Part shown: one piece after another, positions 1 through 64,000 of the stretch | Numbering within the stretch: position 1 is the stretch's first letter | Layout: each line of letters starts with the position of its first letter | Source of the DNA: a phage | DNA: 64,000 bases | Reading direction: 5' to 3' (one strand) | Assembly (NCBI GenBank): GCA_021525805.1 | Contig: GCA_021525805.1_3940.1 | The notes under the pieces: model-generated | The model's input: the letters and a program-made list of their open reading frames with translations, nothing else | Database searches by the model: none | What the model was told of the DNA's origin: nothing | Translations under genes and position numbers: made by a program

Positions 1-41
1 TGGCTATTAATAATCGTGAATTATTAATCTTAAAAGCACGT

Positions 42-404
42 TTGACCATTAATCGAATTAATGTGATGACATCAGCAGCACCAGATGAAACCTTATATAA
101 TATTATTGGGAAGATTCAAAGTGTTATCTTAGACGTTGAAAACGTAAAAAACTCATTGACTGACGTTGCAGCAGGTATCACGCTAGACGGTGCACAATAC
201 GAAATGGCTGACATGTTGGGCAAATCTAAGGTAATGAATAAAGAGCTTGATTTAAAAATGTTTAGATTCGCCGTGAAAGTATGGCTGTCCGTCGAGTATG
301 ATGCTAATTATGCAATCGCTGACTTTTTCGCCACTTGGTTGCAGCGTAATTTGACAAATCACGATTTTCGTGATATCTGCGATGCAATTTATGCAGAACT
401 TTAA
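42..404 (+). CDS. hypothetical early protein (may be 5'-partial)
   Basis: 120-aa ORF; frame is open back to position 1 so start may lie upstream of window; alternative ATG at 66. Confidence 0.5.
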   Translation: MTINRINVMTSAAPDETLYNIIGKIQSVILDVENVKNSLTDVAAGITLDGAQYEMADMLGKSKVMNKELDLKMFRFAVKVWLSVEYDANYAIADFFATWLQRNLTNHDFRDICDAIYAEL

Positions 405-413
405 AAATTTTCT

Positions 414-442
414 TGACACTGGTTTTTATGTAGGTTAAATTA
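414..442 (+). promoter_or_regulatory. putative sigma70-type promoter
   Basis: TTGACA at 414-419 with A/T-rich -10-like hexamer about 16-17 nt downstream. Confidence 0.4.
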
Positions 443-505
443 CACATCAACGGGGGGCGATAACCTCCCCACTAAATAAAACCCTTAAACTAGGAGATTC
501 AAAAA
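441..505 (+). repeat. conserved early intergenic cassette copy 1 (GC hairpin + CACTAAATAAA + CCTAAACTGGAGATTCAAAAATG RBS/start)
   Basis: near-identical cassette recurs upstream of ORFs at 506, 1727, 2288, 2881. Confidence 0.7.
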
Positions 506-709
506 ATGGCTATTATTAACGGTTTAAACATTGAAACTACTCACATCAAAGATATCAAAGTCGGTGATATAGTCCTTTTTCACGGCGTAGAAAAAACTGT
601 CACTGCAAAGGATATCAAAGAGGATTCTTTCATGGGTCGGTCGCTCTTTGGTGACTCCTATTGCTTGGGTTACCGTGCGGTTTTAAAAGTTGTCAAAAAT
701 AACCGATAA
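506..709 (+). CDS. hypothetical early protein
   Basis: 67-aa ORF with GGAG RBS and ATG inside conserved cassette. Confidence 0.6.
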   Translation: MAIINGLNIETTHIKDIKVGDIVLFHGVEKTVTAKDIKEDSFMGRSLFGDSYCLGYRAVLKVVKNNR

Positions 710-794
710 AGTACTTTACAGGGGGCTTAAAAGCTGATATCTTAAGCCCCAGATAAAGAGCTTTACCACTAAATCCTAAACTGGAGATTCTAAA

Positions 795-1337
795 ATGAAA
801 TGCTTTCACGGTACTACTCAAGAAAACTTCATCAACTTAATTAATAACGGTGATAAACCATCAGGCGCATGGAATTGTTCGGACATGGACGGCAATTTTT
901 ACGTATATCCAGAAAATAAAATCTATGGCGACGATGCGGAAGAGATAGCATCTGAAGGTATCCAGCAGGCTCTAGGTAATGCCGCTATCACCGCAGCTTT
1001 CCAGATGAAAACCCAAAATATTGTTATCTTAGAACTTGATATCCCAGAGGATGACCTAAATGATGATTATTCTTGTGATAATATGTCTGGCGTGGCAAGT
1101 TTTACAGAATACTTTGATTTAAGCTGGGTTAAAAAGGTTTACATCACTGAATTTAATGCTATGTTTTCACCTTTTTGTCTTCCTTCACTGGATAACCCGA
1201 ATTTAAACTATATTGACGAGTCTCTGGAACTTCTCGCTAAAAGCGTTCAACAGTCCGACAGTATTCAAGTTTTTTGTGACATCATGGACACGCTGACGGG
1301 AAACATCGCAGAAAGAGATTTAAAGAGCTTTTTCTAA
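795..1337 (+). CDS. hypothetical early protein
   Basis: 180-aa ORF; upstream hairpin 721-760 then CACTAAATCCTAAACTGGAGATTCTAAAATG. Confidence 0.65.
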   Translation: MKCFHGTTQENFINLINNGDKPSGAWNCSDMDGNFYVYPENKIYGDDAEEIASEGIQQALGNAAITAAFQMKTQNIVILELDIPEDDLNDDYSCDNMSGVASFTEYFDLSWVKKVYITEFNAMFSPFCLPSLDNPNLNYIDESLELLAKSVQQSDSIQVFCDIMDTLTGNIAERDLKSFF

Positions 1338-1370
1338 AAACCTATGCAATCACCTTATAAACACTAATCA

Positions 1371-1390
1371 GCCCCTTACAGGGGTTTTTA
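1371..1390 (+). terminator. putative rho-independent terminator
   Basis: CCCCTTACAGGGG hairpin followed by T-run. Confidence 0.45.
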
Positions 1391-1403
1391 GAGGGCTTAA
1401 ATC

Positions 1404-1637
1404 ATGCTTACAACCGTTTATCTCATCCTTTCTATTTGTAACGGTCATTCATGCGATTTTAAAGGGCTTGAGGAGTTTACAGGGAGTAAAGAAAATGCTG
1501 TTCAAGTGTGCCAGATAGCAAGGCAAGACTATCCCGCCAGTGATGATATACAATGTTACTTTAAGACAGAAGATGAAGATGGTGTCTATTTTGACAGCGT
1601 AGATGGTCAGTATGAAATTATCATTGAAAAAGACTAG
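1404..1637 (+). CDS. hypothetical early protein
   Basis: 77-aa ORF, GAGGG RBS. Confidence 0.55.
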   Translation: MLTTVYLILSICNGHSCDFKGLEEFTGSKENAVQVCQIARQDYPASDDIQCYFKTEDEDGVYFDSVDGQYEIIIEKD

Positions 1638-1660
1638 ACAAGCCTGATAAAAGTCTGTAA

Positions 1661-1726
1661 ATTGTCAATCAACGGGGAGGGAATGACCTTCCCCACTAAA
1701 TAAAGTCCTAAACTGGAGATTCAAAA
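1661..1726 (+). repeat. conserved early intergenic cassette copy 2
   Basis: ATTGTCAATCAACGGGGAGGGAATGACCTTCCCCACTAAATAAAGTCCTAAACTGGAGATTCAAAAATG. Confidence 0.7.
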
Positions 1727-2068
1727 ATGGCTTATGTAACCGTAATTACCGATAAAGCTGGCTCATCTTGGTCAACTCAAGTAAGCGATAAGATATCGCC
1801 TATGCAGTGCCTAAAATACTTTGAGCAATGGAACAAGGGCGAGGATATCAGCCCCTTTCAAGTGATGCAGATTATCCATGTAAGTAATGAAGGGACTAAA
1901 ACGGTTTTAAATAGTGAGCACTATGCAACCAGATTTGAAACGAGATGTAAAACGATGAAGCTATTACGTGAATCCGGCTATTCTCATATTGCCGCGCTAA
2001 TCTGGGATGACTTGCTAAAAAATCAGCGTATCAGCTATGTAAAACCTGAAAAAATATTCATCAGTTAA
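1727..2068 (+). CDS. hypothetical early protein
   Basis: 113-aa ORF after cassette. Confidence 0.65.
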   Translation: MAYVTVITDKAGSSWSTQVSDKISPMQCLKYFEQWNKGEDISPFQVMQIIHVSNEGTKTVLNSEHYATRFETRCKTMKLLRESGYSHIAALIWDDLLKNQRISYVKPEKIFIS

Positions 2069-2100
2069 TCAATAACTTACAAAAAACTTTTAAAAAAGTG

Positions 2101-2129
2101 TTGACAATACCCCTTGACATTGGTAATGT
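2101..2129 (+). promoter_or_regulatory. putative sigma70-type promoter
   Basis: TTGACA 2101-2106, 17-nt spacer, TAATGT 2124-2129. Confidence 0.45.
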
Positions 2130-2220
2130 TGTTCGAGGGGGTTTATCTAAAAGGGATTCACTTAAAAGATTCTTTATAGATAAGCTGAAAAAATTGCTTG
2201 CAAAGGCAAATCAAAACAAG

Positions 2221-2287
2221 TAAATTACTAATCAACGGGAGGGATGACCTCCCACTAAATAAAATCCTTAAACTAGGAGATTCAAAA
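2221..2287 (+). repeat. conserved early intergenic cassette copy 3
   Basis: TAAATTACTAATCAACGGGAGGGATGACCTCCCACTAAATAAAATCCTTAAACTAGGAGATTCAAAAATG. Confidence 0.7.
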
Positions 2288-2818
2288 ATGAACAAGTTCA
2301 AAGCTATCAACTTCATTCGTTCAAATGCTGTAATGTCTAAGCCTGTTAAAGATACCTATGAATTTCGCTGCAATGGTGTACACTTTGCAACCATCACTAA
2401 ATCAGAAAAAGGGGCTTATTACGTTCATCGTCGTAATGTTGCAACCGTTGTGGTCTCTCATTTTATGCAAGCTGTCGCGGAACTTCTCCCGATGTTTTTA
2501 GGTCTTTACTTGGATGAGTGTAAAAACGTTCACAATCACGTTAAAAACCTTTTAAATAGCTATAAAATGGCTTACGAGCGTTCAATCAAGTCATTAAACA
2601 AGTTCTATAAAGCCCCTGTAAATACTGTTTCAATGGCTTACAATGTAAGCGGTGAGTTAGTTAGTCTCTTTGAAGTGGAAGAAATCGAACTGCATGACTT
2701 GCGCCCTAGTGGTTACAGCAAAACATTGGGAGAGGGCTTATCTTTCAATATCAAGAACTTAGAAAAAACTTTAAAAGATATTGAAAAAGACATTGACGAG
2801 ACAATCAAAAATCTGTAA
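2288..2818 (+). CDS. hypothetical early protein (start refined from track ORF 2198..2818)
   Basis: track ORF begins at TTG 2198 and reads through the cassette; internal ATG at 2288 sits at the conserved RBS spacing. Confidence 0.6.
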   Translation: MNKFKAINFIRSNAVMSKPVKDTYEFRCNGVHFATITKSEKGAYYVHRRNVATVVVSHFMQAVAELLPMFLGLYLDECKNVHNHVKNLLNSYKMAYERSIKSLNKFYKAPVNTVSMAYNVSGELVSLFEVEEIELHDLRPSGYSKTLGEGLSFNIKNLEKTLKDIEKDIDETIKNL

Positions 2819-2880
2819 ATTACTCATTAACGGGGAATGACCTTCCCCACTAAATAAAGTCCTAAACTGGAGTTATCAAG
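2816..2880 (+). repeat. conserved early intergenic cassette copy 4
   Basis: TAAATTACTCATTAACGGGGAATGACCTTCCCCACTAAATAAAGTCCTAAACTGGAGTTATCAAGATG; stop codon of upstream gene lies inside the conserved TAAATTAC. Confidence 0.7.
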
Positions 2881-3144
2881 ATGGAAAACGTAGAATTAAC
2901 CACACTTTTACAAATTGCAACCGACAAAGAAAACGTAGCTTTATTTCACCGCATCGAAAGTGATTTGTTCAATGGTGAAATCATCAAAGAGTCTTACGAG
3001 GTTGTTGGATTCAAAGATGGTAAAACATTTGGATTCTTTGACCTCGAAAAAGGCAACGCGATTACAAAATATGATGTTTTATCTTGTGAGATTCTGACAA
3101 AATACAACGAAAAAAGGCTTGCAACATACGCCAACATGCAGTAA
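2881..3144 (+). CDS. hypothetical early protein
   Basis: 87-aa ORF after cassette; ends in TAAATTACTAATCAACG motif followed by GGGGCTAAATAGCCCC hairpin. Confidence 0.6.
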   Translation: MENVELTTLLQIATDKENVALFHRIESDLFNGEIIKESYEVVGFKDGKTFGFFDLEKGNAITKYDVLSCEILTKYNEKRLATYANMQ

Positions 3145-3149
3145 ATTAC

Positions 3150-4800
3150 TAATCAACGCAGCGGGGCTAAATAGCCCCAGATACCTTTACAGCCCCTTTC
3201 CCATATAGATTCGATAGAGTCTATCTCATAGGGGCTTTTTTACATCCTATCAAATCCCTTATACAACCCTTTCCCTTTCCTTTCCAGAATCTTATCAGAC
3301 CTTAAAAAGCAATAACTCTATAGTCTACTCTATAGCCTTTTATCAAATCAACTTAAATATAAGCCCATAACCCGAAAGGGAAGGGCAACCCCTTAAACGC
3401 TCTATAACGCTCTATAACAGCCTTATCAACCTAACTTAAAGGATTGCATTACCTCACCCTTAAAAGCCCTTTATAAAGCTTCCCAGAGCCTTAAAAGAAT
3501 CTTATAAGGGTATAAGCTTATAGGCTGACTAGTATCTTGTGAATGGTTAAACAAACCCCTTGATAGTCATTAAAAAGCATGTTATAGGGGCTATGAAGTT
3601 ACTTTGAAGTAGCTTAAAAGTTACGTAAATGCTAGCCCCCTTAACATTTTCTTAACAATTTCTTAACAAACCCTACATAGTTATGCTTTTAAGGCACTTG
3701 TTAGCAACTTGTTAGCCCCTTGTTAAATCTCTGTTAAGACCACGTAAAAGCCTTGTAAGAGTCTTTGACATAGCCTTTAAAGCCCCTGTAAAGCCCTATA
3801 AAGAGCTATCTGTACAGTTGGGCTGTAGTTACTAGGGAGAGACTTAAAAGGGGCTATACAGAGCTATACAGAGCTTTTAAGAGGTATGTTTAAAGAATCA
3901 CTAAGAAAGGAAAGGGAACGATAAGAAAAGAGTAGTGACCATGTTAATAGCTTGTTAAAAAGATTAAACACTTGTTAGGAACTTGTTAATTATCTTAACA
4001 AAATAACTCTTAAAAATTAACTTGTTAGCTCTTGTTAGTCATCTGTTAAGACTCTGTAAAGGCTATGTATCAACTGTTAAGAAATTGTTACAGCCTTGTT
4101 AGTTCTGTTAAGAAACTGTTAAGACCTCTGAAGAGTTGTTAAGAAGATGTGAGAACTGTTAAGAGATTGTTAAGGATATTTTAAAATTTTGCAAAGGGGG
4201 TGTTAAGGAGCTGTTAAGGGCTACCAAGCAGATATACATCCTAGACAGATATTTTTCAGTGCCTTCAAAGACCCTAAAAAATGACTTGATAGCCCTATTT
4301 TATAAAAATTTTAAGATTCTGAATAATTACCTATACAGTCTTTTAAAAATACAGGTAATAACAGGTTTATAAGATACCTTGTTAGTACCGTGTTAGACCT
4401 TGTGAGATAAGGTCTGTGAAGACATTCCTGTTAAGTTTGTTAAAACAGTCTATATAGAGGCTTAGTAATACCTAGTGAACACCTATAGAGAGTCATCTAT
4501 GTAACATAGAGATTAAGAGGTGTATAGGAGCTTCTAAGAGTGTGTAGAGAGATGGTTAAGGTGATTGTATAGGCTGTTAAGAAGGCTTGTTAGAAGAGTG
4601 TTTAGAAGGATTGTTAGAGGGCTAGTTAGAAGGGTTATACAGAGGGCTATTAAGACCACTAGATAGTTACTAAGATACTATATAGCACTATATAACTATA
4701 TAGAGAGTAAGATTAAGAAGGTTGTTAAGAAGGATAGATATTTTGTTCACATATGATGGTGACCCAGAGGTTGGGACAACCGATAAAATTTTATAAAAAT
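3150..4800. repeat. ORF-free repeat-rich region (phased TGTTAAG/TTGTTAG-type short repeats plus other short direct repeats and hairpins)
   Basis: no ORF of 60 aa or more on either strand; dozens of copies of CTGTTAAGA / CTTGTTAG / GGTTAAGG often about 10-11 bp apart, densest 3690-4740; also CTATAACGCTCTATAAC, CTATACAGAGCTATACAGAGC. Confidence 0.8.
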
Positions 4801-4836
4801 TAAAAAGCCCCCAATTAAGGAGGCTCTTAAGATATT

Positions 4837-5388
4837 TTAAATCAGTGTTTCCAGAACTGTCTTCAGTGATGACTTGGTTGTCTGATAAAAATGAGTGAAT
4901 CCATTGTTGTTATCGAACACCTGCATCATGATATCATCTCCCTTAATTGGGTACACTCGGATATCATAGTGAAAACCATTAAAGACAGCAGAACCATTAC
5001 AGAATGCACTAAAATCATCCACTGAGATGTACTCTTCATGACCTGTGATTTTTATACAAACGCCTTTACTCGGTCTCTTAGGGTTGATATCTTCCATCAC
5101 AGACATACTCTGTCCACCAAGAGATACCATAGTGACCACTTTACGGTTCTTCTGTCTAAAGTACATCTTAACTTTCTGCAAAGTATCTTCATAGAACGGA
5201 TAAGACTTCTCTACAAAGATTCCTTCTAATGGCTCTTTACCATTTACAGTCTCCCTGTTATGACGTACTGAGAAGATAAGTTGTCTTAGTACGTCAAGAT
5301 TTTCTTCGGAAAGTGCTTCTCGAACATCACTCCAGTCAAGTACTAGGTAGTTACCTTCAACTTCTTTTACATCTTTAAAAACTTGCAT
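4837..5388 (-). CDS. hypothetical protein
   Basis: 183-aa ORF, first gene of minus-strand block. Confidence 0.6.
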   Translation of the reverse strand: MQVFKDVKEVEGNYLVLDWSDVREALSEENLDVLRQLIFSVRHNRETVNGKEPLEGIFVEKSYPFYEDTLQKVKMYFRQKNRKVVTMVSLGGQSMSVMEDINPKRPSKGVCIKITGHEEYISVDDFSAFCNGSAVFNGFHYDIRVYPIKGDDIMMQVFDNNNGFTHFYQTTKSSLKTVLETLI

Positions 5389-5440
5389 ATTCGCTACCTT
5401 CTAAGTTCTACAAAGGGGCTATCAAGTAACCCCTAAGCTA

Positions 5441-5665
5441 TTACTCAGACTTTTCAGTCTTCTTATCGGATTTCTTACTAGTCTTCTTCTCAGCTTTCTG
5501 CTCAGGTTCCTTCTCAGGAGTTGCCTTGATAACCATATCAAGAAGCTCTGATAAGTCACTCTTCAGCAAAGTAACAGGCTGCTCATTGTAGAAGTTTTTG
5601 TCAAGATAGACTTTGAACTCTTCAATAGATGGAAATCCAAAAATTGGTACAGGTGTTTTAATCAT
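5441..5665 (-). CDS. hypothetical small protein with Lys/Glu-rich C-terminus
   Basis: 74-aa ORF. Confidence 0.45.
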   Translation of the reverse strand: MIKTPVPIFGFPSIEEFKVYLDKNFYNEQPVTLLKSDLSELLDMVIKATPEKEPEQKAEKKTSKKSDKKTEKSE

Positions 5666-5740
5666 TACTTAGCTCTCCATAGGCATCTTTTAAGATTGCC
5701 TTGTTAATCATTTCAGCGATTGCAAAACGAACACATACAG

Positions 5741-6274
5741 CTATAATTGTAGGTTGCATTCTTTACTTACCTCTTCAAGTTTAACCTCAGAGTCCTTAAG
5801 TAGTTTCTTATGAACCCTGAACCTTATTAGTGAGATGATGATACCAGCTAAAGGAACAGCATACAAGTACCAAACATCATGTACCTTTGCAGTAATCTGT
5901 GTAATGGTCAAGTCTTGAGCTATACAACTGATTGCTGATACTGCCAGTAACATTGCTAAGAAGAACGCCAGTACCATAACAATACTTAGGCAGCCTCTGG
6001 CATGGTGTTCATGCTTAATACACTTATTCTTTTCATCAACAACTCTGTTGTAGTCATTTGTAAAGTCTCTGTAGAAAGCTTTCAAGTATTCTTGACTGTA
6101 TCCTTCAAAGCAACCTGTGCCATACCAATAATCACCACCAAAATGTGCTATGATGCCGGTATCTCCATTCGGTTTGGTTACTTTTAAAGAAGTATGATGG
6201 CGAGTATCCTGATAATCTATCTTGTATCTTTCTTCGTAAATCATTTTCCAACCCCTCTCAATCGTTTGTTCCAT
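5741..6274 (-). CDS. hypothetical membrane protein
   Basis: 177-aa ORF with long hydrophobic segment (CLSIVMVLAFFLAMLLAVSAISCIA) and second TM-like stretch. Confidence 0.6.
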   Translation of the reverse strand: MEQTIERGWKMIYEERYKIDYQDTRHHTSLKVTKPNGDTGIIAHFGGDYWYGTGCFEGYSQEYLKAFYRDFTNDYNRVVDEKNKCIKHEHHARGCLSIVMVLAFFLAMLLAVSAISCIAQDLTITQITAKVHDVWYLYAVPLAGIIISLIRFRVHKKLLKDSEVKLEEVSKECNLQL

Positions 6275-6459
6275 TCAAGGTCAACAAGTCTTTGCAGGAC
6301 TTTCCCTCTAGGTGTTACACCTTTTAAATCTGCATCATAGCAACGGTAAAAGTCACCTTCAGCGTGCTTACCATAGCATTTTCTGATATTCTGGCTTCTA
6401 CGATACTGTTCTAACAGGGAAAGTTTGTAGTAATCTTCAACTGTAGTTAACTTTTTCAT
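6241..6459 (-). CDS. hypothetical small protein
   Basis: 72-aa ORF overlapping neighbours at both ends. Confidence 0.45.
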   Translation of the reverse strand: MKKLTTVEDYYKLSLLEQYRRSQNIRKCYGKHAEGDFYRCYDADLKGVTPRGKVLQRLVDLEWNKRLRGVGK

Positions 6460-7001
6460 TCTTTCACCATAGCATTTCTGAACTGGCGTTGTGTTTCTCT
6501 TGTAATTTCGTTTGGAGTAAACCCTGCTTTTAGCATATCTCTGAAAAGAGCTTCTAAGTGGTTCCTCTCAATGATGTAAATGGCATTCTGAATAGCTGTT
6601 TTACGCTCCTTCAAGTCACTGCTAATCTCTTCACACTTACTGGTAAGCTCTGTATCAACTCTCTTAAAGGGTGGTATAATATGTGTATGACCACCTTTAG
6701 CAGCATCCATGAAAAATTTAAAAGATTCTTCAGAGTCCTTTAAAGCAATTCCTATAAAGTTTTTGTAAGCACCTGTGAAAGATAAGGAATCAATCTCAGC
6801 AGTTGAGTATACAGTCCCTGCACACAGTCTTGCAGAAGTACTAAATGTGTGGTTTGGTGTTGTGTCAAAGTCTAAGTTCTTCAGTGGTCGGAAATAAACT
6901 GTACCATTTTGTGAGATGTGTGTTACAACAGCCTCAACACTCTTTGAAGGATTCTGTTTAACATACAAAATAATTTTATCGTGTTCTTTCACTTTAGCCA
7001 T
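6456..7001 (-). CDS. hypothetical protein
   Basis: 181-aa ORF. Confidence 0.6.
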   Translation of the reverse strand: MAKVKEHDKIILYVKQNPSKSVEAVVTHISQNGTVYFRPLKNLDFDTTPNHTFSTSARLCAGTVYSTAEIDSLSFTGAYKNFIGIALKDSEESFKFFMDAAKGGHTHIIPPFKRVDTELTSKCEEISSDLKERKTAIQNAIYIIERNHLEALFRDMLKAGFTPNEITRETQRQFRNAMVKE

Positions 7002-7073
7002 ATCTACTCTCCAGAAACTAAAAAGGGAACTACCTCTCGATAGTTCCCATCATAATCAGTTTTGTATAATTGG

Positions 7074-7655
7074 TCAAGAGTATTTTTTAGGCAGTAATGC
7101 ACTGCGCTTGTTACTCTCTTCACTCAATAGTGCAATGAAATCATCACTTTTACCTTTCCACGGGCTGAATGAAGGGATATGTTCACGGATAGCCTCAATC
7201 ACTGTTTTAAGTGCTGTGTTCTTCATCCACCAATCAGAATCTGCTGATGCTACCACGTAGTATCCACCGTCATCAGTTAAAATTGGCTCTGAAATACATG
7301 GCGAAATCAAAGTGGTGATGATTGAACCATTGTTCATGTAGTATGTGCGCTTCATAACCTTTTCAAGAAGCTTGTGAAGGTCACCAAACAGTGTTACAAG
7401 TTCTTTGTGGTCAATGTCTTTTTCTAGGTTTGCTCGATACTTCAATAGTGCAGCATCAACCTCTCTGTCATTAAACTTGAAATATTGAACTTCATCAACA
7501 AGGCAAACACTTATGTTGTTAACATTCATAGTCAACTTACAAACTTTTGCAGGAGAGTTGATACTTGGTTGAAAAAGTGCAACACACCCTTCAATGTTTC
7601 CAAAGTGTTGGACTAGTGTTACTTGTGGAGTAATATTCTGTTGCTCTTCGGACAT
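7074..7655 (-). CDS. hypothetical protein
   Basis: 193-aa ORF. Confidence 0.6.
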   Translation of the reverse strand: MSEEQQNITPQVTLVQHFGNIEGCVALFQPSINSPAKVCKLTMNVNNISVCLVDEVQYFKFNDREVDAALLKYRANLEKDIDHKELVTLFGDLHKLLEKVMKRTYYMNNGSIITTLISPCISEPILTDDGGYYVVASADSDWWMKNTALKTVIEAIREHIPSFSPWKGKSDDFIALLSEESNKRSALLPKKYS

Positions 7656-7999
7656 TACAGTTTCCTCATTAAATACTTTTTAAGTTGTGTGTTAGGTTTC
7701 TCAAAAACTTCTATAGAAGATATCTTGACAGATTCACCACGCATACCAGTATGTTTGAATATGTAATACTCTAACATCCCTATGTACTTTGCTGGTAAGT
7801 CATGTTTGACATACACCGTTACAGAGTCTTCAAACTCAACAACCTTTGTACCGTCTTTGTAGTTAAACTCTTTAGGATGGTTGTAGTTGTCTAAGTCATA
7901 CATTAAAAAGAGTCTTTTACGTTGTAAGTCAAGCTTATTGGTTAAAGACTCTTTGATATCTGAGAAGTTTTTGTACACTGTGACATGGAGCTTACTCAT
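7655..7999 (-). CDS. hypothetical protein
   Basis: 114-aa ORF, start/stop overlap with neighbours. Confidence 0.55.
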   Translation of the reverse strand: MSKLHVTVYKNFSDIKESLTNKLDLQRKRLFLMYDLDNYNHPKEFNYKDGTKVVEFEDSVTVYVKHDLPAKYIGMLEYYIFKHTGMRGESVKISSIEVFEKPNTQLKKYLMRKL

Positions 8000-8285
8000 C
8001 GTTAAACTCTCTGACGAAGAAATAGTTGACTTTATTATTACCTACCATAAGGTCAAAGCAGGTATTCTCAAAAGGCTTGTTGTAGGCATCGTATGAAACA
8101 TATGGGTCAGCCACTTGCTTAGTGCTTAACTTCTTACTTGATGGATTTAAGAGGCCACCATACAGCTTCTTGATAGCCTCTTCTACAACAGACCAGATGA
8201 TTTCGTCAGTAATTTCTTCGTACAGGTCAAGTTCACGCTCTAGTGAGAAGTCACAAATAGGGAAAATAACCTGTACTTTACTCAT
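7992..8285 (-). CDS. hypothetical protein
   Basis: 97-aa ORF; its ATG overlaps the stop of the restored upstream frame (TAATG). Confidence 0.55.
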   Translation of the reverse strand: MSKVQVIFPICDFSLERELDLYEEITDEIIWSVVEEAIKKLYGGLLNPSSKKLSTKQVADPYVSYDAYNKPFENTCFDLMVGNNKVNYFFVREFNDE

Positions 8286-8691
8286 TAACGAATAACCTGT
8301 GTGACTTGAATTGCTTCAGTTACGGACAAGTCACCCACTTTCTCTTCTTTGACGAAGGTGAAGGTAAGCTCAACAGGCTCTTGCTCTTCTTGCTCAACCG
8401 GAATACCATTAAGCTCATCAAAGATTGATTGAGTTGTCCAGTCTTCTCCACCATCTGGGTAGTGGATTGCATAAAGAGGAAACTCTAAATTGTACCAAGC
8501 AAAAACAGGACAACCATCGGCATCATCTCGGCATCATCTCGGCATCTGTGGAGATATGTGTTTGTACCTTCGAAATGCAAATGGAGATTACCATTCTTCT
8601 CAAAGAGAATAGCATCTTGCAAGTCTAGTTCCTCATTTTCGCTGTAACGGCTGACATCAACTTTAACGTGAATATGACTGTTATTATTCAT
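8285..8691 (-). pseudogene. gene disrupted by frameshift from an 11-bp tandem duplication (intact form would encode about 132 aa)
   Basis: track ORF 8485..8691 (68 aa) stops just after tandem repeat GGCATCATCTC x2 plus partial third copy (8519-8548); removing one 11-bp unit gives an uninterrupted frame to TAA at 8285-8287. Confidence 0.65.
8519..8548. repeat. 11-bp tandem direct repeat GGCATCATCTC (2 full copies + partial)
   Basis: read directly: GGCATCATCTCGGCATCATCTCGGCATCTG. Confidence 0.85.
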
Positions 8692-9082
8692 AAAAACCTC
8701 TCTCTGCTAGTTTTATCTTTTCTTTGAGTGTTTCACAACGCTCTATGTGATATTTTGCTTCACACTCGTGGGTTGTTAACTCTCTTTCAAGTAGAGTTTT
8801 ATAATAACCTGACAATTGCTCTGCTGTCAATGGGTGTTCAGAAATAATATCTAATCCGCTTTCTCCAAGAGGGTTGAACCGACCGTACTCATCTACTTTG
8901 TAAATCTCGAACCTGAAAAACCCATTCTTAGCACGGGTAATAGGTGATAGTTCAGCTAACTCTACAGTGAACTTTGTAGAAACCTCATCACCGCTTACTA
9001 CAATCTGGCTGCCAATAATCCTCACCATCGAACCATCACGAGTGTACTTAAAAGTTCCAAAGTCACTAGCCCAAAGTTTCAT
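8684..9082 (-). CDS. hypothetical protein
   Basis: 132-aa ORF downstream of endolysin. Confidence 0.55.
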   Translation of the reverse strand: MKLWASDFGTFKYTRDGSMVRIIGSQIVVSGDEVSTKFTVELAELSPITRAKNGFFRFEIYKVDEYGRFNPLGESGLDIISEHPLTAEQLSGYYKTLLERELTTHECEAKYHIERCETLKEKIKLAERGFYE

Positions 9083-9099
9083 AGTTTTCTCCTTAGAAA

Positions 9100-9124
9100 A
9101 TAAAAAAGGCTCCCGAAGGAGCCT
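9100..9124 (-). terminator. putative rho-independent terminator (minus strand) after endolysin gene
   Basis: GGCTCC-CGAA-GGAGCC hairpin flanked by A-run on + strand (T-run on minus). Confidence 0.5.
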
Positions 9125-9133
9125 ATGAAGATA

Positions 9134-15873: not shown

Positions 15874-16030
15874 CCTAATAAGATTTTAAAGCCAAGCTTC
15901 ATTCGGATGTTGCTTTGGTATCCCTCGTGTATTGTCGTACACACTGATAAAGCACCTAGTAGGTGTCACGGAGAAGAGATAATATCAAGCTCTCCAAAGG
16001 TTCTAGTCACCGGATTAAACAAGACTATGC

Positions 16031-16053
16031 AAAGACCTTTTTAGGTCTTTTTA
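16031..16053 (+). terminator. putative rho-independent terminator
   Basis: AAGACC-TTTTT-AGGTCTT followed by TTTT. Confidence 0.55.
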
Positions 16054-16131
16054 GAGGGCTTCTAAGGTTATTACAGCTTGTTGTGGAACCTTGTTGCTTA
16101 GGTTCTTAGAAGTTCTCTAAAAAGATTTAAT

Positions 16132-16209
16132 GGGAGATTGACGGTAATTGGTAAACCTATCTCGCTTAGAACGAGATGTTTGAGGGTTCGAATCCCTTGT
16201 CTCCTACCA
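16132..16209 (+). tRNA. tRNA with anticodon TAG (Leu-type anticodon, short variable arm)
   Basis: acceptor GGGAGAT/GTCTCCT, anticodon arm TCTCG-CTTAGAA-CGAGA perfect, T-arm GAGGGTTCGAATCCCTT, A73, CCA encoded. Confidence 0.6.
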
Positions 16210-16216
16210 AATTAAT

Positions 16217-16292
16217 GCAGGTGTAGCAAAATGGTTATGCGGCTGACTCTTAATCAGTAAGACGATGGGTTCAATTCCCTCCACCTGTACCA
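16217..16292 (+). tRNA. tRNA-Lys (anticodon CTT)
   Basis: acceptor GCAGGTG/CACCTGT; anticodon arm GCTGA-CTCTTAA-TCAGT; CCA encoded; paralogue of the TTT copy. Confidence 0.7.
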
Positions 16293-16298
16293 GATATT

Positions 16299-16373
16299 GG
16301 GGATGTAGTTTACATGGTTAAAACATAAGTTTTGCAAACTTAAGTACAGGGTTCAATTCCCTGCTTCTCCACC
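16299..16373 (+). tRNA. tRNA-Cys (anticodon GCA)
   Basis: anticodon arm AAGTT-TTGCAAA-AACTT; T-arm CAGGGTTCAATTCCCTG; CCA encoded. Confidence 0.65.
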
Positions 16374-16380
16374 AATTAGT

Positions 16381-16455
16381 GCATCCATAGTTTAAACGGG
16401 AAAATTACAGTCTTCCAAACTGAGGTTGAGGGTTCGATTCCCTCTGGATGCTCCA
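16381..16455 (+). tRNA. tRNA-Gly (anticodon TCC)
   Basis: acceptor GCATCCA/TGGATGC perfect; loop CTTCCAA; T-arm GAGGGTTCGATTCCCTC; CCA encoded. Confidence 0.75.
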
Positions 16456-16461
16456 AACAAT

Positions 16462-16538
16462 GCTGCTTTCGTATAATTGGCTATTACACATCCCTTGTAA
16501 GGATGGAAATGCAGGTTCGAGTCCTGTGAGCAGCACCA
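16462..16538 (+). tRNA. tRNA-Thr (anticodon TGT)
   Basis: anticodon arm CATCC-CTTGTAA-GGATG perfect; T-arm CAGGTTCGAGTCCTG; CCA encoded. Confidence 0.75.
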
Positions 16539-16540
16539 AT

Positions 16541-16632
16541 TCAGAGGTCAAGTGAAAGACCGCTGGTGTCAACTGAAGACCGTAACAAATTCCACGGAGT
16601 TGAGTTAGCGGCACAACTTCAGACCTCTTTCA
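16541..16632 (+). ncRNA. candidate structured RNA S6 (outer helix AGAGGTC/GACCTCT enclosing about 75 nt with box-like GAAGACCGT)
   Basis: nested complementary segments CTGAAG/CTTCAG, GTTG/CAAC; no tRNA T-loop; no ORF. Confidence 0.35.
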
Positions 16633-16633
16633 T

Positions 16634-16708
16634 ACTCGCTTAGTTTATATGGTAAAACATCACCCTTACAAGATGAAGAAAAAGGTTCAAGTCCTTTAGT
16701 GAGTACCA
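16634..16708 (+). tRNA. tRNA-Val (anticodon TAC)
   Basis: acceptor ACTCGCT/AGTGAGT, loop CTTACAA, T-arm AAAGGTTCAAGTCCTTT perfect, CCA encoded. Confidence 0.65.
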
Positions 16709-16709
16709 T

Positions 16710-16787
16710 GTTCCAGTATCCCAATTGGCAGAGGATGCAAGCTCAAACCTTGTATTAGTGACGGTTCGAATCCGTCTTGGAACACCA
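16710..16787 (+). tRNA. tRNA with anticodon CAA (Leu-type anticodon, short variable arm)
   Basis: acceptor GTTCCAG/TTGGAAC; D-loop AATTGGCAGA; anticodon arm GCAAG-CTCAAAC-CTTGT; CCA encoded. Confidence 0.6.
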
Positions 16788-16805
16788 ATTTAAAGAGGCT
16801 ATTTA

Positions 16806-17363
16806 ATGAGATATTTGAAGTATGCTTCATGGATTTTCTTAGCTTTACTAGACCCAATTGCAGCAACCCTAGCAGTTATCTTAGCACCTTTCGTAGTTCC
16901 ATTCTACAGTGAGAAGAAAGGGCATCTACCTTTTGGATTCAGATGGATGGAGACCTATGACAACCCGATTGATGGTGATAAAGGCCACGTTGAGAGATGG
17001 GCTAAGATTAGAAAGATTGGTAAGCTCGGTGTTTATATGCAGAGAGTTGGATGGCTCTGGAGAAACAAAGCTTATAACTTCTCTTACCATGTATTAGGAA
17101 GAGATGTAAAAGATGTTACTAAGTGGAAAGGCAATATCAACGTAAGTTCTGACCCTGAAGATAATCAGACTGGTTATCTCCTAATGTGGAACAGCAATGC
17201 TTGGGGATTATTCGCTTTTATCCCATCAATTAAAGTCTTTGGTAAACAATTTTACTGGAGAATTTATGTTGGGTGGAAACTAAAAAGTGTTGTCCCAGAA
17301 GAAAGAGCATTCTCAAGGGAAAGAGTTATGTTGGCATTCTTTATTCATCCACTGAGAAAGTAA
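16806..17363 (+). CDS. hypothetical membrane protein embedded in tRNA array
   Basis: 185-aa ORF with AAGAGG RBS; N-terminal TM segment WIFLALLDPIAATLAVILAPFVV. Confidence 0.6.
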   Translation: MRYLKYASWIFLALLDPIAATLAVILAPFVVPFYSEKKGHLPFGFRWMETYDNPIDGDKGHVERWAKIRKIGKLGVYMQRVGWLWRNKAYNFSYHVLGRDVKDVTKWKGNINVSSDPEDNQTGYLLMWNSNAWGLFAFIPSIKVFGKQFYWRIYVGWKLKSVVPEERAFSRERVMLAFFIHPLRK

Positions 17364-17371
17364 AGATTTAA

Positions 17372-17447
17372 AGGGGATTAGTTTACAAGGTTAAAACCTC
17401 GGTCTTTGAAATCGAAGAAGTTGGTTCAATTCCAACATCCCCCGCCA
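17372..17447 (+). tRNA. tRNA-Gln (anticodon TTG)
   Basis: anticodon arm TCGGT-CTTTGAA-ATCGA; T-arm GTTGGTTCAATTCCAAC perfect; CCA encoded. Confidence 0.65.
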
Positions 17448-17449
17448 AT

Positions 17450-17528
17450 GCTCCATTACTCCAATTGGCAGAGAGGCCAGACTTAAAATCTGTGTTATGT
17501 ATCGGTTCGAATCCGATATGGAGTACCA
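17450..17528 (+). tRNA. tRNA with anticodon TAA (Leu-type anticodon)
   Basis: acceptor GCTCCAT/ATGGAGT; D-loop AATTGGCAGA; loop CTTAAAA; T-arm ATCGGTTCGAATCCGAT perfect; CCA encoded. Confidence 0.6.
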
Positions 17529-17533
17529 AATTT

Positions 17534-17609
17534 AGCGGTATAGCATAACTGGCAATGCAACAGTCTCTGAAGCTGTCCTATTAAGGTTCAAATCCTTATG
17601 CCGCTGCCA
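17534..17609 (+). tRNA. tRNA-Gln (anticodon CTG)
   Basis: anticodon arm ACAGT-CTCTGAA-GCTGT; T-arm TAAGGTTCAAATCCTTA perfect; CCA encoded. Confidence 0.65.
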
Positions 17610-17640
17610 CTTCTAAGGGTTCTTACGAGAGTCCTTAAAT

Positions 17641-17716
17641 GTGGCCTTATCATAAATGGTAATGACCCATGCTGTGAACATGGTCTATACGGGTTCAAAT
17701 CCCGTAGGTCACCCCA
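17641..17716 (+). tRNA. tRNA-His (anticodon GTG)
   Basis: anticodon arm CCATG-CTGTGAA-CATGG perfect; acceptor GTGGCCT/AGGTCAC; CCA encoded. Confidence 0.75.
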
Positions 17717-17722
17717 ATTTAT

Positions 17723-17798
17723 AGTCCAAGTAGCTTATATGGTTAAAGCGCGTGTCTGAAAAACATGAGAAGAGGGTTCAAATCCCACTGGACTACCA
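17723..17798 (+). tRNA. tRNA-Phe (anticodon GAA)
   Basis: anticodon arm CGTGT-CTGAAAA-ACATG; T-loop TTCAAAT; CCA encoded. Confidence 0.7.
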
Positions 17799-17814
17799 AT
17801 TTCAAAGGTGCTTA

Positions 17815-18549
17815 ATGAAAGAGATGACAGAACAAGGTAAGGAGATTTTTAATCTCTTAAAAACCGGTAAAGGGTTTTCTAACCCACTTATTACTGGTGC
17901 AGCAGTTCTCGGTGGAACCGTAGCTGCCTCAACATCACTTATAAGCTCTATTAGCTCTGTAACAGACCCTACAATGAAGGAGAAGCTTGTTGCTGCTGGA
18001 CTTACAACAGTCCTTCTAAACAGCTTTACAACAAGCCTGACAAGCACTACAGCAACTACTAAGACCCTAACAGACTATGGTCAAAAGTCTATTGATGAGT
18101 TTTCATCACGTATGCAGGTAGCAAAGGGATACTCCAATGTTATGGGTGCAGCAGGAGAACAAGTTGGTTGTACACCATTCAGTGGTATTATGGGTGTTGC
18201 TACAGAATATGGTCAAAAAGCTATTGACATGATGAACAGTACACTAGATAGTGTTAATGGTGTGTTAAGTGACTTACAAGATGCTATTGATAAGGGTCTT
18301 GATACTGTTTCTGATTTGGCTAACCAAGCTGTTAGCAAGATTAATGAAGGTATCTCAAAGATTACAGCTTATGCAGATGAAGTTGTGCAGATGATTGAAG
18401 AAGAAGCTGCCCTTATTGCAGAGTACCTTAAAACGAATATCAATGGGTTCTTAGCAGGTATCTTACCAGACTGGTTTGATGATGCTTGTAAAACTGGTGT
18501 AATCGACACTATTGCAACACCAGAAATGAAGAACGCATTGCAGAAATAA
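17815..18549 (+). CDS. hypothetical Ser/Thr/Ala-rich protein (start refined from track ORF 17752..18549)
   Basis: track ORF starts at GTG inside tRNA-Phe; ATG at 17815 lies just past the tRNA; stop abuts tRNA-Ser. Confidence 0.55.
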   Translation: MKEMTEQGKEIFNLLKTGKGFSNPLITGAAVLGGTVAASTSLISSISSVTDPTMKEKLVAAGLTTVLLNSFTTSLTSTTATTKTLTDYGQKSIDEFSSRMQVAKGYSNVMGAAGEQVGCTPFSGIMGVATEYGQKAIDMMNSTLDSVNGVLSDLQDAIDKGLDTVSDLANQAVSKINEGISKITAYADEVVQMIEEEAALIAEYLKTNINGFLAGILPDWFDDACKTGVIDTIATPEMKNALQK

Positions 18550-18550
18550 T

Positions 18551-18643
18551 GGAAGATTAACCCTAAAAGGTAAGGGAGCAGTTTGCTAAACTGCCAGTAG
18601 CTGAGAAATCGGTGTACCAGTTCAAGTCTGGTATCTTCCTCCA
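18551..18643 (+). tRNA. tRNA-Ser (anticodon GCT), long variable arm
   Basis: 93 nt; acceptor GGAAGAT/ATCTTCC perfect; anticodon arm GCAGT-TTGCTAA-ACTGC perfect; T-arm ACCAGTTCAAGTCTGGT; CCA encoded. Confidence 0.75.
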
Positions 18644-18647
18644 ATTT

Positions 18648-18723
18648 GAATCCGTGACAGAAATGGCTATGTGCCTGTCTGCAAAACAGGTTTATAAGTG
18701 TTCAAGTCCCTTCGGATTCTCCA
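18648..18723 (+). tRNA. tRNA with anticodon GCA (second Cys-type copy)
   Basis: acceptor GAATCCG/CGGATTC perfect; anticodon arm CCTGT-CTGCAAA-ACAGG perfect; CCA encoded. Confidence 0.6.
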
Positions 18724-18759
18724 AGTTATTTTACTCTCTCTCAATTAAAATAATAATAA

Positions 18760-18820
18760 TGCCCTGCTATAAGTATTCTTCCTTTCGCTACCGAAGAGTA
18801 TTTTTAGACAGGGCTTTTTT
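18760..18820 (+). terminator. compound hairpin terminator closing the tRNA array
   Basis: GCCCTG...CAGGGC outer stem with nested AAGAGTATT palindrome, followed by TTTTTT. Confidence 0.55.
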
Positions 18821-18883
18821 ACAGAGTTATACTTTATAGGAAGACTTATACAGTATGTCTCTGACGTACATTGTGGTTTCTCC

Positions 18884-18910
18884 TTGACGGTCTCTGTGCC
18901 GTCTTTTTTA
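18884..18910 (+). terminator. putative rho-independent terminator
   Basis: GACGG-TCTCTGTG-CCGTC followed by TTTTTT. Confidence 0.5.
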
Positions 18911-18945
18911 AGGGGAAACATGGTTAATTATTTGGAGAAAACATA

Positions 18946-19146
18946 ATGAGTGAGACCGTTTATAAAGAACTTTATGAAGCTAATAAAAAGCTAGAATTTA
19001 TGCAGAACACTATCATGGCAATTGCAGATAGATTATCTGTAGCAACAGGTATTGATATTAAAGAAGCATCTATGGATGCACTTCTGGATGCTGTTGATGC
19101 AAAGTTCGAAGTTAAGAAAGAAGAGACTGCTACAGACTCTGAATAA
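18946..19146 (+). CDS. hypothetical small protein preceding terminase (possible small terminase subunit or accessory)
   Basis: 66-aa ORF with GGAG RBS; position only. Confidence 0.35.
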   Translation: MSETVYKELYEANKKLEFMQNTIMAIADRLSVATGIDIKEASMDALLDAVDAKFEVKKEETATDSE

Positions 19147-19152
19147 TTCTAT

Positions 19153-20769
19153 TTGCGGAGGCGCTTAATGGACTTAAATGCTGTTAAGCAGAAGCGAGTG
19201 GAAGATGTTAGGAAAGTCCTAGCTGGAGAGTTGGGGCTTTCTGATGAAGTAAAAGAAATTATTAAATCATTCGGTAAAGACCCCTCTAAATTCCTTCCAA
19301 CTCAAATTCTGACTTTATTAAGATACACACCAGACCAAGTTCGCCTTATCTTTAAATTGATGACTGATAAGAACTATGTAGCCCCTCAGCCGGGTTCTCA
19401 AGAGGTCTTTTTAAATACTAATGCTGACTTGGTTCTCTATGGTGGTGCTGCTGGTGCTGGTAAGACTGCTGCATTGTTAATGGACTCTTTAAGATTTATT
19501 GAAGACCCTAACTATAACGCTGTATATTTCCGTCGAAATACAACACAGTTACAAGGTGGTTTATGGCCTGCTGCAAAGAAACTATTTGGTAAGTTTGGTG
19601 GGATTCCTCACGAGCAGAAAATGACTATCACATTCCCTTCTGGGGCGACTATCAAGTTTACCTATCTAGAACTTGAAAAGCACGCTGAAGGTCATCAGGG
19701 TATTGAATACTCAGCTATTTACTTTGACGAAGGTACACACTTCTCTGCTTCACAGATTTCATACCTACAAACACGTCTTCGTTCTGGTGCTGAAGGTGAT
19801 TCATACATGAAAATTTCCATGAACCCAGACAGAGACCACTTTATTTATGATTGGGTAGAACCATTCTTAGATGAAGAAGGTTATCCAGACCCTGAAAAGT
19901 GTGGTCGTATTCGTTGGTATGTAATGAATGATGGTGTGATGGTTTCTGATTGGGAGAGAGACAAGATTCTTGAAATGTTCCCTCTTGAGATTCCTCAAAC
20001 ATACACCTTCATCTCTGGTACGATTGATGATAACCCAATTCTTGACTTCTTAGAACCTAAGTATCGTGGTAAGTTGGAAAACAACACCCCTGTAAACGTT
20101 GCAAGACTTCGTTTCGGTAACTGGAAGGCTCGTGCAGAAGGTTCAAACTATTGGCAAAGACAATGGTGTGAAATTGTTGATTCGCTCCCAGAGGATGTAT
20201 TTGATGTTAGAGCATGGGACTTAGCAGCGACTTTACCATCTGAAATTAACCCTAATCCAGACTGGACAGCAGGTGTTAAGATGGGTAAATCTAAAAAAGA
20301 CGGTTGCTATTATATCATTGATGTAGTAAGATTTAGAGATAGACCCTCTGGAGTCGAAACACAAATTAATTTGACTGCTGAAAGTGACGGTAAGCGAACT
20401 GGTATTTTTATCCCTCAAGACCCAGGCGCTGCTGGTAAATCCTACGCAACATCCCTCATCAGGAAACTTGCCGAGAAAGGTTATCGAGCAAGAGCCAAAC
20501 CAACAAATAAAGATAAAGTTACCCGCTTTGCGGGATTTTCTGCTGCTTCTGAAGCTGGACTTGTAAAAGTCTTGAGAGGTAGTTGGAACGAAGCTTATTT
20601 TCAAGAGCTTGAAGGCTTTTGTGGTGATGGCAAAACTAAAGATGACCAAGTGGATGCTACCAGTGATGCTTTCAACAGTCTTAACGAAGTTAAATTATTC
20701 AAGCCACCATCAATGGGTGCTCACACAGACTTAGTGAGAGGAAACCCATATGAGGGGCTTAGACGTTGA
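19153..20769 (+). CDS. terL: terminase large subunit
   Basis: 538 aa; Walker A LYGGAAGAGKTAA; Walker B-like IYFDEGTHF; gene order with portal. Confidence 0.85.
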   Translation: MRRRLMDLNAVKQKRVEDVRKVLAGELGLSDEVKEIIKSFGKDPSKFLPTQILTLLRYTPDQVRLIFKLMTDKNYVAPQPGSQEVFLNTNADLVLYGGAAGAGKTAALLMDSLRFIEDPNYNAVYFRRNTTQLQGGLWPAAKKLFGKFGGIPHEQKMTITFPSGATIKFTYLELEKHAEGHQGIEYSAIYFDEGTHFSASQISYLQTRLRSGAEGDSYMKISMNPDRDHFIYDWVEPFLDEEGYPDPEKCGRIRWYVMNDGVMVSDWERDKILEMFPLEIPQTYTFISGTIDDNPILDFLEPKYRGKLENNTPVNVARLRFGNWKARAEGSNYWQRQWCEIVDSLPEDVFDVRAWDLAATLPSEINPNPDWTAGVKMGKSKKDGCYYIIDVVRFRDRPSGVETQINLTAESDGKRTGIFIPQDPGAAGKSYATSLIRKLAEKGYRARAKPTNKDKVTRFAGFSAASEAGLVKVLRGSWNEAYFQELEGFCGDGKTKDDQVDATSDAFNSLNEVKLFKPPSMGAHTDLVRGNPYEGLRR

Positions 20770-20776
20770 TAGCTAG

Positions 20777-22252
20777 GTGAGAAGAATGGCAGATATTACA
20801 GAAACACAAGAAAGCTTACCACCATTTAGAATGGGTGAAGTAGGTTCTTTGGGTCTGAAGGTTAAGAATGGAAGAATCTATGAAGAACCTCGTCAGGCAC
20901 TAAGGTTCCCTGAAAGTATTAAAACTTTCCAATTAATGATGCGTGACCCTGCTGTAGCAGCATCTGTAAATATTATTAAGATGTTTGTCAGAAAAGTCAA
21001 CTGGAGATTCGTACCTCCAAAGGGAAAAGAGCAAGACCCTAAAATGCTTGAAAGAGCAGACTTCTTTAATTCTTTAATGGATGACATGGAGCATGATTGG
21101 GCAGATTTTATTAACTCTGTAATGTCATTCTGCACTTATGGGTTCTGTGTTAATGAAAAGGTTTATAAGAAACGTCAGGGTAAGAAAGGAAAGTACCAGT
21201 CAAAATTTGATGATGGTCTAATTGGATGGGCTAAATTGCCAATCAGAAACCAGTCAACGCTTGATAAGTGGTACTTTGACGAAGACTTTAGAAAAGTTAC
21301 TGGTGTTAGACAGAATCTGAGAAATGTTTCACATATTGCTGGAGCAATTAATCTCGGAGAAAGACCACTGACAAGAAAACTTCCACGAGCTAAATTCATG
21401 CTGTTTAAGTATGACGATGAATATGGAAACCCAGAAGGTCGTTCACCATTACTTAATGCTTATGTACCGTGGAAGTATAAAGTACAGATTGAAGAGTATG
21501 AAGCTGTTGGTGTTTCAAGAGACTTGGTAGGTATGCCAAAGATTGGTTTACCACCAGATTATCTGGATGAAAATGCAGAACCTGAAAAGAAAGCTTTCGT
21601 ACAATACTGCAAAACTGTTGTTAATGATATGATTGCAAATGACAGAGCAGGTTTAATCTGGCCTAGATATATCGACCCAGATACTAAAGAGGATATTTTT
21701 GAGTTCTCATTAGTTTCTAGGCAGGGTGCTAAAGCATATGATACAGGTTCTATTATTGACAGATATTCTAAGCAGATTATGATGGCATTTATGTCAGATG
21801 TTCTTGCTATGGGTCAGTCAAAATACGGTTCATTCTCTCTTGCAGATTCTAAGACAAGCTTACTAGCAATGTCAGTAGATATTCTGCTGAAGCAAATTAA
21901 GAACGTAATTAACCGTGATTTAGTTGCACAGACTTATACTCTTAATATGTGGGATGATGAAGAACATGTACAAATCACATATGATGATATCGAAACTCCA
22001 GACCTTGAAGCAATTGGTTCTTATATTCAGAAGACTGTTGCAGTAGGTGCTTTGGAAGTTGACAAAGAGCTATCTAACAAGCTTAGAGAGCATATTGGTC
22101 TTCCTCCTGCTGATGAGTCTCAGCCAGTATCTGAAAAGCTTTCTCCAAATAGCCAAAGCCGTTCAGGAGATGGTTACAAGACCGCTGGAGAAGGTACTGC
22201 AAAGACACCTTCAGCGAAAGACCCAAGCACAGCAAATAAGGCAAATAAATAA
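20777..22252 (+). CDS. portal protein
   Basis: 491 aa immediately after terminase, acidic/Ser-rich C-terminus; call from position and size. Confidence 0.65.
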   Translation: MRRMADITETQESLPPFRMGEVGSLGLKVKNGRIYEEPRQALRFPESIKTFQLMMRDPAVAASVNIIKMFVRKVNWRFVPPKGKEQDPKMLERADFFNSLMDDMEHDWADFINSVMSFCTYGFCVNEKVYKKRQGKKGKYQSKFDDGLIGWAKLPIRNQSTLDKWYFDEDFRKVTGVRQNLRNVSHIAGAINLGERPLTRKLPRAKFMLFKYDDEYGNPEGRSPLLNAYVPWKYKVQIEEYEAVGVSRDLVGMPKIGLPPDYLDENAEPEKKAFVQYCKTVVNDMIANDRAGLIWPRYIDPDTKEDIFEFSLVSRQGAKAYDTGSIIDRYSKQIMMAFMSDVLAMGQSKYGSFSLADSKTSLLAMSVDILLKQIKNVINRDLVAQTYTLNMWDDEEHVQITYDDIETPDLEAIGSYIQKTVAVGALEVDKELSNKLREHIGLPPADESQPVSEKLSPNSQSRSGDGYKTAGEGTAKTPSAKDPSTANKANK

Positions 22253-22752
22253 TGGCTGAAGTTATCTCTATTTCAAATGCTACACGAGTGCATTCGTATA
22301 GGGGTGTTCTTACTATCACTGACAAATTATCTGTAGAGGCTGGCTCAAGGGTCAGCCTTTCAGGTTATGTAAGTGATGGTGGAACCTCTGACGTTTTCAC
22401 TATTTGCAGGTTACTTGATGCTCCAATGAGTGGAAAACCGTTTATTTCAGGAAATTGTAGTGAAATTGTTAAAATTCCATTTGACAGTTCATGCCTTTTG
22501 GGTGTAAAGTTATATAACTGCGAGAATAAACGTATCAATGTTAATAGCATTGAAGCCGCTTTCATTACCCTCGACACTGCATTTCAATCTCCAATGACAG
22601 TTAATAAAGAAACAAACAGACTTGAATACATTTTTTCACAAAATGATTACAAAGTACTTGTCAAAGGCAAAGTATATGATATGATTGTAAATGTGGTAGA
22701 TGAATCTGGTAACCATTCAACAGTCCTTAAACACAATGTAAGGTTTAATTAA
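22252..22752 (+). CDS. hypothetical head-associated protein
   Basis: 166-aa ORF between portal and protease. Confidence 0.4.
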   Translation: MAEVISISNATRVHSYRGVLTITDKLSVEAGSRVSLSGYVSDGGTSDVFTICRLLDAPMSGKPFISGNCSEIVKIPFDSSCLLGVKLYNCENKRINVNSIEAAFITLDTAFQSPMTVNKETNRLEYIFSQNDYKVLVKGKVYDMIVNVVDESGNHSTVLKHNVRFN

Positions 22753-23084
22753 TGGGAACATTAACTATTGATGGTAAGAATAAAATCCTCGCCACGCTAA
22801 CCCCAACGACTATTATTTTACACAATGTAGACCCAACGGCAGACCCTACAGCAAATAAGGTTACTCAGCCAGTGGCTATTTATTTTTCTGAACCGGATAA
22901 TGGCTTAATTGCCTCAGTAGACACAGTTAACATTACTGTTCCAGCTTCTGCAACGGTCTCACACTATAGCTTGTGGGATGCTAACGATAAATGCGTGGCA
23001 ACTGGTGCTCTTAGCAAACCTCAATTCTTCGCTGAAGAAGGTATCTATGTTATCTCTTCAGTCTCTGTAGATTTAAACAAATAG
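22752..23084 (+). CDS. hypothetical head-associated protein
   Basis: 110-aa ORF, start overlaps upstream stop. Confidence 0.4.
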   Translation: MGTLTIDGKNKILATLTPTTIILHNVDPTADPTANKVTQPVAIYFSEPDNGLIASVDTVNITVPASATVSHYSLWDANDKCVATGALSKPQFFAEEGIYVISSVSVDLNK

Positions 23085-23095
23085 GGTGAGTAAAA

Positions 23096-24442
23096 ATGAG
23101 TTCGAATATCTTCAGACTTGCTGATAGATTATTCAACCAACCTTTACTAGCCACTGAATCATTAGCTCACTCAGCAGCAACTTATGTGAATAACAGATTG
23201 CTGGGTGATGTCCAAGCAGCAGTAAACTTTGATAAACCCAAAGGTGAAGCAAGAAGTCTTTTAAAAGTGAAAGATGACATTGCTATTATCCCTATTATGG
23301 GTGGTTTAACCCATCGTATGACATTCATTGATGCAATGTGTACAGGTGGATTAAGCTCTTATGAAGGTTTGCGTAGAGGCTTTGACGAAGCTTTAGCAGA
23401 TGAGTCAATCAAGACTATCGTTCTGCATATTGATTCCGGTGGTGGTGAAGCTTCAGGTTGCTTTGAATTAGCACGTCACATTATGGCTTCAAGAGGCCAA
23501 AAGAAAATTATTGCTTATGTAGATGAGTTCGCTTGTTCCGCTGCATATGCTCTTGCATCTTCTGCTGAAGAAATTATTGCATCACCAGATGCAGATGTTG
23601 GTTCTATTGGTGTAATTATGGTTCATCAGGAATTAACTAAGGCATTTGAAAAGAATGGCGTAACAATTAACGTCATCAAAGCTGGTGAGTTTAAAGGTAT
23701 GGGTTCACCATTCCAAGCACTCTCAGAAGAAAGCAAAGAAAGACTTCAAAAGAGAATTAATGATACCTACGCAACCTTTACAGGTTTTGTAGCCGAATCT
23801 CGTAATCTCTCTGAAGAAGCTGTAAAGAATACTGAGGCGAATGTTTATTCTGCTCAGGAAGCTCTTGAACTTGGTTTAATTAACTCAATCATGTCTCAAG
23901 ATGATTTCTTAAATTACTTACAAGGTTCTGAAGAGGCTCCTGTAAGTTTAAACGTTAACAATTCAGGTGAAGAAATGACTGAACAAGAAAAGCAAGAACT
24001 AGAAGCTTTGCGTCTTCAGGTTGCTCAAATGAAAGCTAAAGAACAGGAAGCTGCTTTGTCAGATTTGACTAATAAGATTTCTGCTTCTGCTGAAGCTTTT
24101 GGATTTGATGCAAAAGAAGCTGCAACGACTATTTTAGGTGATGGTCTTGATAACCCTCTGAGTGTTCTGTTTATGAATGCTATGGAAGGTGCTAACCAGA
24201 AACTTAATGAAACTATCGCGTCCCATGCTTCTGCAATGGAAGAAAAAGAATCAGAAATTACCAAGTTGAAAGAGACTGCTGGTGCTGTTCTTGAACATTC
24301 CAACGCTATGGAAGAAATGGGTAATGACGGCGAAGCTGATTTGGTTGAAGAAGAAAAAGAACCAGCTAAGAATGCTTCCGAAGACACCGCTGAACAACGC
24401 AAACTGGCTCTCCAGAATGCTCTAAAATCTCTTATCAAATAA
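23096..24442 (+). CDS. prohead protease (ClpP/S49-like) fused to coiled-coil scaffold-like C-terminal domain
   Basis: 448 aa; TIVLHIDSGGGEASG and CSAAYALASSAEEI resemble ClpP/SppA serine-protease motifs; C-terminal 170 aa is Glu/Ala/Lys-rich helical. Confidence 0.7.
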   Translation: MSSNIFRLADRLFNQPLLATESLAHSAATYVNNRLLGDVQAAVNFDKPKGEARSLLKVKDDIAIIPIMGGLTHRMTFIDAMCTGGLSSYEGLRRGFDEALADESIKTIVLHIDSGGGEASGCFELARHIMASRGQKKIIAYVDEFACSAAYALASSAEEIIASPDADVGSIGVIMVHQELTKAFEKNGVTINVIKAGEFKGMGSPFQALSEESKERLQKRINDTYATFTGFVAESRNLSEEAVKNTEANVYSAQEALELGLINSIMSQDDFLNYLQGSEEAPVSLNVNNSGEEMTEQEKQELEALRLQVAQMKAKEQEAALSDLTNKISASAEAFGFDAKEAATTILGDGLDNPLSVLFMNAMEGANQKLNETIASHASAMEEKESEITKLKETAGAVLEHSNAMEEMGNDGEADLVEEEKEPAKNASEDTAEQRKLALQNALKSLIK

Positions 24443-24453
24443 GGAACACAATA

Positions 24454-24831
24454 ATGGCATATCAAGGTTTTACTAAGTTAGGTAACAGAGAACCTCTGAA
24501 TGATATCATTCTTTGGGAACAGATTACCCCAACAGGCCACTCTCGCAAAGAGTACACTCCACAAGCTTCAACAGAATACCGTGTGGGTGAAGTCCTGAAA
24601 GCAGATGGTACTAAAGTTGCAGCAGGAGAAGAGACTCAGGCTGACTCTGTATGTATCGTTAACTTCTATGCAGACCTGCAACTGTCTTATCATGGTCAGT
24701 TGAAAGTGGTTGGTATCCACCGTGATGCAGAACTGAAAGACATGCTTAAACTTGAATCCGGTGTTAATGCTGAGAACGTCAAGAAAGCTCTGGCTGCTAA
24801 AGGTATTGATTTCGTACCAACTGGCCTGTAA
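24454..24831 (+). CDS. putative head decoration protein
   Basis: 125-aa ORF directly upstream of major capsid gene (lambda D/E-like arrangement). Confidence 0.45.
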   Translation: MAYQGFTKLGNREPLNDIILWEQITPTGHSRKEYTPQASTEYRVGEVLKADGTKVAAGEETQADSVCIVNFYADLQLSYHGQLKVVGIHRDAELKDMLKLESGVNAENVKKALAAKGIDFVPTGL

Positions 24832-24864
24832 TAACAATAATAAGACATTCTGGAGAATTTTACA

Positions 24865-25971
24865 ATGTTGACTAATTCTGAAAAAAGCAGATTTTTCCTT
24901 GCTGACCTGACTGGTGAAGTCCAGTCTATCCCAAATACTTATGGGTATATTTCCAACTTAGGTCTGTTCCGTTCAGCGCCAATCACCCAAACCACTTTCC
25001 TTATGGACTTGACTGATTGGGATGTTAGCTTGCTTGATGCGGTAGACCGTGATAGCCGTAAAGCAGAGACTAGCGCACCTGAGCGTGTTCGTCAAATCAG
25101 CTTCCCAATGATGTACTTCAAAGAAGTTGAAAGCATTACTCCTGATGAGATTCAGGGTGTACGTCAGCCAGGCACTGCAAACGAACTGACTACTGAAGCT
25201 GTAGTACGTGCTAAGAAGCTGATGAAGATTCGTACCAAGTTCGATATTACTCGTGAGTTCCTGTTTATGCAAGCTCTGAAGGGTAAAGTTGTTGATGCTC
25301 GTGGTACTCTGTACGCTGACCTGTACAAGCAGTTCGACGTTGAGAAGAAGACTGTTTACTTCGACCTTGCCAACCCTAATGCTGACATCGACGCTTCTAT
25401 CGAAGAACTGCGTATGCACATGGAAGACGAAGCTAAGACTGGCACTGTAATCAACGGCGAAGAAATTCACGTAGTTGTTGACCGTGTATTCTTCAGCAAA
25501 CTGGTTAAGCATCCTAAGATTCGTGACGCTTATCTTGCACAGCAGACTCCGCTGGCTTGGCAACAGATTACTGGTTCTCTGAGAACTGGTGGTACTGACG
25601 GCGTTCAGGCTCATATGAACACCTTCTACTACGGTGGTGTTAAGTTTGTCCAGTACAACGGTAAGTTCAAAGACAAGCGTGGTAAGGTTCACACTCTGGT
25701 GGGCATTGATGATGTAGCAGCAACTGTTGGTGTTGGTCATGCCTTCCCTAACGTATCTATGCTGGGTGAAGCTAACAACATCTTCGAAGTGGCATATGGC
25801 CCATGTCCTAAGATGGGTTATGCAAATACACTTGGTCAGGAACTGTACGTATTTGAATACGAAAAAGACCGTGACGAAGGTATTGACTTCGAAGCTCACT
25901 CTTACATGCTGCCATACTGTACTCGTCCTCAGTTGCTGGTAGATGTTCGCGCTGACGCTCAAGGTGGCTAA
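24865..25971 (+). CDS. major capsid protein
   Basis: 368 aa; position after protease and decoration gene. Confidence 0.7.
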   Translation: MLTNSEKSRFFLADLTGEVQSIPNTYGYISNLGLFRSAPITQTTFLMDLTDWDVSLLDAVDRDSRKAETSAPERVRQISFPMMYFKEVESITPDEIQGVRQPGTANELTTEAVVRAKKLMKIRTKFDITREFLFMQALKGKVVDARGTLYADLYKQFDVEKKTVYFDLANPNADIDASIEELRMHMEDEAKTGTVINGEEIHVVVDRVFFSKLVKHPKIRDAYLAQQTPLAWQQITGSLRTGGTDGVQAHMNTFYYGGVKFVQYNGKFKDKRGKVHTLVGIDDVAATVGVGHAFPNVSMLGEANNIFEVAYGPCPKMGYANTLGQELYVFEYEKDRDEGIDFEAHSYMLPYCTRPQLLVDVRADAQGG

Positions 25972-25991
25972 TAAACTTAGGAGGGTTATAA

Positions 25992-26441
25992 ATGTGTTAT
26001 ACAGGCGACCCAGCCAATAACCCTCTTGATAGAGTAAGAATCCTCTGCACAGACACTAATAATGATGAAATTCTTATTGAGCAGTCTGTGCTAGAGTGGT
26101 TCTATCTAGAATCTGGAAAGGATGAAAAGAAAGCAGCCATCAAAGCTCTTAAATATTTACTCTTTCAAGTAGCCAAGATGGGAGATGAGAAGGTTGGTGG
26201 TGTTTATTTACGTAACTCTTCCAGATTCAAATCTCTGAAAGCTGTTTATGACGACCTTGTTAAAAGCTCTGTTTCAGGACTACCCTATGCAGGTGGTATT
26301 AATCAGTGCGACATTGATATGCGTCGTCAAAATCCTTGCTCTGTCAAGAAATACACAGAATATGGTGATGCTGCCAGATACGAAGGCAGAGATTACTGCA
26401 ACCGTGTTAATGGCGTATTTATTATCAAGCGAGATGAATAA
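25992..26441 (+). CDS. putative head-tail connector/head completion protein
   Basis: 149 aa; position. Confidence 0.4.
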   Translation: MCYTGDPANNPLDRVRILCTDTNNDEILIEQSVLEWFYLESGKDEKKAAIKALKYLLFQVAKMGDEKVGGVYLRNSSRFKSLKAVYDDLVKSSVSGLPYAGGINQCDIDMRRQNPCSVKKYTEYGDAARYEGRDYCNRVNGVFIIKRDE

Positions 26442-26923
26442 TGGTTAAAAGGGTTATTCACCCCGCGAGAGCAAAATTAGTCGGGGCTATGAAGAACTTG
26501 CAAACGGCTAATGCTCAAGTTGGGTATTTTCAAGAACAAGGTCAACATAGCTCTGGTTTTTCTTATCCTGCTTTAATGTATTTACAAGAAGTTATTGGGG
26601 TTCCTTCAGCTTCTGGTAAAGTATATCGTAGGTTGTTTGAAATCACTATGATGCTAAACAAACAGGCCTTGTTAGAGCAGACTAAGAAGAATCTATATAA
26701 GCAACTTAGCAGTCTCAACACAGACCCTTCAAATACCTTAGAAGCATTTGCAAAGAATGCTCAAAAGGCAATTAAAAGGGGTTTTGGTAACTCTGCTATC
26801 CTCCCTCCTAACGCACCTTCCACAGTCAAGAAAAAAGGCTTTAACGCACCTCTTGTTGAGACAGGTGACTTAAGAGATAACCTTGCTTATAAAATTTCTA
26901 CTAAGAAGGGTATTAAGAAATGA
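26441..26923 (+). CDS. putative head-tail joining protein
   Basis: 160 aa; position. Confidence 0.4.
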   Translation: MVKRVIHPARAKLVGAMKNLQTANAQVGYFQEQGQHSSGFSYPALMYLQEVIGVPSASGKVYRRLFEITMMLNKQALLEQTKKNLYKQLSSLNTDPSNTLEAFAKNAQKAIKRGFGNSAILPPNAPSTVKKKGFNAPLVETGDLRDNLAYKISTKKGIKK

Positions 26924-27321
26924 GACTCTTAAACAGACACAGCTTTGTAGTAAAGCGTAAAGTCTCTGAAGACGGTTATTATAATGATGATGGTGATTGG
27001 GTAGCTTCACAAGATATTGTAGAGGTTAACTGTAAAGGTAATATCCAGCCATATATCAAAGGTTCTGTAAAGAATGGTACACAGATTGCTTTACCGGAAG
27101 GTATCAGGCTTACCGATACAAGAATCCTGTATACTACATATAAACTTAGGACTTCAGATGATGTAGAGTGGAATGAGTCTGATATTGTTATGATTGATGG
27201 TCATGAGTATGAAGTATTTATGACTATGGATTGGTCACAGCAATTAGCCCATACGTCCCATTATGAATATATCATTATTAGAAGGGATAAAATGAATGCA
27301 GTTAGAAACAGCAGAACTTGA
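26920..27321 (+). CDS. putative tail completion/neck protein
   Basis: 133 aa; 4-nt overlap with upstream gene. Confidence 0.4.
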   Translation: MRLLNRHSFVVKRKVSEDGYYNDDGDWVASQDIVEVNCKGNIQPYIKGSVKNGTQIALPEGIRLTDTRILYTTYKLRTSDDVEWNESDIVMIDGHEYEVFMTMDWSQQLAHTSHYEYIIIRRDKMNAVRNSRT

Positions 27322-27895
27322 AAAAGGTCTAGTTAGAACCTTAGTGGGTGTTATTGGTCACAGACTAGCTCGTGATAAAAATAATAGACCAAATGTAATT
27401 AGAGCTTACCCTTCTGATAACTCAAATGACAAAGGTTTAAAACCTGACCAACCATTTATTACCGTATATTGTCAAGATGCTGCAACCCCTTATGGTTGGG
27501 TTCTTGATAAGTTTGTTGAGGATGATGTAGTTTGCTACAGAATTGCTTTTCAGATTCCTGTACTAATTACGGTGAATGGTAAAGGTGCTCACAGCATCAT
27601 GCTTGAGCTTAAACAACGATTAGAGATGAGTTCAGTCAGAGATTTAATTCTTGAAGAGACAGGAGCTACAGTTCTAGATACTGGAGCTATCCCAAATGAC
27701 TATACTTATCTTAATACAGATTTCGAAAATTCTGCACCTCTTGTTGTAACTCTTGTAAAAAATTCAGTCCTGAAAGATGAACGTGGAAGTATTATTGAGC
27801 GTGTCATTGTTGATGGTGAATTGGTTTACGAAGAAGGACAAGAGCCACCAGAATATACTATCCATCTAGATGTAGACTCCAAAGGGGTAAAATAA
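27296..27895 (+). CDS. putative tail terminator/neck protein
   Basis: 199 aa; position. Confidence 0.4.
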   Translation: MQLETAELEKGLVRTLVGVIGHRLARDKNNRPNVIRAYPSDNSNDKGLKPDQPFITVYCQDAATPYGWVLDKFVEDDVVCYRIAFQIPVLITVNGKGAHSIMLELKQRLEMSSVRDLILEETGATVLDTGAIPNDYTYLNTDFENSAPLVVTLVKNSVLKDERGSIIERVIVDGELVYEEGQEPPEYTIHLDVDSKGVK

Positions 27896-29248
27896 ATGTG
27901 GAATCCAATTGTTAATGTAGATATTACATTGAACACCGCAGGAACTACAAGAGAAGGTTTTGGGCTGCCACTATTTTTAGCTTCAACAGATAATTTTGAA
28001 GAAAGGGTGCGTGGCTACACTTCCTTAACTGAAGTTGCTGAAGATTTCGATGAAAGGTCTGCTGCATATAAGGCTGCTAAACAACTTTGGAGTCAGACTC
28101 CTAAAGTAACTCAGCTTTATATTGGGAGACGCGCTATGCAGTACACTGTATCAATTCCTGATGAGGTTACTGAGAGCACAGATTATTCTTTAACTGTAGC
28201 TGTGAGCGGTGGAGTTTCTCAACCATTCCAGTATACAGCACAGACATCAGATACCGCTGAGAAAGTGCTACAGCAGTTCAAAACACAGATTGAAGCTGAC
28301 CCAACAATTAAAGATAAGGTCACTGTGAATGTAACTGGTAGTGCTGGTTCTGCCACAATGATTATTACCAAAGCTGGTGATAATGACTTTGTGAAAGTAA
28401 CAACCACAGCACAGACTGTATATATTGCAAGTACAACTGCCGATACAGCATCAACTGCTCTGGCAGCCATTGAAGCTTATTCTACTGACTGGTATTTCAT
28501 TGCAGCAGAAGATAGGACTCAACAGTTTGTCTTAGCAATGGCTTCTGAGATTCAGGCTCGCAAGAAAATCTTCTTTACAGCTAACTCCGATGTAACAGCC
28601 CTGCAAGGTACAGAATTAGCCAGTGCAAATGATGTTCCAGCACAGCTTGCTAAGAATATGTACACTCGTACAATTTGCTTGTGGCATCACACAGCAGCAG
28701 AAGATTACCCAGAGATGGCATACATTGCTTATGGTGCTCCATATGATGCAGGTTCAATTGCTTGGGGTAATGCTCAGCTAACTGGTGTAGCAGCTTCTCT
28801 ACAACCATCTAATAAGAGACCTCTGACAAGTATCCAGAAGTCAGCTTTAGATGCACGTCACTGTAACTTTATTGACCTTGATGGTGGTGTTCCAGTGGTT
28901 CGTAGAGGGATTACTTCTGGTGGGGAATGGATTGATATCGTCCGTGGTGTTGACTGGTTAGAATCAGACCTGAAAACTTCTCTGAGAGACTTGCTAATTA
29001 ACCAGAAGGGTGGTAAGATTACTTATGATGATACTGGTATTACCCGTATTCGTCAAGTCATTGAAACCTCTCTGCAAAGAGCAGTCAACAGAAACTTCCT
29101 GTCATCTTACACAGTTAATGTTCCTAAAGCCTCTCAAGTTGCTTTAGCAGACAAGAAAGCTCGTATCCTGAAAGACGTTACCTTCGCAGGTATCTTAGCA
29201 GGTGCTATCTTGGATGTTGACTTGAAAGGTACAGTGGCTTACGAATAA
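27896..29248 (+). CDS. putative tail sheath protein
   Basis: 450 aa, followed by 148-aa tube-like gene, two chaperone-like ORFs and tape measure (myovirus-type order). Confidence 0.5.
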   Translation: MWNPIVNVDITLNTAGTTREGFGLPLFLASTDNFEERVRGYTSLTEVAEDFDERSAAYKAAKQLWSQTPKVTQLYIGRRAMQYTVSIPDEVTESTDYSLTVAVSGGVSQPFQYTAQTSDTAEKVLQQFKTQIEADPTIKDKVTVNVTGSAGSATMIITKAGDNDFVKVTTTAQTVYIASTTADTASTALAAIEAYSTDWYFIAAEDRTQQFVLAMASEIQARKKIFFTANSDVTALQGTELASANDVPAQLAKNMYTRTICLWHHTAAEDYPEMAYIAYGAPYDAGSIAWGNAQLTGVAASLQPSNKRPLTSIQKSALDARHCNFIDLDGGVPVVRRGITSGGEWIDIVRGVDWLESDLKTSLRDLLINQKGGKITYDDTGITRIRQVIETSLQRAVNRNFLSSYTVNVPKASQVALADKKARILKDVTFAGILAGAILDVDLKGTVAYE

Positions 29249-29263
29249 TAGAGGTAAATTGGA

Positions 29264-29710
29264 ATGGCTATGTATCAGCAATATTCCCCTAAAGACGTTG
29301 TATGTAGCTGGAACGGCATTGCTATTGAAGGCTTTGCCCCAGACTCATTCTTGCGTCTACAGAGAACATCACCACTTATTACACCAGTTGTTGGTGCAGG
29401 TGGTCAAGTTGCTCTGACAAGAAATGCAGACAAGACAGGTACTATTGAGATTGAGCTAATGCAGACTTCTCTCTCTAACCAGATGCTTTCTGCAATTCAA
29501 GCTAAACAAGACAATATGGAACTTGAAGAAGATATCTCTTCTAACTTCGTAATCTACGACCCATCAGGCTCTGTTCTGGCAACTGGTATTAACGCTTGGT
29601 TGCAGGAGTTACCACAGATTGAACTTGGTCGTGACCAGAACTCTAAAACTTGGATTTTTGGTTGTGAGAAGTTAGACTACACTTCTACAATTCCAGCGTC
29701 AAGTGTTTAA
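29264..29710 (+). CDS. putative tail tube protein
   Basis: 148 aa; position between sheath-like gene and chaperones. Confidence 0.5.
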   Translation: MAMYQQYSPKDVVCSWNGIAIEGFAPDSFLRLQRTSPLITPVVGAGGQVALTRNADKTGTIEIELMQTSLSNQMLSAIQAKQDNMELEEDISSNFVIYDPSGSVLATGINAWLQELPQIELGRDQNSKTWIFGCEKLDYTSTIPASSV

Positions 29711-29721
29711 TAAATCCTATA

Positions 29722-29756
29722 AGGGGGAGACTTTAAAAGGTCTTCCCCTTTTTTGT
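29722..29756 (+). terminator. putative rho-independent terminator
   Basis: GGGGGAGAC-TTTAAAAG-GTCTTCCCC followed by TTTTTT. Confidence 0.6.
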
Positions 29757-29783
29757 TTCTTTTAAAAGTATTAAGGAATCACA

Positions 29784-30182
29784 ATGAAAACAGAATCTAG
29801 AGTAATTAATGGTAAGAAAGTAAATATCATTCTGCTTGGGGCAAGAGACGGTATTAAGATGTCTATGAAGTTGGGTAAAATTGTTGTCCCAACTTTTGCA
29901 CAGATGCTGTCAAGTCTGACTGATAAAGATAAGAAAGAGGCTCCAATGGTTCCATTTAAAGAGCTTGTTGAAGCTTGTTTTGACAGAATTGAAGAAATTA
30001 ACCTTGAAGAGATGGCTACCTTATTATTTCAAGGGGCAACTGTTGACGACTTCCCACTTAATATTGATACGTACTTCCAAGCAAACTACGGTGAGTTTGT
30101 TGATTACTTAGTATTTGCGCTGGAGGCAAACTTCGGAAGTTTTTTCGAAGCAAGCATTTTCAAAAGCCTAACTTCTCAGTAA
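29784..30182 (+). CDS. putative tail assembly chaperone
   Basis: 132 aa immediately upstream of tape measure. Confidence 0.45.
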   Translation: MKTESRVINGKKVNIILLGARDGIKMSMKLGKIVVPTFAQMLSSLTDKDKKEAPMVPFKELVEACFDRIEEINLEEMATLLFQGATVDDFPLNIDTYFQANYGEFVDYLVFALEANFGSFFEASIFKSLTSQ

Positions 30183-30184
30183 AC

Positions 30185-30423
30185 ATGGGTAACACTCTAC
30201 AGACACCACTAACTGATGCTGCTGTAGAGGCAACCTATGAAGAAGCAGACGAGATGAAATTTGTGCTTGCTATTTATGGTATGGAAGGGTGTAAAGAAAC
30301 ACTTGACCAACTCTTTGCTATGACATTCTCTGATTTATTATCATTGAGACAATTTCTTGAAATTCAGAGGTCGTATAAAGAGGAAATTGCTTACAACGAA
30401 CTTAGAAGAGCAGGAAAAATGTA

Positions 30424-30424
<1 letters not shown>
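30185..30424 (+). CDS. putative tail assembly chaperone (second)
   Basis: 79 aa; position. Confidence 0.4.
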
Positions 30425-38422
<7,998 letters not shown>

Positions 38423-38424
38423 TA

Positions 38425-39591
38425 ATGGCAGTAGGTGAAATTCAAATTAGTGCCTTGCCTCAAGCAGCCTTACCAATTGACCTTAGTGATATCTTCCATC
38501 TTAAGCAGGGTATTGAGGATAAGAGATGTACTCTTGAGCAACTACTTGCTCCACACTCAAGCCTAAGAAATAACCCTCATGGTGTTACTAAGACACAAAT
38601 TGGTTTAGATAACGTTATTAATGCTCTCCAGTTAGTTGCTGAAAATAACTTATCAGATATTGTTAATGTAGCTGAGGCAAGAGCAAATCTACAGATTATG
38701 TCTTCAGAAGAGGTTAATAATCTTATCCAACAACATATTAATGATAAGAGTAACCCACACAATACAACTAAGGCGCAGGTTGGTTTAAGTAATGTCCAGA
38801 ACTGGACAACATCTAACCTTTATAATGAAGATGCAGATAAGTATGCTACAGCAAGAGCAGTAAATAACTTGTACAAGGCTGTTCAGGCTTCTTATCCAGT
38901 AGGTACTATCCATCTCTCTATGAATCCTGCAAACCCCTCTACATATTTAATTTGTGGAGGTACTTGGGAGTTAGTTTCAAAAGGAAGAGCACTTGTAGGT
39001 TATGATAGTGCTTCTAGGCCAGTTGGTTCAACGTTTGGTTCGCAGACTACTGCACTGACAGTTAACAACATTCCTGCACATACTCACTCAGTATACGTCA
39101 CTGGTGGTGGTCACACACATGGTGCAACAATGTCTATTAGTTCCTTTGATTATGGTACTAAGACAACATCTAGCTTTGACTATGGAACTAAAACCACTAA
39201 CACGACTGGTGCTCACACCCACTCAGTGAGTGGCTCAACGAACACAACGGGTGCACATACACATGGTTATATTACTGGTTATCAATCAACAGGTGCATCT
39301 GGAGATTGGGACAGGGATGGTCACAGAAATACCGTACAAACGGATAGTGCTGGGAATCACTCACACTCAGTAAGTGGTACTGCTGCATCAAATGGTGACC
39401 ATGCTCACACTTTAAATATTGGTTCACACACCCATGTAATTAATATTGGTTCACACACTCACAGTGGCAGTGTGAGTATTTCAACAACAGAGCACTCACA
39501 CTCTGGTACAACTGGTTCTACAGGTTCTGGACAAGCATTCAGTATTGAACAACCGTCCTTTGTCCTGTATGTATGGCAGAGAACAGCTTAA
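38425..39591 (+). CDS. tail fibre protein with His-rich (HxH) C-terminal tip domain
   Basis: 388 aa; C-terminal motifs HTHSVYVTGGGHTHG, AHTHSVSG, NHSHSVSG, IGSHTHVINIGSHTHSG; shares two identical DNA blocks with the next fibre gene. Confidence 0.7.
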   Translation: MAVGEIQISALPQAALPIDLSDIFHLKQGIEDKRCTLEQLLAPHSSLRNNPHGVTKTQIGLDNVINALQLVAENNLSDIVNVAEARANLQIMSSEEVNNLIQQHINDKSNPHNTTKAQVGLSNVQNWTTSNLYNEDADKYATARAVNNLYKAVQASYPVGTIHLSMNPANPSTYLICGGTWELVSKGRALVGYDSASRPVGSTFGSQTTALTVNNIPAHTHSVYVTGGGHTHGATMSISSFDYGTKTTSSFDYGTKTTNTTGAHTHSVSGSTNTTGAHTHGYITGYQSTGASGDWDRDGHRNTVQTDSAGNHSHSVSGTAASNGDHAHTLNIGSHTHVINIGSHTHSGSVSISTTEHSHSGTTGSTGSGQAFSIEQPSFVLYVWQRTA

Positions 39592-39599
39592 TTTCTTTA

Positions 39600-39622
39600 C
39601 AGGGGCTTTATAGCCCCTTTTA
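39600..39622 (+). terminator. putative rho-independent terminator
   Basis: GGGGCT-TTAT-AGCCCC followed by TTTT. Confidence 0.6.
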
Positions 39623-39637
39623 AGAGGAAAATTTATA

Positions 39638-42166
39638 ATGGCAGATTACAAGTTGAGTGAATTAAACTCAATCGATACAGTTCGTTCAGACGACCTTCTT
39701 CATATCAGGGTTAAAAAGAGACCTGAAATGCTTGGTGATGAAGACCGCCGAATGACCTATCAAGATTTCTTAGCATCTTTTAAACTAGAAAGGTTTGTTC
39801 AGATTGCTGGTAGCACTATGACGGGTGACTTAGGAATTGTTAAGTTACTTTATGGTGGCAAGGTAGTCTTTGACCCTACAGGCTCTTCTGAGATTACTAT
39901 GGGGGATGTTTTAAAGACTTTTAAAATTAATGCAAATGGTCTTAAACTAACTATTGCAGATGCTTCAAGGTCTGCAACTGTTTATCATACTCTTAATAAG
40001 CCAAGTCCTAATGAGCTTGGAATGAGAACCAATGAAGAGAACGATGCAAGATATGCAAGGCTTGCTGTAACAAACACATTCTCTAGAAATCAGCACATTC
40101 AAAGTGATGGTAACGCACTTCGCCTTAGAAACCAGATTGCAAATAATGCACAATACATTGAGGGTGTAAACCTAGATGGCTCAGCTAGATGGTGGGTTGG
40201 TATTGGTAGCAATGGCGATGATGCAGTAAGCTTGTATAACAACAAATACAACTCAGCAGTGACTGTTGCAAGCAATATCTCTGTTAATAAGTCTTTAGCA
40301 ATTACTGGTCAAGTTCAGCCTTCTGACTTCTCTAACTTAGATGCTAGATACTTTACTCAGACAGCAGCTAATCAGAGATTTGCGCAGCTAGTTGGTAATA
40401 ACACCTTCAGTGGTTTAAACACATTCAGTAATAATGTCAATGTGAACTCTGATGGTGCTGCTATCATTCTAAAAAATAAAACGGTCAATGAGACTCTGTT
40501 CATCCTAGCAAAGGACAGTGAAAACAATAATTTGTGGTATATTGGTAAAGGTGATGTAACCTCTAATATCACAATTTATGATTACAAGGGGGACACTTCC
40601 ATTAAATTAAACGCGTCTGGTGTAACATTTAGTAAGACTGTCAAAATCACTGGTCAAGTACAACCTTCTGACTGGACTAACATTGATTCTAGATACATTC
40701 CAGCAGCTACTTTGAATAATCTTCCTAAACTTAATGTGTCTAATACTTTCACAAATACACAGACTATTGTTGCTAACAATGAAGGGTTGATTGTTAAGAA
40801 TTTGACACAAAATCAACCTTTGTATATCCGTGGCGTGGATACTGCGAATGTGTCTAGGTGGTGGTTAGGTGTAGGTGGCCCAGATTCTACTGATGTATCC
40901 TTAAACAACAGTTTCTCTGGGACTCAAATTACTCTTTCAAGGTCATTAATTACGGCTAACAAGAACTTTGCTATTACTGGTCAAGTTCAACCTTCTGATT
41001 GGTCTAACATCGATGAGAGATACTATAACAAATCATCCGCTGATAACCGGTATCTGAGAGTAAGGAGCACTGGATTCAATACTGGTGGTGCTGGTAAATG
41101 GGCTAAGATTGCTACTGTCAGTATGCCGCAAGCCACATCAACAGCGGTGATTGAACTTTTTGGGGGGGCTGGATTTAACTTTGGCTCAGTTGACCAAGCC
41201 TGTAAAACAGAAATTGTTCTTAGGACAGGGAATGGTGACCCAAAAGGCTTAAATGTTGTTGCATGGAAAAACTCACCGAATACTGTTGTAAGTCAAATTG
41301 GGTATGTTAATACCTCTGGTGATAACTATGACATCTATTGCGCAGTTGGCAACTATCAAAACGCTACGACAGCTAGGGTTCAGTCATCATCTAATGCAAC
41401 AGTACAACTGTTTGAGTTTCCAGAGACATCTGACAACGCCCCATCTGATTATGTTGCTGGCACAATTGCTTACTATTACACTAGTCTCTTGAAGCCAAGC
41501 CCTTCAGATATTGGTGCATACACTAAAGCAGAAACTGACCAGAAGATTGCACAGGCAGTAAGTGACTCTACAGACCTTAATAAAATCTACCCAGTAGGTA
41601 TTGTAACGTGGTTTAACAGTAATGTTAACCCTAATACAGCACTGCCTGGTCTAACTTGGACGTATCTGAACAACGGTGTTGGTAGAACTATCAGAATTGC
41701 AGCAGCAAATGGTTCAGATGTTGCTACAACTGGTGGTTCAGATTCTGTGACGTTAGCTGTTGGGAACTTGCCTTCACACACTCACAGTTTTTCTGCTACC
41801 ACTTCATCTTTTGACTACGGAACAAAAAACACTAACACGACTGGTGCTCACACCCACTCAGTGAGTGGCTCAACGAACACAACGGGTGCACATACACATG
41901 GTTATACTACTGGTGCGCAACCAAGTGGTACAAGGGGTGATTGGGACAGGGATGGTCACAGAAATACCGTACAAACGGATAGTGCTGGGAATCACTCACA
42001 CTCAGTAAGTGGTACTGCTGCATCAAATGGTGACCATGCTCACAGTGTTGGTATTGGTGCTCACAGCCATACAGTGAGTGGTAACACTGGAAGTACAGGT
42101 TCTGGTTCAGCATTTAGTGTAACTAACCAGTTCTATAAGTTAATGGCTTGGGTGAGAACTGCTTAA
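39638..42166 (+). CDS. long tail fibre protein with internal tandem repeats and His-rich C-terminal tip domain
   Basis: 842 aa; three copies of ITGQVQPSD(F/W)(S/T)N(L/I)D.RY motif about 110 aa apart; C-terminal HxH-rich block identical to that of fibre 38425..39591. Confidence 0.75.
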   Translation: MADYKLSELNSIDTVRSDDLLHIRVKKRPEMLGDEDRRMTYQDFLASFKLERFVQIAGSTMTGDLGIVKLLYGGKVVFDPTGSSEITMGDVLKTFKINANGLKLTIADASRSATVYHTLNKPSPNELGMRTNEENDARYARLAVTNTFSRNQHIQSDGNALRLRNQIANNAQYIEGVNLDGSARWWVGIGSNGDDAVSLYNNKYNSAVTVASNISVNKSLAITGQVQPSDFSNLDARYFTQTAANQRFAQLVGNNTFSGLNTFSNNVNVNSDGAAIILKNKTVNETLFILAKDSENNNLWYIGKGDVTSNITIYDYKGDTSIKLNASGVTFSKTVKITGQVQPSDWTNIDSRYIPAATLNNLPKLNVSNTFTNTQTIVANNEGLIVKNLTQNQPLYIRGVDTANVSRWWLGVGGPDSTDVSLNNSFSGTQITLSRSLITANKNFAITGQVQPSDWSNIDERYYNKSSADNRYLRVRSTGFNTGGAGKWAKIATVSMPQATSTAVIELFGGAGFNFGSVDQACKTEIVLRTGNGDPKGLNVVAWKNSPNTVVSQIGYVNTSGDNYDIYCAVGNYQNATTARVQSSSNATVQLFEFPETSDNAPSDYVAGTIAYYYTSLLKPSPSDIGAYTKAETDQKIAQAVSDSTDLNKIYPVGIVTWFNSNVNPNTALPGLTWTYLNNGVGRTIRIAAANGSDVATTGGSDSVTLAVGNLPSHTHSFSATTSSFDYGTKNTNTTGAHTHSVSGSTNTTGAHTHGYTTGAQPSGTRGDWDRDGHRNTVQTDSAGNHSHSVSGTAASNGDHAHSVGIGAHSHTVSGNTGSTGSGSAFSVTNQFYKLMAWVRTA

Positions 42167-42245
42167 TCCCTTATTGACTGATTGTTAAGATGGTGTTAAT
42201 ATTCTTTATGGGTATTCTCACCATCTTGGCTGATGAGGTGATTAA

Positions 42246-42440
42246 ATGCCTACAATCCTAGCAATTCTTCTAAAAAATCTAGGTAGCTTCTTCTGGAAAC
42301 TCATTTTATCCCTTCTAAGTGAATACATGATTGAGAAAGTGTTCTTTAGGCTTGCAAGATACCTTGCGAGTAAAACAGACACACCTATTGATGATGAGTT
42401 CGTAGATAACTTAGAAAAAGCTTTTAAGGGGGAGAAATAA
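42246..42440 (+). CDS. hypothetical small membrane protein
   Basis: 64 aa, hydrophobic N-terminus. Confidence 0.4.
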   Translation: MPTILAILLKNLGSFFWKLILSLLSEYMIEKVFFRLARYLASKTDTPIDDEFVDNLEKAFKGEK

Positions 42441-42812
42441 ATGAAGTGGCTAGAGGAAGCTTTTAAAAATAATATTGGTGCAATTGTAGTTGGTATTTTT
42501 AGTGTTATTGGGATGTATACCACGATGCAAGTTTCAAGTGGTAAACAAGAAGTGTCTGTCACAACAAAGTTACAGCAGCTAGATAATTATTCCAAAAGTA
42601 ACTATTCAGCTATTCGTGATTTACAGTCTGACATGAGGCTGCTTCAGCTAGGGATGGAGAACCAGAAAGTCCAGTTAGAGAATGTTAAGGGTGAAAACGC
42701 AAAACTTACCAAAACTCTTGATAAATTCTCTGACAGTGTGAATAATCTGGCTCAATCAGTATCAGCCCTCCAAGCTATTACTGAGAAGAACACAAAGAAT
42801 ACTGAAAAATAA
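42441..42812 (+). CDS. hypothetical membrane-anchored coiled-coil protein
   Basis: 123 aa; N-terminal TM segment IGAIVVGIFSVIGMYTTM then helical region. Confidence 0.45.
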   Translation: MKWLEEAFKNNIGAIVVGIFSVIGMYTTMQVSSGKQEVSVTTKLQQLDNYSKSNYSAIRDLQSDMRLLQLGMENQKVQLENVKGENAKLTKTLDKFSDSVNNLAQSVSALQAITEKNTKNTEK

Positions 42813-42820
42813 AATTTTAA

Positions 42821-42846
42821 GGCTCCCGTCAAAAGGAGCCTTTTTT
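42821..42846. terminator. bidirectional hairpin terminator between convergent genes
   Basis: GGCTCC-CGTCAAAA-GGAGCC followed by TTTTTT, preceded by A/T run. Confidence 0.6.
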
Positions 42847-42849
42847 GTT

Positions 42850-43749
42850 TTATTTACCTACTGACAAAGGTGCTTCAATCTTTCCTGCATGTTGGTAGTT
42901 GTTAATGCCACCAATAAAATCACTTGCAGTAAGATGTTTAAGGTCACTTAGAGTGTTAAGCTGTACACCAATCTCAAAAGTAGGTGCATGGAACTCTTCA
43001 TTATTCATCAGTTCATAAACCTGCTTCATATGGTTCTGATAAATCTGAGTATCTCCAAAGACACCTATCAAGTATCGTGGAGTGTATCCAGTCATCTTGC
43101 AAAGAACTTCCAGAATAAAACCATAAGATGCAATATTAAACGGAAGTCCTAAAAAGGTGTCTACTGAACGCTGATACCATTGCAAGTCAACTTCACCCTC
43201 ATTGGTGATATAAATCTGAAACATAACATGGCAAGGCGCTAAAGCCATTGAGTTAGCTGCAATATCTGCTGCGTTCCAAGCATTAACAAGCATGTATCGG
43301 TCTGTGATATCACCCTTCATTTTTGTTACTAGAGTCTCTAACTGGTCTACAACACAACCATTATGACCTTCAAAGTTTCTCCACTGAACTCCGTAGATTC
43401 TCCCACCTGCATCCTCTAACCAATCTTGTTCAGAAGAATAATTAGAGCTTAACCAGCGTTTAAAATCATCTGACCAGATTGTCCAACGTTCTCCGTCATT
43501 TTCACCCCAAGTACGATAACGGAGTTCACCAAGCTTATTCTCACCGTTCAGGAACCATAAAGCTTCCCCAATAACTTGCCGTGTAAACACCTGTTTAGAT
43601 GTTAAGAGAGGGAAACCAGTTCGCATATCAAAACGAAACTGAGGTGGAGCAAATGCAGAGATAACATCTCCAGTTCGTGTAGTACGCAGTTCACCAACGG
43701 ATAAAACATGGTTCAGGATATTTTTGTAACTTGAATCTGCTTGTGACAT
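42850..43749 (-). CDS. thyA: thymidylate synthase
   Basis: 299 aa; conserved ThyA motifs RTGDV, FPLLTSK, PCHVMFQ, LPFNIASY, GDTQIYQNH. Confidence 0.9.
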   Translation of the reverse strand: MSQADSSYKNILNHVLSVGELRTTRTGDVISAFAPPQFRFDMRTGFPLLTSKQVFTRQVIGEALWFLNGENKLGELRYRTWGENDGERWTIWSDDFKRWLSSNYSSEQDWLEDAGGRIYGVQWRNFEGHNGCVVDQLETLVTKMKGDITDRYMLVNAWNAADIAANSMALAPCHVMFQIYITNEGEVDLQWYQRSVDTFLGLPFNIASYGFILEVLCKMTGYTPRYLIGVFGDTQIYQNHMKQVYELMNNEEFHAPTFEIGVQLNTLSDLKHLTASDFIGGINNYQHAGKIEAPLSVGK

Positions 43750-43750
43750 A

Positions 43751-44296
43751 TCAAAAGTGTCCTTTTACTTGTGGAACATAAATTTCAAAAGTTGCTTTAC
43801 CATCCTCTGATGGTTTTGACTGTACCTTTGTAAACACACGGTTATCATACAGCTTCTCAAAGAAGTTTTCAAAAGGTAAATGCACAGTGGCCTCTTCAGT
43901 AACTTTATGGAAAACAGTATGGAACACCACACTAGCATACGGTAAAGCATTGACAAGGATACCTGCACCACCAATTACAAAGACATCTTCATCAATAGAG
44001 CTATCAAGATACTTCAAAAATGCTCCAAATGACTCTTTACTGGCTTTAGCATACATTACATCATCTTTGCCAAAGTCTATGCCTAAGTATGGTACAGAAT
44101 TTGTTAAGACGAGGTTTGCACGTTCTGGTAAAGGCTTACACCCCAGAGTCTTGAAAGTCTCATTACCCATCACTACTAAGTTATTTTTAGTGAGTCTCTT
44201 AAACTCTTGCATGTCCTGTTTATGTCGAGGCCACGGCATACCAGTTGGAGTACCAAACTCCCCATTTTCACCACTTGCAAAGATTAATTTAATCAT
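43751..44296 (-). CDS. frd: dihydrofolate reductase
   Basis: 181 aa; N-terminus MIKLIFASGENGEFGTPTGMPW and NLVVMGNETFKTLG match DHFR fold motifs. Confidence 0.85.
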   Translation of the reverse strand: MIKLIFASGENGEFGTPTGMPWPRHKQDMQEFKRLTKNNLVVMGNETFKTLGCKPLPERANLVLTNSVPYLGIDFGKDDVMYAKASKESFGAFLKYLDSSIDEDVFVIGGAGILVNALPYASVVFHTVFHKVTEEATVHLPFENFFEKLYDNRVFTKVQSKPSEDGKATFEIYVPQVKGHF

Positions 44297-44553
44297 TTTG
44301 TAAATCCTTTCTTAATGAACCAGTTGACGACACTCTTCACAACTTTACTACGATGGTAGATAAAATGTGGAGATGGTTGGTATGAACCATAAGCCCAGAA
44401 AGCGATAATTTCATTACACCCTGTGCATCGGGTACTTTCTTCAGCAATATGACCGTTGGCTATTTCACTTACCTCGCCTTGTAAGTCTGTACACCCACAA
44501 TGTGGACATCGGATAGGTGTTCCATCAGACTCATAGCAGTGTTCAATTTTCAT
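44293..44553 (-). CDS. hypothetical zinc-ribbon protein
   Basis: 86 aa; CPHCGC ... CTGC pairs. Confidence 0.45.
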   Translation of the reverse strand: MKIEHCYESDGTPIRCPHCGCTDLQGEVSEIANGHIAEESTRCTGCNEIIAFWAYGSYQPSPHFIYHRSKVVKSVVNWFIKKGFTK

Positions 44554-45069
44554 TTATTTAACCTCAAAAACTGGCTCAAGAACCAATATAAAATCTACAC
44601 AGTCATCTTCTTCATCCAGAATACCATCAAAGTTCTTAGGAACGAAGTCGAAGAGGCTCATCACAAAACAGTCAGAAGTAACCCTGATAGTTCCTCCAAT
44701 GTTCTCTACAGTCAACACTGTACGACTTTCTTTCACCTCCCGAAGAAGATTACTCACAAAGTCATCTAAGAAGTACTTCATCAGCGACTTGAAACCTTTA
44801 GGGTAATCTGTACCAGAGTATGTTTCAATCTGAGGGACAAGCTTAACATTTATGCTAGTCTTTGTTAAGAATGCACTAGAGAACATACTATCAGGTAACT
44901 TACAAACAGTCTTTCCAGTACCTTCATGTTCAATCTCAACAAAACCAGCTTCATCGCCACATGTAACTATTTTAAAAGATGCTTCATTCTCATACTGTGA
45001 AGCCATAAACTTTTTGAGCATCTCTTTAAGGAAATCTGCATGAGCATCTTGTAAGAAGATATCAATCAT
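44554..45069 (-). CDS. hypothetical protein
   Basis: 171-aa ORF. Confidence 0.55.
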   Translation of the reverse strand: MIDIFLQDAHADFLKEMLKKFMASQYENEASFKIVTCGDEAGFVEIEHEGTGKTVCKLPDSMFSSAFLTKTSINVKLVPQIETYSGTDYPKGFKSLMKYFLDDFVSNLLREVKESRTVLTVENIGGTIRVTSDCFVMSLFDFVPKNFDGILDEEDDCVDFILVLEPVFEVK

Positions 45070-45082
45070 AGTTAATCACCTA

Positions 45083-45442
45083 TTATGGAAACAGACACTT
45101 GATGTCATCGTTTTTGAAAACGAAACTCGTGTAGTTGTGACCATCAACATCCAGCCAAACAGCCTGAACATCTACACCATCAAGGTTGTGGTAAAGCTCT
45201 TTGATGAAGTGGTCTTTCACAACCTGACTGCTAGTTGTTTCCAGCTTAATGTTCGAGATTGCTGAACCTACAGCCATATAGCCCATGACACGTTTCTTCT
45301 CAGTATGCTTAATCTTACCATCTTTGTAAGCCATAATGAGATTGGAGAGAATCTTCACACCATAATACTTTTCAAGGTGAGTAGGTACACCATAAAAACC
45401 TAATGCGAAGTTTTCAGAGTGGATAATGTTTTCACGTTTCAT
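45083..45442 (-). CDS. hypothetical protein
   Basis: 119-aa ORF. Confidence 0.5.
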   Translation of the reverse strand: MKRENIIHSENFALGFYGVPTHLEKYYGVKILSNLIMAYKDGKIKHTEKKRVMGYMAVGSAISNIKLETTSSQVVKDHFIKELYHNLDGVDVQAVWLDVDGHNYTSFVFKNDDIKCLFP

Positions 45443-45443
45443 A

Positions 45444-45773
45444 TTAATCTGCCAACCTTAAATTGAAATTAACACCAAATTTTTCACATACTTCCAACAT
45501 ATACTCAAGGGAGACATTCCCAGTGAGGTGGATTATGTTGGATATACGAGCTTGAGAGATACCACAAATTTTAGCAACTTGCTCTTGAGAAAGACCTCTG
45601 GATTTAATCTCTCTCTTAAAACGATGTGCAACGAAATCTCTCATTTCGTCTACATCCATTGGACAAATATAACTCTCCATTTCAGCCTCTCTATCAGCCT
45701 CCCAATCATCTTGTGGAGCATAAGGGTCAAAAACCTCATTCATCTTTCTTCTTCCGTTTACGTGAAGTATCAA
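45444..45773 (-). CDS. putative HTH (XRE-like) transcriptional regulator
   Basis: 109 aa; helix-turn-helix-like LSQEQVAKICGISQARISNI. Confidence 0.6.
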   Translation of the reverse strand: MILHVNGRRKMNEVFDPYAPQDDWEADREAEMESYICPMDVDEMRDFVAHRFKREIKSRGLSQEQVAKICGISQARISNIIHLTGNVSLEYMLEVCEKFGVNFNLRLAD

Positions 45774-45948
45774 TTAATGAGTCTATGTTTGTAGCTCTGA
45801 CCTTTTCACGTTCATCATTAAGATAATCGTCAAGAGCCTTTTCAATCTGTGAATCATCTTGACAGATGACTGTAAAGACTGTAAAGCCGTCTGTATCGTC
45901 AATTATCTTACCATAACCGCTTCTGGGATGTAACTTTTTAAGAGCCAT
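45736..45948 (-). CDS. hypothetical small protein
   Basis: 70-aa ORF. Confidence 0.4.
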   Translation of the reverse strand: MALKKLHPRSGYGKIIDDTDGFTVFTVICQDDSQIEKALDDYLNDEREKVRATNIDSLIDTSRKRKKKDE

Positions 45949-45949
45949 A

Positions 45950-46333
45950 TCAAATACCTGTGCAGCTTCTGTTTTCTAAGAAATACTCAACACCATACAT
46001 AGCTTTTTGCATCAAATCTTCTTTAAACTGGATACGGTGGTTGAGCATCGCCTGTACATCAATATCGTCATGGTGTTTCTCTTTAATGTTTGCAGATTGC
46101 AGGAAATACTCTGCAAGAACACGATACTGGTAGTCAGTCACCTTATCAGTCATCTCTGTCAAAGACTCTTCAGAGATTGGTTTCAGTAGCTCACCATTAG
46201 CTAGAGCAACACCTTTTACAATCTGGCAAGTGTCTTCTGGAACACCTGATAAGTCCACATTTGGAAGTTCTGTTGCATTGACTGGTAAATTCATTGCCAT
46301 AACCATTGCAGCAGCTAATAAAATCTTTTTCAT
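45950..46333 (-). CDS. hypothetical secreted/periplasmic protein
   Basis: 127 aa; N-terminal signal-peptide-like MKKILLAAAMVMAMNLPVNA. Confidence 0.55.
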   Translation of the reverse strand: MKKILLAAAMVMAMNLPVNATELPNVDLSGVPEDTCQIVKGVALANGELLKPISEESLTEMTDKVTDYQYRVLAEYFLQSANIKEKHHDDIDVQAMLNHRIQFKEDLMQKAMYGVEYFLENRSCTGI

Positions 46334-46439
46334 AATGACCCCAAAGTTATATTAAATTTTGTATTACATTGAGTATAAAAATAAGCTATAACACCTGACT
46401 TGTCAACAGATTTTATAGCTTATTTGGCAGATTTTTTAT

Positions 46440-46708
46440 AAGGCTACTGCCATCCTTCCATACCTCACCACGCAAGACCAAACCATGCCGTACTCCACTT
46501 CACAGGACCAAGCATCACTTAAAAATCCTCTTAGAAAGACTCTTAAGTGATGTAATCGAATTTTTATGTAGCTCCGATTAACTACCCATACCTCACCTTA
46601 CCACGCCGAACAGCACCGGACTATACCAGGCCATGCCGAACATTGCCGAGCCTCATTAAAAGACCCTCTTAAAGACCTTTTAAAAAGGAGCCTCCGAGGA
46701 GGCTACCT
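46440..46708. repeat. composite intergenic repeat block A (C/A-rich units + hairpin H1 at 46513-46552 + hairpin H2 at 46651-46688) with minus-strand terminator
   Basis: shares GGCTACT(G/A)CCATCC, CCATACCTCACC, hairpins TCACTTAAAAA.CCTCTTAGAA.ACTCTTAAGTGATG and CCTCATTAAAA.ACCCTCTTAAAGACCTTTTAAAAAGG with block 47820-48130. Confidence 0.7.
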
Positions 46709-46715
46709 AGCCAAC

Positions 46716-47764
<1,049 letters not shown>

Positions 47765-47819
47765 TTAGTTGATTGTTAAGTTGTTTGTAAAGAACCCTCA
47801 ACAGAAGACTCTTTAGAAA

Positions 47820-48130
47820 CTTGGTAGATTTTTAACGTGGCTACTACCATCCACCCATACCATACCGAACCTTACCTTACCAAACCAGACCGCGCCTTAC
47901 CAAACCAGACCAAACATTACTTTACCCTACCTCATTAAAAAACCCTCTTAAAGACCTTTTAAAAAGGTAAGTCTCATTTTAATGTAGATGAGACTAACTA
48001 CCCATACTGTACCGCACCTGACCCGACCTGACCAGACCTAGCATTACCGTGCCACACCGTACCGAACAGAACACTACCATACCTCACATCACTTAAAAAC
48101 CCTCTTAGAAGACTCTTAAGTGATGCTGGT
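47820..48130. repeat. composite intergenic repeat block B (tandem CCTTACCAAACCAGACC x2, hairpin H2 at 47930-47967, hairpin H1 at 48087-48125)
   Basis: same sub-elements as block A but H2 precedes H1. Confidence 0.7.
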
Positions 48131-48340
48131 GAGTACCCGTTGGTTTATGCTGCTCAGTATACTCACCAAATTTTCTATGTCAACAACTTTTTATAAAAAA
48201 GTTCTGATAGCTATATGTGTCACGAAACAAAAGATTGTAAACAAGACACCCATTGCAAAAGATGTGTCCAAAAGCTTACTTGCAACGTATGACAATACAA
48301 AGACAACCAGTATAAACAGAATGACTGTACTGAACATAGT

Positions 48341-49480
48341 TTATTCATAATCCCTAATAACTAACCCAACAGGGAACTGTAAAGAACCTTTACGAGTCAT
48401 CTTCTGGAACTGAACCGTCAAAGGTTTCCCGATAAACTCTTCAGGATGTTCAGCAAGATACTGTTTCTTCTCATGAGTAGTCTTCCATGAGACATCTACA
48501 AAGACGTTAGGAAGAGTCTCTACAACGAACTTGCCATGACCACGTTTATCAGTCTTTACACCAGTCACTTTAAACTCTTCAGTGTGCATCTTCTTGTGCT
48601 TAATCAAGAAGTATGAACGGTGACAACACTCATAGAAGGAGTCTTCAGAGATTGAACGGTACATTGCACCTTCAAACTTAGCTTCAACCCACTTATCATG
48701 AGCTTCATCAAACTCTTCCCAAGAATTTACACGACGAGACTTAACAGGGACAACTTTACAGCCGTCTCTAAAGTCATTCAATGGTGAAGTCTCAATAATA
48801 TCTCTACGCTCAGGCCACGTTTTAGTACTGTCACAGATATCATACCAGTAGAACTTAAGTAAGTGTCTGTCAGGATTGTCTTCATTTTTAATCATGGAGA
48901 CAATATCTTCTAAGTCCCACCCATGAGCATAAATCTCTCCATCAAATTCATCAACATCTTTGTGGAGCCTTAACATTGCCATAATGTCAGGTATTAGTTC
49001 AGTAGGGATTTTGTAAACAGTATTCTCACGAGAATATGCTGTAAATACACTGCCAATACTTAAGTGTCTTGAAATTCTACAACGTACACCATCAAGTTTT
49101 GGTTGAGCATCAGCAGGGAACTTCAGATACTTTGCATGACTAACCTTTGCAGCATCATGAGCAAGCTGTACACCTACCTTTTCAGTATTCTGTGCAGACT
49201 CTTTTGTGTAAGCATAACCTTTACGGTCAACTTGCTTTTTATACTTAGCAGCAACTTCAAAGAGAGCTTGCTGTTCAGCGTTACGCTCATTCTTTTTACC
49301 GATGTTTTTAGGTTCTGCTGTGTACTCTTCAAACATCATCTTGCCATTTTCTTTACCGTAGGTTGTAATAACTTTGTCACCTACAGCAACGCATGACCAA
49401 ACGTTAAAAGAGCCGTCTTTATTTTGTTTGTACAGAATTGTCATTTTTAACCTCTGAGTGATACCAAGTATTGCAAGCAT
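48341..49480 (-). CDS. ATP-dependent DNA ligase
   Basis: 379 aa; nucleotidyltransferase motif I KLDGVR. Confidence 0.75.
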   Translation of the reverse strand: MLAILGITQRLKMTILYKQNKDGSFNVWSCVAVGDKVITTYGKENGKMMFEEYTAEPKNIGKKNERNAEQQALFEVAAKYKKQVDRKGYAYTKESAQNTEKVGVQLAHDAAKVSHAKYLKFPADAQPKLDGVRCRISRHLSIGSVFTAYSRENTVYKIPTELIPDIMAMLRLHKDVDEFDGEIYAHGWDLEDIVSMIKNEDNPDRHLLKFYWYDICDSTKTWPERRDIIETSPLNDFRDGCKVVPVKSRRVNSWEEFDEAHDKWVEAKFEGAMYRSISEDSFYECCHRSYFLIKHKKMHTEEFKVTGVKTDKRGHGKFVVETLPNVFVDVSWKTTHEKKQYLAEHPEEFIGKPLTVQFQKMTRKGSLQFPVGLVIRDYE

Positions 49481-49637
49481 TACATGCGTAAAGCTCTAAG
49501 TCATTTTTATCTGGTTTATGGAAACAGTTTGACCCACAACGACACCGGAATAGTTTACCATCAACACGAAGAATGAATGTTTCAAGCTCACCATCTTCTG
49601 TAAGAACTGCGTTATTAAATTTATCTTCTACAGTCAT
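49419..49637 (-). CDS. hypothetical zinc-ribbon protein
   Basis: 72 aa; CRCGSNC ... CNACNTWYH. Confidence 0.45.
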   Translation of the reverse strand: MTVEDKFNNAVLTEDGELETFILRVDGKLFRCRCGSNCFHKPDKNDLELYACNACNTWYHSEVKNDNSVQTK

Positions 49638-49939
49638 TTTCTCTTACCGCCAATCTCTACGTCAATAACTTGAACATCACCAGCAACATCAAACTTATGA
49701 ATGATGCTTTCCACAGTGTAAGTCCAACCATCAATGCGAACCAGCTCACCTTCTCGTGGAACTATTGGATTACGTTGAGCTACGGTTGTAGTGGAGTGAA
49801 CAACATCATAACAGTAGATATAGTTTACTAGGACTTCCATCGTGAAAACCTCACTCAATAACCGTAGTATGTGATTCCCCATTTTTGCCATAGCTGTAAG
49901 ATGTTGTTGTTTGAGAGTTTGGGCATCTGACAACAACAA
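49634..49939 (-). CDS. hypothetical protein (true start may be internal ATG at 49840)
   Basis: 101-aa track ORF overlaps lipoprotein gene; Met34 with GAGG RBS would remove overlap. Confidence 0.45.
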   Translation of the reverse strand: MLLSDAQTLKQQHLTAMAKMGNHILRLLSEVFTMEVLVNYIYCYDVVHSTTTVAQRNPIVPREGELVRIDGWTYTVESIIHKFDVAGDVQVIDVEIGGKRK

Positions 49940-50108
49940 TATCTCTGCTTATAGCATCACCATGTAACTTGTATACTCTGCAATCTTGCATCTCTGGTGG
50001 GAGGCTGTAAGAAGCATTTTTATCTTCATAAGAAGGGTTGCAGCCAGATAGAAAAATTACTCCAAGTGCAACCATTGCTTTCACACAACTCTTAACCTTA
50101 TTGTTCAC
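49851..50108 (-). CDS. putative lipoprotein
   Basis: 85 aa; signal peptide with lipobox LSGC. Confidence 0.6.
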   Translation of the reverse strand: MNNKVKSCVKAMVALGVIFLSGCNPSYEDKNASYSLPPEMQDCRVYKLHGDAISRDIVVVRCPNSQTTTSYSYGKNGESHTTVIE

Positions 50109-50240
50109 GATAGTCTACCTCTCTGTATGTTTTTAAATAGTGAGTGATGAGTTCTGGTAATTCACTACGTTTAACGTTTGAACGAAGAAGTGTCCAGTCA
50201 AAACCTTTACCAACCCTTCCCCAGAGACTGTACATTTTCT

Positions 50241-50474
50241 TCATAGCAACTCCAGAATATCAATACGTTCACCATTAAGAACACCTGTACGGTCTCTTGC
50301 AATCTTACCATCAACGATAAGGATATGCGCGACCTTTAAAGCCTCACGATTAAAACCTTTTAAGAACTTGCTAGGCATCACTACAATGGACATCTCCTGA
50401 ATCAACTCTGGAGTATAGCAATTGTCGTGAAGTTGCTGAATAACGTCTGCAAGTGTCATTTTTGATGTCTCCAA
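50241..50474 (-). CDS. hypothetical small protein
   Basis: 77-aa ORF. Confidence 0.45.
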   Translation of the reverse strand: METSKMTLADVIQQLHDNCYTPELIQEMSIVVMPSKFLKGFNREALKVAHILIVDGKIARDRTGVLNGERIDILELL

Positions 50475-50665
50475 TACTCAATATCAATAAGTTCTTGTGC
50501 AATGCTTTTCAGATTACCTTTCAAGAAAACCTTCTCAGAACCTGAAAGAGATGAATTGTCAATTAACCTGTTCATTCTCTCAAACAACTTCTGCTTACGA
50601 TTCTTGATAGTTTCCTTTGAAGCACCTTTCATCATCGCTGCATGGGTTCTTCCACGGTGACTCAT
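50456..50665 (-). CDS. hypothetical small basic protein
   Basis: 69-aa ORF. Confidence 0.45.
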   Translation of the reverse strand: MSHRGRTHAAMMKGASKETIKNRKQKLFERMNRLIDNSSLSGSEKVFLKGNLKSIAQELIDIEYWRHQK

Positions 50666-50716
50666 AAGTCCTCCTATACAAGATATAGTATAAGGTACTC
50701 TTCCCTGAGCACCTTG

Positions 50717-51250
50717 TCAACTTAGTTTTGCAAACTCTCCGTGGAGTTTGATAGCAGCTTCACAGTAAGCTTTATGGGCTTCTTCAGGGGTGTCATGGTG
50801 ACCTAAAAACATCTTCTTACCTTTATAACTTATCTGTGCGACCCACTTACCAGACTCCTTCTTAAGACTTACACCCTTGTACCCAGATTTATTGGTGACT
50901 GGTTTACCTTTATTCCAAGCACTTTGAAAGTCATCTGCTTCCCTTAAGTTTACAATCCTGTTGTCAAGTGAGTCTCCGTTGATATGGTCAATGATACCTT
51001 TTGGCATCTTGCCATACACGTAAAGCCATGCGAGTCTGTGTGCTTTATGTGCTTTCTTGCCAAAATAGATACTAATCTGTTTATGACCACTTGAATCAGT
51101 CTGGATATTACCTGCCACCTTTCCTGCATAATTACTGTTAAAAACACTAACAGCTCTTGATTTACCTTCTCTACGAAGCCAAGTAAAGACCCCTGTTTCG
51201 GGGTCATAGTGCAGCAGCTCCTTTAAACGTTTTTGTAAAATTAAATCCAT
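50717..51250 (-). CDS. HNH homing endonuclease with AP2-like DNA-binding domain
   Basis: 177 aa; HRLAWLYVYG ... DHINGDSLDNRIVNLR (HNH) then SGYKGVSLKKESGKWVAQISYKGKKMFLGHHDTPEEAHKAY (AP2-like). Confidence 0.8.
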   Translation of the reverse strand: MDLILQKRLKELLHYDPETGVFTWLRREGKSRAVSVFNSNYAGKVAGNIQTDSSGHKQISIYFGKKAHKAHRLAWLYVYGKMPKGIIDHINGDSLDNRIVNLREADDFQSAWNKGKPVTNKSGYKGVSLKKESGKWVAQISYKGKKMFLGHHDTPEEAHKAYCEAAIKLHGEFAKLS

Positions 51251-51253
51251 TAA

Positions 51254-53983
51254 TCAATGTACCTCCAACCAGCTCTTGCCAACCTTTGCTGTACCAGTTA
51301 CAAGTGTTTCTTTCCTCAAACCTAAGTTTTTTGAAGCTTGTCCATACATCCAGTCAGCAATTGCTTTCATATCCTGTGTCATACCCTCTGGACATTCCCA
51401 ACTATTTTCATCGTGATATGCCAGAAGTAACCTTGCTCCGATAGCTGGTTTTCGAGCATTCAGTTTTGTCAGGCCATCTTCACAGGCTTTTCTTGCTGCT
51501 AGGTTGATGGCCTCATTCTGAATCTGTGCTTCCGAACTCATCAGGAGGTAGTTCAGTAGTTTATGTGGAGATTTGCACCATATCCATGCTCCAGCGACCC
51601 TGATATAACCACCTTTAGCAATTGAAGAATTCTTCCCAAAAACCTCTTCCAGAGCCTTTTTAGACGCCTTAAAATCGGCTTCTAAGCTATCAAGTAACTT
51701 CTTAATCTTTGGCAGACGCATATAGTAAGTTTGTTTAGTCAATGCACCCTCTTCCGTAGATGATGCCTTGATAGTTTTTGCAAACTTCTCGTCTCCGGCT
51801 CCAAATAACAGGGCGTAGATGCCATTTTTGCTCTTCTTACGACCTTTTGTAATCTCGTGAAGAAGTTCCTCATCCTGTGTCTCCCTGCAACGAACAATAT
51901 CCTCTTCTTTGTTAAGACCAAAGTAAATACTGTTCAGTGTATGCGCATCAGTCCCTGTGTAGACTTCATAGAGGTCATTTTCAGCATCATAACGCAGATA
52001 CTTGTCAGTTTCTGGGTTAAGATACTTGTCAAGATGTTTACAGTAGTATCTACCATCATCTTGCTTAGTGAACTCCACTGACTCTTTACCCTCAGTTACC
52101 GCTTTAGTGAAGTCTTCATCACCCATAAAGTTACAAAGGAGAACTAGCTGGGCTGAGTTTTGGTCAACAGAAACAATGTTAGTCCCCTCTTCACAAATCC
52201 ACACTGCCCTCATAGGTGCTCCGTAGACAGCAGCACCAGACGGTACGTTTACAATACCATACTGTGTCATACGTCCAGTTGAAGTACCAAACACCATTGC
52301 ACCAGCACTAAGGCGACCATCAGGACGAATCTGGTTCAACCAACCTTTTTCATCATCCTTTGAGTTCTCAATAGTTCTGCGTCGGTGCATCAAAGTATAG
52401 TATTTAGCAATCTTCTGTCCAAGCTCACCTTCAATTGTATCATAAGATGATTCAGTAAGCTTTGGTGAAGTACGGATTAAGCAAGGCTCAAGCAAATCTG
52501 TGTATTTCTTCACAGACCAGTTATGCTCAATGTACTGTACACCTTCATGCTCAACATAGCTCAAACCACACCGCTCAACCATTTCCTGCCACTTAGGATG
52601 CTTTGTAATCATCTTTTTATTGTCTTTGAAACGACAAACCTTAACAGGACGACCATCTGAGTCTTTCTTGTAGTTCCAGTCATCTGGAATCCAACCAACT
52701 GATTTCAAGTAGTCTTTAACAACTGCTACCTGAGTCATACGAGAAACTTCGAACTCAATTGGTGTATATGGTGCATCAATCAAACCTGTGTAGCGACTTG
52801 ACTCAAGTTCAAAGTGATTGACAACGTGACTGTTATAGTACTTCACAGTCTTGACTGTTTTTACTGGTTTCCAGTCTTTGCATTTTTTGCCAATCTTTGC
52901 ATTCAACTCGTTGCAGATTGCACGAGCATCCTTCATTGCTACAAAGCCTTCCTTGTATTCTTCACCAGTTACAGTGTTGGTTGGCGTATAGCAATTCCTT
53001 TTTTCAATGTTAAAAATCTTTGTAGTTGGCTTACCAAATGGCTTGATTTCATATGTCTGCATCTCACCGTTACGTACCTGCTGACGATACTTTGTCTTAG
53101 GGTACTTGGTAATTCTTTTCAGTCCATCTGCATGACCGAATGTTTCAACATACTCATTCCAAGCTTTTGCAAACTCTTCTCCAGTGACTTTACCTTTGGT
53201 CTTAATAGTTGGAGGTAGATGTGGTTCAACCTCTGAAGCAAGCTCATTAGTCAACTTGTCAAGTTCCTTTACATGGAACTCCATAAGCTCTTTATCAGCT
53301 TTCCAGCCATTGATAGCTTGTTGACTCATCCAGAAAGATGTTTCTTTAGCTCGCATGTAGGTTTCATAAGTGTCTATGCCACACTTCTTAAGCTTGAGAT
53401 ATTCATTATCAAGTGCCCGTTTAGTTTTGGCGTTAATACGGATATCTTCTACAACACGAGTGAAGATTTCTGCATTCCACACACCCCAATGTTCAATCTC
53501 TGGTTTACGAACACCAACACGAGCACCCCATGCAGCCAAACCATGAGCACCTTTATAACCCTTTGGAGTTGGTCTATCCATCCACTGAACACGAGACTGG
53601 ATAAGAGAATCCTGAAAGAAATTACTCCACGGTTTACACTTTGGATTATCAAAGTTCCATAAATCAGGTGCAATGTGATTGAAAACCCACCAGTCATAAC
53701 CGAGGCCGTTATGGATGCAAAGTCGTTTTGCCTTTAACGCAAACTCAACACCTTCACGTAAACCACCCTTGATGTACTTAGTGTACTTGTGACCGAGGAT
53801 AGGCTCATCTGTAAAGACCCATACAGGTGGCTCTTCATCGTCAGATTTATAATCTGCGAAAGCCATTACGTGCACTTTAGTGAACTCAAGGAGTAAACCA
53901 TCAGTTTCTGTATCACCAACTAAATGTAAGTTTTTAAAATCTACGTTTTCCATTTTTACTCCCTCTAAAATCATTAACCTCAT
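51254..53983 (-). CDS. DNA polymerase, family A, with 3'-5' exonuclease domain
   Basis: 909 aa; N-terminal exo motif VGDTETDG; motif-B-like KKSKNGIYALLFGAG; motif-C-like LLLAYHDENSWECPEG. Confidence 0.8.
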   Translation of the reverse strand: MRLMILEGVKMENVDFKNLHLVGDTETDGLLLEFTKVHVMAFADYKSDDEEPPVWVFTDEPILGHKYTKYIKGGLREGVEFALKAKRLCIHNGLGYDWWVFNHIAPDLWNFDNPKCKPWSNFFQDSLIQSRVQWMDRPTPKGYKGAHGLAAWGARVGVRKPEIEHWGVWNAEIFTRVVEDIRINAKTKRALDNEYLKLKKCGIDTYETYMRAKETSFWMSQQAINGWKADKELMEFHVKELDKLTNELASEVEPHLPPTIKTKGKVTGEEFAKAWNEYVETFGHADGLKRITKYPKTKYRQQVRNGEMQTYEIKPFGKPTTKIFNIEKRNCYTPTNTVTGEEYKEGFVAMKDARAICNELNAKIGKKCKDWKPVKTVKTVKYYNSHVVNHFELESSRYTGLIDAPYTPIEFEVSRMTQVAVVKDYLKSVGWIPDDWNYKKDSDGRPVKVCRFKDNKKMITKHPKWQEMVERCGLSYVEHEGVQYIEHNWSVKKYTDLLEPCLIRTSPKLTESSYDTIEGELGQKIAKYYTLMHRRRTIENSKDDEKGWLNQIRPDGRLSAGAMVFGTSTGRMTQYGIVNVPSGAAVYGAPMRAVWICEEGTNIVSVDQNSAQLVLLCNFMGDEDFTKAVTEGKESVEFTKQDDGRYYCKHLDKYLNPETDKYLRYDAENDLYEVYTGTDAHTLNSIYFGLNKEEDIVRCRETQDEELLHEITKGRKKSKNGIYALLFGAGDEKFAKTIKASSTEEGALTKQTYYMRLPKIKKLLDSLEADFKASKKALEEVFGKNSSIAKGGYIRVAGAWIWCKSPHKLLNYLLMSSEAQIQNEAINLAARKACEDGLTKLNARKPAIGARLLLAYHDENSWECPEGMTQDMKAIADWMYGQASKNLGLRKETLVTGTAKVGKSWLEVH

Positions 53984-54013
53984 ACATTACTGCAAAAAAT
54001 TATAAAAAGCAAG

Positions 54014-54042
54014 TTGACAATGCACTTGACAAGGTGTTAATC
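54014..54042 (+). promoter_or_regulatory. putative sigma70-type promoter (tandem TTGACA)
   Basis: AAGTTGACAATGCACTTGACAAGGTGTTAATCT in divergent intergenic region. Confidence 0.45.
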
Positions 54043-54210
54043 TTTGCGAAGTGGGTTTTTACTTAAAAGGTTACTTAACAGTTTAACTATACAGATACTT
54101 TAAAACTCTTAAAAGATTATTTAATAGCTTTTAAAAAGCTTTAAAGTATAACGTATAGAATACGTTAAGATAAAAGATTAAAACTTAATAGTTACTTAAA
54201 AGAGGCTTAC

Positions 54211-54633
54211 ATGCAGAAAATGTTTGTTCACCCAGACATAGCTGACTTTGTTAGAGCTTTGCAGAAGTTGGAAGAACTTGACATTGCTGCTCAACGGGAA
54301 TATGCTCACCATCACAGGAGAATGGTTGATATACAACATGAAATAGAGTTGTCTGAAAACTATGAAGATGACTTAAAATGCTCTGTATTTGAGCATATGA
54401 AAGATGTTGCTACAGCGAGACGTAAAGCTAAAGACACAGTTGCTTTACTAGATTCTCTTAAAAAGAGGTTGCAAAGTGGTACAGACCTGTGTAATCTAGC
54501 GTCACTGATTAACGATGTTGAAACTTCTTGTGATAGGCACTATTATCCACGTTCTGAAAAGACACTTGACTTTTCTTCATCCGAAAACTTAAAATGTTCT
54601 AGAAAGAAACTCAACCAACTGAGAGAGAAATAA
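54211..54633 (+). CDS. hypothetical protein
   Basis: 140-aa ORF. Confidence 0.55.
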   Translation: MQKMFVHPDIADFVRALQKLEELDIAAQREYAHHHRRMVDIQHEIELSENYEDDLKCSVFEHMKDVATARRKAKDTVALLDSLKKRLQSGTDLCNLASLINDVETSCDRHYYPRSEKTLDFSSSENLKCSRKKLNQLREK

Positions 54634-54634
54634 T

Positions 54635-55435
54635 ATGAATATCAATGTAGAAAAGATGCTTGAAGAAAAAGGTATTGACGAAGCGTTCTTAATCAATGCC
54701 GTAGAAAGCATGGCTATGATTCTTCGTGGCAACAACTACACAGAACAGTTTATGCCTGCAAGCTATAACTTGCCTGAAGACAAGTCTGATAACGGTGCTT
54801 TTGCAGAACAGGTCAACATGATGCTTTGCGACAAAACACTTGCTTTAGCATCTATCGTTGTAGGTGTTGATGCTCTTGCAGAGTTCATTTTTTATGAGAT
54901 GCAGAAAAATGACTATATTGCCATGACCACTGAAGAAAAAGACTTGCTACTACTCGCAGGTAATGATGAACTAATTGACCTGTTAATTTCATCAACTAGT
55001 GCTGTTATGGCTGCTCTTGAGAAGCGCATGGAAGAGAAACTTTCACGATATGAAAAACTTGATTGGGGTGTAGAAGAATTAAACCCACGAATCAAAGAGA
55101 TTATCCAGCAAACTAAAGAGTCTTTGGAAGAAGCTGTTGAGAATGACTCTGTAGCTGACATCGAACCACTTCAGGTGAAAGTTGCACTGATGATTCCAGC
55201 TATCTCTACGATGATGAATATCGTTGCGCTAGTCCAACTGTCACAGATGATGAGTGTGAGTATTGAGTTCATTGAGGAGATGACTGGTGGTGTCAGTATG
55301 CAAGCAATCAACGATGTTTTGGTGAACATTGGTGCTTCCATCATTGAAGAGAAACTACGCATTAACTTCGGTGATGATTTTGTGAAGCAACTTTCAGCTA
55401 TGGCTGAAAAAGAGTCTGCTGAGCAACTGCACTAA
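54635..55435 (+). CDS. hypothetical protein
   Basis: 266-aa ORF. Confidence 0.55.
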   Translation: MNINVEKMLEEKGIDEAFLINAVESMAMILRGNNYTEQFMPASYNLPEDKSDNGAFAEQVNMMLCDKTLALASIVVGVDALAEFIFYEMQKNDYIAMTTEEKDLLLLAGNDELIDLLISSTSAVMAALEKRMEEKLSRYEKLDWGVEELNPRIKEIIQQTKESLEEAVENDSVADIEPLQVKVALMIPAISTMMNIVALVQLSQMMSVSIEFIEEMTGGVSMQAINDVLVNIGASIIEEKLRINFGDDFVKQLSAMAEKESAEQLH

Positions 55436-55496
55436 GTCTTTATAAATTTTACAAGCCTCCTTAGTTGGGGGCTTTTTAGTAATTAAGGGAGTTAAA

Positions 55497-56240
55497 ATGA
55501 GTAATATTATTGCATTTACTGGAAAGGCACGTTCTGGAAAAGACACCTCGTGTTCTATTGTGAAGAATATCTTAGAGGATGAGTACGGCTACAATGTTGC
55601 AGTAATGGCCTTTGCAGACAACCTTAAACTATCTGCATCAAAGATATTTGACCTGACTTGGAATGACCTGTATGGTGAAACTAAAGAGACTCCACAGGTA
55701 TTTGACTTATCATATCCTGAACTGATGTTTAAAGTTACGGAAGCTATGGAGTTCACCTTCAGAGATGAACGTTACCATATGGACTTCAAGCTTATGTCAG
55801 AGTTAACCGGACGATTAATCATGGAGCTTAAGAAGGTTGCTAAACCGACTCTATTGACACGTCTGGGTTTTAGCAAAAAGTATAAATTCTCATCAAGACA
55901 AATTCAACAGATTTGGGGCACTGAAGTTATCCGTAAAGTTATGGGTGACAAGTTCTGGTCTAAAGACCTTGAAAAAAGAATGGTTAGATTCCATGAAAGT
56001 TGTTCACTTAGAAATCAATATGGTTTTGTCTTAATCAGTGATTTAAGATTTGACTCTGAAGTTGAGTGGCTGAGTAGATTTGCACACCAAACCATTGAAG
56101 TAAAAAGAGACAATGTTGGCAAAGTTTCATCACATGTTTCAGAAAATGGGATTTCTACCAAATATGCGCGTGACATTATCCATAATAATGGTACTCTTAT
56201 AGACCTTGAGAACAAGCTAAGAGCCATCATTAAAGTTTAA
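55497..56240 (+). CDS. deoxynucleoside monophosphate kinase
   Basis: 247 aa; N-terminal P-loop IIAFTGKARSGKDT as in phage dNMP kinases. Confidence 0.75.
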   Translation: MSNIIAFTGKARSGKDTSCSIVKNILEDEYGYNVAVMAFADNLKLSASKIFDLTWNDLYGETKETPQVFDLSYPELMFKVTEAMEFTFRDERYHMDFKLMSELTGRLIMELKKVAKPTLLTRLGFSKKYKFSSRQIQQIWGTEVIRKVMGDKFWSKDLEKRMVRFHESCSLRNQYGFVLISDLRFDSEVEWLSRFAHQTIEVKRDNVGKVSSHVSENGISTKYARDIIHNNGTLIDLENKLRAIIKV

Positions 56241-56248
56241 AAGAGAGA

Positions 56249-56449
56249 ATGAAGATGAGAGTAAAAGACAATTTTAAAGTTATTGACTACCGTTTAGTGG
56301 AACTCTCATCTCTTTCCGATGAGGTGATGATTGAACGCCTTAAGAGAGTTGAATCACGAAGGAAAGAGATTGCAGATGAAATTCATGAACTGGACAAGAT
56401 TGAAAATGGATTGAAGGCAGAACTACAACGAAGAGGTGCTAATGTCTAA
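56249..56449 (+). CDS. hypothetical small coiled-coil protein
   Basis: 66-aa ORF overlapping primase-helicase start. Confidence 0.4.
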   Translation: MKMRVKDNFKVIDYRLVELSSLSDEVMIERLKRVESRRKEIADEIHELDKIENGLKAELQRRGANV

Positions 56450-58427
56450 AGGTCGTAAATTGAAAGAGGCTGGTCAGTTTATTGGTCATTGTGCATGTCC
56501 ACGTTGTGGTTCATCAGATGCTGGTTCAATCTATCATCATGACGATGATTCTTATTCTATGACTTGCTTTAGCTGTAACAAAGGTTTCCCAGAGTGGGAT
56601 TTTGATAAAGGACAAATCGTGAGCACTTATTCTACTGGTTCAGATAACAAAAACCGTACTTTCCGTGGAATGGATTTAGACGATGTAAAAGAAAACCTAG
56701 AAGCAATGGACTTGAAAGATAGGAAGATTCCTGCAAAAGTCCTTGAACGCTTAGGTATCAAGGTTGACATTGACAGTGACGGTGAAATTGATGCACATTT
56801 CTACCCAACTTACAAACGCAATGAAGATGGTAAGCTAGAGCATGTTGGCTACCGTGTTCGTCACCGTTATCCCGAAGACCATCCAAAAGAACACCTACGT
56901 GGTAAGCTAAAAGACTTCTCAGGTGGTGTTGGAGACATTAAAGGTGAACTGGCAATGTTCGGTTCATGGATTGCTCCAGAAGGTGGTAACCGTCTATTCA
57001 TCTGGGAAGGTGAGATGGAATGTGCGACAGCAATCTATATGACTTCTCTTGCGATTAAGGACAAGTCTCGTCGTAAGAATTACTGTCACGTATCTGTCCC
57101 ATCAGGTGCAAACATTAAGTCTATCAAAGACAACTATCAGTACATCACATCATTTGATGAGATTTACTTGTGCTTTGATAATGATGAAGCAGGTGCTAAA
57201 GCCACTAAAGAGGCTGCTGGCATTCTCCCTATCGAGAAGGTTCGTTTATTCCAGTATCCAGAGGGTGTGAAAGACCTTAACGAGTGGTGGACAAAGTTCT
57301 ATAAAGAGAAAGATACAGTTCTGGAAGGATTTAAGCAGCGTATCTACAACGCACCTCGTTACTGCCCTGCTGGTATCAAGAACTTTGCAGACGGTTTTGA
57401 GGCAATGAAGAATCGTGGTCAGATTCCATTGATTCCTTTCCCAGAATCTTTCGGGGATTTGAACAGACTGACTTATGGTGGTTACGGTTTAGGTGAGATT
57501 ACAACTCTGGCAGCACCATCCTCAGTAGGTAAATCAGCTTACACCCGTGAAATGATTTACACTGCTTGGAAAGAAACTGATTATAATATTGGTGTAATTC
57601 CTGTAGAAGATACCTATGAAGAGTTGATGGAGATGCTCTGTGCAATCCACCTTAGCAAGCAGATTTCTGAGATTCCTTATGATGAACGTGATTGGGATGA
57701 ATTGAAGGAGGCACACGCAGAACTGTCTAAAGGTCGTCGTATCCACATCGTTGACCATCAAGGGGCAATTGACCAAGATAACTTGCTGGAATTTGTTGAC
57801 TATCTTGTTAATAGTTTAGACTGTAAGATTATTATTCTTGACCCTATTACGTTGGCTCTGTCACGTTCAGATACGGATGAAGAGGAAGTTTTGTCTGAGC
57901 TATTGCGTCGTTGTAAACGCTACCAGTATGCACAGGTTAACGTCTGTCACGTTCGTAAGAGTGCAGGTGGTCAGAAGGCTAACTCTGAAGGTGGGGATAT
58001 CTCTGAAGAGGATATTAAAGGTTCTGGTGCGTATTTCCAGATTTCTATGAACAACATCCTGTTAATGCGTAACAAGGTTGACCCAGACCCTGTTAAGAAA
58101 AACTTGACAAAAATCAAGCTAACTAAATGTCGTCGTCACGGTAAGTCAACGGGTATTGCTGGCCATACTTGGTACAATCCAGACACAGGACGTCTTATCA
58201 AAGCATCGGGTTGTGGAGTTGACATTGATGGTGCAGCAGAAAATATTCGTCAACAGTTTGGTATTGGTGAAGCTGAAGACCATTATGATGACTCTTTGCC
58301 TCATTATGAGGATGAAGTGTTTGACCGTGAAACTGGTGAAGTCTATACTGATGAGCAGCGTCAAAGCTCAACGATTCCACCTGTATTAAGTGAGGATGCA
58401 GATGACTGCCCGTTCGAAACTGAGTGA
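56436..58427 (+). CDS. DNA primase-helicase (T7 gp4-like)
   Basis: 663 aa; N-terminal zinc ribbon CPRCGSSD ... CFSCNKGF; helicase Walker A LAAPSSVGKSAYT; DnaB-like C-terminal domain. Confidence 0.85.
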   Translation: MLMSKGRKLKEAGQFIGHCACPRCGSSDAGSIYHHDDDSYSMTCFSCNKGFPEWDFDKGQIVSTYSTGSDNKNRTFRGMDLDDVKENLEAMDLKDRKIPAKVLERLGIKVDIDSDGEIDAHFYPTYKRNEDGKLEHVGYRVRHRYPEDHPKEHLRGKLKDFSGGVGDIKGELAMFGSWIAPEGGNRLFIWEGEMECATAIYMTSLAIKDKSRRKNYCHVSVPSGANIKSIKDNYQYITSFDEIYLCFDNDEAGAKATKEAAGILPIEKVRLFQYPEGVKDLNEWWTKFYKEKDTVLEGFKQRIYNAPRYCPAGIKNFADGFEAMKNRGQIPLIPFPESFGDLNRLTYGGYGLGEITTLAAPSSVGKSAYTREMIYTAWKETDYNIGVIPVEDTYEELMEMLCAIHLSKQISEIPYDERDWDELKEAHAELSKGRRIHIVDHQGAIDQDNLLEFVDYLVNSLDCKIIILDPITLALSRSDTDEEEVLSELLRRCKRYQYAQVNVCHVRKSAGGQKANSEGGDISEEDIKGSGAYFQISMNNILLMRNKVDPDPVKKNLTKIKLTKCRRHGKSTGIAGHTWYNPDTGRLIKASGCGVDIDGAAENIRQQFGIGEAEDHYDDSLPHYEDEVFDRETGEVYTDEQRQSSTIPPVLSEDADDCPFETE

Positions 58428-58836
58428 TAGCTATAAAAGAGAGGGGTTCATACCCTTCTTTGAAGAAAAAAGTTTAAATAAATTTCAGGAAGAGTGTTTG
58501 ACAAAGGTTGATAGGTTCTATAGAATGCTCTACATGAAATGTGATGGGGGTGTCGAAGTAGAGAAAAAGTACTATCACAATACTGTCACAGTCATCATCA
58601 CTATACCTGAACATAATATTGGTTGGCTGTTTGTAATAAAAGAAAATGTGTTTGAATATCAAGTATATCGGAGAATATCATGAAACACTCTAAAGCATTT
58701 GAAAAAGTTTTTGGGGATTCCTTAAAAGCCACTGCTGGAAAACCAGCAAAATACTATGAAGAGAAGCGTGTAAGAACTGGAAAAACTGCACGTAAAGCAG
58801 CTTCTAAAGATAAGCACAACTTCCAGTAATTAATGT

Positions 58837-58865
58837 TTGACAATAGAGTATCAACAAATTAGAAT
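58837..58865 (+). promoter_or_regulatory. putative sigma70-type promoter
   Basis: TTGACA 58837-58842, 17-nt spacer, TAGAAT. Confidence 0.5.
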
Positions 58866-58901
58866 TGGTACTCTTCATAAATTGAGATAGAGGTTTAAAT
58901 A

Positions 58902-59759
58902 ATGTCTAAAGTTGTTAAAATGAAAGCTCCGGTAGAGAAGTACAACGGTACTGAACGTCAAACTCTGCGTTACCTTCTGAAAGATGTCTGGTTTTATTAC
59001 CTGAACACTTCACCACGTCCGGGAAAAGGTAAGTCTATTGATAAGAAATTTCCAGGCAAAGATTGTAACTACAGCGTATCAATTCTGGCAGAAGACGGTA
59101 ACAAACTGTTTAAAGAGTTTACTAAGTCTAAGAAAAATCCAGAAGGCTGGGATAAAGTCACTACTGAAGCAGTTGATGCAGACGACTTTGAAGAGAAGTT
59201 TGGTTGTAAACCACCTTTTGAAGCAGACACTTACTACATCTTGAAAGTAAGTCGTGCAGCAGCTTATAAAGATGGTGCTGTATGGACAGCTAAACAGTCA
59301 TTCCCTGTAATGCTGATTGAAGAAGTAAATGGTAAGCGTGTAGCTGTTAAGCAGCCGATGAAGAAAATCAAAGCTCAAGCATCTGACAAACACGAAGATG
59401 ACAAGAACTATGATGTAATTCATCCAGATATTGCAGTTGGTAACGGTTCTTTTGGTAGTGTGATTCTTTCTACTCACTTCTACACTTTTGAGAACAATGT
59501 TCTGACAAAACCTATTCAGGAACAGTTTATCATTGATACTCTTGTACCTTACACTGGTGGTAACGGTGCTAATGGTGAACCTGAACTGGATGAAGATGAA
59601 CTAGCTATGCTTGGTCTTGATGGTGTTGAAGATAACGGTGAAATCACTGAAGAAGACGCAACAGACCATAAATCTTCGAATGATTCTGATGATGGTGATG
59701 ATGAAGACTTGCCAGACCCAGATGACGAAGAAGATGAAGACTTCGATACAGAAGATTAA
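58902..59759 (+). CDS. putative single-stranded DNA-binding protein
   Basis: 285 aa with strongly acidic C-terminal tail DDEEDEDFDTED; position in replication block. Confidence 0.45.
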   Translation: MSKVVKMKAPVEKYNGTERQTLRYLLKDVWFYYLNTSPRPGKGKSIDKKFPGKDCNYSVSILAEDGNKLFKEFTKSKKNPEGWDKVTTEAVDADDFEEKFGCKPPFEADTYYILKVSRAAAYKDGAVWTAKQSFPVMLIEEVNGKRVAVKQPMKKIKAQASDKHEDDKNYDVIHPDIAVGNGSFGSVILSTHFYTFENNVLTKPIQEQFIIDTLVPYTGGNGANGEPELDEDELAMLGLDGVEDNGEITEEDATDHKSSNDSDDGDDEDLPDPDDEEDEDFDTED

Positions 59760-59820
59760 TCTCTAAAGTTACTTTAAAGCCCTGTACTCCGTATGGGGCT
59801 TTTTCATATGGAGAGCCATA

Positions 59821-60867
59821 ATGGAGAAGTACACATTAACAAAACTTCCCGATTCAGTTACACATGTTTTTATTGACTCTGACAGTATTGCCTATAAAGG
59901 TGCTTGTGTAGTTGAGAAAGCAAAGTATAAATATGTCAATAAACTCACAGCAGAAGAGTCTGAACCATTTGATAATGCGAAAGATGCTGCAAGATGGTTA
60001 GCAGACCAGAGAATCCTTGTGGAAGAGCTTGGCCTGACATTTGATGAAGATGAATGGGAAAGACAGACTTGGAAAGAAGCTAAGAGTGAAAAAGAAGCTA
60101 TCATGGCTACTCAACAGGTGCTTCAGGAATGGCTTAAGGTTGTTGGTAAAGAAAGAACTTGGGTAGGTTATTTAACAGAGAAGGGTGTGCATAAACATAA
60201 AGACATTAAAGGTCTTGAGCACCAATATCAAGGTAATCGTAAAGATGCTGTCACACCAACACACTTAGTTGCTTGTCGTGAGTATCTTCTGTCAAGACCA
60301 GAGTTCAAATTGATTCTTGATGGATTTGAAGCTGACTCTATCGTAATTGCTAAAGCTGAAAAGATGGGTAAAAAGGCTGCCTTAATGAGTATTGATAAAG
60401 ACCTTCGACAAGCTGAAGGGACTTACTGTATTGATATGACTTATGAAAAGTCGCCTTTGATTTTCATTGCTGATAACAACGTTGGTGAAATTTGGGATTG
60501 TCCAATAAAATCGACACCAAAAGCTAAGAAGACAGTTGGGGTAGGTTTTAAATTTCTTTGTTACCAAGCTGTGGCTGGTGATAATGCGGATAACTATTTT
60601 GGTTTAAAGGGCGTTGGTAAGGCTGCTGTAATGAAAGCCCTTGAAGGTAAAACTACTTACAAAGAGTGTCTTGATGCTATCTATGAACTTTATGCTAAGA
60701 AAGAGTCATACACTTATGTCTCGTGGGATGGTCAAACAATTACCAGAACACCTTTAGAGTTAATGCAGCAACACTTTTTCTTAGCTTATCAGGAAAGAAA
60801 CAAGAAAGACGATTTTACTTTTGATAAGTATGGGTGGACACCAAATGTTAACTCAACAAACTCTTAA
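59821..60867 (+). CDS. 5'-3' exonuclease / flap endonuclease (FEN, RNase H-like)
   Basis: 348 aa; Asp-rich N-terminus VFIDSDSIAY; helix-hairpin-helix-like AGDNADNYFGLKGVGKAAVMKAL. Confidence 0.6.
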   Translation: MEKYTLTKLPDSVTHVFIDSDSIAYKGACVVEKAKYKYVNKLTAEESEPFDNAKDAARWLADQRILVEELGLTFDEDEWERQTWKEAKSEKEAIMATQQVLQEWLKVVGKERTWVGYLTEKGVHKHKDIKGLEHQYQGNRKDAVTPTHLVACREYLLSRPEFKLILDGFEADSIVIAKAEKMGKKAALMSIDKDLRQAEGTYCIDMTYEKSPLIFIADNNVGEIWDCPIKSTPKAKKTVGVGFKFLCYQAVAGDNADNYFGLKGVGKAAVMKALEGKTTYKECLDAIYELYAKKESYTYVSWDGQTITRTPLELMQQHFFLAYQERNKKDDFTFDKYGWTPNVNSTNS

Positions 60868-61336
60868 AGAGTACCTACATTATGACCCCGAAACAGGGGT
60901 CTTTACTTGGATTAAGAAGTCTGCTAGACACACAAAAATTGGCTCTGTTGCAGGTACAAATTTAAAAGGTTACACCAGAATTTATTTGTTTGGTAAGGGC
61001 TATTATGCACATACACTAGCTGTTCTGTATATGGATGGTTACCTCCCTGAGTGTGTTGACCATAAAAATCATGTAACACTAGATAACCGCTGGGTAAATC
61101 TTAGAGCATGTACGTTATCAGAGAACCAATGTAATAGATTGCTCAATAAGAACAATAAATCAGGTGTTAAAGGTGTGTACTACAAAAAACAGTATGGTAA
61201 GTGGTCTACACAGATAACTTTTAAGAAGAGGGTCTACTTCTTCGGCAACTATGACACTATTGATGAAGCAGCAGAGGTTGTAAATAGGGAACGTCAACGT
61301 TTACACAAAGAGTTTGCTAATAAAGGTGATGAATGA
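60845..61336 (+). CDS. HNH homing endonuclease with AP2-like domain (start refined from track ORF 60821..61336)
   Basis: paralogous to 50717..51250 (LHYDPETGVFTW ... DHKNHVTLDNRWVNLR ... SGVKGVYYKKQYGKWSTQITFKKRVYFFGNYDTIDEAAE); ATG at 60845 has GGTGGA RBS. Confidence 0.75.
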   Translation: MLTQQTLKEYLHYDPETGVFTWIKKSARHTKIGSVAGTNLKGYTRIYLFGKGYYAHTLAVLYMDGYLPECVDHKNHVTLDNRWVNLRACTLSENQCNRLLNKNNKSGVKGVYYKKQYGKWSTQITFKKRVYFFGNYDTIDEAAEVVNRERQRLHKEFANKGDE

Positions 61337-61833
61337 GAAAAATAAAAGGTTTTGGCAATTGCCCTGAATATGGACATTGGGTTTCACTATGTGGTGAAGT
61401 TGACCCAGCAAAGCACTTTGGTTTTGTCTACCTAGTGTACTGCAAAAAGACTGGACAGTACTATTTGGGTAAGAAACAGTTTAATAGCGTGACCAAAAGA
61501 AAAGTTGCTGGTAAGACTCGGAAGAAGGTAGTCACTAAGGAGAGTGATTGGATGACTTATGAGACTTCTTCTGAGTATATTAAAAAAGATATTGAGAGCT
61601 TTGGAAAAGAATTTTTTGACTTTTACATTATCCAGACCTACTACACAAAAGGTGGCCTAGTCTATGGTGAAGCAAACCTTCAACATAAATTCGATGTAAT
61701 GACAAAAAGGATTGACTCGAAGCTCAGACTCTTCTACAATGCCAATATTGCAGCAATTAAGTTTATTACTAAAGAAACTTATGAAGATGCTGAAAAAAGA
61801 ATCCATAAGGTAATGAAAGCAAATCGTGCTTGA
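61333..61833 (+). CDS. putative GIY-YIG-like homing endonuclease
   Basis: 166 aa; GFVYLVYCKKTGQYYLGKK resembles GIY...YIG motif. Confidence 0.45.
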   Translation: MRKIKGFGNCPEYGHWVSLCGEVDPAKHFGFVYLVYCKKTGQYYLGKKQFNSVTKRKVAGKTRKKVVTKESDWMTYETSSEYIKKDIESFGKEFFDFYIIQTYYTKGGLVYGEANLQHKFDVMTKRIDSKLRLFYNANIAAIKFITKETYEDAEKRIHKVMKANRA

Positions 61834-61854
61834 TAACTATTGAGAGAGAATAAA

Positions 61855-62103
61855 ATGTTTAACAAAAGTAAAGCTGTGAGCCATGTAGCAAAAGTTGACA
61901 GCAAGATTGAAGAACTTGAGCGCATTCTTGCAAATGCTAAAGAGTCAATAATTAAAGAAGTTGAAGCTGTTGAATCTCAAATGCAGCACCTAATGCTTAA
62001 ACGTCAAGAGCTACGTGAGCATCTAGAATATATTGAAACACGAGAGCTAAAGGTTAACAAATATTTTAAGGAGTCCGAATGTTTAACTCAAGAGAATCAG
62101 TAA
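61855..62103 (+). CDS. hypothetical coiled-coil protein (start refined from track ORF 61840..62103)
   Basis: ATG at 61855 follows AGAGAG RBS-like run. Confidence 0.45.
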   Translation: MFNKSKAVSHVAKVDSKIEELERILANAKESIIKEVEAVESQMQHLMLKRQELREHLEYIETRELKVNKYFKESECLTQENQ

Positions 62104-62834
62104 AAAACTGGAACCTTCGTTGTGGAAACACTCAAAAGCAACCTTACAGTGATGAGTATTGGGAATCTTTAAAATCTCAATCTCTGTGTATGCTTGAAGA
62201 AGCAAAAGAGCTTGTAAAAGCAATTGAAGAGAAAGACCCCATTGAGACACTGGATGCTCAGGCGGATTTGCAATATGTTCTTGACGGTTTGATTTATCTG
62301 TCACAACATGACCATAACGGCGCTATGAAAGCTGTTTGCCATAATAATGACCTGAAGTACACAGATGACTATGAAGAAGCTTTAAAACGTCTTGCAGACA
62401 TTGAAAAGCGTACTGGTCAAGAGTGTATTATCAGAATGTCAGCAGTTGATGGTAAAGAGTGGTATGCGATTGTTCGTGCAGCCGATGGGAAGATTATGAA
62501 GCAATCAAATCTCCCTAAAGTACAGCTTGGTGAATACATTGTAGAGCTTGAAAGCCAAGAACTTTTTGTGGTAGTATCTGAGACATGCGTTATCTGCAAA
62601 GGTATTGTAGGTAGCTTAAAGGATTTGGGTGTAGATGGTTTTGTAGAAGTTAATCCAATTACCTCTAAAGCAGATAAAGACTTCTGTAAAGAGAACGGAC
62701 TATGGATTGCAGATATTGTCTACTATGATGGTGAGCAGTTCCATGTAACCTCATACCCGAAACTGAATTATGATGCTAATAACCTGAAGTGCTGGTTAAA
62801 AGGGGTTGGTTATAATGGATTCACAGAACATTAA
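62079..62834 (+). CDS. hypothetical protein
   Basis: 251-aa ORF. Confidence 0.55.
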   Translation: MFNSRESVKNWNLRCGNTQKQPYSDEYWESLKSQSLCMLEEAKELVKAIEEKDPIETLDAQADLQYVLDGLIYLSQHDHNGAMKAVCHNNDLKYTDDYEEALKRLADIEKRTGQECIIRMSAVDGKEWYAIVRAADGKIMKQSNLPKVQLGEYIVELESQELFVVVSETCVICKGIVGSLKDLGVDGFVEVNPITSKADKDFCKENGLWIADIVYYDGEQFHVTSYPKLNYDANNLKCWLKGVGYNGFTEH

Positions 62835-63138
62835 TAAAGAGGGTGTGGCTCAGAAGAGCCACTTCTCAAACTACAATATTTCTATGACGGTGTTTATGAA
62901 TGACCCGTTACTAGAAAAATATGGTGAGACTCCAGATACACTTCTGGACAATGAACAAGTTTTAAAAGCAGTCCTGTACAAATACGGGATTGATATTGAG
63001 AAAGAGTATTCCTTTGAAATCTGCCAACACAGGAATACTTTCGGTAAAGTTGTGATGGCTCCACTCTTTATGGGTGTAGAAAGGACTGACTATGGTTGGT
63101 TGTATCTAAAAAGAAACTTGGAGAAATACCGTGTCTAA
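62806..63138 (+). CDS. hypothetical protein
   Basis: 110-aa ORF. Confidence 0.5.
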   Translation: MVIMDSQNINKEGVAQKSHFSNYNISMTVFMNDPLLEKYGETPDTLLDNEQVLKAVLYKYGIDIEKEYSFEICQHRNTFGKVVMAPLFMGVERTDYGWLYLKRNLEKYRV

Positions 63139-63469
63139 AGCAAAAAAGCTATCTTATGATGACATTATCTCAGGTGTTAAGCTAGGTGTTGACAGCATCG
63201 GACAAGACGTTAAGCACGGAGACACAGTTATGTACTGTGATGACCGAAGAGGTAGAAGTGCAATCTTGTTTGGAAGAGTTGTCTGCAAGATGCGAGGTAA
63301 TTACGTTGTTGCAGACATGGATGTGAACGTTACACAAAAACTTGAAACAATTATGGATGATAATACATCATCATGGTTCTCCCTGAATTGTATGCACACT
63401 TCTTCAGTCACAAAGGTAAGTGATAAGTTTTACGATATGTGGCAGAATGAGCAAATTTTCAAGATTTAA
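63131..63469 (+). CDS. hypothetical protein
   Basis: 112-aa ORF. Confidence 0.5.
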   Translation: MSKAKKLSYDDIISGVKLGVDSIGQDVKHGDTVMYCDDRRGRSAILFGRVVCKMRGNYVVADMDVNVTQKLETIMDDNTSSWFSLNCMHTSSVTKVSDKFYDMWQNEQIFKI

Positions 63470-63474
63470 ACTAG

Positions 63475-63500
63475 GGAGCCTCTTCGGAGGCTCTTTTCAT
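63475..63500 (+). terminator. putative rho-independent terminator
   Basis: GGGAGCCTC-TTCG-GAGGCTC followed by TTTT. Confidence 0.55.
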
Positions 63501-63516
63501 CTGTAGGATTCAAAAA

Positions 63517-64000
63517 TGATTAAGACAATTAAAAAATCAAATGGTACAGTAGTAAGCTTTGACCCAGAAAGACTGAATAAATGGGCATCATGGGCAGATA
63601 AGCGTGGAATTATCTGGTCAGAAGTCACTATGGAAGCCATGAAACGTGTCTATGAGGGTTGCACTACAAAAGAGATGCACCAAGCCATGATTGATGTTTG
63701 TGTTGATAAACAAACTCAAGAGTACTCAGATATGGCTGGACGACTGCTTTTGGGTATTATCTACAAAGAAGCCTTTGGGGGCTTTACTAAGGTTCCTACG
63801 CTGGTTACCTTCGTTAAAAACATGGAGAGGGCGGGACTTTGGGAGAAGATGGACTATTCACAGGAAGAGCTTGAATACCTGCAAGGTTACATCGTACACT
63901 CAAAAGATATCTCTTACGGTTATGCAGTCTTGAAACAGTTCAGAGACAAGTATGGTATCCGTGATATTAAAACGGGAAGACTTTTTGAGTCGCCGCAATT
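63517..64000 (+). CDS. nrdA: ribonucleoside-diphosphate reductase alpha subunit, 5' part (3'-partial at window end)
   Basis: not in ORF track because no stop within window; ATG 63517 after AGGATTCAAAAATG; ATP-cone-like start IKTIKKSNGTVVSFDPERL and NrdA-like downstream pattern (YSDMAGRLLLGIIYKEAFGG ... ISYGYAVLKQFRDKYGIRD). Confidence 0.65.

Follow-up and report, generated by a model that had tools for sequence, protein, structure and literature searches.

The repeats that precede small early genes in the phage DNA analysed here are probably copies of a portable unit of ~110 bp that combines a host-type promoter, a GC hairpin and an RBS, each copy forming a self-contained early-gene expression cassette of the promoter-early stem-loop (PeSL) kind; we give this reading a probability of roughly 0.7. 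The DNA, a 64-kb stretch referred to below as the window, comes from a Felixounavirus with ~92% identity to Escherichia phage finno, and the cassettes are confined to its 1-3.2 kb region, where they accompany small genes; the seven ORFs of this array all fall into unknown-function PHROGs, with zero Pfam matches. The repeats are genuine and far above chance: the pattern TAAATTNNNNATNAACG, allowing at most one mismatch, is found at 5 places in 64 kb where 0.39 would be expected, a count reached in 0 of 100 shuffles, and CACTAAATAAANNCCTNAAC occurs 4 times against 0.38 expected.

A preliminary description had recognized four copies, taken to be about 65 nt long, and a fifth variant. All five are present (the fifth at 3142-3178), and alignment of the four full copies, here called type A, gives 77-89% pairwise identity from TAAATT (at 436, 1658, 2221 and 2816) to ATG (at 506, 1727, 2288 and 2881). 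The proposed length falls short: the conserved unit starts ~50 nt further 5', with A-tracts and a -35 element, each copy thus spanning ~110 bp, and this start lies within the 3'-terminal part of the gene before it. The consensus letters also need correction, as copy 2 reads TAAATTGT rather than TAAATTAC, and copy 4 has ATTAACG with a divergent RBS tail (GGAGTTATCAAGATG). The four full copies are laid out as follows.

386-508, + strand: type-A cassette 1, before ORF 506-709
A/T-rich tract 399-412, -35 TTGACA 413-418, 17-bp spacer, -10 TAAATT 436-441, + strand: putative cassette 1 promoter (PWM rank 12 of 127,940)
442-451, + strand: cassette 1 start region ACACATCAAC, predicted start C448/A449
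Hairpin 452-470, A-rich leader 471-492, SD GGAG 493-496, ATG 506, + strand: downstream parts of cassette 1
1608-1729, + strand: type-A cassette 2, before ORF 1727-2068
A-tract GAAAAA 1626-1631, -35 TAGACA 1635-1640, -10 TAAATT 1658-1663, + strand: putative cassette 2 promoter
Hairpin 1674-1694, SD 1715-1718, ATG 1727, + strand: downstream parts of cassette 2
2171-2290, + strand: type-A cassette 3, before ORF 2288-2818
A-tract 2187-2192, -35 TTGCAA 2198-2203, -10 TAAATT 2221-2226, hairpin 2237-2253, SD 2276-2279, ATG 2288, + strand: parts of cassette 3
2766-2883, + strand: type-A cassette 4, before ORF 2881-3144 (PWM rank 23)
A-tract 2784-2788, -35 TTGACG 2793-2798, -10 TAAATT 2816-2821, + strand: putative cassette 4 promoter
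Hairpin 2832-2848, SD 2869-2872, ATG 2881, + strand: downstream parts of cassette 4
GGGGGGCGATAACCTCCCC 452-470, GGGGAGGGAATGACCTTCCCC 1674-1694, GGGAGGGATGACCTCCC 2237-2253, GGGGAATGACCTTCCCC 2832-2848, + strand: the four type-A hairpins, which fold as 6-8 bp stems

From its sequence context, the most plausible reading of the conserved TAAATT is a σ70 -10 hexamer. Every window copy, the fifth included, carries a -35-like hexamer (TTGACA, TTGACG, TTGCAA or TAGACA) exactly 17 bp 5' of TAAATT, and the five putative promoters rank 12, 23, 134, 164 and 164 among 127,940 positions by PWM (top 0.13%); a consensus promoter scan flags three of them. TAAATT itself is a 4/6 match to TATAAT, and two of the -35 hexamers likewise match at 4/6. 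Because the consensus scan of positions 1-6000 gives no overall excess of promoter-like sites (20 versus 17.3 expected), the promoter case rests on the comparative pattern. Across 45 type-A cassettes from nine phages in three genera, which are homologous and hence not independent observations, the -35, the -10 and the A-tracts are conserved and the spacer is not; the 43 unique copies carry most information at the A-tracts (-55..-50 and -45..-40), in the -35 (T.98, T.88, G.98) and in the -10, and little in the spacer. An anchor that excludes the promoter, ATCA[AG](A)CGGG, was chosen against selection bias and applied to nine genomes: TAnnnT stands at the expected place in 39 of 40 type-A cases, with T(T/A)G 17 bp further 5' in 38 of 40. 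Across genera the -10 varies (TAAATT, TAAAGT, TATAGT, TAGTAT, TAATAT), always keeping T1, A2 and T6.

The relation of the hexamers to the upstream stop codon differs among copies; in type A the stop lies more often within the -35 or the -10. As first described, the TAA of TAAATT is the upstream stop at 2816 and 3142, where it ends ORFs 2288-2818 and 2881-3144; in cassette 4 the -35 also lies inside the last codons of ORF 2288-2818. TAAATT is not a stop codon in copies 1 and 2 and is invariant even there. The gene upstream of cassette 1 ends at 402-404, and the cassette's putative promoter is therefore wholly intergenic; in cassette 2 the TAG of TAGACA (1635-1637) is the stop of ORF 1404-1637. 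The preliminary description had missed the promoter: TAAATT appears to behave as a σ70 -10 and not merely as a stop codon.

Downstream of the -10, the type-A G-run begins 10 nt after the hexamer in 40 of 45 copies. The hairpin had been described as varying in its loop and keeping its stem; pairing is indeed kept, but the stems vary too, constancy being limited to the outer three G-C pairs. The inner pairs occur as several Watson-Crick types, including a change from GGGG/CCCC to GGTG/CACC in phiEa104, and every one of the distinct hairpin sequences (26 in type A, 27 in type B) folds, although single-sequence folding z-scores are weak for some (-0.46 for copy 1, -1.55 for copy 4). A stem conserved through compensatory changes, followed by a GGAG SD 8 nt 5' of the ATG in all four full type-A copies and in type B, agrees with the hairpin-plus-RBS composition proposed earlier. 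The sequence after the hairpins reads ACUAAAUAAA or AGAUAAAGAG (also given as ACTAAATAAA or AGATAAAGAG). Several database genes are annotated from an ATG within the hairpin loop.

A related second cassette type, which shares the 3' RBS block, lies inside the span reported earlier, and a third promoter-plus-hairpin arrangement precedes cassette 3.

703-797, + strand: type-B cassette, before ORF 795-1337
Upstream stop TAA 707-709 in an A/T-rich tract, -35 TTTACA 715-720, 17-bp spacer, -10 TATCTT 738-743, + strand: putative type-B promoter
722-750, + strand: type-B upper hairpin GGGGCTTAA..TTAAGCCCC, spanning the spacer and the -10
751-767, + strand: conserved AGATAAAGAGCTTTACC, which pairs with AAAGTACTTTA (708-718) as the type-B lower stem, giving a long composite stem
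SD GGAG 783-786, ATG 795, + strand: type-B translation signals
TTGACA-N17-TAATGT 2101-2129, overlapping inverted repeat CCCCTTGA..TCGAGGGG 2110-2140, + strand: third arrangement (PWM rank 34 of 127,940)

TTTACA-N17 (or N18)-TAnnnT is found in 42 of 42 type-B copies, with ten different -10 hexamers, and the 20 nt 5' of the type-B -35 are 76% A+T and contain a stop codon. The composite stem, interrupted by internal loops, comprises ~16-20 bp (16 consensus pairs and 3-4 further pairs in the upper part), and the lower stem holds one compensatory pair, G-C to U-A. The window type B aligns with its phiEa104 counterpart at E = 8e-11. The third arrangement (2101-2140) is followed by a conserved ~90-nt leader that reaches cassette 3. 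The hairpin thus occupies different positions: 3' of the -10 in type A, over the spacer and -10 in type B, and around the -10 in the A-like arrangement of phiEa104.

The unit is reused before many small genes, at 1410 places across 247 phage records, and comparison with related phages shows the cassettes conserved at orthologous sites in these 247 records from four genera, always in one orientation and directly 5' of an ATG, which bears out the proposed modular character. Array gene content varies among the nine phages mapped, with cassettes at most joints, and the suggestion that the repeats trace recombination has held up as well: where relatives differ by the gain or loss of genes, sequence comparison places the junctions in cassettes. 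Three events are resolved (a gene-I deletion, a gene-J indel and an L-D-E block); the junctions are chimeric cassettes or microhomology within a cassette, and all three crossovers fall in the ~20 nt directly 5' of the hairpin. The fifth window copy belongs here.

3092-3178, + strand: truncated cassette 5, an orphan promoter half
A-tract 3103-3108, -35 TTGCAA 3119-3124, -10 TAAATT 3142-3147, + strand: putative cassette 5 promoter (TAA is the stop of ORF 2881-3144)
3148-3158, + strand: deletion junction ACTAATCAACG
3163-3178, + strand: hairpin GGGGCTAAATAGCCCC, the sequence that follows the missing gene in relatives

In finno a full cassette and an 82-aa gene lie between ACTAATCAACG and ACTAATCGACG, and a 161-nt query over the deletion matched 151 records, of which the top-listed ones all align as two pieces that span 420-476 bp. 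These alignments identify cassette 5 as a deletion scar from which one gene was lost.

PeSLs are known from the T4-like phages RB49/phi1, T4/PST and KVP40/nt-1 (Arbiol et al. 2010, PMC2839356; Comeau et al. 2014, PMC4122927); each combines an AT-rich tract containing the upstream stop, σ70 boxes at N17, a GGGG..CCCC stem-loop in one of five possible positions, an SD and an ATG, and promoter and terminator activities of the RB49/phi1 elements were measured with lacZ reporters, revealing strong promoters (PMC2839356). The Felix O1-like cassettes have the same order of parts (AT-rich tract with stop, -35, N17, -10, stem-loop, leader, SD, ATG). A PeSL stem-loop between the boxes or over the -10 corresponds to type B and one just downstream of the -10 to type A; the RB49 PeSLs have the same layouts, with TTGACA-17-TAACAT-10 nt-GGGAGGGGTAATACTCTCCC upstream of RB49 ORF207 matching type A, and the PeSL SD-ATG block GGAGAATCAAAAATG is nearly identical in both sets. 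PeSLs likewise stand in arrays of small unknown-function genes with cassette-bounded indels between close relatives. By sequence, then, the boxes, AT-rich tract, stem-loop, SD/ATG, plastic early region and cassette-bounded indels that mark a PeSL all have their counterparts here. By anatomy the cassettes are of the same kind as known PeSLs, but they reside in Ounavirinae (~87-kb genomes) and not in the T4-like phages for which PeSLs were defined. Other differences are a -10 (TAAATT or TAAAGT) weaker than the PeSL TATAAT, a long conserved A-rich leader in type A (ACTAAATAAA..CCTAAAC) and an extra lower stem around the whole promoter in type B; moreover, promoter activity and stem-loop terminator or attenuator activity were shown only for RB49/phi1, the promoters of the Felix O1-like cassettes being predicted from sequence. 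Excised mini-circles formed by cassette-cassette recombination are a further PeSL trait.

We posit that host σ70 RNA polymerase would start at each cassette, ~7-8 nt after TAAATT. A -35 hexamer in or just past the last codons of the upstream gene would come after two UP-element-like A-tracts (about -55..-50 and -45..-40) and be followed by a variable 17-bp spacer and a -10 TAAATT that, in some copies, also supplies the TAA stop of the upstream gene; beyond the putative start region ACnnATCAAC, a G-run/C-run hairpin would begin 10 nt after the -10, and an A-rich leader with GGAG 8 nt before the ATG could ensure efficient translation. The promoter-like behaviour of TAAATT therefore makes short transcription units more likely than one processed polycistronic mRNA, and the array would be a chain of such early units. 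By analogy with RB49 PeSLs, the GC hairpin probably acts on read-through transcripts as an attenuator, insulator or 3'-end cap. The type-A hairpin, whose stem lies 3 nt (range 2-5) from the predicted start in every type-A copy with the fold read (30 of 45), could also protect the 5' end of its own RNA. A stem-loop within ~2-4 nt of a transcript's 5' end protects against 5'-end-dependent decay; such 5'-terminal stabilizers were reportedly described by Emory, Bouvet and Belasco in 1992 for the ompA 5' UTR, and the type-A hairpin resembles the ompA element in its predicted spacing. In type B and phiEa104, however, the hairpin is upstream of the predicted start, so a 5' stabilizer cannot be a role common to all cassettes, and the shift of the hairpin relative to the promoter between types and genera argues against any role tied to one RNA end. 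Finally, the shared 110 bp could serve as portable homology: cassette-cassette recombination would delete, insert or swap the flanked small genes, each moved gene taking its expression signals along.

Could the cassette instead be purely post-transcriptional, an RNase site or stabilizer hairpin plus a strong RBS in one long early mRNA from an upstream promoter, with TAAATT reflecting stop context and shared descent? We consider this unlikely. A comparable system is the early region of T7, where three promoters at the left end give one long processed transcript; the RNase III sites R0.3-R1.3 form hairpins that separate its small early cistrons, an RBS coming after each hairpin. RNase III sites contain about two helical turns (~20 bp) of dsRNA, often with an internal loop; the type-B composite stem approaches T7 sites in size and could be a substrate, and its lower stem has the compensatory pair noted above, but the 6-8 bp type-A stems are too short. 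In both types the upstream stop is invariably followed, after 12-20 nt, by the hairpin and then by the SD, read-through is likely because the hairpins lack U-tracts, and the promoters here are predictions; unlike in T7, however, each hairpin has its own -35 and -10. TAAATT is invariant where it provides no stop, and in wV8 the hexamer is TATAGT, the TAA being lost; the A-tracts persist, as does the -35 with its exact 17-bp distance, while the spacer and surrounding coding sequence diverge; the ten type-B -10 hexamers keep TAnnnT even though T1 and A2 lie in the hairpin loop; and RB49 cassettes of the same layout, one of them similar to a phiEa104 cassette, were measured as strong promoters. 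The block ATCAACGGGG together with the hairpin might, on another reading, be chiefly a protein site, either an operator for an early shut-off regulator or the target of a structure-specific recombination enzyme, an idea that the PeSL authors also raised for their elements (PMC2839356). Conservation within the cassette is highest in the -2..+8 block, the G-run/C-run stem is kept far more strictly than pairing requires, and the three resolved crossovers cluster in ~20 nt just 5' of the hairpin. We regard this reading as distinctly unlikely. Crossovers within the longest invariant stretch are what plain homologous recombination would give, the hairpin sits at different places among the other motifs depending on cassette type and genus, and no candidate protein emerges from the array ORFs, all of which belong to unknown-function families.

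GC-rich stems directly after stop codons could also suggest ordinary intrinsic terminators, one per gene, with the remaining similarity incidental, and an RB49 stem-loop lowered downstream lacZ expression as much as rrnB T1 (PMC2839356). We think this very improbable: no U-tract or T-run follows any type-A or type-B hairpin, and a terminator scan flags none of them; as canonical intrinsic terminators the cassette hairpins were rejected for want of a U-tract. The two T-tailed hairpins of the region look different and sit separately.

1371-1389, + strand: short terminator-like hairpin GCCCCTTACAGGGG followed by TTTTT, after ORF 795-1337
3191-3241, + strand: strong terminator AGCCCC...GGGGCT followed by TTTTTT, which closes the + strand array

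The former, the sole T-tailed hairpin inside the array, was missed by the window scan (stem <5 pairs), and the wV8 record lists a Rho-independent terminator at the homologous site; the latter is homologous to Felix O1 t23, and region 3155-3245 folds at -32.5 kcal/mol (z = -4.8). That the copies are recent functionless duplications, selfish or neutral, seems to us barely credible. Their 77-89% identity would fit, as would the Felix O1 and wV8 annotations, which record direct repeats only, yet the copies occupy orthologous sites in 247 records from four genera, their conservation is structured by element rather than uniform, their stems change in a compensatory manner, and they stand in one orientation immediately 5' of an ATG.

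Sequence similarity between the Felix O1-like cassettes and PeSLs hints at true relatedness between the T4-like and Ounavirinae sets. A cassette of the Erwinia phage phiEa104 aligns significantly with RB49 PeSLs, at E = 9e-5, 3e-4 and 4e-3, and has the 19-nt string CCCATCGAAACGAAACAA in common with them; for the window's own cassettes, matches to RB49 are limited to the SD-ATG block and a single AT-rich/-35 block (E = 0.003-0.04), the AT-rich/-35 block of the third arrangement resembling RB49 PeSLs at E = 0.011. It is conceivable, if rather doubtful, that PeSL-type cassettes are a common, exchangeable regulatory currency which unrelated virulent phage groups, Straboviridae and Ounavirinae, share through descent or horizontal transfer, and that genes are actively moved together with their cassettes as mini-circles, crossover or recognition taking place preferentially at the G-run/C-run hairpin; if so, the Felix O1-like early array would be an integron-like gene-cassette system. 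The 19-nt identity, the E = 9e-5 phiEa104/RB49 alignment and the three crossovers 5' of the hairpin are compatible with such movement and do not demonstrate it.

Parts of these cassettes have been seen before as repeats. Whichard et al. 2010 described 39-bp and 57-bp direct repeats in Felix O1 (PMC3185647): the former, TTGACACTGG..TAAATTACACATCAAC, is the type-A promoter half, and the latter, CTTTACATGGGGC..CCCCAGATAAAGAGCTTTACCACT, is type B; DR_1..DR_9 of the wV8 GenBank record are the same sequences as the cassettes and are listed as repeats only. The promoter search in the Felix O1 paper, made without these repeats, found no promoters in the region, and how transcription proceeds past its terminators was left open (PMC3185647). 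Reading the repeats as promoter cassettes would supply ~10-17 candidate early promoters per genome where that paper found none. A literature search for transcript 5'-end data on Felix O1-like phages returned none; by RT-PCR, the cassette-preceded Felix O1 ORFs 16, 20, 21 and 22 peak at 5 min, and ORFs 17, 19 and 23, likewise cassette-preceded, peak at 25 min rather than 5 (PMC3185647). Cassette-flanked gain and loss could explain the differences in array gene content between otherwise 90%-identical phages and would extend to a second subfamily a modular shuffling that appears in the searchable literature only for T4-like phages. The cassettes may also prove useful as compact, naturally insulated expression units. 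The phages concerned are used for Salmonella typing and biocontrol.

A search with the first 6 kb matches 260 phage records, headed by Escherichia phage finno at 92% identity and 99% coverage; the closest records all belong to Felixounavirus or related Ounavirinae. The cassettes sit at the 3' end of a plus-strand array of small genes whose counterpart in Felix O1 is ORFs 15-23; the start of the window falls within this array, and the copy count covers only the part inside the window. All seven ORFs in 1-3144 belong to PHROGs of unknown function, with zero Pfam matches. The array stops at 3144, and an opposite, minus-strand array lies beyond a 1.6-kb non-coding gap.

Four copies and a truncated fifth lie where the preliminary description placed them, with TAAATT at 436, 1658, 2221, 2816 and 3142. 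The lead-in pattern is found five times (0.39 expected) and the post-hairpin pattern four times (0.38 expected); from TAAATT to ATG the copies align with pairwise identities of 77-89%, and the hairpin of each folds with a 6-8 bp stem. At 2816 and 3142 the TAA of TAAATT does end the preceding ORF; at 436 and 1658 it is not a stop codon, the upstream stops being 402-404 and a TAG at 1635-1637, respectively. The repeat is longer than reported: with 40 nt upstream aligned, the similarity runs on into the preceding genes. The module, its hairpin, its RBS and the trace of recombination proposed for these copies all stand. A purely intercistronic processing unit is less likely, since the lead-in is best explained, on the comparative patterns described below, as a host-type early promoter, which would make the cassettes expression units akin to the promoter-early stem-loops (PeSLs) of T4-like phages. 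The promoter elements of these copies (type A) and a second kind of cassette (type B) are as follows.

Predicted promoter features in the window
413, plus strand: -35 of copy 1, TTGACA, 17 bp from TAAATT 436
1635, plus strand: -35 of copy 2, TAGACA, 17 bp from TAAATT 1658
2198, plus strand: -35 of copy 3, TTGCAA, 17 bp from TAAATT 2221
2793, plus strand: -35 of copy 4, TTGACG, 17 bp from TAAATT 2816
3119, plus strand: -35 of copy 5, TTGCAA, 17 bp from TAAATT 3142
703-797, plus strand: type-B cassette, CTTTACA-N17-TATCTT, with a hairpin GGGGCTTAA..TTAAGCCCC across the spacer and -10, then AGATAAAGAGCTTTACC and an RBS block as in type A

In all five window copies the TTGACA-like hexamer lies exactly 17 bp 5' of TAAATT and is preceded by GAAAAA-type A-tracts. 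A sigma-70 scan flags three of the five sites, and a simple weight matrix, built on hexamer frequencies of the classic E. coli promoter compilations, ranks them 12, 23, 134, 164 and 164 among 127,940 positions (window, both strands). Single-sequence matches of this kind prove little, because a consensus promoter scan yields 20 sites in 6 kb where 17.3 are expected, without overall enrichment; folding z-scores of the predicted 5' UTRs (-0.46 to -3.0, single sequences) are likewise weak because the G-run/C-run composition folds even when shuffled. We therefore relied on comparative patterns, and it is from these that we infer promoter activity, a start site and a function for the hairpin.

The cassette occurs in 247 phage records at 1410 places, with up to nine per genome, and arrays were read in finno, Meda, Felix O1, wV8, Mordin, Moogle, vB_SflM_004, PC79-13 (Suspvirus) and the Erwinia phage phiEa104 (Kolesnikvirus). 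When type-A sites are anchored on ATCA[AG](A)CGGG, which contains no promoter base, TAnnnT appears at the expected distance in 39/40 and T(T/A)G 17 bp further 5' in 38/40, one of the two exceptions being a chance match within coding sequence. Information content over 43 unique sequences peaks at the A-tracts (-55..-50 and -45..-40), the -35 (T.98, T.88, G.98, A.65, C.60, A.67) and the -10, and falls almost to zero across most of the spacer. The -10 varies by genus (TAAATT, TAAAGT, TATAGT, TAGTAT, TAATAT), with T1, A2 and T6 kept in all; in the wV8 orthologue of copy 3 it reads TATAGT, and the TAA is therefore dispensable there. The ORF22 family carries the -35 TTGACG within its final codons; three genera share this hexamer unchanged, and the next 17 coding nucleotides differ at most positions. 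A reading of TGCTTGCA, 5' of copies 3 and 5, as a T4 MotA box (middle promoter) was rejected by inspection.

Type-B copies, anchored on the downstream CCCAGATAAAGAG in ten genomes, carry TTTACA followed by TAnnnT in 42/42 cases, at a spacing of 17 bp in 40 and 18 bp in 2, and show ten different -10 hexamers. T1 and A2 sit in the hairpin loop, free of pairing constraint, yet are invariant. The upper stems come in 27 distinct forms that all fold (-9.8 to -16.1 kcal/mol), with compensatory changes at pairs 3, 7, 8 and 9; in each of the four phiEa104 copies, for instance, GGGG/CCCC has given way to GGTG/CACC. A lower stem forms between the flanks AAAGTACTTTA and TAAAGAGCTTT and includes one covarying pair (G-C to U-A); the whole promoter would therefore lie within a hairpin of ~70 nt in read-through RNA. 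An alternative type-B -10, the TAAAGT that holds the upstream stop codon, was rejected: a TTG hexamer lies 16-18 bp 5' of it in one of 41 contexts. A third promoter-plus-hairpin arrangement occupies 2098-2220, where TTGACA-N17-TAATGT is overlapped by an inverted repeat, CCCCTTGA..TCGAGGGG, and a ~90-nt leader (GTTTATCTAAAAGGGATTCACTTAAAAGATTCTTTATAGATAAGC) comes next, conserved in Mordin, Moogle and PC79-13 as well; this region may specify a small RNA, a leader or a 41-aa ORF (2098-2223).

The hairpins of 45 type-A cassettes comprise 26 distinct sequences, all of which fold, with stems of 4-8 bp; G-C nearly always makes up the outer three pairs, and the pairs at positions 4-6 are G-C, A-U, C-G or G-U. 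In 40/45 copies the G-run starts 10 nt downstream of the -10. A predicted start at the conserved C/A 7-8 nt past the -10 would leave ~3 nt between the RNA 5' end and the stem, a distance based on the type-A UTRs other than the 15 of 45 in which an ATG lies inside the hairpin loop (two unique-sequence groups, of 13 and 2). In the homologous phiEa104 cassette the hairpin surrounds the -10 (TTGACA..GAGGGG-TTAAAAT-CCCCTC-ATCAAC), and the ATCAAC after the -10 is kept. The hairpin is thus present throughout the family at a position that is not fixed relative to the start site, which argues that the role common to all cassettes acts through read-through RNA or DNA and is not tied specifically to the 5' end of the RNA made from the cassette itself. 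A U-tract follows none of the hairpins, and an Rfam scan of 1-5000 (E<=1) returned two sub-threshold chance matches (26 bits against a gathering score of 55) and no known RNA family. At 452-470, 1674-1694 and 2237-2253 the 5' arm GGGAGG resembles a strong Shine-Dalgarno sequence, and the 3' arm GAURACCUCCC resembles the 16S rRNA 3' end (GAUCACCUCCUUA); both likenesses may simply follow from the purine-run/pyrimidine-run composition.

Among described systems, the PeSLs of T4-like phages come closest. A PeSL has an AT-rich tract that holds the stop codon of the upstream gene, sigma-70 boxes at N17, a stem-loop of the form GGGG..CCCC, an SD and an ATG; the stem-loop can occupy five positions, among them the space between the boxes, a site over the -10 and one immediately 3' of it (PMC2839356). 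PeSLs cluster in plastic ORFan regions, bound indels and are able to form mini-circles, and their promoter strength and stem-loop termination have been measured with lacZ reporters (PMC2839356). RB49 PeSLs, read directly, have the same layouts as the cassettes, one with the type-A arrangement. A phiEa104 cassette matches three of them from -10 to ATG (E = 9e-5, 3e-4 and 4e-3 in a 14 kb x 49 kb search), and a 19-nt string, CCCATCGAAACGAAACAA, is common to that cassette (1784-1837) and RB49 PeSLs (31658-31987, 23217-23261) at the same position. This likeness suggests, at the level of sequence, a common origin or an exchange of regulatory cassettes between phage families. Type B of the window matches that of phiEa104 (E = 8e-11), whereas the window's own cassettes match RB49 only in the SD-ATG block and one AT-rich/-35 block. 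A literature search found no paper on PeSLs outside T4-like phages, including any link to Felix O1-like phages, and no transcriptome or 5'-end data for the latter.

The Felix O1 paper lists 39-bp and 57-bp direct repeats without interpretation (PMC3185647); the former is the type-A promoter half and the latter is type B. The wV8 record annotates the repeats as DR_1..DR_9, and the wV8 paper does not discuss them. For Felix O1, no promoters were found in the array region, the passage of transcription past terminators was left open, and RT-PCR signals peaked at 5 min for ORFs 16, 20, 21 and 22 and at 25 min for ORFs 17, 19 and 23 (PMC3185647). Our reading of the cassettes would fill this acknowledged gap in Felix O1 transcription, extend PeSL-mediated shuffling to a second phage subfamily and offer a hint of sequence relatedness between Ounavirinae cassettes and T4-like PeSLs.

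In gene-family maps of the array, phages differ by the gain or loss of single genes or small blocks, and most joints carry a cassette; three indel events were resolved at the nucleotide level. At the position of copy 5, a full cassette precedes an 82-aa gene in finno, after which comes ...ACTAATCGACG-CAGCGGGGCTATTTAGCCCC; in the window the cassette's ACTAATCAACG is joined directly to CAGCGGGGCTAAATAGCCCC (junction 3148-3158). Copy 5 is, on this alignment, the scar of a deletion that removed an ORF23-family gene. A 161-nt query matches 151 records here, and all best-listed matches fall in two pieces spanning 420-476 bp (~300 extra bp); the relatives among the matches listed therefore keep the gene, and the deletion is absent from every one of them. 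The promoter half of copy 5 would fire, if at all, straight into the hairpin and array terminator. The 87-aa gene (window 2881-3144) is missing in Felix O1 and Meda, and the single Felix O1 cassette at this site matches the upstream finno cassette on its left and the downstream one on its right. Three genes at 506-1637 are also missing in Felix O1, whose single cassette there follows window copy 1 as far as ATCAAC and copy 2 over the hairpin.

The gap between the convergent arrays (3250-4800), ~91% conserved in finno, is dense in short degenerate repeats ((C/T)TGTTA(A/G), CTATACAGAG and CTCTATAACG), many spaced 10-12 bp, and looks like a possible iteron or protein-binding field (replication origin, or genome-end related). 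A search for other cassette families on the minus-strand array and elsewhere in the first 20 kb returned only tRNA genes and this non-coding repeat field. The tRNA gene cluster, seen as repeat families of T-arms and acceptor ends, lies at 13900-18750, consistent with the 22 tRNAs reported for Felix O1 (PMC3185647).

Database starts for Felix O1 ORF19 (record position 9983) and finno_25 (finno 3683) are placed at the hairpin-loop ATG (GGGGAGGGAATGACC); a far more plausible start lies ~45 nt downstream, behind the GGAG Shine-Dalgarno. The RBS block has two forms, CCT-AAACT-GGAG (window 484-496, 2267-2279) and CCTT-AAACT-AGGAG (1707-1718, 2861-2872), whose extra T and extra A were seen only together (by eye, in the sequences read). 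With only two haplotypes and 6 nt between the changes, linkage by descent is possible; both forms keep a 3-4 bp mini-hairpin that holds the GGA of the Shine-Dalgarno.

Follow-up and report, generated by a model that had tools for sequence, protein, structure and literature searches.

A phased array of short boxes in and around the predicted terminal repeat of a Felix O1-like phage

Introduction

Short boxes about one helical turn apart flank the terminase cut site at the hexamers of P1 pac, at pacL and pacR of SPP1 and at cosB of lambda. These boxes are bound by the DNA-recognition subunit, and the sites span 100-250 bp. The P1 pac boxes contain GATC and are regulated by Dam, and both P1 and SPP1 package by the headful mechanism. 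Arrays are also found at the T7 junction; the T7 record holds 13 CCTAAAG boxes, most of them spaced by 13 bp, which lie in the 160-bp repeat and in both of its flanks, with a leftward promoter (A0) at position 224, within the array. The T7 arrays reportedly go by the names SRL and SRR, and are said to have been first described by Dunn and Studier in 1983; to our knowledge, their role is not settled. The injection-stop region of T5 is an untranslated, repeat-rich stretch in the terminal repeat that is conserved among relatives, and 8 DnaA boxes in a fixed arrangement have been proposed as its defining feature (10.1101/866236).

Felix O1-like phages are widely used in Salmonella and E. coli typing, biocontrol and therapy, and their genomes are often deposited with an arbitrary start and a collapsed terminal repeat. 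Here we analyse a 1.6-kb gap in the genes of such a phage. It lies in a 64-kb stretch of DNA, which we call the window and to which all coordinates refer. The gap is a real and strongly conserved cis-element, a result that will not surprise a specialist.

A non-coding gap insulated by terminators

The gap (3145-4836) is bounded by the stop of a + strand gene at 3144 and by the stop of a minus-strand gene at 4837; a preliminary description of this DNA had placed it correctly between these convergent gene blocks. The longest ORFs in it encode 41, 37, 35 and 33 aa, which agrees with the earlier statement that no ORF of 60 aa or more is present. Annotated relatives have the same gap, the same convergent blocks and a terminator on each side, and the flanking genes are annotated in them as small hypothetical proteins. 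The hairpins that had been noted in the gap are the two flanking terminators (Table 1). Both fold convincingly, the one on the + side with an MFE of -32.5 kcal/mol (z = -4.65), and in AYO145A terminators are annotated at the homologous places on both sides of the gap. The core of the gap is thus insulated from transcription by a terminator on each side.

Table 1. Coordinates of the features in and beside the gap
Feature	Position	Strand	Remarks
Terminator region of the + strand gene block	3163..3242	+	small hairpin 3163-3178; large hairpin 3191-3236 followed by U6
Left-flank array	3243..3634	+	C-rich 10-11-bp units, including CCTTAAAAG, CTCTATAACG x2 and CTTATAAG
Predicted direct terminal repeat (DTR), 591 bp	3635..4225	+	by homology to the terminal duplications of relatives
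Three inverted boxes, TTAACA at 11-bp spacing	3638..3670	-	just inside the left DTR boundary
Four tandem CTTGTTAG / CTGTTAAG units, exact 11-bp spacing	3697..3740	+	
Main array, 16 direct TGTTA[AG] boxes	3940..4220	+	reaches 5 nt from the right DTR boundary
Block GGGCTACCAAGCAGATATACA, 21 nt, across the right DTR boundary	4218..4238	+	identical in 9/9 hand-picked records
Conserved non-repetitive segment just outside the DTR	4226..4370	+	includes a 90% A+T stretch
Right-flank arrays, G-rich	4371..4745	+	TACCTTGTTAG x2.7, AGGCTTGTTAGA x5 at 12-bp period, CTATATAG copies, TTGTTAAGAAGG
Terminator of the minus-strand gene block	4803..4828	-	10-bp stem followed by U5

The gap carries boxes phased at 11 bp

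We counted the motifs of the gap and took the remainder of the window as reference, from which 2.6 copies of TGTTA would be expected. The + strand has 30 copies and the minus strand 7, and for the longer box TGTTA[AG] the counts are 28 and 4, respectively. The density of TGTTA[AG] is 17 per kb in the gap versus 0.93 per kb per strand elsewhere (about 18-fold), and no other 500-bp bin of the 64 kb contains four or more copies. Most boxes follow one another at 11 bp, as can be seen from the box starts at 3699/3710/3721/3732, 3942/3953, 3973/3984, 4023/4033/4044, 4106/4117, 4157/4168, 4201/4212 and 4380/4391, and from the inverted copies at 3641/3652/3663 (n = 3). Autocorrelation, scored against same-length windows elsewhere in the 64 kb, gave z = 8.9 at lag 11 in 3635-4225, z = 4.1 at lag 11 in 3236-3634 and z = 4.4 at lag 12 in 4226-4800. 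The dozens of + strand TGTTAAG-type copies, about 10-11 bp apart, that had been described earlier are borne out by these figures, and a phased array of this type is far beyond chance.

The earlier description had further put the densest clusters at 3940-4190 and 4540-4740. The first is as described and has 16 exact boxes, from 3942 to 4212. The second is present, but it is more degenerate, with only 4 exact boxes and a 12-bp period, and is made of units such as AGGCTTGTTAGA. Tandem Repeats Finder, which had been suggested as a check, reported 13 small arrays with a period of 10-12, and the other direct repeats that had been mentioned were also found (CTCTATAACG x2.3, GCTATACAGA x2.3 and CTTAACAATTT x2.7). 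The repeat types that we inspected (CTTGTTAG, CTGTTAAG, CTTAAAAG, CTATACAG and CTATATAG) all fit one frame, CT-N4-AG. We counted 62 copies of this frame where 15 are expected, an approximately 4-fold enrichment, whereas the frames CT-N3-AG and CT-N5-AG are depleted (4 and 3 copies); 13 of the CT-N4-AG units lie in the left flank.

We considered whether the 11-bp TGTTAAG array might be a widespread phage element, but do not put this forward. Four exact TGTTAAG copies at a fixed spacing were found in 21 stretches of IMG/VR, at least 3 of which are Ounavirinae, versus 5 and 11 stretches for two permuted control 7-mers, an excess of only about 2-3-fold. Perfect arrays are also seen in a few unrelated contigs (L116, L078).

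Homology to relatives predicts a 591-bp terminal repeat

A 1.65-kb query covering the gap matched 257 phage records at approximately 90% identity, nearly all of them Felixounavirus, and by this sequence identity we assign the window to Felixounavirus. The records of three relatives end in exact terminal duplications, of 581 bp in Pr103Blw, 581 bp in D4 and 613 bp in SeKF_63. All three repeats start with GCCCCCTTAACA and end with GTTAAGGGCTACC, the equivalents of which are at 3635 and 4225 of the window. The context of the boundaries is likewise the same in the three records and in the window: the repeat opens with GCCCCCTTAACATTTTCTTAACAA, preceded by ACGTAAATGCTA, and closes with GTTAAGGGCTACC, followed by AAGCAGATATACA. 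A direct terminal repeat is annotated in two relatives, in Pr103Blw at both ends of the record, and in UAB_69, where the annotated DTR of 618 bp lies within 2 nt of the equivalents of 3635 and 4225. PhageTerm is the reported basis of the 581-bp repeats of both Pr103Blw (PMC8303462) and D4 (PMC11737134), and the 608-bp DTR of UAB_Phi87, the sister phage of UAB_69, was determined by Bal31 digestion and run-off sequencing (PMC4837284). The DTRs of these Felixounavirus relatives share with the predicted repeat approximately 90% identity, the boundary context and the convergent gene blocks.

These similarities argue that the 1.6-kb gap is very probably the concatemer junction, at which the replicated head-to-tail DNA of this Felix O1-like myovirus would be cut to unit lengths that carry exact terminal repeats; it is made up of a 591-bp DTR and its non-coding flanks. 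The predicted length differs from the 581-618 bp of the relatives because of differences in the number of 10-11-bp units, and the repeat is present only once in the window because the source record was opened elsewhere (a collapsed or permuted representation). Unique non-coding DNA extends for about 0.4 kb to the left of the DTR and about 0.6 kb to its right. Virion DNA is predicted to run from 3635 around to 4225, which would leave more than 1 kb without genes at each end; the left flank, which is unique, would sit just inside the right-end copy of the repeat. The preliminary description missed this decisive point, that the arrays are in and around the DTR and hence at the physical ends of the virion DNA.

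Felixounavirus was already known to have this terminal repeat. We found no description of the internal box arrays in the papers on the Felix O1 genome, on comparative analysis of Felixounavirus, on UAB_Phi87 and on Pr103Blw, nor are the arrays described in the Bas63 PhageMaP screen, and the GenBank records of relatives carry only generic 'repeat_region' features. In these sources the box architecture is undescribed, though it resembles a known kind of element.

The predicted ends read alike

From 3697 onward, every box in the DTR is in direct orientation. Because the boxes at the left boundary are inverted, and direct boxes run up to the right boundary, both predicted virion ends read alike going inward: a few bases, CCC, and then TTAACA-N5-TTAACA. 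Indeed, a terminal inverted repeat can be drawn between 3638-3670 and 4188-4220, with arms of 33 nt that are 73% complementary. The like orientation of the boxes at each end fits a protein that would engage both ends in the same way. We also asked whether the cut sites themselves form a clean inverted pair, and abandoned this idea, as their similarity can be read either as direct (GCTA before each cut) or as inverted; the inverted orientation is robust for the flanking boxes only. The block GGGCTACCAAGCAGATATACA is a putative cutting determinant.

DNA ends of this kind might have a function of their own upon infection, and the arrays might, once ejected, bind a host or phage protein in order to pause DNA entry, shield the ends from RecBCD or aid the joining of the ends. 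The non-coding DNA of more than 1 kb at both predicted ends, and the orientation of the boxes relative to each of them, are what such a role would lead one to expect. We know, however, of no report of two-step DNA injection in Felix O1-like phages. The terminal repeat of T5 too has an untranslated repeat-rich stretch (10.1101/866236), and in this anatomy the likeness to T5 proposed by the preliminary description stands; in the DnaA boxes, which are central to the T5 model and absent here, it does not, and we saw no sequence similarity to T5. An element for entry or end handling is thus quite unlikely in our estimate.

The gap is conserved in four genera

The gap, its size and the order of its elements are kept in four genera, which we compared through Felixounavirus, Suspvirus (SUSP1), Mooglevirus (Sf18 and KMM4) and Kolesnikvirus (Erwinia phage phiEa21-4). 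The DTR is 75-76% identical to those of SUSP1 and Sf18, and the left flank (3243-3634) is 68-74% identical to those of other genera. The segment at 4226-4370 shows 92-96% identity within the genus, 79% with Sf18 and 66% with SUSP1. The neighbouring gene, in contrast, is only 49-56% identical to those of SUSP1 and Sf18; across genera, the non-coding DNA is better kept than the gene next to it.

Inside the DTR, the TGTTA/TAACA cores are 97.2% conserved and all other positions 85.6% (permutation p < 1e-4), as measured in 23 distinct sequences that were retrieved with the block GGGCTACCAAGCAGATATACA as the search pattern. The 100% conservation of this block in the 23 sequences is not independent, because the block was the retrieval pattern; the hand-picked records of Table 1, in which it is identical, come from Felixounavirus, Suspvirus and Mooglevirus. 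The three inverted boxes are conserved in the same three genera and are recognisable in phiEa21-4. This more distant phage has a syntenic gap of 1.4 kb with the three inverted boxes on the left, 11 copies of TGTTAAG versus 0.2 expected, and a lag-11 z of 8.4. It retains AAGCAGATATACA and TTTTGCAAAGG, and its flank arrays use other N4 fillings (CTTCTAAG and CTTCTCAG) of the CT-N4-AG frame.

The alignments differ mostly by indels of 11, 22, 33, 88, 99, 110 or 121 bp. Of the 54 indels that span at least 5 bp, 32 match a multiple of 11 to within 1 bp, and 14 have lengths divisible by 3. In the left flank the indels are of 11, 22, 88, 99, 110 and 121 bp; the tandem units at 3697-3740 differ in copy number among relatives by 11, 22 or 33 bp, and the right flank varies in copy number at 4594-4617. 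Gain and loss of whole units with the helical phase retained is what marks DNA that is non-coding and bound by protein. The phased sites for cooperative protein binding suggested by the preliminary description are consistent with the 11-bp phasing, with the conservation of the cores above the spacers and with the 11-bp indels. Neither of the two outcomes that it had named as speaking against its interpretation was seen, since relatives have kept the repeats and the gap contains no short ORF that is conserved.

The same data bear on two other explanations. One is that the array is a neutral spacer, a terminal buffer whose 11-bp units come and go through replication slippage or unequal recombination, with the cut sites as the sole part that matters. 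Close relatives do differ in copy number by 11-bp steps, and the exact boxes of the right flank are not better kept than their surroundings (conservation 0.84 versus 0.87). Yet neutral turnover would hardly preserve the core motif, the phasing and the order of elements in four genera in which adjacent genes are about 50% identical, nor would it keep the cores above the spacers, or enrich CT-N4-AG 4-fold and deplete the neighbouring frames; we regard it as very unlikely.

The other explanation is that short peptides or a structured non-coding RNA are encoded in the region. Tiny CDSs are annotated there by some depositors, and the minus strand has a promoter-like site, TTAACA-N17-TAAAAT, at 4206-4178. 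However, sigma-70 promoter-like sites are not enriched (9 versus 7.1 +/- 2.9 in shuffles), and a permissive-threshold scan of 3000-5000 against Rfam returned no family, but only two sub-threshold chance matches at the minus-strand terminator. The small ORFs, none of which exceeds 41 aa, were rejected as coding, given that the indels are mostly multiples of 11 and that a 29-bp insertion in SUSP1 breaks the 37-aa ORF at 4259-4372. Hidden genes of either kind are scarcely credible.

No positive support for a replication origin

A replication origin was among the functions first offered for the gap. The boxes would then be iterons for a phage initiator, with the approximately 35-bp stretch of 90% A+T at 4296-4330 (in a genome that is A+T-rich throughout) as the unwinding element, and such a role may coexist with that of a terminal repeat. 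Phased direct repeats do adjoin a conserved A+T-rich segment, and both the insulation of the core from transcription and the strong conservation across genera would suit an origin. Searches of the region for DnaA boxes, IHF sites, Chi, GATC and 13-mers, however, gave no matches; the DnaA box pattern TTWTNCACA has 0 matches in 3150-4800, and GATC is absent from the whole 64-kb window, where 215 copies are expected. No initiator-like gene is recognisable nearby, the neighbours being small hypothetical proteins. GC skew, which had been proposed as a test, changes sign near 3700, but this local flip arises because the left flank is C-rich and the right flank (4371-4745) G-rich. The change follows gene strand and the local composition, not a switch along the genome as a whole, and is unusable as an origin signal. 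An origin would also fail to explain why the boxes end within 5 nt of the homology-mapped DNA end. An origin is therefore unlikely, and found no positive support. As for the other functions on the initial list, a packaging site gained support from the position of the arrays in and around the DTR, but a silencer and a partition site did not.

The terminase and a candidate role for the boxes

The large terminase subunit (TerL; 19153-20769) is 99% identical to TerL of Bas63 and 69% identical to that of phiEa21-4, and matches Terminase_6N/6C. TerL proteins of the Felix O1 type form their own DTR cluster (PMC4837284). By identity and family match, TerL of the window falls in one clade with those of phages whose short exact repeats have been proven. 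The annotation of Bas63 includes no small terminase, and we identified no DNA-recognition protein for the boxes. An ORF of 66 aa just upstream of terL was considered as a small terminase, but its matches were uninformative; it falls in a PHROG of unknown function only, has no PDB match and no significant Pfam match (one DUF match was sub-threshold), and shows weak similarity (30% identity) to the positionally equivalent gp45 of phiEa21-4.

Homology and computation provide the identity of the element, its boundaries, its conservation, its phasing and its non-coding nature; from these we infer a binding protein and the effect of its binding. The CT-N4-AG boxes, at one per helical turn, would be bound by a phage protein along one face of the helix; the terminase, or its small subunit or an accessory factor, is a candidate for this protein. 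Binding may assemble a nucleoprotein complex on the junction, and this complex could position the two cuts 591 bp apart, permit duplication of the repeat and start packaging. We propose a role in packaging because the boxes run up to both homology-mapped ends, with the same orientation at each, because across genera the boundary block and the boxes have been retained along with TerL, and because the region is shielded from transcription. Taken by itself, the proposal that the boxes organise terminase cutting, DTR duplication and packaging has, in our judgement, somewhat less than an even chance of being right. The joint reading, a DTR junction with boxes as protein sites that guide these three steps, we favour by a little. 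A minimal cis-acting packaging element would most likely lie within 3600-4400.

A more specific version of the packaging role, to which we give some but not much credence, is an end-generating machine particular to Ounavirinae. The boxes would serve as a recognition code on one face of approximately 600 bp of DNA and place staggered nicks: the inverted boxes on the left and the direct boxes on the right would place nicks on opposite strands, one repeat apart, and the repeat would be duplicated by strand-displacement synthesis in the stretch that they delimit. If this is true, the long-postulated staggered-nick route by which exact terminal repeats arise could be tested directly in a myovirus without a recognisable small terminase.

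Discussion

The boundaries GCCCCCTTAACA and GTTAAGGGCTACC allow any member of the group to be oriented and annotated without extra experiments. The box arrays common to the four genera offer a target for finding the partner with which the terminase would recognise DNA, and a way to ask how exact short terminal repeats arise outside the T7 group. Engineering uses include genome rebooting, cell-free synthesis and transducing particles.

Among the systems that we compared, sites of the P1, SPP1 and lambda kind are similar to the junction in principle, but extend over 100-250 bp against 1.6 kb here. The mark of a P1-type pac site, GATC-containing boxes under Dam control, is not found, as GATC is absent from the window, and P1 and SPP1 package by the headful, whereas exact ends are predicted here. 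An iteron-type origin would be recognised by DnaA or IHF sites or by an adjacent initiator gene, none of which was found at this locus. The DnaA box set of the T5 injection-stop region has no counterpart in 3150-4800 (0 matches), and the T5 terminal repeat is approximately 10 kb long and contains genes, in contrast to the gene-free 591 bp of the predicted DTR.

The junction of T7 resembles the gap more. In both, a 7-bp core recurs about once per turn inside the repeat and in both flanks, in non-coding DNA beside the terminase cut sites. The details differ: the core is CCTAAAG in the frame CT-N2-AG in T7, and TGTTAAG in the frame CT-N4-AG in the Felix O1 type; the period is 13 bp and the repeat 160 bp in T7, against 11 bp and 591 bp here. 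T7 is a podovirus with its own RNA polymerase, whereas the phage of the window is a myovirus of an unrelated family, and the T7 genes cross the junction in one direction, while here two gene blocks converge. The two junctions thus have the layout of the arrays in common but neither a core nor descent, and the likeness to the T7-type arrays is one of analogy, not of membership.

Neighbouring genes and apparent site avoidance

Most relatives carry the 249-bp gene Felix01p049 (VOG6038) as the final plus-strand gene ahead of the non-coding block. As judged at the corresponding site (3144-3160), the window phage lacks it, and the terminator directly follows the 264-bp gene (2881-3144), with no Felix01p049 in between.

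A 66-aa ORF precedes the large terminase gene, terL. Its product is acidic and probably helical, belongs to a PHROG family of unknown function, and gave no significant match in Pfam and no match in the PDB. Gp45 of Erwinia phage phiEa21-4 is its positional equivalent (30% identity across 43 aa). By position alone, the ORF is a candidate small terminase gene.

Across the window, GATC is absent, against ~215 copies expected under a second-order model, as are many 6-bp palindromes. The absence of these sequences looks like strong avoidance of restriction and Dam sites.

Coordinates of the features and counts of absent palindromes
Feature	Location	Strand	Detail
66-aa ORF	window 18946-19146	+	stops 7 nt upstream of terL
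CTGCAG	window 1-64000		0 vs 24 expected
ATGCAT	window 1-64000		0 vs 15 expected
CAGCTG	window 1-64000		0 vs 12 expected
CCATGG	window 1-64000		0 vs 12 expected
Perfect 11-bp tandem array, TGTTAAGAACT x10	L116 8593-8723		core same as window's
Perfect 11-bp tandem array, TGTTAAGAAGA/AAAA x8	L078 5689-5800		core same as window's
Region considered in phiEa21-4	L041 16472-17912
Predicted terminal repeat of phiEa21-4	L041 ~17026-17464		boundary-block homology
Promoter-like site TTAACA-N17-TAAAAT	window 4178-4206	-	10/12 matches

Repeat arrays and a promoter-like site

Two apparently unrelated IMG/VR viral contigs (L116 and L078) hold perfect arrays of the TGTTAAG-type core. This sharing may be coincidental, because the excess of the core in the IMG/VR search was just ~2-3-fold over two permuted control motifs. 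In phiEa21-4 (record L041), homology to the boundary blocks indicates where the terminal repeat should lie; annotated gp32 (17660-17881, 222 nt) falls within the right-flank array, and this annotation may be spurious.

Promoter-like sites showed no overall enrichment in the non-coding region as a whole. The top-scoring one lies within a highly conserved block immediately inward of the right boundary of the predicted direct terminal repeat (DTR) and is directed into the DTR. Its placement is reminiscent of T7, where the leftward A0 promoter lies within the array of boxes at the concatemer junction.

What the first reader, a model, noticed from the sequence alone, without database searches (positions are those of the whole stretch)
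8285..8691. Gene broken by an 11-bp tandem duplication; restoring one unit gives an intact 132-codon ORF
The minus-strand ORF 8485..8691 (68 aa) ends just after the repeat GGCATCATCTC-GGCATCATCTC-GGCATCTG (8519-8548). I translated the frame that results from deleting one 11-bp unit: it stays open for the remaining 200 nt and ends at TAA 8285-8287, overlapping the ATG of the next gene (TAATG). That downstream stretch has no start codon of its own. This is a frameshift pseudogene, a slippage-prone phase-variable gene or a sequencing/assembly artefact.
Basis: seen in the sequence. Interest (0 to 1): 0.7.

Follow-up and report, generated by a model that had tools for sequence, protein, structure and literature searches.

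The report
Phage gene broken by 11-bp duplication
In this Felix O1-like phage genome a small, conserved gene of unknown function has been knocked out by a recent 11-base tandem duplication, which is an ordinary replication-slippage mutation and not a new mechanism.

Summary
Window 8517-8546 holds a perfect 11-bp array of 2.7 copies. Every relative examined has 1.7 copies, so the window carries exactly one extra unit.

The window is a Felixounavirus genome. Relatives encode an intact 126-138 aa protein here (PHROG 4348, Felix01p066, bas63_0121) under strong purifying selection (dN/dS 0.01-0.06). The extra unit shifts the frame after codon 54. The product is 68 aa and lacks the most conserved two-thirds of the protein. 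The downstream remnant has no usable start codon.

None of about 160 GenBank relatives and no IMG/VR contig carries the duplication. The one metagenome hit is unrelated. The remnant shows no decay, so the event is very recent.

An independent Logan assembly of run SRR11464032 is base-identical to the window over 6.2 kb, including the duplication. No other gene among 86 comparable ORFs is frame-split. An assembler artefact is therefore unlikely, but I could not inspect reads.

I found no slippery heptamer and no stimulatory RNA structure. The 8-bp direct repeats that seeded the slippage are not conserved among relatives. Programmed frameshifting and evolved phase variation are therefore not supported.

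The GenBank label "D-alanyl-D-alanine carboxypeptidase" has no support. Verdict: ordinary, low interest.

The parts
8517..8546 (.). Perfect 11-bp tandem array of 2.7 copies. On the coding (minus) strand it reads GATGCCGAGAT GATGCCGAGAT GATGCCGA. One 11-nt unit is extra relative to all relatives; either 8519-8529 or 8530-8540 can be called the insertion.
   Evidence: TRF; exact unit positions; 11-nt gap in four relatives in alignment A1 and in A4.
8485..8691 (-). Truncated ORF of 68 aa. It has 54 native N-terminal residues followed by 14 out-of-frame residues (EMMPMVVLFLLGTI) and a TAG stop. A GAGAGG Shine-Dalgarno-like motif lies 5 nt upstream of the ATG. The start overlaps the stop of the upstream gene by 8 nt.
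   Evidence: The exact 68-aa product is also called on Logan contig SRR11464032_60.
8285..8533 (-). Out-of-frame 3' remnant of the gene, in the -1 frame relative to the ATG at 8691. It encodes the conserved C-terminal part DGCPVF...YAIHYPDGGEDWTTQSIFDELNG...TFTFVKEEKVGDLSVTEAIQVTQVIR. It has no start codon of its own. Its TAA (8285-8287) overlaps the next gene's ATG.
   Evidence: Translation. tblastn HSP 8533-8288 is 97.6% identical to ESCO49 residues 50-131. Conservation shown. dN/dS of this part against relatives is 0.02-0.06.
8684..9082 (-). Upstream gene of the same cassette (132 aa, PHROG 4266, unknown function).
   Evidence: The exact protein equals HBN4425642.1, a TPA record from E. coli O25b:H4-ST131 on an 87,356-bp contig.
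7992..8285 (-). Downstream gene (97 aa, PHROG 4385, unknown function). In relatives its ATG overlaps the stop of the broken gene. Here it sits 197 nt after the premature stop, so translational coupling is probably lost (inferred).
7025..9124 (-). Context: a probable five-gene transcription unit of overlapping small genes (132 aa, broken gene, 97, 114 and 193 aa). It is bracketed by terminator-like hairpins at 9124-9107 and 7048-7025 and lies just downstream of the endolysin gene (9134-9598).
   Evidence: Consensus scan (a pattern match only); ORF overlaps; endolysin Pfam PF00959.

Best explanation
This is a genuine, very recent, strain-private loss-of-function mutation.

The ancestral allele still exists unchanged in Salmonella phages SP4, SEP1 and SP2. 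On the coding strand it reads ...CAGATGCCGAGATGATGCCGATGG..., which contains two perfect 8-bp direct repeats (GATGCCGA) 11 nt apart. During replication the nascent strand slipped back by one 11-nt register (Streisinger-type slipped-strand mispairing). That copied GATGCCGAGAT a second time and turned 1.7 copies into 2.7 copies.

The +11 nt shifts the reading frame after codon 54 of a 131-codon gene. Translation then runs through 14 foreign, hydrophobic codons to a TAG. The most conserved two-thirds of the protein are never made, because that segment has no start codon of its own.

The gene is the second of five tightly overlapping small genes just downstream of the endolysin. It belongs to an Ounavirinae-restricted family of unknown function (PHROG 4348; Felix01p066; bas63_0121).

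Shown: the duplication, the frameshift, the intact orthologues, purifying selection on the family, the uniqueness of the allele, and its presence in two assemblies. Inferred: the slippage mechanism, that the gene is dispensable for this phage under the conditions it was sampled in, and a possible polar effect on the next gene through lost translational coupling.
For: Clean 11-nt insertion against four relatives.

The SP4/SEP1/SP2 allele matches the window at 120 of 131 positions, and the only difference is the 11-nt gap.

All listed GenBank hits span 120 nt for the 131-nt query. For the 56-nt junction query they span 44-45 nt and need two overlapping pieces.

The junction pattern has 0 hits in IMG/VR. 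The single metagenome hit is an unrelated GC-rich poly(A) transcript.

125 homologue clusters are 119-138 aa long, and all are full length except one other frameshift allele.

dN/dS is 0.01-0.06 across the family. It is also 0.02-0.06 for the now untranslated part of the window's copy, which has only 3 private codon changes. The break is therefore recent.

The C-terminal part that is lost is the most conserved part of the protein.

The Logan assembly of SRR11464032 is an exact 6,207-bp substring of the window and includes the duplication.

Of 86 ESCO49 ORFs with a match in the window, only this gene is split over two frames.
Against: No reads were inspected. A library or sequencing artefact, or a mixed population in which the intact allele is a minority, cannot be excluded.

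The two assemblies probably derive from the same read set. They are independent of each other as assemblers but not as data.

The strong conservation of the gene makes its loss somewhat surprising. However, a second independent frameshift allele exists in SRR31707993.
Confidence: 0.78

Rival explanations
1. Sequencing, library or assembly artefact. The phage really has the intact 131-codon gene, and the extra 11 bp was introduced in silico or during library preparation.
For: The allele is seen in only one sample. The exact restored protein is not on record anywhere. The gene is otherwise strongly conserved.
Against: Two different assemblies give the identical sequence: a contig of at least 64 kb that supplies the window, and a 36-kb Logan contig. 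The whole array is 30 nt, shorter than the k of 31 that I recall Logan using (my recollection, not verified here). If so, a de Bruijn assembler cannot invent a copy without supporting k-mers in the reads (inference). Eleven-base duplications are not a known systematic error of short-read platforms (general knowledge). No other gene in the 64-kb window is frame-split.
Confidence: 0.1
2. Reversible on/off switch (phase-variation-like). The 30-bp array gains and loses 11-bp units at high frequency, so the phage population toggles this gene, and by polarity perhaps its downstream partners.
For: A tandem duplication is intrinsically unstable and can revert by the same slippage (general knowledge). 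The frame is restored exactly by loss of one unit. A second loss-of-function allele of the same gene exists elsewhere, so switching the gene off is tolerated.
Confidence: 0.06
3. The frameshift is bypassed during expression. A -1 ribosomal frameshift or transcriptional slippage in the overlap zone (for example at CTG TTT TTG) yields a near-full-length protein.
For: The downstream frame is the -1 frame. A window of about 50 nt, open in both frames, contains a run of five T.
Against: The overlap zone has no X XXY YYZ heptamer (G TTT TTG has a mismatched first position; sequence). The downstream 113 nt fold no better than shuffles (z = -0.58). The two-frame arrangement is absent from every relative, so it cannot be an evolved signal. 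A run of five T is too short for efficient transcriptional slippage (general knowledge).
Confidence: 0.02
4. Adaptive knockout. The gene product is sensed by, or is costly in, the E. coli ST131 host with which the phage was co-sequenced, and the null allele was selected as an escape mutation.
For: The neighbouring protein's exact sequence is recorded under an E. coli O25b:H4-ST131 TPA record. In the related phage Bas63, small genes of this region show mixed, host-dependent essentiality, and the adjacent endolysin gene g123 behaves as a trigger of a retron defence (PMC11482910). Frameshift nulls are a usual form of escape mutation (general knowledge).
Against: There is no direct evidence. PADLOC, Pfam and NCBIfam give nothing for the protein. 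Intact alleles are also found in Felixounavirus contigs from bacterial isolate assemblies. The PhageMaP text does not mention the orthologue g121.
Confidence: 0.04

Closest known systems
Spontaneous frameshift by tandem duplication between short direct repeats (Streisinger slipped-strand mispairing; classic cases are the lacI CTGG hotspot and T4 rII duplications) - from general knowledge
   Same: The new copy is flanked by, and made from, a pre-existing short direct repeat (8 bp, 11-nt register). The result is a perfect tandem array, a frameshift and a premature stop. It is reversible in principle by the reverse slip.
   Different: Nothing essential differs. This is a single natural allele seen in one sample, not a measured hotspot.
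PHROG 4348 / Felix01p066 / bas63_0121 family of Ounavirinae (some GenBank records call it 'D-alanyl-D-alanine carboxypeptidase')
   Same: The restored product matches the PHROG profile end to end (E 4.6e-76). It is 88-98% identical to Felixounavirus orthologues in the same gene neighbourhood.
   Different: The window's copy is frameshifted and can only yield the first 54 native residues. The carboxypeptidase label is not supported by Pfam, NCBIfam, PDB sequence or fold comparisons.
Phase-variable contingency loci, including hypermutable poly-G tracts in Campylobacter phage receptor-binding genes (general knowledge)
   Same: A repeat inside a coding region whose copy number decides whether the frame is open.
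   Different: Those tracts are long (many units), conserved among relatives and visibly polymorphic between and within isolates. Here there are 2.7 copies of an 11-bp unit, the allele is unique to one sample, and the founding repeat is not conserved.
Programmed -1 ribosomal frameshifting in phage genes (e.g. tail assembly chaperones G/GT; dnaX) (general knowledge)
   Same: Two overlapping frames whose fusion would give a longer product; the downstream frame is -1.
   Different: There is no slippery heptamer and no stimulatory structure, and the arrangement is absent from all relatives.

Membership tests
Frameshift-disrupted orthologue (pseudogene / null allele) | Intact orthologues exist in close relatives at the same locus | tested here: met
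Frameshift-disrupted orthologue (pseudogene / null allele) | An indel whose length is not a multiple of three, relative to orthologues, causing a premature stop | tested here: met
   An 11-nt insertion in alignment A1. The stop comes after 68 codons instead of 131. tblastn splits the gene into frames -2 and -1.
Frameshift-disrupted orthologue (pseudogene / null allele) | The downstream part cannot be expressed on its own | tested here: met
   No ATG, GTG or TTG in the downstream frame until about 17 codons before its end. No ORF of 30 aa or more is listed in that frame.
Frameshift-disrupted orthologue (pseudogene / null allele) | The lesion is present in the DNA molecule, not only in one assembly | tested here: inconclusive
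Phase-variable (contingency) locus | Repeat tract conserved among related genomes | tested here: not met
Phase-variable (contingency) locus | Copy number varies between isolates | tested here: not met
   All listed GenBank relatives have 11 nt fewer than the window, and none has other lengths at the site. IMG/VR gives 0 junction hits.
Phase-variable (contingency) locus | Copy number varies within a population or sample | not testable with these tools
   This needs the reads of SRR11464032 or amplicon sequencing. The only indirect hint is that the Logan contig is unbroken at the site.
Programmed -1 ribosomal frameshift site | Slippery heptamer X XXY YYZ in the zone open in both frames | tested here: not met
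   The zone reads GAT GCC GAG ATG ATG CCG ATG GTT GTC CTG TTT TTG CTT GGT ACA ATT TAG. The only candidate is G TTT TTG, which has a non-matching first base.
Programmed -1 ribosomal frameshift site | Stimulatory downstream RNA structure | tested here: not met
   MFE is -24.8 kcal/mol against a shuffle mean of -22.9 (z = -0.58).
Programmed -1 ribosomal frameshift site | Two-frame arrangement conserved in relatives | tested here: not met
   All relatives encode the protein in a single frame.
D-alanyl-D-alanine carboxypeptidase (GenBank label of some orthologues) | Match to a peptidase family (VanY/M15, S11, S13 etc.) by sequence or fold | tested here: not met
PHROG 4348 (unknown function) | Full-length profile match | tested here: met
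   The restored protein gives E 4.6e-76, residues 3-131 against profile positions 1-129 of 129.

The most novel reading that the evidence does not exclude
The duplication is not a dead end but a selected and readily reversible knockout. In a phage persisting together with an E. coli ST131 isolate, loss of this conserved accessory protein was favoured because the protein triggers or is targeted by a host defence. The knockout may also dampen the translationally coupled genes downstream. The unstable 30-bp array would let the population regain the gene by losing one unit.
Probability: 0.05. Interest if true: 0.5.

Novelty: new member of a known kind. Interest (0 to 1): 0.12.

Why it matters
The finding matters little beyond annotation.

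It tells annotators that 8285-8691 is a single disrupted gene. It is not a 68-aa gene followed by a 197-nt spacer.

It shows that this Ounavirinae-specific, strongly conserved gene can be lost in a phage whose complete, otherwise intact genome was recovered. A second independent broken allele supports this. That marks the gene as accessory and as a candidate for host-specific function tests.

It also flags a propagated misannotation ('D-alanyl-D-alanine carboxypeptidase') in many Felixounavirus records.

Tried and rejected
1. An independent start for the downstream segment. None exists.

2. A -1 PRF or transcriptional slippage rescue. There is no heptamer, no structure and no conservation.

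3. Recurrence of the duplication elsewhere. GenBank phages gave none with 131-nt and 56-nt junction queries. IMG/VR gave 0. Complete E. coli genomes gave no match to the locus at all. JGI metagenomes gave one hit, L007. It is an unrelated GC-rich poly(A) transcript with a CCGAGATGATG microsatellite, so it is a chance match.

5. Essentiality of the Bas63 orthologue bas63_0121 in the PhageMaP study (PMC11482910). The gene is not mentioned in the text, and no supplementary tables are held.

6. Literature searches for the run accession and for the carboxypeptidase label in Felixounavirus. Both found nothing.

Full report
**What the window is.** The region belongs to a Felix O1-like myovirus (genus Felixounavirus, subfamily Ounavirinae). 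A 1.3-kb query around the finding matches 215 GenBank phage records, nearly all Escherichia, Salmonella or Shigella Felixounavirus, and the best is 95.9% identical. A 24-kb query from the structural region peaks at about 95-97%. This exact phage is therefore not in that collection. The window carries the usual cluster of 22 tRNA genes. The exact sequence of the neighbouring 132-aa protein is recorded in NCBI as a TPA protein of E. coli O25b:H4-ST131 on an 87,356-bp contig. The phage was therefore most probably co-sequenced with a bacterial isolate.

**Checking the observation.** The minus strand reads ...CAC AGA TGC CGA GAT GAT GCC GAG ATG ATG CCG ATG GTT....
- TRF reports a period-11 array at 8517-8546 with 2.7 copies and 100% identity.
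- The + strand units GGCATCATCTC sit at 8519-8529 and 8530-8540.
- The ORF from ATG 8691 stops at TAG 8485-8487 after 68 codons.
- Removing one unit in silico gives a 396-nt ORF of 131 aa. It ends in the TAA at 8285-8287, which overlaps the ATG of the next gene.
- In the actual sequence the downstream frame is open from a TGA inside the repeat to that TAA. It contains no ATG, GTG or TTG until about 17 codons before the end.

Such a perfect array is not a chance event. It is expected about 2e-7 times in 64 kb (my arithmetic). Only one other exact 11-bp tandem duplication is present in the window, in a repeat-rich non-coding region.

- The DNA alignment shows a clean 11-nt gap in all relatives exactly at the repeat.
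- The SP4, SEP1 and SP2 allele differs from the window over 131 nt only by this gap, 120 of 131 positions or 91.6%. The pre-duplication sequence CAGATGCCGAGATGATGCCGATGG therefore exists in nature.
- That sequence contains two perfect 8-bp direct repeats (GATGCCGA) 11 nt apart, the substrate expected for slipped-strand mispairing.

**How common the duplication is.**
- With a 131-nt query, 163 GenBank records match. Every listed full-length hit spans 120 nt, and none exceeds 91.6% identity.
- With a 56-nt junction query, every good hit needs two overlapping pieces spanning only 44-45 nt.
- A degenerate 30-nt junction pattern has no match in IMG/VR.
- Its single match in JGI metagenomes is an unrelated GC-rich polyadenylated transcript with a similar microsatellite.
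- At the protein level, 125 clusters of homologues (90% identity level) are 119-138 aa long.
- The only other aberrant one, P0084 from run SRR31707993, carries a different lesion: a 1-nt deletion near the 3' end.

The 11-bp duplication is therefore private to one sample. Loss of this gene has nevertheless been seen twice, independently.

**Real mutation or artefact.** The exact 68-aa truncated product is on record from the Logan assembly of run SRR11464032, on a 36,382-bp contig. The 6,207 bp fetched from that contig are an exact substring of the window, at 5485-11691. The window is 64 kb long, so it must come from another assembly. Two assemblers therefore agree.

The array is 30 nt, shorter than the k of 31 that I recall Logan using (my recollection, not verified here). 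If so, the extra copy must be supported by k-mers in the reads (inference).

I also compared 86 ESCO49 ORFs that have a match in the window. Of these, 79 align in one HSP over at least 90% of their length, and only the gene in question is split across two frames. The other flagged cases are a spurious ORF among the tRNAs, an in-frame difference in Ig-domain number, the window edge, and start-site differences. The assembly is therefore not error-ridden. I could not see reads, so an artefact or a mixed population is not excluded.

**Age of the lesion.** Pairwise Nei-Gojobori estimates among the restored window gene and five orthologues give dN/dS of 0.01-0.06. The now untranslated 3' part of the window's copy shows the same low values, 0.02-0.06. 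It has only three private codon changes, two synonymous and one Ile/Val that also occurs in intact alleles. There is no decay, so the frameshift is evolutionarily very recent.

**What is lost.** The alignment of 46 family members shows that the invariant positions are concentrated after the break: DGCPVF, YAIHYPDGxEDWTT, DELNG, TFTF and EEKVGDxSVTEAxQVxQVIR. The 68-aa product keeps only the variable N-terminal 54 residues plus a hydrophobic 14-residue tail. It is almost certainly non-functional (inference).

**The gene's function could not be determined.**
- Pfam, NCBIfam, PADLOC and a PDB profile search are empty.
- The only family match is PHROG 4348, 'unknown function', with a full-length match at E 4.6e-76.
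- An AlphaFold2 model of the 98%-identical P0033 is mostly beta with one helix, but of modest confidence (pLDDT 66.6).
- A profile search of 1.84 billion representative proteins finds six hits in all, so the family is confined to this phage group.
- The label 'D-alanyl-D-alanine carboxypeptidase' carried by many GenBank orthologues has no support.

**Context.** Terminator-like hairpins on the minus strand at 9124-9107 (just after the endolysin gene) and at 7048-7025 bracket five small genes. Their starts and stops overlap by 8, 1, 8 and 1 nt. This suggests one translationally coupled unit. It is a consensus match plus inference.

With the frameshift, the 97-aa gene's ATG lies 197 nt after the premature stop. 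Only a weak AGGT motif sits 9 nt upstream of it. Its translation may therefore be reduced (inference, untested).

[quoted passage not shown] The orthologue bas63_0121 is not discussed, and the tables were not available.

**Alternatives considered.**
- *Programmed -1 frameshifting.* The downstream frame is the -1 frame, so a -1 shift could in principle rescue the protein. The zone open in both frames has no X XXY YYZ heptamer; the closest is G TTT TTG. The downstream RNA folds no better than shuffled sequence (z = -0.58). The arrangement is absent from all relatives.
- *Evolved phase variation.* The allele is unique, the founding repeat is not conserved, and the copy number is low. A tandem duplication is nonetheless inherently revertible, so within-sample heterogeneity remains to be checked.
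- *Adaptive knockout.* Escape from a host defence in the ST131 host is possible, but nothing here supports it.

**Verdict.** The feature is an ordinary slipped-strand tandem duplication that recently inactivated a conserved accessory gene of unknown function in one Felixounavirus genome. It is useful for annotation: one disrupted gene, not a short gene plus a spacer. It also hints that the gene is dispensable. It is not a new mechanism. The decisive missing step is a read-level check of SRR11464032.

Noticed in passing
window 3145-4836: A 1.7-kb ORF-free stretch lies between the + strand gene block (ends 3144) and the - strand block (4837 onward). It is packed with short tandem repeats of period 10-12. 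32 of the window's 148 TGTTAR hexamers lie in 3641-4728, mostly on the + strand and often exactly 11 bp apart, i.e. helically phased. The equivalent region is also unannotated in Bas63 (MZ501086.1 70493-72154). It could be a binding-site array, an origin or a promoter cluster.
   Followed up: partly
L008 1001-1397 (Logan SRR31707993_651): A second, independent frameshift allele of the same gene occurs in another Felixounavirus. A 1-nt deletion (ACC to AC) about 25 codons before the stop gives a 119-aa product with a foreign tail.
   Followed up: yes
window 8285-8691 orthologues in GenBank (e.g. UPW39523.1, QHR74006.1): Many Felixounavirus records label this protein 'D-alanyl-D-alanine carboxypeptidase'. 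No sequence-family or fold evidence supports that, so it looks like a propagated misannotation.
   Followed up: yes
window 9598-10230 (-): The Ig-like domain protein next to the endolysin is 210 aa here, with one Ig domain by Pfam. It is 377 aa in ESCO49 and larger still in Bas63 (gp124). This is in-frame variation in the number of Ig repeats between close relatives.
   Followed up: partly
whole window /: Near-complete genomes of these strictly lytic phages (about 85-88 kb contigs) are recorded under bacterial isolate names: E. coli including O25b:H4-ST131, Shigella flexneri and Citrobacter freundii. Felixounavirus DNA is therefore repeatedly co-sequenced with isolates, through a carrier state or contamination.
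   Followed up: no
GenBank GU169904.1 (hit H20): 'Staphylococcus phage SA1' (147 kb) matches this Felixounavirus region over its full length at 89% identity. That record appears to contain Felix O1-like sequence and is probably chimeric or contaminated.
   Followed up: no
window 13890-18723 (+): A cluster of 22 tRNA genes is interspersed with a few small ORFs, as is typical for Felix O1-like phages.
   Followed up: no
window 9107-9124 and 7025-7048 (-): Two strong terminator-like hairpins (AGGCTCC-TTCG-GGAGCCT followed by a T-run; GGGAACTATC-GAGA-GGTAGTTCCC followed by a T-run) delimit a five-gene cassette of overlapping small genes of unknown function downstream of the endolysin.
   Followed up: partly

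Follow-up and report, generated by a model that had tools for sequence, protein, structure and literature searches.

A conserved, structured and putatively non-coding RNA module between tRNA-Ser and tRNA-Leu in the tRNA cluster of a Felix O1-like phage

Felix O1-type phages, classic tools for typing Salmonella, are also widely used in biocontrol and therapy, and the current annotation of their tRNA region consists of tRNAs and a changing set of tiny 'hypothetical proteins'. Here we ask what lies between two of these tRNA genes in a Felix O1-like phage, for which a stretch of 64,000 nt (the window) was analyzed.

The spacer and its surroundings

All 22 of the 22 tRNAs detected by ARAGORN in the cluster are located on the + strand. 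A preliminary description of this locus had placed a structured, ORF-free segment between tRNA-Ser(TGA) and the next tRNA, and these flanks were confirmed as tRNA-Ser(UGA) at 15786-15875 (+; ARAGORN, Rfam tRNA at 33.2 bits, and sequence) and tRNA-Leu(UAG) at 16132-16209 (+; ARAGORN and Rfam). The gap between them, given as 180 nt, is actually 256 nt long (15876-16131), as the description ended at a T-run and missed the remainder of a long hairpin. Its four inverted repeats were all found in place, namely CCAAGC/GCTTTGG (15892-15897/15912-15918), CACCTAGTAGGTG (15953-15965), GGAGA/TCTCC (15970-15974/15991-15995) and AAGACC-TTTTT-AGGTCTT-TTTT (16032-16053); the hairpins, described as nested, are arranged in tandem. 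Structure, for its part, is borne out by conservation and covariation, but not by the folding energy of the 178-nt segment alone (-40.4 kcal/mol, z -1.30, with 23 of 200 shuffles as good). Unlike that segment, the whole spacer stands out (z -3.47), as do the long hairpin at 16042-16131 (z -6.72) and a small hairpin at 16031-16050 (-9.3 kcal/mol, z -3.66). Thus, what raises this feature beyond chance is its conservation and covariation, and not the palindromes themselves.

The spacer begins with an A/U-rich leader, UAAUAAGAUUUUAAA (15876-15890, +), which is recognized by its conservation and by a recurring motif, and which constitutes the trailer of tRNA-Ser. The motif, AAGAUUU(U)AA, is also found immediately 5' of several tRNAs, with copies at 15044-15051, 16124-16131 and 17365-17371, and the first 11 nt of the leader are unchanged across six spacers, including those of the distant loci L068 and L069. 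Since tRNA-Ser(UGA) ends in ...GCC, without an encoded CCA, maturation of its 3' end must involve trimming within this leader, which may represent the endonuclease entry site that creates the 5' end of the spacer RNA. At the other border, and in line with established tRNA biology, that RNA would be delimited on its 3' side by RNase P, cleaving at 16131/16132.

The closest upstream sigma-70-type promoter, TTGACA-17-TATAGT at 15143-15171 (+), matches the consensus at 11 of 12 positions and is the likely source of the transcript; it corresponds to P45 in the Felix O1 genome paper (PMC3185647). A consensus scan called no promoter between the first hairpin (H1) and the conserved core of the element, nor inside the long hairpin (H6), and a fixed -35/-10 spacing between H1 and the core is ruled out by the variable length of the linker that separates them. 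Two tRNA-like relics are located close upstream of the element (15465-15546 and 15692-15772). As a separate observation, a repeated CAGAAGACC...CAGCAA motif was read directly from the sequence.

Distribution, conservation and fold

The module was found at the same position in about 257 GenBank phage records, 26 IMG/VR loci and 18 metagenome loci. It is also present in three syntenic contigs, in which the Ro60-like protein, whose gene heads the tRNA operon, is 80, 64 and 63% identical. Across 18 divergent loci, an 86-nt core (15949-16034) has an identity of 0.984, a value exceeded by only two of the 22 tRNAs (tRNA-Lys(CUU), 0.996; tRNA-Gly, 0.994), whereas the two protein-coding genes in the cluster reach 0.79 and 0.92 over the same loci. 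Likewise, in the distant loci L068-L070 core identity is 0.90-0.99, against 0.67-0.77 for the Ro60-like coding sequence. These comparisons show, at the level of sequence, that the module is conserved like a tRNA. The preliminary description had also considered that only its terminator might be conserved; the opposite was found, the body being more conserved than the terminator. Moreover, in some relatives homing-endonuclease-type genes have been inserted at either border of the module, which is left intact: in L042 and L049, for instance, a nuclease-like ORF directly precedes the leader, and tRNA-Ser lies approximately 350 nt upstream of the element. Nevertheless, the tRNA region as a whole is unusually conserved and mosaic, with several tRNAs being 100% identical to the copies of distant relatives, so that part of the invariance may stem from recombination or gene conversion rather than from selection.

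Outside this lineage, the element is absent from bacteria and archaea in an exact-pattern scan of one genome from each of 185,579 species, and blastn found none in E. coli genomes; a captured host sRNA was rejected on account of the missing host counterpart in the bacterial-genome scans. In the nearest outgroup clade, the P778-like phages, the Ro60-like protein is about 55% identical, tRNA-Gly comes 13 nt behind tRNA-Ser, and no element could be detected: Yersinia phage P778 and three P778-like contigs gave no match to covariance model R1. However, given the effective sequence number of 0.95 of that model, absence in distant phages is weak evidence. No intermediate outgroup was retrieved from GenBank phages by tblastn with the P778 protein, and intermediate relatives came instead from a large protein search. 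Within the window, covariance model R1 found no paralogue, and 10-12-mers of the element, repeated or complementary, occur elsewhere at chance level, yielding no target site or promoter-like motif. No family match was obtained with the 4227 Rfam models, at E up to 1 over 13500-19000 and up to 10 over the spacer; the only sub-threshold hits were plant miRNA-precursor models on H6 (highest score 32.7 bits, threshold 52), which reflect the long hairpin and not homology. No described counterpart was found in the literature searched.

Downstream of the leader, the spacer folds into a series of hairpins on the + strand. The first, H1 (15891-15919), is a two-part hairpin with a 7-bp lower stem carrying one bulge, a 3-bp upper stem and a UCGG loop. 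Its fold is kept despite sequence change: identity is only 0.55-0.74, yet each of 11 unrelated sequence families folds into a single hairpin whose boundaries coincide with those of the others (z -1.2 to -3.35), and most variants carry a UCG motif at the apex. H2 (15927-15942; GUGUA-UUGUCG-UACAC) tolerates wobble-compatible stem changes (U-A to U.G, A-U to G.U), and in L048/L053 it refolds as GUGUU-GUCG-AACAC, as read by eye from the alignment and left uncounted. It is followed by a linker and a conserved AAA (15943-15951), a stretch that in the alignments varies in both length and sequence (identity 0.66-0.74, indels of 0-8 nt).

The invariant core opens with H3 (15952-15966), (G)CACCU-AGU-AGGUG(U), which is unchanged in 50 unique spacers and in L068-L070, L074 and L076, barring two changes, one of the closing G.U to A-U and the other of a loop U to C. 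H4 (15970-15995), GGAGA-AGA-GAU-AAU-AUC-AAGC-UCUCC, is a nearly invariant stem with internal loops, in which the apical triloop reads AAU, AGU, AGC or GAU and loses 1 nt in L076. Its closing G-C pair becomes G.U in two sequences, and the remainder outside the triloop is invariant, also in L068/L069. A nearly invariant single-stranded segment, AAAGGUUC (15996-16003), follows in the alignment, with A15996 to G (two sequences) and U16002 to A (L068/L069) as its only changes. H4b (16004-16027) is then formed by UAGUC, the 14-nt loop ACCGGAUUAAACAA and GACUA. Its pair 16007:16024 changes from U-A to C-G in L068/L069, a compensatory pair, and its loop accommodates substitutions at three positions and a 1-nt deletion in phage Bas63.

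The last two hairpins overlap. H5 (16031-16050; AAAGACC-loop-GGUCUUU) corresponds to the small hairpin of -9.3 kcal/mol mentioned above, and its stem is retained with at least seven different loop sequences and with A-U to G.U and C-G to U.G as the only stem changes. The 3' strand of H5 is also part of the base of H6 (16042-16129), a long hairpin with a variable apical part and a 26-bp lower helix that pairs 16042-16067 with 16104-16129 (-36.7 kcal/mol, z -6.72) and ends 2 nt 5' of tRNA-Leu. H6 may represent a double-strand-specific, RNase III-type processing site that splits the upstream RNA from pre-tRNA-Leu, in which case the RNA set free would be capped by H5 at its 3' end.

Covariation was seen in H6, in which 99.7-99.9% of the alignment cells are paired on the 50 spacers, and 99.3% in the alignment that revealed the double-sided changes, against 35-52% in slid controls. 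Five of its pairs, 16051:16120 of the T-run among them, show such changes, and several of its G.U pairs would be C/A mismatches if read on the opposite strand. More generally, one-sided stem changes are all wobble-compatible on the + strand, and variation in the core is limited to loops, where its substitutions and 1-nt deletions are located, to wobble-compatible stem changes and to the one compensatory pair. These alignments show selection for + strand pairing in H1, H4b, H5 and H6. In turn, no covariation was found in H3-H4, neither in the 50 unique spacers nor in the comparison with L068/L069, as the stems do not vary, and the invariance of H3/H4 could equally reflect a DNA-level or a cis role.

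Interpretation and alternative explanations

Overall, we consider it somewhat better than an even bet (probability of about 0.55) that the spacer 15876-16131 is a lineage-specific, non-coding structured RNA module transcribed with the tRNAs. The best reading of the element, as far as sequence can indicate, would be a new non-coding RNA family cut from a tRNA precursor. Such an RNA would comprise a body of about 175 nt, with fast-evolving H1 and H2, the invariant H3-H4-H4b and the closing H5, and a second part, the 26-bp helix H6, overlapping H5 and extending up to 2 nt 5' of tRNA-Leu. A polycistronic transcript starting at the promoter at 15143-15171, or further upstream, would be cut within the A/U-rich trailer of tRNA-Ser, in the H6 duplex by an RNase III-type activity, and at 16131/16132 by RNase P, which would release tRNA-Ser and tRNA-Leu and, from between them, a discrete RNA some 170-180 nt long. 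After cleavage of H6, H5 would cap the 3' end of the released RNA, which could accumulate stably and act in trans through the invariant H3-H4-H4b. As both stems and loops are sequence-invariant in that part, it would most likely bind a protein partner in a sequence-specific manner.

A rival explanation is that the spacer works purely in cis, its hairpins guiding the folding of the precursor and its cleavage by RNase E, RNase III and RNase P, with the excised piece being degraded without further function. The position of the end of H6, 2 nt from the RNase P site, agrees with such a role, as do the 3' processing required by a tRNA-Ser without encoded CCA and the leader motif GAUUUAAU, which recurs before other tRNAs. 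Several other spacers of the cluster are likewise conserved and structured, to which a generic processing role would fit, and P778-like phages manage without the element. However, processing signals rarely need 86 nearly invariant nucleotides, loops and single strands included, and it is H6, the helix closest to the cleavage sites, together with H1, that evolves freely. In addition, the element survives the insertion of genes between itself and either tRNA, and so it need not adjoin them. We therefore regard a purely cis-acting spacer as doubtful, even if it deserves serious consideration.

Conservation could also operate on the DNA, which might hold a homing-endonuclease target, a tract of co-conversion, a site bound by a protein, or a signal for replication or packaging; the RNA folds would then be incidental. 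The insertion of homing-endonuclease-type genes at both borders, the mosaic tRNA region with 100%-identical segments common to distant phages, and the lack of covariation in H3-H4 would all be accounted for. Yet H6 separates the core from the HNH insertion site, and H1 from the other site, and both vary far more than the core does, whereas a co-conversion gradient would run the other way. Moreover, it is only on the + strand that the stem changes are compatible with G.U pairing, H4b and H6 contain compensatory pairs, loops tolerate 1-nt indels, and the k-mers of the core are not repeated elsewhere in the window, all of which makes a DNA-level explanation quite unlikely.

The preliminary description had called the end of its segment a strong terminator, which overstates the case. 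H5 is a modest hairpin, with a stem of 7-8 bp and three G-C pairs that falls below the criteria of the consensus scan and was not called by it, and the T-run is one strand of the 26-bp helix. As a terminator, H5 would be weak at most. The tail that follows H5 reads UUUUUAG in Felix-, Moogle- and Susp-type phages and UUUGUAG in L068/L069, so that the U-tract is not conserved as a terminator feature; instead, its position 16051 covaries with 16120 as a base pair of H6, being U-A, a U/C mismatch or G-C. H5 does resemble Rho-independent terminators and Hfq-type sRNA 3' ends in having a run of A before it and UUUUU after it in Felix-type phages, but differs from them in that a G breaks the U-run in L068/L069 and the run forms part of the H6 pairing.

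It is conceivable, nonetheless, that H5 works as an intrinsic terminator splitting the cluster, as part of an attenuator in which the conserved upstream RNA senses a factor and picks a terminator or a read-through fold. Apart from the hairpin and T-run of Felix-type phages, this would be consistent with the competition that H5 meets from the base of H6 and from a GGUU/GACC pairing favoured by RNAalifold, and with the variable positions 16035 and 16037, which remain compatible with both folds. The corresponding antiterminator (GGUU 15999-16002 with GACC 16034-16037) was, however, rejected, as L068/L069 read GGUAC and lose a pair. Against an attenuator also stand the UUUGU of those loci, covarying as a strand of H6, the seven tRNA genes located downstream with no consensus promoter found by the scan at 16054-16131, and the lack of a riboswitch or T-box match in Rfam. 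Furthermore, the terminator table of the Felix O1 paper has no entry in the tRNA-Ser/tRNA-Leu spacer (PMC3185647). Hence, we give this possibility little credence.

A decayed remnant of one or more tRNA genes would explain why the spacer begins after the same leader motif as real tRNAs, why two tRNA-like relics are found close upstream, and why some H1 loops read UUCGAAU, which is T-loop-like. Still, Rfam gave no tRNA or tmRNA score in the spacer at E up to 10, the core has neither a T arm nor an acceptor stem, and a decaying relic would not exceed 20 of 22 live tRNAs in conservation; a pseudogene spacer is thus very improbable.

Finally, the preliminary description had judged an ORF at 15847-16044 to be probably spurious, and this was upheld. 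The ORF exists (+), known as Felix O1 ORF46 and PHROG 36337, begins inside tRNA-Ser and overlaps the core, but its start varies from -85 to +2 among relatives, its frame is not conserved and it is absent in seven variants; it has no match in Pfam, and the match to phrog_36337 reflects only repeated annotation. A second frame with a GTG start and 48 aa (15963-16109, +) is equally spurious, with a variable C-terminus (19 to 52 aa) and a premature stop in L040. L076 and Bas63 have each lost 1 nt from the core, in both cases within this frame, and 2-nt and 7-nt indels are found upstream. Phage L27 annotates this 147-nt frame, whereas bas63_0145 of Bas63 is a different 147-nt CDS with a start further upstream, for which the text of the Bas63 knockout preprint gives no fitness value. 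Taken together, the alignments show that no reading frame is conserved across the element. A small protein (the 65-aa ORF46, the 48-aa GTG ORF or a shorter peptide) may be suggested by the 'hypothetical proteins' of Felix O1, Bas63, L27 and other records, by a PHROG of its own and by one frame being open across the core, but it is barely credible, since start codon, frame and length differ between relatives, the annotated ORFs are mutually incompatible, all three codon positions are equally invariant, and the sequence, read by eye, offers no ATG and no properly spaced ribosome-binding site. If the non-coding RNA reading is correct, one such 'protein' would turn out to be an RNA of tRNA-grade conservation, and annotation would be corrected in more than 250 genomes and one PHROG family.

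Comparison with known phage and bacterial RNAs

The tRNA operon is headed by a gene (12309-13724, +) for a protein with Pfam domains DUF2828 and DUF7788 and a predicted Ro60/TROVE plus vWA fold (AF2 pLDDT 87.8), all of the top 10 PDB matches being Ro60 or TROVE-domain entries. The likeness to Ro60 is seen only through the predicted structure, and sequence and profile searches (PDB chains, Pfam TROVE, NCBIfam) did not reach it. By position and annotation, this protein is the counterpart of Bas63 gp130. As Y RNAs (bacterial YrlA/Yrn1, and Yrl1/Yrl2 of Thermus phage phiLo) are the RNA partners of Ro60, the protein is a speculative candidate partner of the element. Known Y RNAs adjoin Ro60 genes (PMC4201824; PMC12135203), and the element lies 2.15 kb downstream of the Ro60-fold gene on the same strand. 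It is also similar to Y RNAs in size and in having stems with internal loops, while H6 alone would provide a long stem with a looser apical part. Moreover, those who carried out the Bas63 screen raised, as a speculation, the possibility that the 'tRNA' genes of the cluster include Y RNAs (10.1101/2024.10.10.617714).

Several features, on the other hand, set the element apart from Y RNAs. It has no tRNA-like domain, a feature of bacterial YrlA. In Y RNAs the two ends pair into a stem that bears the bulged helix bound by Ro or the GNCGAA/CGAA motif (PMC4201824, PMC12135203); the 5' and 3' ends of the element are not paired with each other, and that motif is absent from its core, CGAA being found only in the apical loop of 5 of 30 H1 variants. 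Rfam Y RNA and YrlA models gave no match in the spacer (E up to 10) or in 13500-19000 (E up to 1), and did not reach gathering score in the window or seven other Ro60-like loci. P778-like phages have the Ro60-like protein without a detectable element. In addition, Bas63 gp130 alone, expressed from a plasmid or from T7, counters the ppl defence (10.1101/2024.10.10.617714), and so this activity needs no phage RNA. A Y-RNA-like role is therefore possible but unsupported. The more specific proposal, that the element binds the Ro60-fold protein through H3-H4-H4b and H1, or through H6, and tethers or gates it on host RNA-decay or defence factors, appears to us unlikely. If true, it would define a new class of non-tRNA-like Y RNAs, and would supply the RNA partner still missing from an anti-defence ribonucleoprotein that occurs in several hundred enterobacterial phages. 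As the head of the operon encodes a reported anti-defence factor, the element is an obvious RNA to test for binding to the Ro60-fold protein, and a lack of binding, too, would leave fewer places to look for the Y RNAs postulated in the cluster.

With regard to its second part, the element is comparable to the RNase III processing hairpins of polycistronic phage and rRNA/tRNA precursors, as H6, a duplex of about 26 bp, would separate two functional RNAs of a single putative transcript, and its pairing is kept by compensatory change while the sequence drifts. The RNase III sites of the T7 early region have characteristic internal loops, and their cleavage leaves the upstream RNA with a 3' hairpin. 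Cleavage of H6 would do the same, although H6 is a nearly perfect helix and its site is predicted from sequence. Such hairpins have no counterpart of the conserved upstream body of the element.

For the element as a whole, the preliminary description had pointed to the small stable RNAs of T4-type tRNA regions, a likeness that holds for its place inside a phage tRNA operon, but not for homology or for the presence of a T arm. Phage T4 rnaC (species 1) and rnaD (species 2) are non-tRNA RNA genes of about 120-140 nt in a tRNA cluster and, like the element, lie on the same strand as the tRNAs. The T4 cluster also contains a homing endonuclease gene, segB (PMC2330249). With filters off, covariance model R1 gave at most 6.8 bits (E of at least 0.28) on the T4 region, and no hit on rnaC or rnaD; neither RNA is included in Rfam, so the silence of Rfam says nothing on their kinship to the element. 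Unlike the element, rnaC folds with a tRNA-like T arm, CCGGGUUCGAAUCCCGG (CCGGG-UUCGAAU-CCCGG). The T4 RNAs are located at the end of their cluster, whereas the element occupies a mid-cluster position with a 26-bp helix after it, and they are annotated as small, stable RNAs in the T4 record, whereas the element is known from sequence alone. To our knowledge, the role of rnaC and rnaD is still unsolved. The element described here represents a concrete, testable candidate for the role of non-tRNA RNAs in phage tRNA operons.

The element and its setting in the tRNA cluster

The window comes from the genome of a Felixounavirus; a 601-base stretch surrounding the finding matches Felix O1 and related phages at 99%. 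ARAGORN locates 22 tRNA genes, all on the + strand, at 13890-18723. This cluster is preceded by a gene on the + strand (12309-13724) and followed by the large terminase gene (19153-20769), whose syntenic gene in relatives carries Terminase_6N/6C Pfam domains. The spacer between tRNA-Ser(UGA) (15786-15875) and tRNA-Leu(UAG) (starting at 16132) measures 256 nt, rather than the 180 nt of a preliminary description made from the sequence alone, and is filled by an element constituting a new family of conserved, structured non-coding RNA within the tRNA operon of phages of the Felix O1 type, hitherto unannotated as such and mis-annotated as small proteins. The element is presumably flanked by a processing helix (H6); its processing sites, a stable product and any function in trans are putative. 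Accordingly, the observation in the preliminary description was partly confirmed, and its interpretation partly supported.

From 5' to 3' on the + strand, an A/U-rich leader (15876-15890; UAAUAAGAUUUUAAA) is followed by H1 (15891-15919), a two-part hairpin with a UCGG loop, by hairpin H2 (15927-15942), a variable linker (15943-15951), hairpin H3 (15952-15966), and H4 (15970-15995), a stem interrupted by internal loops and topped by a triloop. Then come the single strand AAAGGUUC (15996-16003), H4b (16004-16027; a 14-nt loop closed by 5 bp), H5 (16031-16050), the hairpin previously taken for a terminator, and H6 (16042-16129), whose lower 26 bp join 16042-16067 with 16104-16129. Because 16044-16050 is both the 3' strand of H5 and the 5' base of H6, the two are mutually exclusive there. 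All four inverted repeats quoted in the preliminary description were found where it had placed them; they form hairpins in tandem instead of nested palindromes, and ending the segment at the T-run cuts the long hairpin 16042-16131 in half. The 178-nt segment so delimited is not exceptional in folding energy (-40.4 kcal/mol, z -1.30, with 23 of 200 dinucleotide shuffles folding equally well); the complete 256-nt spacer is, at z -3.47, owing to the long hairpin (-36.7 kcal/mol, z -6.72). For the H5 hairpin, the values are -9.3 kcal/mol and z -3.66.

Other features of the cluster, all on the + strand, were also recorded. At 15465-15543, Rfam scores a tRNA (31.7 bits against a gathering threshold of 29) and ARAGORN reports none; relatives annotate tRNA-Arg(UCU) within this interval, and the tRNA in the window is possibly a variant or in decay. 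A tRNA-like sequence at 15692-15772 (acceptor stem GGGACG/CGUCCC, T arm GGGG-UUCAACU-CCUC, trailing ..CCA, an apparently 9-nt "anticodon" loop) is called by neither tool, and its identity across relatives is 0.87-0.96. Spacers 16539-16633, 15547-15691, 14619-14750 and 15260-15450 show tRNA-level conservation (0.94-0.98), and three of the four beat shuffles in folding (z -2.9, -2.5 and -2.4); the element may be one among several unannotated RNA elements of the operon. An exact 25-nt direct repeat, ATTTACAGAAGACCGTTTACAGCAA, occurs in two spacers (14220-14244 and 14765-14789), with diverged copies near 14058 and 14683, and may serve as an endonuclease or regulatory site. Moreover, an A/U-rich GAUUUAA(U)-type motif (15044-15051, 16124-16131, 17365-17371, 15880-15890) stands directly 5' of tRNA-Lys(UUU), tRNA-Leu(UAG), tRNA-Gln(UUG) and also H1, as though the element took the place of a tRNA.

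Conservation and distribution

The window was compared feature by feature with 49 related loci, and 18 "divergent" loci (87-92% overall identity) were considered separately. Across these 18, identity of the core (15949-16034, 86 nt) is 0.984, exceeded only by tRNA-Lys(CUU) (0.996) and tRNA-Gly (0.994); for the remaining tRNAs it lies between 0.75 and 0.97, and for the two protein-coding genes within the cluster it is 0.79 and 0.92. Conservation is near its lowest for the cluster in H1 (0.655), the linker (0.657) and H6 (0.692); only the tRNA-like relic at 15465-15546 ranks lower. Against the distant syntenic contigs L068-L070, the core retains 0.90-0.99, as compared with 0.67-0.77 for the CDS of the Ro60-like protein (12309-13724) and 0.80-0.87 for that of the terminase.

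The core varies only in the apical loop of H4 (AAU, AGU, AGC or GAU, with a 1-nt deletion in locus L076), in the loop of H4b (substitutions at three positions, with a 1-nt deletion in phage Bas63), in closing pairs (H3, G.U to A-U; H4, G-C to G.U), at position 16002, and in one H4b stem pair changed on both sides, from U-A to C-G. Standard pairing on the + strand survives all six one-sided changes at paired positions of H2-H5, most of which yield G.U, where the opposite strand would have A/C mismatches. In 50 unique spacers, 99.7-99.9% of H6 cells are paired versus 35-52% with slid partners, and a six-sequence alignment including distant relatives contains five H6 pairs with double-sided changes; H6 is the best-supported helix of the element. 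H1 falls into at least 11 sequence families that could not be aligned with confidence, each forming a single, identically bounded hairpin (z -1.2 to -3.35), and most variants carry UCG at the apex. Comparative evidence supports helices H1, H4b, H5 and H6 and the non-coding nature of the element, while H3 and H4 are presumed to pair.

Blastn located the spacer in 257 phage records; apart from one 23-nt chance match, these belong to Felixounavirus, Mooglevirus or Suspvirus. The length of the spacer is kept at 240-257 nt. Exact core patterns occur in 26 IMG/VR contigs and 18 metagenome loci; no match was obtained in bacteria and archaea (one genome per species, 185,579 species) or among 5,426 E. 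coli genomes. More distant syntenic contigs were reached through a neighbouring-protein search (protein identity 80% for L070, 64% for L068 and 63% for L069), and R1, a covariance model of the core, detected the element in all three (140-158 bits), there too between tRNA-Ser(UGA) and tRNA-Leu(UAG). The next clade out (Yersinia phage P778 and three similar contigs, protein approximately 55% identical) has no detectable copy; in P778, tRNA-Ser is followed by 13 nt and then another tRNA.

Compared with L068 and L069, the tRNA region 13890-18723 is a mosaic conserved far beyond the surrounding proteins: tRNA-Lys(CUU) and tRNA-Gly are 100% identical to the window in both, tRNA-Asn, tRNA-Leu(CAA) and tRNA-Leu(UAA) in one of them, and the DNA identity of protein-coding genes is only 67-81%. 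Two very different alleles of tRNA-Leu(UAG) are shuffled among otherwise close relatives.

Some relatives bear homing-endonuclease-type genes at both borders of the element. An HNH endonuclease gene lies between H6 and tRNA-Leu in phages mistaenkt and Michonne and in L026, L037 and L038 (2932-3384 in L002, 2943-3395 in L003), inserted 3' of a duplicated GGGAGATTGAC, with an 11-nt duplication of the tRNA-Leu 5' end. A 113-codon ORF between tRNA-Ser and H1 in L042 and L049 (approximately 1245-1585, - strand, in L049) contains, in our own reading, a putative PD-(D/E)XK nuclease-like motif. The H1-to-H6 module is intact in every relative with a border insertion, which argues that it is a discrete unit in its own right, for which contact with either tRNA is dispensable.

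Terminator, Y RNA or small protein gene

H5 and its T-run had been described as a strong terminator. The hairpin is real, since its stem is conserved while the loop is highly variable (at least seven sequences). However, the consensus terminator scan made no call at H5, and the T-run is part of the H6 strand, where 16051 pairs with 16120; the terminators tabulated in the Felix O1 genome paper (PMC3185647) include none in this spacer. The 16051:16120 pair reads U-A in phages of the Felix type, U/C (a mismatch) in those of the Moogle and Susp types and G-C in L068/L069, a textbook compensatory series, and the variants 16125 A to G and 16126 U to C still fit the extended H6 helix. With G-C at this pair, L068/L069 lack the UUUUU, and the post-hairpin sequence is therefore GGUCUUUGUAGAUG, a poor terminator tail. 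Seven tRNA genes lie directly 3' of the element, and a scan found no consensus promoter between H5 and them. We conclude that H5 is, in some lineages, no more than a weak terminator; its conserved role is more likely that of capping the upstream RNA at its 3' end after H6 is opened or cut. An antiterminator pairing of GGUU (15999-16002) with GACC (16034-16037) was dropped, one pair being lost in L068/L069. The 14-mer TTTTTAGAGGGCTT of the H5/H6 junction (16048-16061) has one further copy at 1385-1398 (+).

The protein encoded at 12309-13724 matches Pfam DUF2828 and DUF7788, and its mycobacteriophage homologues are labelled "Ro-like RNA-binding protein". Sequence and profile searches with this protein did not reach Ro60. 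An AlphaFold2 model (32 homologues; pLDDT 87.8, pTM 0.87) had Ro60 or TROVE-domain structures as its ten best PDB matches, all full length (E 8.5e-8 to 2.3e-6) and including Xenopus Ro60, Deinococcus Rsr and Ro60 of Thermus phage phiLo; the protein is predicted to have a full-length Ro60/TROVE+vWA fold. Homologues of the gene are present in 710 phage records, frequently next to tRNA clusters (five of eight lineages inspected); in a Listeria phage, one lies near an RtcB ligase gene. Y RNAs, bound by Ro60 proteins, are encoded next to them (PMC4201824), and the phiLo protein has two such RNA partners (PMC12135203). By position and annotation, the gene is the counterpart of gp130 of Bas63, reported to counter the ppl defence, whose discoverers guessed that some downstream "tRNA" genes are Y RNAs (10.1101/2024.10.10.617714). 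As the most conserved non-tRNA RNA downstream of the Ro60-fold gene, the element is a candidate Y-RNA-like partner, albeit an improbable one, as the available tests speak against it: no Rfam Y RNA model matches, no tRNA-like domain was found in the element, its 5' and 3' ends do not pair, and CGAA is absent from the core and present in only 5 of 30 H1 variants. In addition, gp130 acts on its own when expressed from a plasmid or from T7, and P778-like phages have the Ro60-like protein with no detectable element.

A small protein gene is ruled out by shifting starts and frames, a missing ORF, a premature stop and 1-nt core deletions. ORF 15847-16044 (Felix O1 ORF46), rightly suspected of being spurious in the preliminary description, starts within tRNA-Ser; among the unique variants, its start position relative to the core varies between -85 and +2, its N-terminal frame shifts, with 2-nt and 7-nt indels in the 5' half, and seven variants lack the ORF. 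In ORF 15963-16109, which begins with GTG, the C-terminus is 19 to 52 residues long and a stop occurs prematurely in L040. The deletions of L076 and Bas63 fall inside both frames. Neither product matches Pfam; that of ORF46 matches phrog_36337, simply a record of repeated ORF annotation, and the ORFs annotated over the element differ between records, incompatibly and on both strands.

Comparison with known RNAs

No family of Rfam 15 matches the element, with only sub-threshold plant miRNA precursors on H6, and neither a description of this RNA nor expression data were found in the Felix O1 genome paper (PMC3185647), a computational study of phage Sf14 tRNAs or searches for Felixounavirus transcriptomics. 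The resemblance to small stable RNAs of T4 that had been proposed for the segment holds in part. R1 found nothing in the T4 rnaC/rnaD region, neither RNA being represented in Rfam, and the element lacks the tRNA-type T arm of rnaC; the likeness is therefore not one of family but of place and kind, as rnaC and rnaD lie within the T4 tRNA cluster and the element likewise lies inside a phage tRNA cluster.

Follow-up and report, generated by a model that had tools for sequence, protein, structure and literature searches.

The window analyzed here, a 64,000-nucleotide stretch of phage DNA, carries a cluster of tRNA genes that shares synteny with those of Felix O1 and Bas63. ARAGORN made 22 tRNA calls in this cluster, all on the + strand. 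Nearly all of the genes have an encoded CCA, and many are spaced just 1 to 8 nt apart. Three of them have leucine anticodons and short variable regions, and the tRNA-Tyr and tRNA-Ser genes of the same cluster served as long-arm internal controls. Variable regions were counted between the anticodon and the T-loop. The features considered below are the following:

13743-13771 and 13834-13863, + strand: two sigma-70-like promoter matches, each 10/12, just upstream of the first tRNA (consensus match only)
13890-18723, + strand: tRNA cluster holding the three leucine genes, 22 ARAGORN calls
14448-14535, + strand: tRNA-Tyr(GUA), internal control, length 88 nt, variable arm 15 nt (ARAGORN)
15143-15171, + strand: promoter-like TTGACA-17-TATAGT, 11/12, the best in the region, upstream of the part of the cluster with the leucine genes
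15786-15875, + strand: tRNA-Ser(UGA), internal control, length 90 nt, variable arm 20 nt (ARAGORN)
16132-16209, + strand: tRNA-Leu(UAG), 78 nt including CCA, 5-nt variable region (ARAGORN, Rfam)
16710-16787, + strand: tRNA-Leu(CAA), 78 nt including CCA, 6-nt variable region, ATTAGT (ARAGORN, Rfam)
17450-17528, + strand: tRNA-Leu(UAA), 79 nt including CCA, 7-nt variable region, GTTATGT (ARAGORN, Rfam)
18551-18643, + strand: tRNA-Ser(GCU), internal control, length 93 nt, variable arm 21 nt (ARAGORN)
18886-18903, + strand: terminator-like hairpin with a trailing T run, located 3' of the last tRNA

The total count of promoter-like sites in the region was not above chance. A hybrid tRNA-Lys(UUU) gene at 15051-15127 is damaged, with two acceptor mismatches, and the window cluster is without the Met and Ile genes that Bas63 has. 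Non-canonical tRNA-like elements lie at 15465-15546 and 15690-15773, and relaxed ARAGORN, intron, and mitochondrial models gave inconsistent, low-confidence calls across 15129-15790.

The three leucine genes are not new, having been annotated for years in records of Felix O1-like phages, the type to which the phage of the window belongs. A first-pass annotation, made by eye from the sequence, had drawn attention to their small size: it placed genes with the anticodons TAG, CAA, and TAA at 16132, 16710, and 17450, gave them lengths of 78 to 79 nt, short variable regions, and A73, and proposed that they were either compact phage leucine isoacceptors or the product of a misplaced loop register. 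ARAGORN reproduced the anticodons and coordinates exactly, with variable regions of 5, 6, and 7 nt and A73 in all three, and returned neither other anticodons nor long arms, the two outcomes that the annotation had named as contrary to its reading. A shifted register can be set aside, as ARAGORN, Rfam, and alignment to Escherichia coli leuZ, leuX, and leuW concur on the register. The cloverleaf, the anticodons, and the short arms agree in supporting compact isoacceptors, for which charging with leucine would be expected.

Anatomy of the three genes and leucine identity elements

Once the encoded CCA is discounted, the tRNA bodies measure 75 to 76 nt. All three genes matched Rfam RF00005 well above the gathering score of 29, with 44.5 bits (UAG), 44.0 bits (CAA), and 47.5 bits (UAA) and E values of ~1e-7, and each has the corresponding cloverleaf, with a D arm, an acceptor stem of 7 bp, a 5-bp anticodon stem closing a 7-nt loop, a T stem of 5 bp, and a T-loop of the form TTCRANY. 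The T-loop is TTCGAAT and G18G19, U8, and U48 are present in every case, as is A73 in the ARAGORN structures (3/3). The D-loop is AATTGGTAAA in the UAG gene and AATTGGCAGA in the CAA and UAA genes, which bears out the earlier description of it as leucine-like. The shorter motif AATTGG, taken there as a sign of leucine, does occur in these genes but is not leucine-specific alone, for the tRNA-Thr of the window has it too.

The UAG gene has a G1.U72 pair, a class-II-like core (G9, G13), and a weak D stem of 3 bp with an extra nucleotide ahead of the stem and a C.U mismatch. Its anticodon loop, CTTAGAA, carries A37 where host leuW has G37; m1G37 cannot be formed on an A37. The CAA gene has a 3-bp D stem and an A9/C13 core, and the UAA gene has G1.U72 and the same A9/C13 core; the two are paralogues with 72% identity. 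None of the three has the variable region of at least 10 nt forming a stem-loop that marks class II. The class-II core, G9 with G13 or A13, is kept by the UAG gene and is absent from the CAA and UAA genes. When the three sequences were folded alone, minimum free energy (MFE) structures had modest z scores (-1.5 to -1.8) and that of the UAA gene was not a cloverleaf; such folding says little about tRNAs, as is usual.

The host tRNA-Leu genes leuZ (UAA), leuX (CAA), and leuW (UAG) of E. coli share with the phage genes the anticodons, A73, U8:A14, A15:U48, the canonical T-loop, a 3-bp D stem, and an enlarged D-loop of the form A-A-Y-Y-G-G-Y-A-R-A. Alignments run end to end, with a single gap of 7 to 9 nt at the variable arm, which is 13 to 16 nt long in leuZ, leuX, leuW, and phage T5 and 5 to 7 nt long in the phage genes. 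Identity to the three host genes is just 51 to 56%, so the phage genes are not recent host captures. The G9/G13 of the E. coli genes is replaced by A9/C13 in the phage CAA and UAA genes, and the anticodon loops differ from those of the host at positions 32, 37, and 38 (CTTAGAA versus TTTAGGT for UAG; CTCAAAC versus TTCAAAA for CAA).

Leucine identity in E. coli is reported to depend on A73 together with A15:U48, U8:A14, G18G19 with A20a, and an enlarged D-loop (PMC9976931). The three phage genes have this reported set in full, A15:U48 being the Levitt pair, and at the level of sequence they also have the D/T-loop tertiary pairs G18:U55, G19:C56, and U54:A58. The variable arm is not part of the set: as summarized in PMC9976931 (Asahara 1993, 1998; Tocchini-Valentini 2000; Larkin 2002), E. 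coli LeuRS charges arm-less tRNA-Leu constructs if A73 and the D/T-loop contacts are kept. These engineered arm-less and minimal tRNAs have the same features as the phage genes. They were made in the laboratory, whereas evolution has maintained the natural phage genes, and a re-tuned A9/C13 core is found in most of the short-arm genes. Not every bacterial LeuRS can do without the arm, since its orientation matters to the Aquifex enzyme (PMC2377443).

According to a 2023 review, tRNA-Leu is long-armed everywhere except in animal mitochondria. The animal mitochondrial tRNA lacks the long arm and is identified mainly by A73 and A14 (PMC9976931). It resembles the phage genes in its short loop, but its D and T loops are degenerate, its stems are floppy, and a mitochondrial LeuRS of its own charges it; in the phage genes the D and T loops are fully canonical despite the short loop, which sets these genes apart from the mitochondrial type. 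In the open-access full-text literature, short of the older Russian-language papers on T5/BF23 tRNAs, we encountered no account of a tRNA-Leu with a short arm from phages or bacteria, and the architecture seems to be undescribed so far.

Short-arm tRNA-Leu genes in other phages and in bacteria

Identical or near-identical copies of the window leucine genes are present in more than 260 phage genomes, and the pattern is therefore not due to chance. The CAA gene is 100% identical in 160 phage records and the UAA gene at least 99% identical in 216. Within the genus, the anticodon stem of the UAG gene differs from that of the Bas63 allele (TCTCG/CGAGA versus CCATC/GTTGG) by compensatory changes that keep the pairing.

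The short-arm architecture also occurs in unrelated phage families. T5-like phages of the Demerecviridae, another family than that of the window phage, encode a compact 77-nt tRNAL1(UAG) with a similarly short arm (BF23; Salmonella phage 5, AJ604531; Epseptimavirus TrudiRoth). It is 76 to 78% identical to the window UAG gene, with the T arm and the 3' acceptor strand identical, and it has a regular D stem (ACG/CGT) where the window gene has a mismatch and an extra nucleotide. These compact genes have been deposited and annotated as tRNA-Leu for ~20 years. T5 itself has, at the locus of the compact BF23 gene, an unrelated 85-nt tRNA-Leu(UAG); like the window genes this tRNAL1 is a phage leucine isoacceptor in a tRNA cluster, but it is a long-arm, class II tRNA. 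Its database record states that changing the anticodon turns it into an amber suppressor. The tRNA-Leu of T4 is likewise long-armed and class II. Because T5- and T4-type phage tRNA-Leu have long arms, a tRNA-Leu need not be compact just because a phage encodes it.

A wider survey gave 93 distinct short-arm tRNA-Leu sequences, with U48 in 93/93 and A73 in 86/93; they come from further phages, from viral contigs of IMG/VR, and from a small number of bacterial chromosomes, Gordonia and Herbiconiux being among the bacteria concerned. For a diverse subset of 81, 98.5% of cells in the alignment were paired, a fraction partly built in since the set was picked by ARAGORN, which reports folding sequences only; compensatory changes were seen in 19 of 20 pairs, and the covariation score reached 1.04, where shuffles gave 0.24 and slid registers no more than 0.18. 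The combination of A9 and C13 occurs in 58 of these 81 sequences versus 1 of 225 long-arm leucine tRNAs, which have the class-II-type core (G9 in 224/225; G13 or A13 in 218/225). Position 37 of the CUN readers is A in 31 of 46 short-arm tRNAs, while long-arm tRNAs have G there in 125 of 143. Shortening was confined to tRNA-Leu almost without exception at viral loci with a short-arm leucine gene, where tRNA-Ser was long in 56/56 and tRNA-Tyr in 24/25.

The 10-mer AATTGGCAGA is close to specific for tRNA-Leu: in 120 bacterial loci, all 112 matches of a pattern based on it that fell inside called tRNAs were in tRNA-Leu. With one pattern allowing both spacings, the ratio of short to long arms among true tRNA-Leu matches was 7:41 in viral contigs and 6:106 in GTDB genomes (odds ratio 3.0, p = 0.06); this viral excess is suggestive and not significant, and we do not claim the trait as phage-specific. 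A prophage origin of the bacterial short-arm genes was considered and found no support, as Pfam searches of 10 neighboring ORFs identified ordinary chromosomal genes only.

Predicted function, alternatives, and implications

Taking these data together, we consider it likely, from sequence evidence, that the three genes encode working leucine isoacceptors of class I shape, with a variable loop of 5 to 7 nt in place of the class II arm. The cluster as a whole, leucine genes included, would be transcribed from host-type promoters, and the leucine transcripts would be processed like the neighboring tRNAs and loaded with leucine by the host LeuRS. Although the arm is gone, all of the elements reported for E. 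coli LeuRS are kept, and that enzyme can do without the arm. Bacterial SerRS and TyrRS use the long arm and LeuRS does not, which is why the arm could be lost from tRNA-Leu and not from tRNA-Ser or tRNA-Tyr. In most short-arm tRNA-Leu, among them the window CAA and UAA genes, the core has changed together with arm loss, with A9/C13 replacing G9 and G13/A13. The UAG tRNA may work less well than the others, given its weak D stem and A37 in place of the host G37.

The UAA anticodon would read UUA and UUG, CAA would read UUG, and UAG would read CUA and perhaps CUG. The host supplies these three anticodons from the single-copy genes leuZ, leuX, and leuW. Leucine codons in the window ORFs (the phage is 39% GC) are CUU (28%), UUA (27%), CUG (14.5%), UUG (13%), and CUA (11%). 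In the study of Shigella phage Sf14, which has near-identical homologues of the three genes, mean RSCU was higher in the phage than in the host for UUA (1.63 versus 1.06) and CUA (0.69 versus 0.43; both p<0.001), and for UUG the phage showed no excess over the host. Supply of UUA- and CUA-reading tRNAs would thus meet the higher use of these codons by an AT-rich phage. CUU, the leucine codon that the phage uses most, is predicted to be readable only with a suitable U34 modification on the UAG tRNA. The comparison with host tRNA-Leu genes and codon usage that the first-pass annotation had proposed is thus consistent with leucine isoacceptors. With four laboratory strains of E. coli as hosts, the tRNA genes of Bas63 proved largely non-essential, so any benefit of the tRNAs is conditional, and the effect of the three leucine genes on phage fitness is probably conditional as well.

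Four other explanations were weighed. That the genes pair leucine anticodons with another amino acid, as in recoding or mistranslation, is extremely improbable. By established identity rules, G3.U70 specifies alanine and the long arm serine, and IleRS, LysRS, and MetRS read the anticodon; the three genes have no G3.U70, long arm, or G-1, and their anticodons are unsuited to the anticodon-reading enzymes, so that judged by their sequences no other synthetase fits. Leucine identity does not depend on the anticodon, and anticodon and amino acid could in principle be uncoupled, but A73, U48, and the leucine-specific D-loop are all present, AATTGGCAGA marking tRNA-Leu in every one of the bacterial tRNA matches described above. 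In published tRNAscan-SE scoring of the Sf14 homologues, a check by isotype models such as the first-pass annotation had proposed, Leu ranked first each time (67.4, 49.1, and 60.2; PMC12482277), even if for the UAG homologue its 67.4 was barely ahead of Ile2 (65.7) and Lys (63.4); 13 of the 26 Sf14 tRNAs were classed as 'inconsistent' with isotype models in that study. Decay is very unlikely too. Class II genes on their way out after deletions would be in keeping with the weak D stem of the UAG gene, with the damaged tRNA-Lys(UUU) and the lost Met and Ile genes, and with the dispensability of most Bas63 tRNAs, but not with 99 to 100% conservation in hundreds of genomes, stems maintained by compensatory changes, identity elements invariant across 93 diverse sequences (U48 93/93; A73 86/93), or the same architecture in unrelated phage families. 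The A9/C13 core, specific to the short-arm form, points to adaptation instead.

Just upstream of the cluster, an ORF at 12309-13724 raises another explanation, which we regard as highly improbable: that the leucine genes are tRNA-shaped, Y-RNA-like ligands of a Ro60-like protein and not tRNAs for translation. An alignment-based AlphaFold model of the ORF product, compared by Foldseek, has a Ro60/TROVE plus vWA fold, and it is this predicted structure alone that settles the protein as Ro60-like; an AlphaFold model from the sequence without an alignment was too poor to use (pLDDT 44.6), the single sequence had no PDB match, a profile search gave E = 0.85, and Pfam TROVE was not matched even at E = 10. 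Bacterial YrlA Y RNAs do mimic tRNA, and they are recognized by a long stem with a Ro60 site, the motif GNCGAAN0-1G, and the lack of a true anticodon arm (PMC4201824). The leucine genes, however, are complete cloverleaves of 75 to 76 nt with 7-nt anticodon loops and leucine anticodons and have no extra long stem to hold a Ro60 site. The YrlA motif was not found in 13700-19000, Rfam yielded tRNA matches and no Y RNA family, short-arm tRNA-Leu also occurs in phages and loci with no sign of a Ro60 gene nearby, and the tRNA-like elements at 15465-15546 and 15690-15773 are better Y-RNA candidates. The Ro60-like gene, whose product is gp130 in Bas63, is also reported to counter a defence system, and so bears on the remaining alternative, in which the tRNAs are charged and used but were selected mainly because arm loss and altered anticodon loops make them poor substrates for toxins or nucleases. 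Escape of phage tRNAs from anticodon nucleases by loop mutation is a published hypothesis (PMC10264068), in line with the differences from the host at positions 32, 37, and 38 and with the prevalence of A37 in short-arm CUN readers. [quoted passage not shown] A toxin or nuclease acting on tRNA-Leu through the arm is neither known nor was one found; the Sf14 study concluded that its host, as far as is now known, has VapC alone, the target of which is tRNA-fMet (PMC12482277); tRNA-Ser and tRNA-Tyr, which toxins do target in other systems, have retained their arms; and short-arm leucine genes also lie in ordinary bacterial chromosomal contexts. As the main selective reason, defence evasion is thus unlikely.

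If the three genes are working leucine isoacceptors, they are natural, conserved exceptions to the long-arm rule that have to function with a standard bacterial LeuRS, and they would match in vivo what was found in vitro, namely that E. coli LeuRS ignores the arm. They make the purpose of the long arm of tRNA-Leu testable, with the long-arm gene of T5 and the short-arm gene of BF23 as a natural matched pair at the same locus, and the changes seen in the core alongside arm loss (A9/C13, A37) hint at which contacts matter. A broader proposal, to which we give rather little credence as a whole, is that short-arm tRNA-Leu is a distinct architecture (A9/C13, a 5-nt loop, frequent A37), overlooked because pipelines label it tRNA-Leu, that it arose more than once and moves between the unrelated Ounavirinae, Demerecviridae, and Herelleviridae and is also present in some bacterial chromosomes, and that, beyond the arm being dispensable, it is kept by escaping host factors (toxins, nucleases, modification enzymes) that read the class II arm or an anticodon loop of the host type. 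Short, orthogonal-looking leucine tRNAs are useful scaffolds for suppressor design, and class II tRNA-Leu should not be presumed in phage annotation or in models of tRNA abundance (tAI).

Elsewhere in the cluster, ARAGORN called the paired Lys (ttt and ctt) and Gln (ttg and ctg) isoacceptors that the first-pass annotation had listed. The two GCA (Cys) copies also listed there are reduced to a single tRNA-Cys(GCA) gene at 18648-18723. The supposed second copy is most likely the tRNA-Ala(TGC) gene at 16299-16374, which has G3.U70 and whose loop, TTTGCAA, was read one base off.

Leucine tRNA genes of the phage cluster

ARAGORN called 22 tRNA genes between 13890 and 18723, every one on the + strand. 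Its coordinates and anticodons for the three leucine genes were identical to those of the first-pass annotation, which had folded them by hand:

16132-16209, + strand, tRNA-Leu(tag), 78 nt (ARAGORN)
16710-16787, + strand, tRNA-Leu(caa), 78 nt (ARAGORN)
17450-17528, + strand, tRNA-Leu(taa), 79 nt (ARAGORN)

These lengths include the encoded CCA, so that the tRNA bodies are 75-76 nt. The ARAGORN structures of all three show an acceptor stem of 7 bp, a D stem of 3 bp whose loop is enlarged (AATTGGTAAA or AATTGGCAGA), an ordinary anticodon arm, a T arm with the loop TTCGAAT, and A73, the last as noted by hand. The short variable regions suspected from hand-folding were also recovered: between anticodon and T-loop, they measure 5, 6, and 7 nt for UAG, CAA, and UAA, respectively, versus 15 nt in the tRNA-Tyr of the same cluster and 20 and 21 nt in its two tRNA-Ser. 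The Rfam general tRNA model matched each gene independently (44.0-47.5 bits; gathering score, 29). Paired Lys and Gln isoacceptors had been listed correctly, but only one of two claimed Cys-GCA copies exists (18648-18723); a one-base shift of register at tRNA-Ala(TGC), 16299-16374, probably accounts for the second. One or two + strand transcription units would agree with the promoter-like sites seen at 13743, 13834, and 15143 and the terminator-like hairpin at 18886. CAA and UAA are paralogous genes (72% identical), and the UAG gene, 51% identical to the CAA gene, belongs to another lineage.

Felix O1-like phages of Salmonella and E. coli (genus Felixounavirus, subfamily Ounavirinae) match the region 13800-18800 at 95-97% identity. 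Since the same three genes, with equal lengths, are annotated in the Felix O1 RefSeq and Bas63 (JohannRWettstein) records, they are long known; the short arm goes unmentioned there. The CAA gene is at least 99% identical in 160 phage records and the UAA gene in 216, and the UAG gene is more variable. Its anticodon stem reads TCTCG/CGAGA in the window versus CCATC/GTTGG in Bas63; both strands are changed with pairing kept, a compensatory replacement within the genus.

The comparison with host tRNA-Leu genes proposed in the first-pass annotation used E. coli K-12 leuZ (UAA, 87 nt), leuX (CAA, 85 nt), and leuW (UAG, 85 nt), and gave an alignment through all four arms with one clean variable-arm gap of 7-9 columns. 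Phage and host genes have the Leu-type D-loop, U48, and A73 in common, but are only 51-56% identical outside the gap, and the phage genes are therefore not recent captures. The anticodon loop of the UAG gene is CTTAGAA, whereas that of leuW is TTTAGGT. The E. coli genes with UAA, CAA, and UAG anticodons are each single-copy; the host CUG reader is the multi-copy major tRNA-Leu species.

Short-arm tRNA-Leu in other phages and in bacteria

Short-arm tRNA-Leu genes are not peculiar to Felix O1. Annotated, ARAGORN-confirmed tRNA-Leu of 74-78 nt occur in four other phages, in which tRNA-Ser is still 85-93 nt:

Erwinia phage Hena2 (Kolesnikvirus): three short tRNA-Leu
Aeromonas phage AhP_Mru1 (Demerecviridae): three short tRNA-Leu
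Enterococcus phage EFGrKN (Herelleviridae): one short tRNA-Leu
Lactobacillus phage LpeD (Herelleviridae): three short tRNA-Leu

T5-like phages also carry such a gene, the 77-nt tRNAL1(UAG) of Salmonella phage 5 and TrudiRoth, which is 76-78% identical to the window UAG gene, with an identical T arm and 3' acceptor strand. According to the phage 5 record, BF23 has an identical gene. The Ala-Leu-Ser2-Ser1 position of this gene is taken in T5, a close relative, by a long-arm gene unrelated in sequence:

L399 (phage 5/BF23) 397-473 and L398 (TrudiRoth) 397-473: short-arm Leu(UAG), 77 nt
L007 (T5) 11625-11709: long-arm Leu(UAG), 85 nt

This arrangement is a natural allelic replacement, which could be put to experimental use. 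HNH endonuclease genes lie near these tRNAs in T5 and Felix O1. A Felix O1-type tRNA-Leu(UAG) (89.7% identity) is also present in the record of Staphylococcus phage SA1 (GU169904.1 60278-60355, hit H160), a hint that this assembly is chimeric or contaminated.

ARAGORN, applied to the loci found by pattern scans of IMG/VR, yielded at least 93 distinct short-arm tRNA-Leu (variable region, 5-7 nt; anticodons tag, caa, taa, cag, gag, and aag) and, by the same procedure, at least 259 long-arm ones. In viral loci with short-arm Leu, tRNA-Ser was long in 56 of 56 and tRNA-Tyr in 24 of 25, indicating that arm loss is specific to Leu. Among viral loci with at least two Leu genes, 21 were all short-arm, 23 all long-arm, and 15 mixed. 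When bacterial species genomes were scanned with a AATTGGCAGA-based pattern, all 112 matches within called tRNAs were tRNA-Leu, so that the D-loop of the window CAA and UAA genes is a strong Leu marker. Six of these 112 were short-armed and lay among ordinary chromosomal genes; the trait is thus not strictly viral, and the viral-versus-cellular contrast (odds ratio, 3.0; p = 0.06) is only suggestive. Short-arm tRNA-Leu genes with a 5-nt variable loop were located at five cellular loci:

L286 491-566
L305 2732-2806
L313 3550-3794
L336 4733-5008
L390 2370-2445

The contigs belong to cellular genomes with a GC content of 62-70%, namely Gordonia, Herbiconiux, a Planctomycetota MAG, an Ahniellaceae MAG, and one more; three short-arm genes stand in tandem in the Planctomycetota MAG and two occur in the Ahniellaceae MAG. 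No phage signal was found among the neighbours at these five loci, which are ordinary chromosomal genes. A subtilase gene adjoins the short-arm Leu in two of the five.

Selection on the fold was assessed by counting cloverleaf pairs in an alignment of 81 short-arm tRNA-Leu (<90% mutual similarity). Paired cells made up 98.5%, a fraction partly built in because ARAGORN reports only folding sequences. Two-sided changes occurred in 19 of 20 pairs, and the covariation score was 1.04, versus 0.24 when shuffled and at most 0.18 with 3' partners slid by 1-3 columns. U48 was present in 93 of 93 short-arm genes and A73 in 86 of 93; like pair-type diversity and the Leu-type D-loop, they are not accounted for by ARAGORN's fold selection. 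With the variable region removed, A9 and C13 occurred together in 58 of 81 short-arm genes but in 1 of 225 long-arm genes, which had G9 in 224 and C13 in 3 (Fisher p about 1e-42, uncorrected for relatedness). A minority of short-arm genes retain G9 with G13 or A13, and for 20 of 93 the nearest relative is long-armed, suggesting later, independent deletions. Both core types occur in the window, A9/C13 in the CAA and UAA genes and a class-II-like core in the UAG gene, whose weak D stem is preceded by an extra nucleotide. Among CUN readers, A37 was found in 31 of 46 short-arm and G37 in 125 of 143 long-arm genes.

The three genes are ordinary and already annotated; their architecture is real and widespread, and conflicts with the textbook rule on tRNA-Leu. 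In the searchable full-text literature, outside of which lie subscription journals and older T5/BF23 tRNA papers, no account of a short-arm tRNA-Leu from phages or bacteria came to light. A review generalises the opposite (PMC9976931), the word 'variable' appears nowhere in a study of the tRNAs of Shigella phage Sf14, which has near-identical homologues (PMC12482277), and the BF23 genome paper passes over the short arm.

Leucine identity and proposed function

Loss of the arm in Leu only is most likely explained by SerRS and TyrRS using it and LeuRS not needing it; bacterial TyrRS also uses the tRNA-Tyr variable arm. For E. coli LeuRS, A15-U48, G18G19, and A20a are essential and D/T-loop tertiary pairs important, and tRNA-Leu variants without anticodon and variable arms are still charged (PMC9976931, 2023). 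All of the LeuRS elements listed there are kept in the three phage genes, and the dispensable arm alone is missing. [quoted passage not shown] The three phage genes fit no other synthetase: they lack G3.U70, a long arm, and G-1, and their anticodons are unsuited to anticodon-reading enzymes. In tRNAscan-SE isotype scoring of the Sf14 homologues, Leu ranks first for all three, although half of the tRNAs of Sf14 disagree with their isotype models (PMC12482277).

The window has 39% GC, and UUA, CUA, and CUG make up 27%, 11%, and only 14.5% of the Leu codons in its ORFs. Sf14 uses UUA and CUA, but not UUG, significantly more than its host (PMC12482277). Codon use thus agrees with a role in tRNA supply for two of these three genes. 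The analysis shows the structure and conservation of the three tRNAs and the presence of the identity elements; that they are transcribed, processed, leucylated, and used in translation is inferred. They probably function as expected of tRNA-Leu.

The identity elements and isotype scores contradict a non-Leu identity, and decay conflicts with the high conservation, with the compensatory changes, and with a core specific to the short-arm form. Evasion of host defence could plausibly have driven that form as well, or instead: the anticodon loops of the phage tRNA-Leu are changed, and MenT3 provides a precedent for a toxin anchored on the variable arm. However, the arms are retained in Ser and Tyr, and we know of no Leu-directed, arm-reading toxin or nuclease.

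Ro60-like neighbour and other cluster elements

Further elements lie beside or within the cluster:

12309-13724, + strand, Ro60-like ORF, 471 aa, ending 166 nt before the first tRNA
15051-15127, + strand, hybrid-looking tRNA-Lys(UUU)
15326-15430 and 15690-15773, + strand, conserved non-coding RNA-like stretches, 100% identical in Bas63
15465-15546, + strand, unannotated tRNA-like element with a 7-bp acceptor stem, good T arm, A73, and CCA
16806-17363, + strand, DUF7338 protein gene (PHROG 2143), within the tRNA cluster
17815-18549, + strand, DUF7217 protein gene (PHROG 2114), likewise within the tRNA cluster, with a weaker PHROG match labelled 'GTP-binding domain'

The ORF corresponds to Felix O1 ORF42 ('RNA-binding protein'; PHROG 850; Pfam DUF2828 and DUF7788). 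Its AlphaFold model (pLDDT 89.7) had only Ro60 proteins among the top ten Foldseek matches (E about 1e-7, TM up to 0.66), including that of Thermus phage phiLo. The ORF product thus has a Ro60/TROVE and vWA fold, a relationship invisible to sequence methods alone, and its invariant DxSxS motif is read here as the vWA MIDAS motif. This fold was already reported for the Bas63 orthologue, gp130, a protein that counteracts the ppl defence system (preprint 10.1101/2024.10.10.617714). The same PhageMaP preprint suggests that some annotated tRNAs may be Y RNAs, an idea that stems from the Ro60-like gene beside the cluster. The three Leu genes do not fit it, being complete cloverleaves with no extra stem in a cluster that lacks the YrlA motif throughout. 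GNCGAAG occurs 22 times in the whole window (10.8 expected), always outside the tRNA region, probably as a codon effect of coding sequence (GAC GAA G...) and not as an RNA motif.

A candidate partner of the Ro60-like protein is the element at 15465-15546, although it too lacks the YrlA motif. It has a hairpin loop, CTTCTAA, equal to the anticodon loop of tRNA-Arg UCU, no D arm, and 23 nt between anticodon hairpin and T arm. It stands where Bas63 has a canonical tRNA-Arg(UCU), is kept at ≥95% in about 117 Felix O1-like genomes, was uncalled by ARAGORN, and gave a weak tmRNA-like Rfam match (22 bits). Neither of the two conserved stretches was called as a tRNA. In one, an acceptor-like stem of 7 bp is perfectly paired (ATGGGAC/GTCCCAT) and is accompanied by a T-arm-like hairpin, G-CCA, and another hairpin whose loop, CTTCCAACA, is 9 nt long; the other is made up of several hairpins, including one that has CTTCCAA as its loop. 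They resemble RNAs that the T5 annotation lists in its tRNA region as 'tRNA-like stable RNAs of unknown function'.

Compared with Bas63, tRNA-Lys(UUU) adjoins a loss of about 160 nt with tRNA-Met(CAU) and tRNA-Ile(GAU), the junction falling in its T arm. Its 3' acceptor strand is now tRNA-Ile-like, with two acceptor-stem mismatches (ARAGORN), and of all genes that Rfam matched as tRNA it scores lowest (36.3 bits); the hybrid is probably impaired. Felix O1 has several HNH homing endonuclease genes between its tRNAs, whereas the window has none at those places. Annotations disagree on the 93-nt long-arm gene at 18551-18643: ARAGORN calls it tRNA-Ser(GCU), and the Bas63 record (L002 5397-5489) labels it 'tRNA-Arg, codon recognized AGA'.
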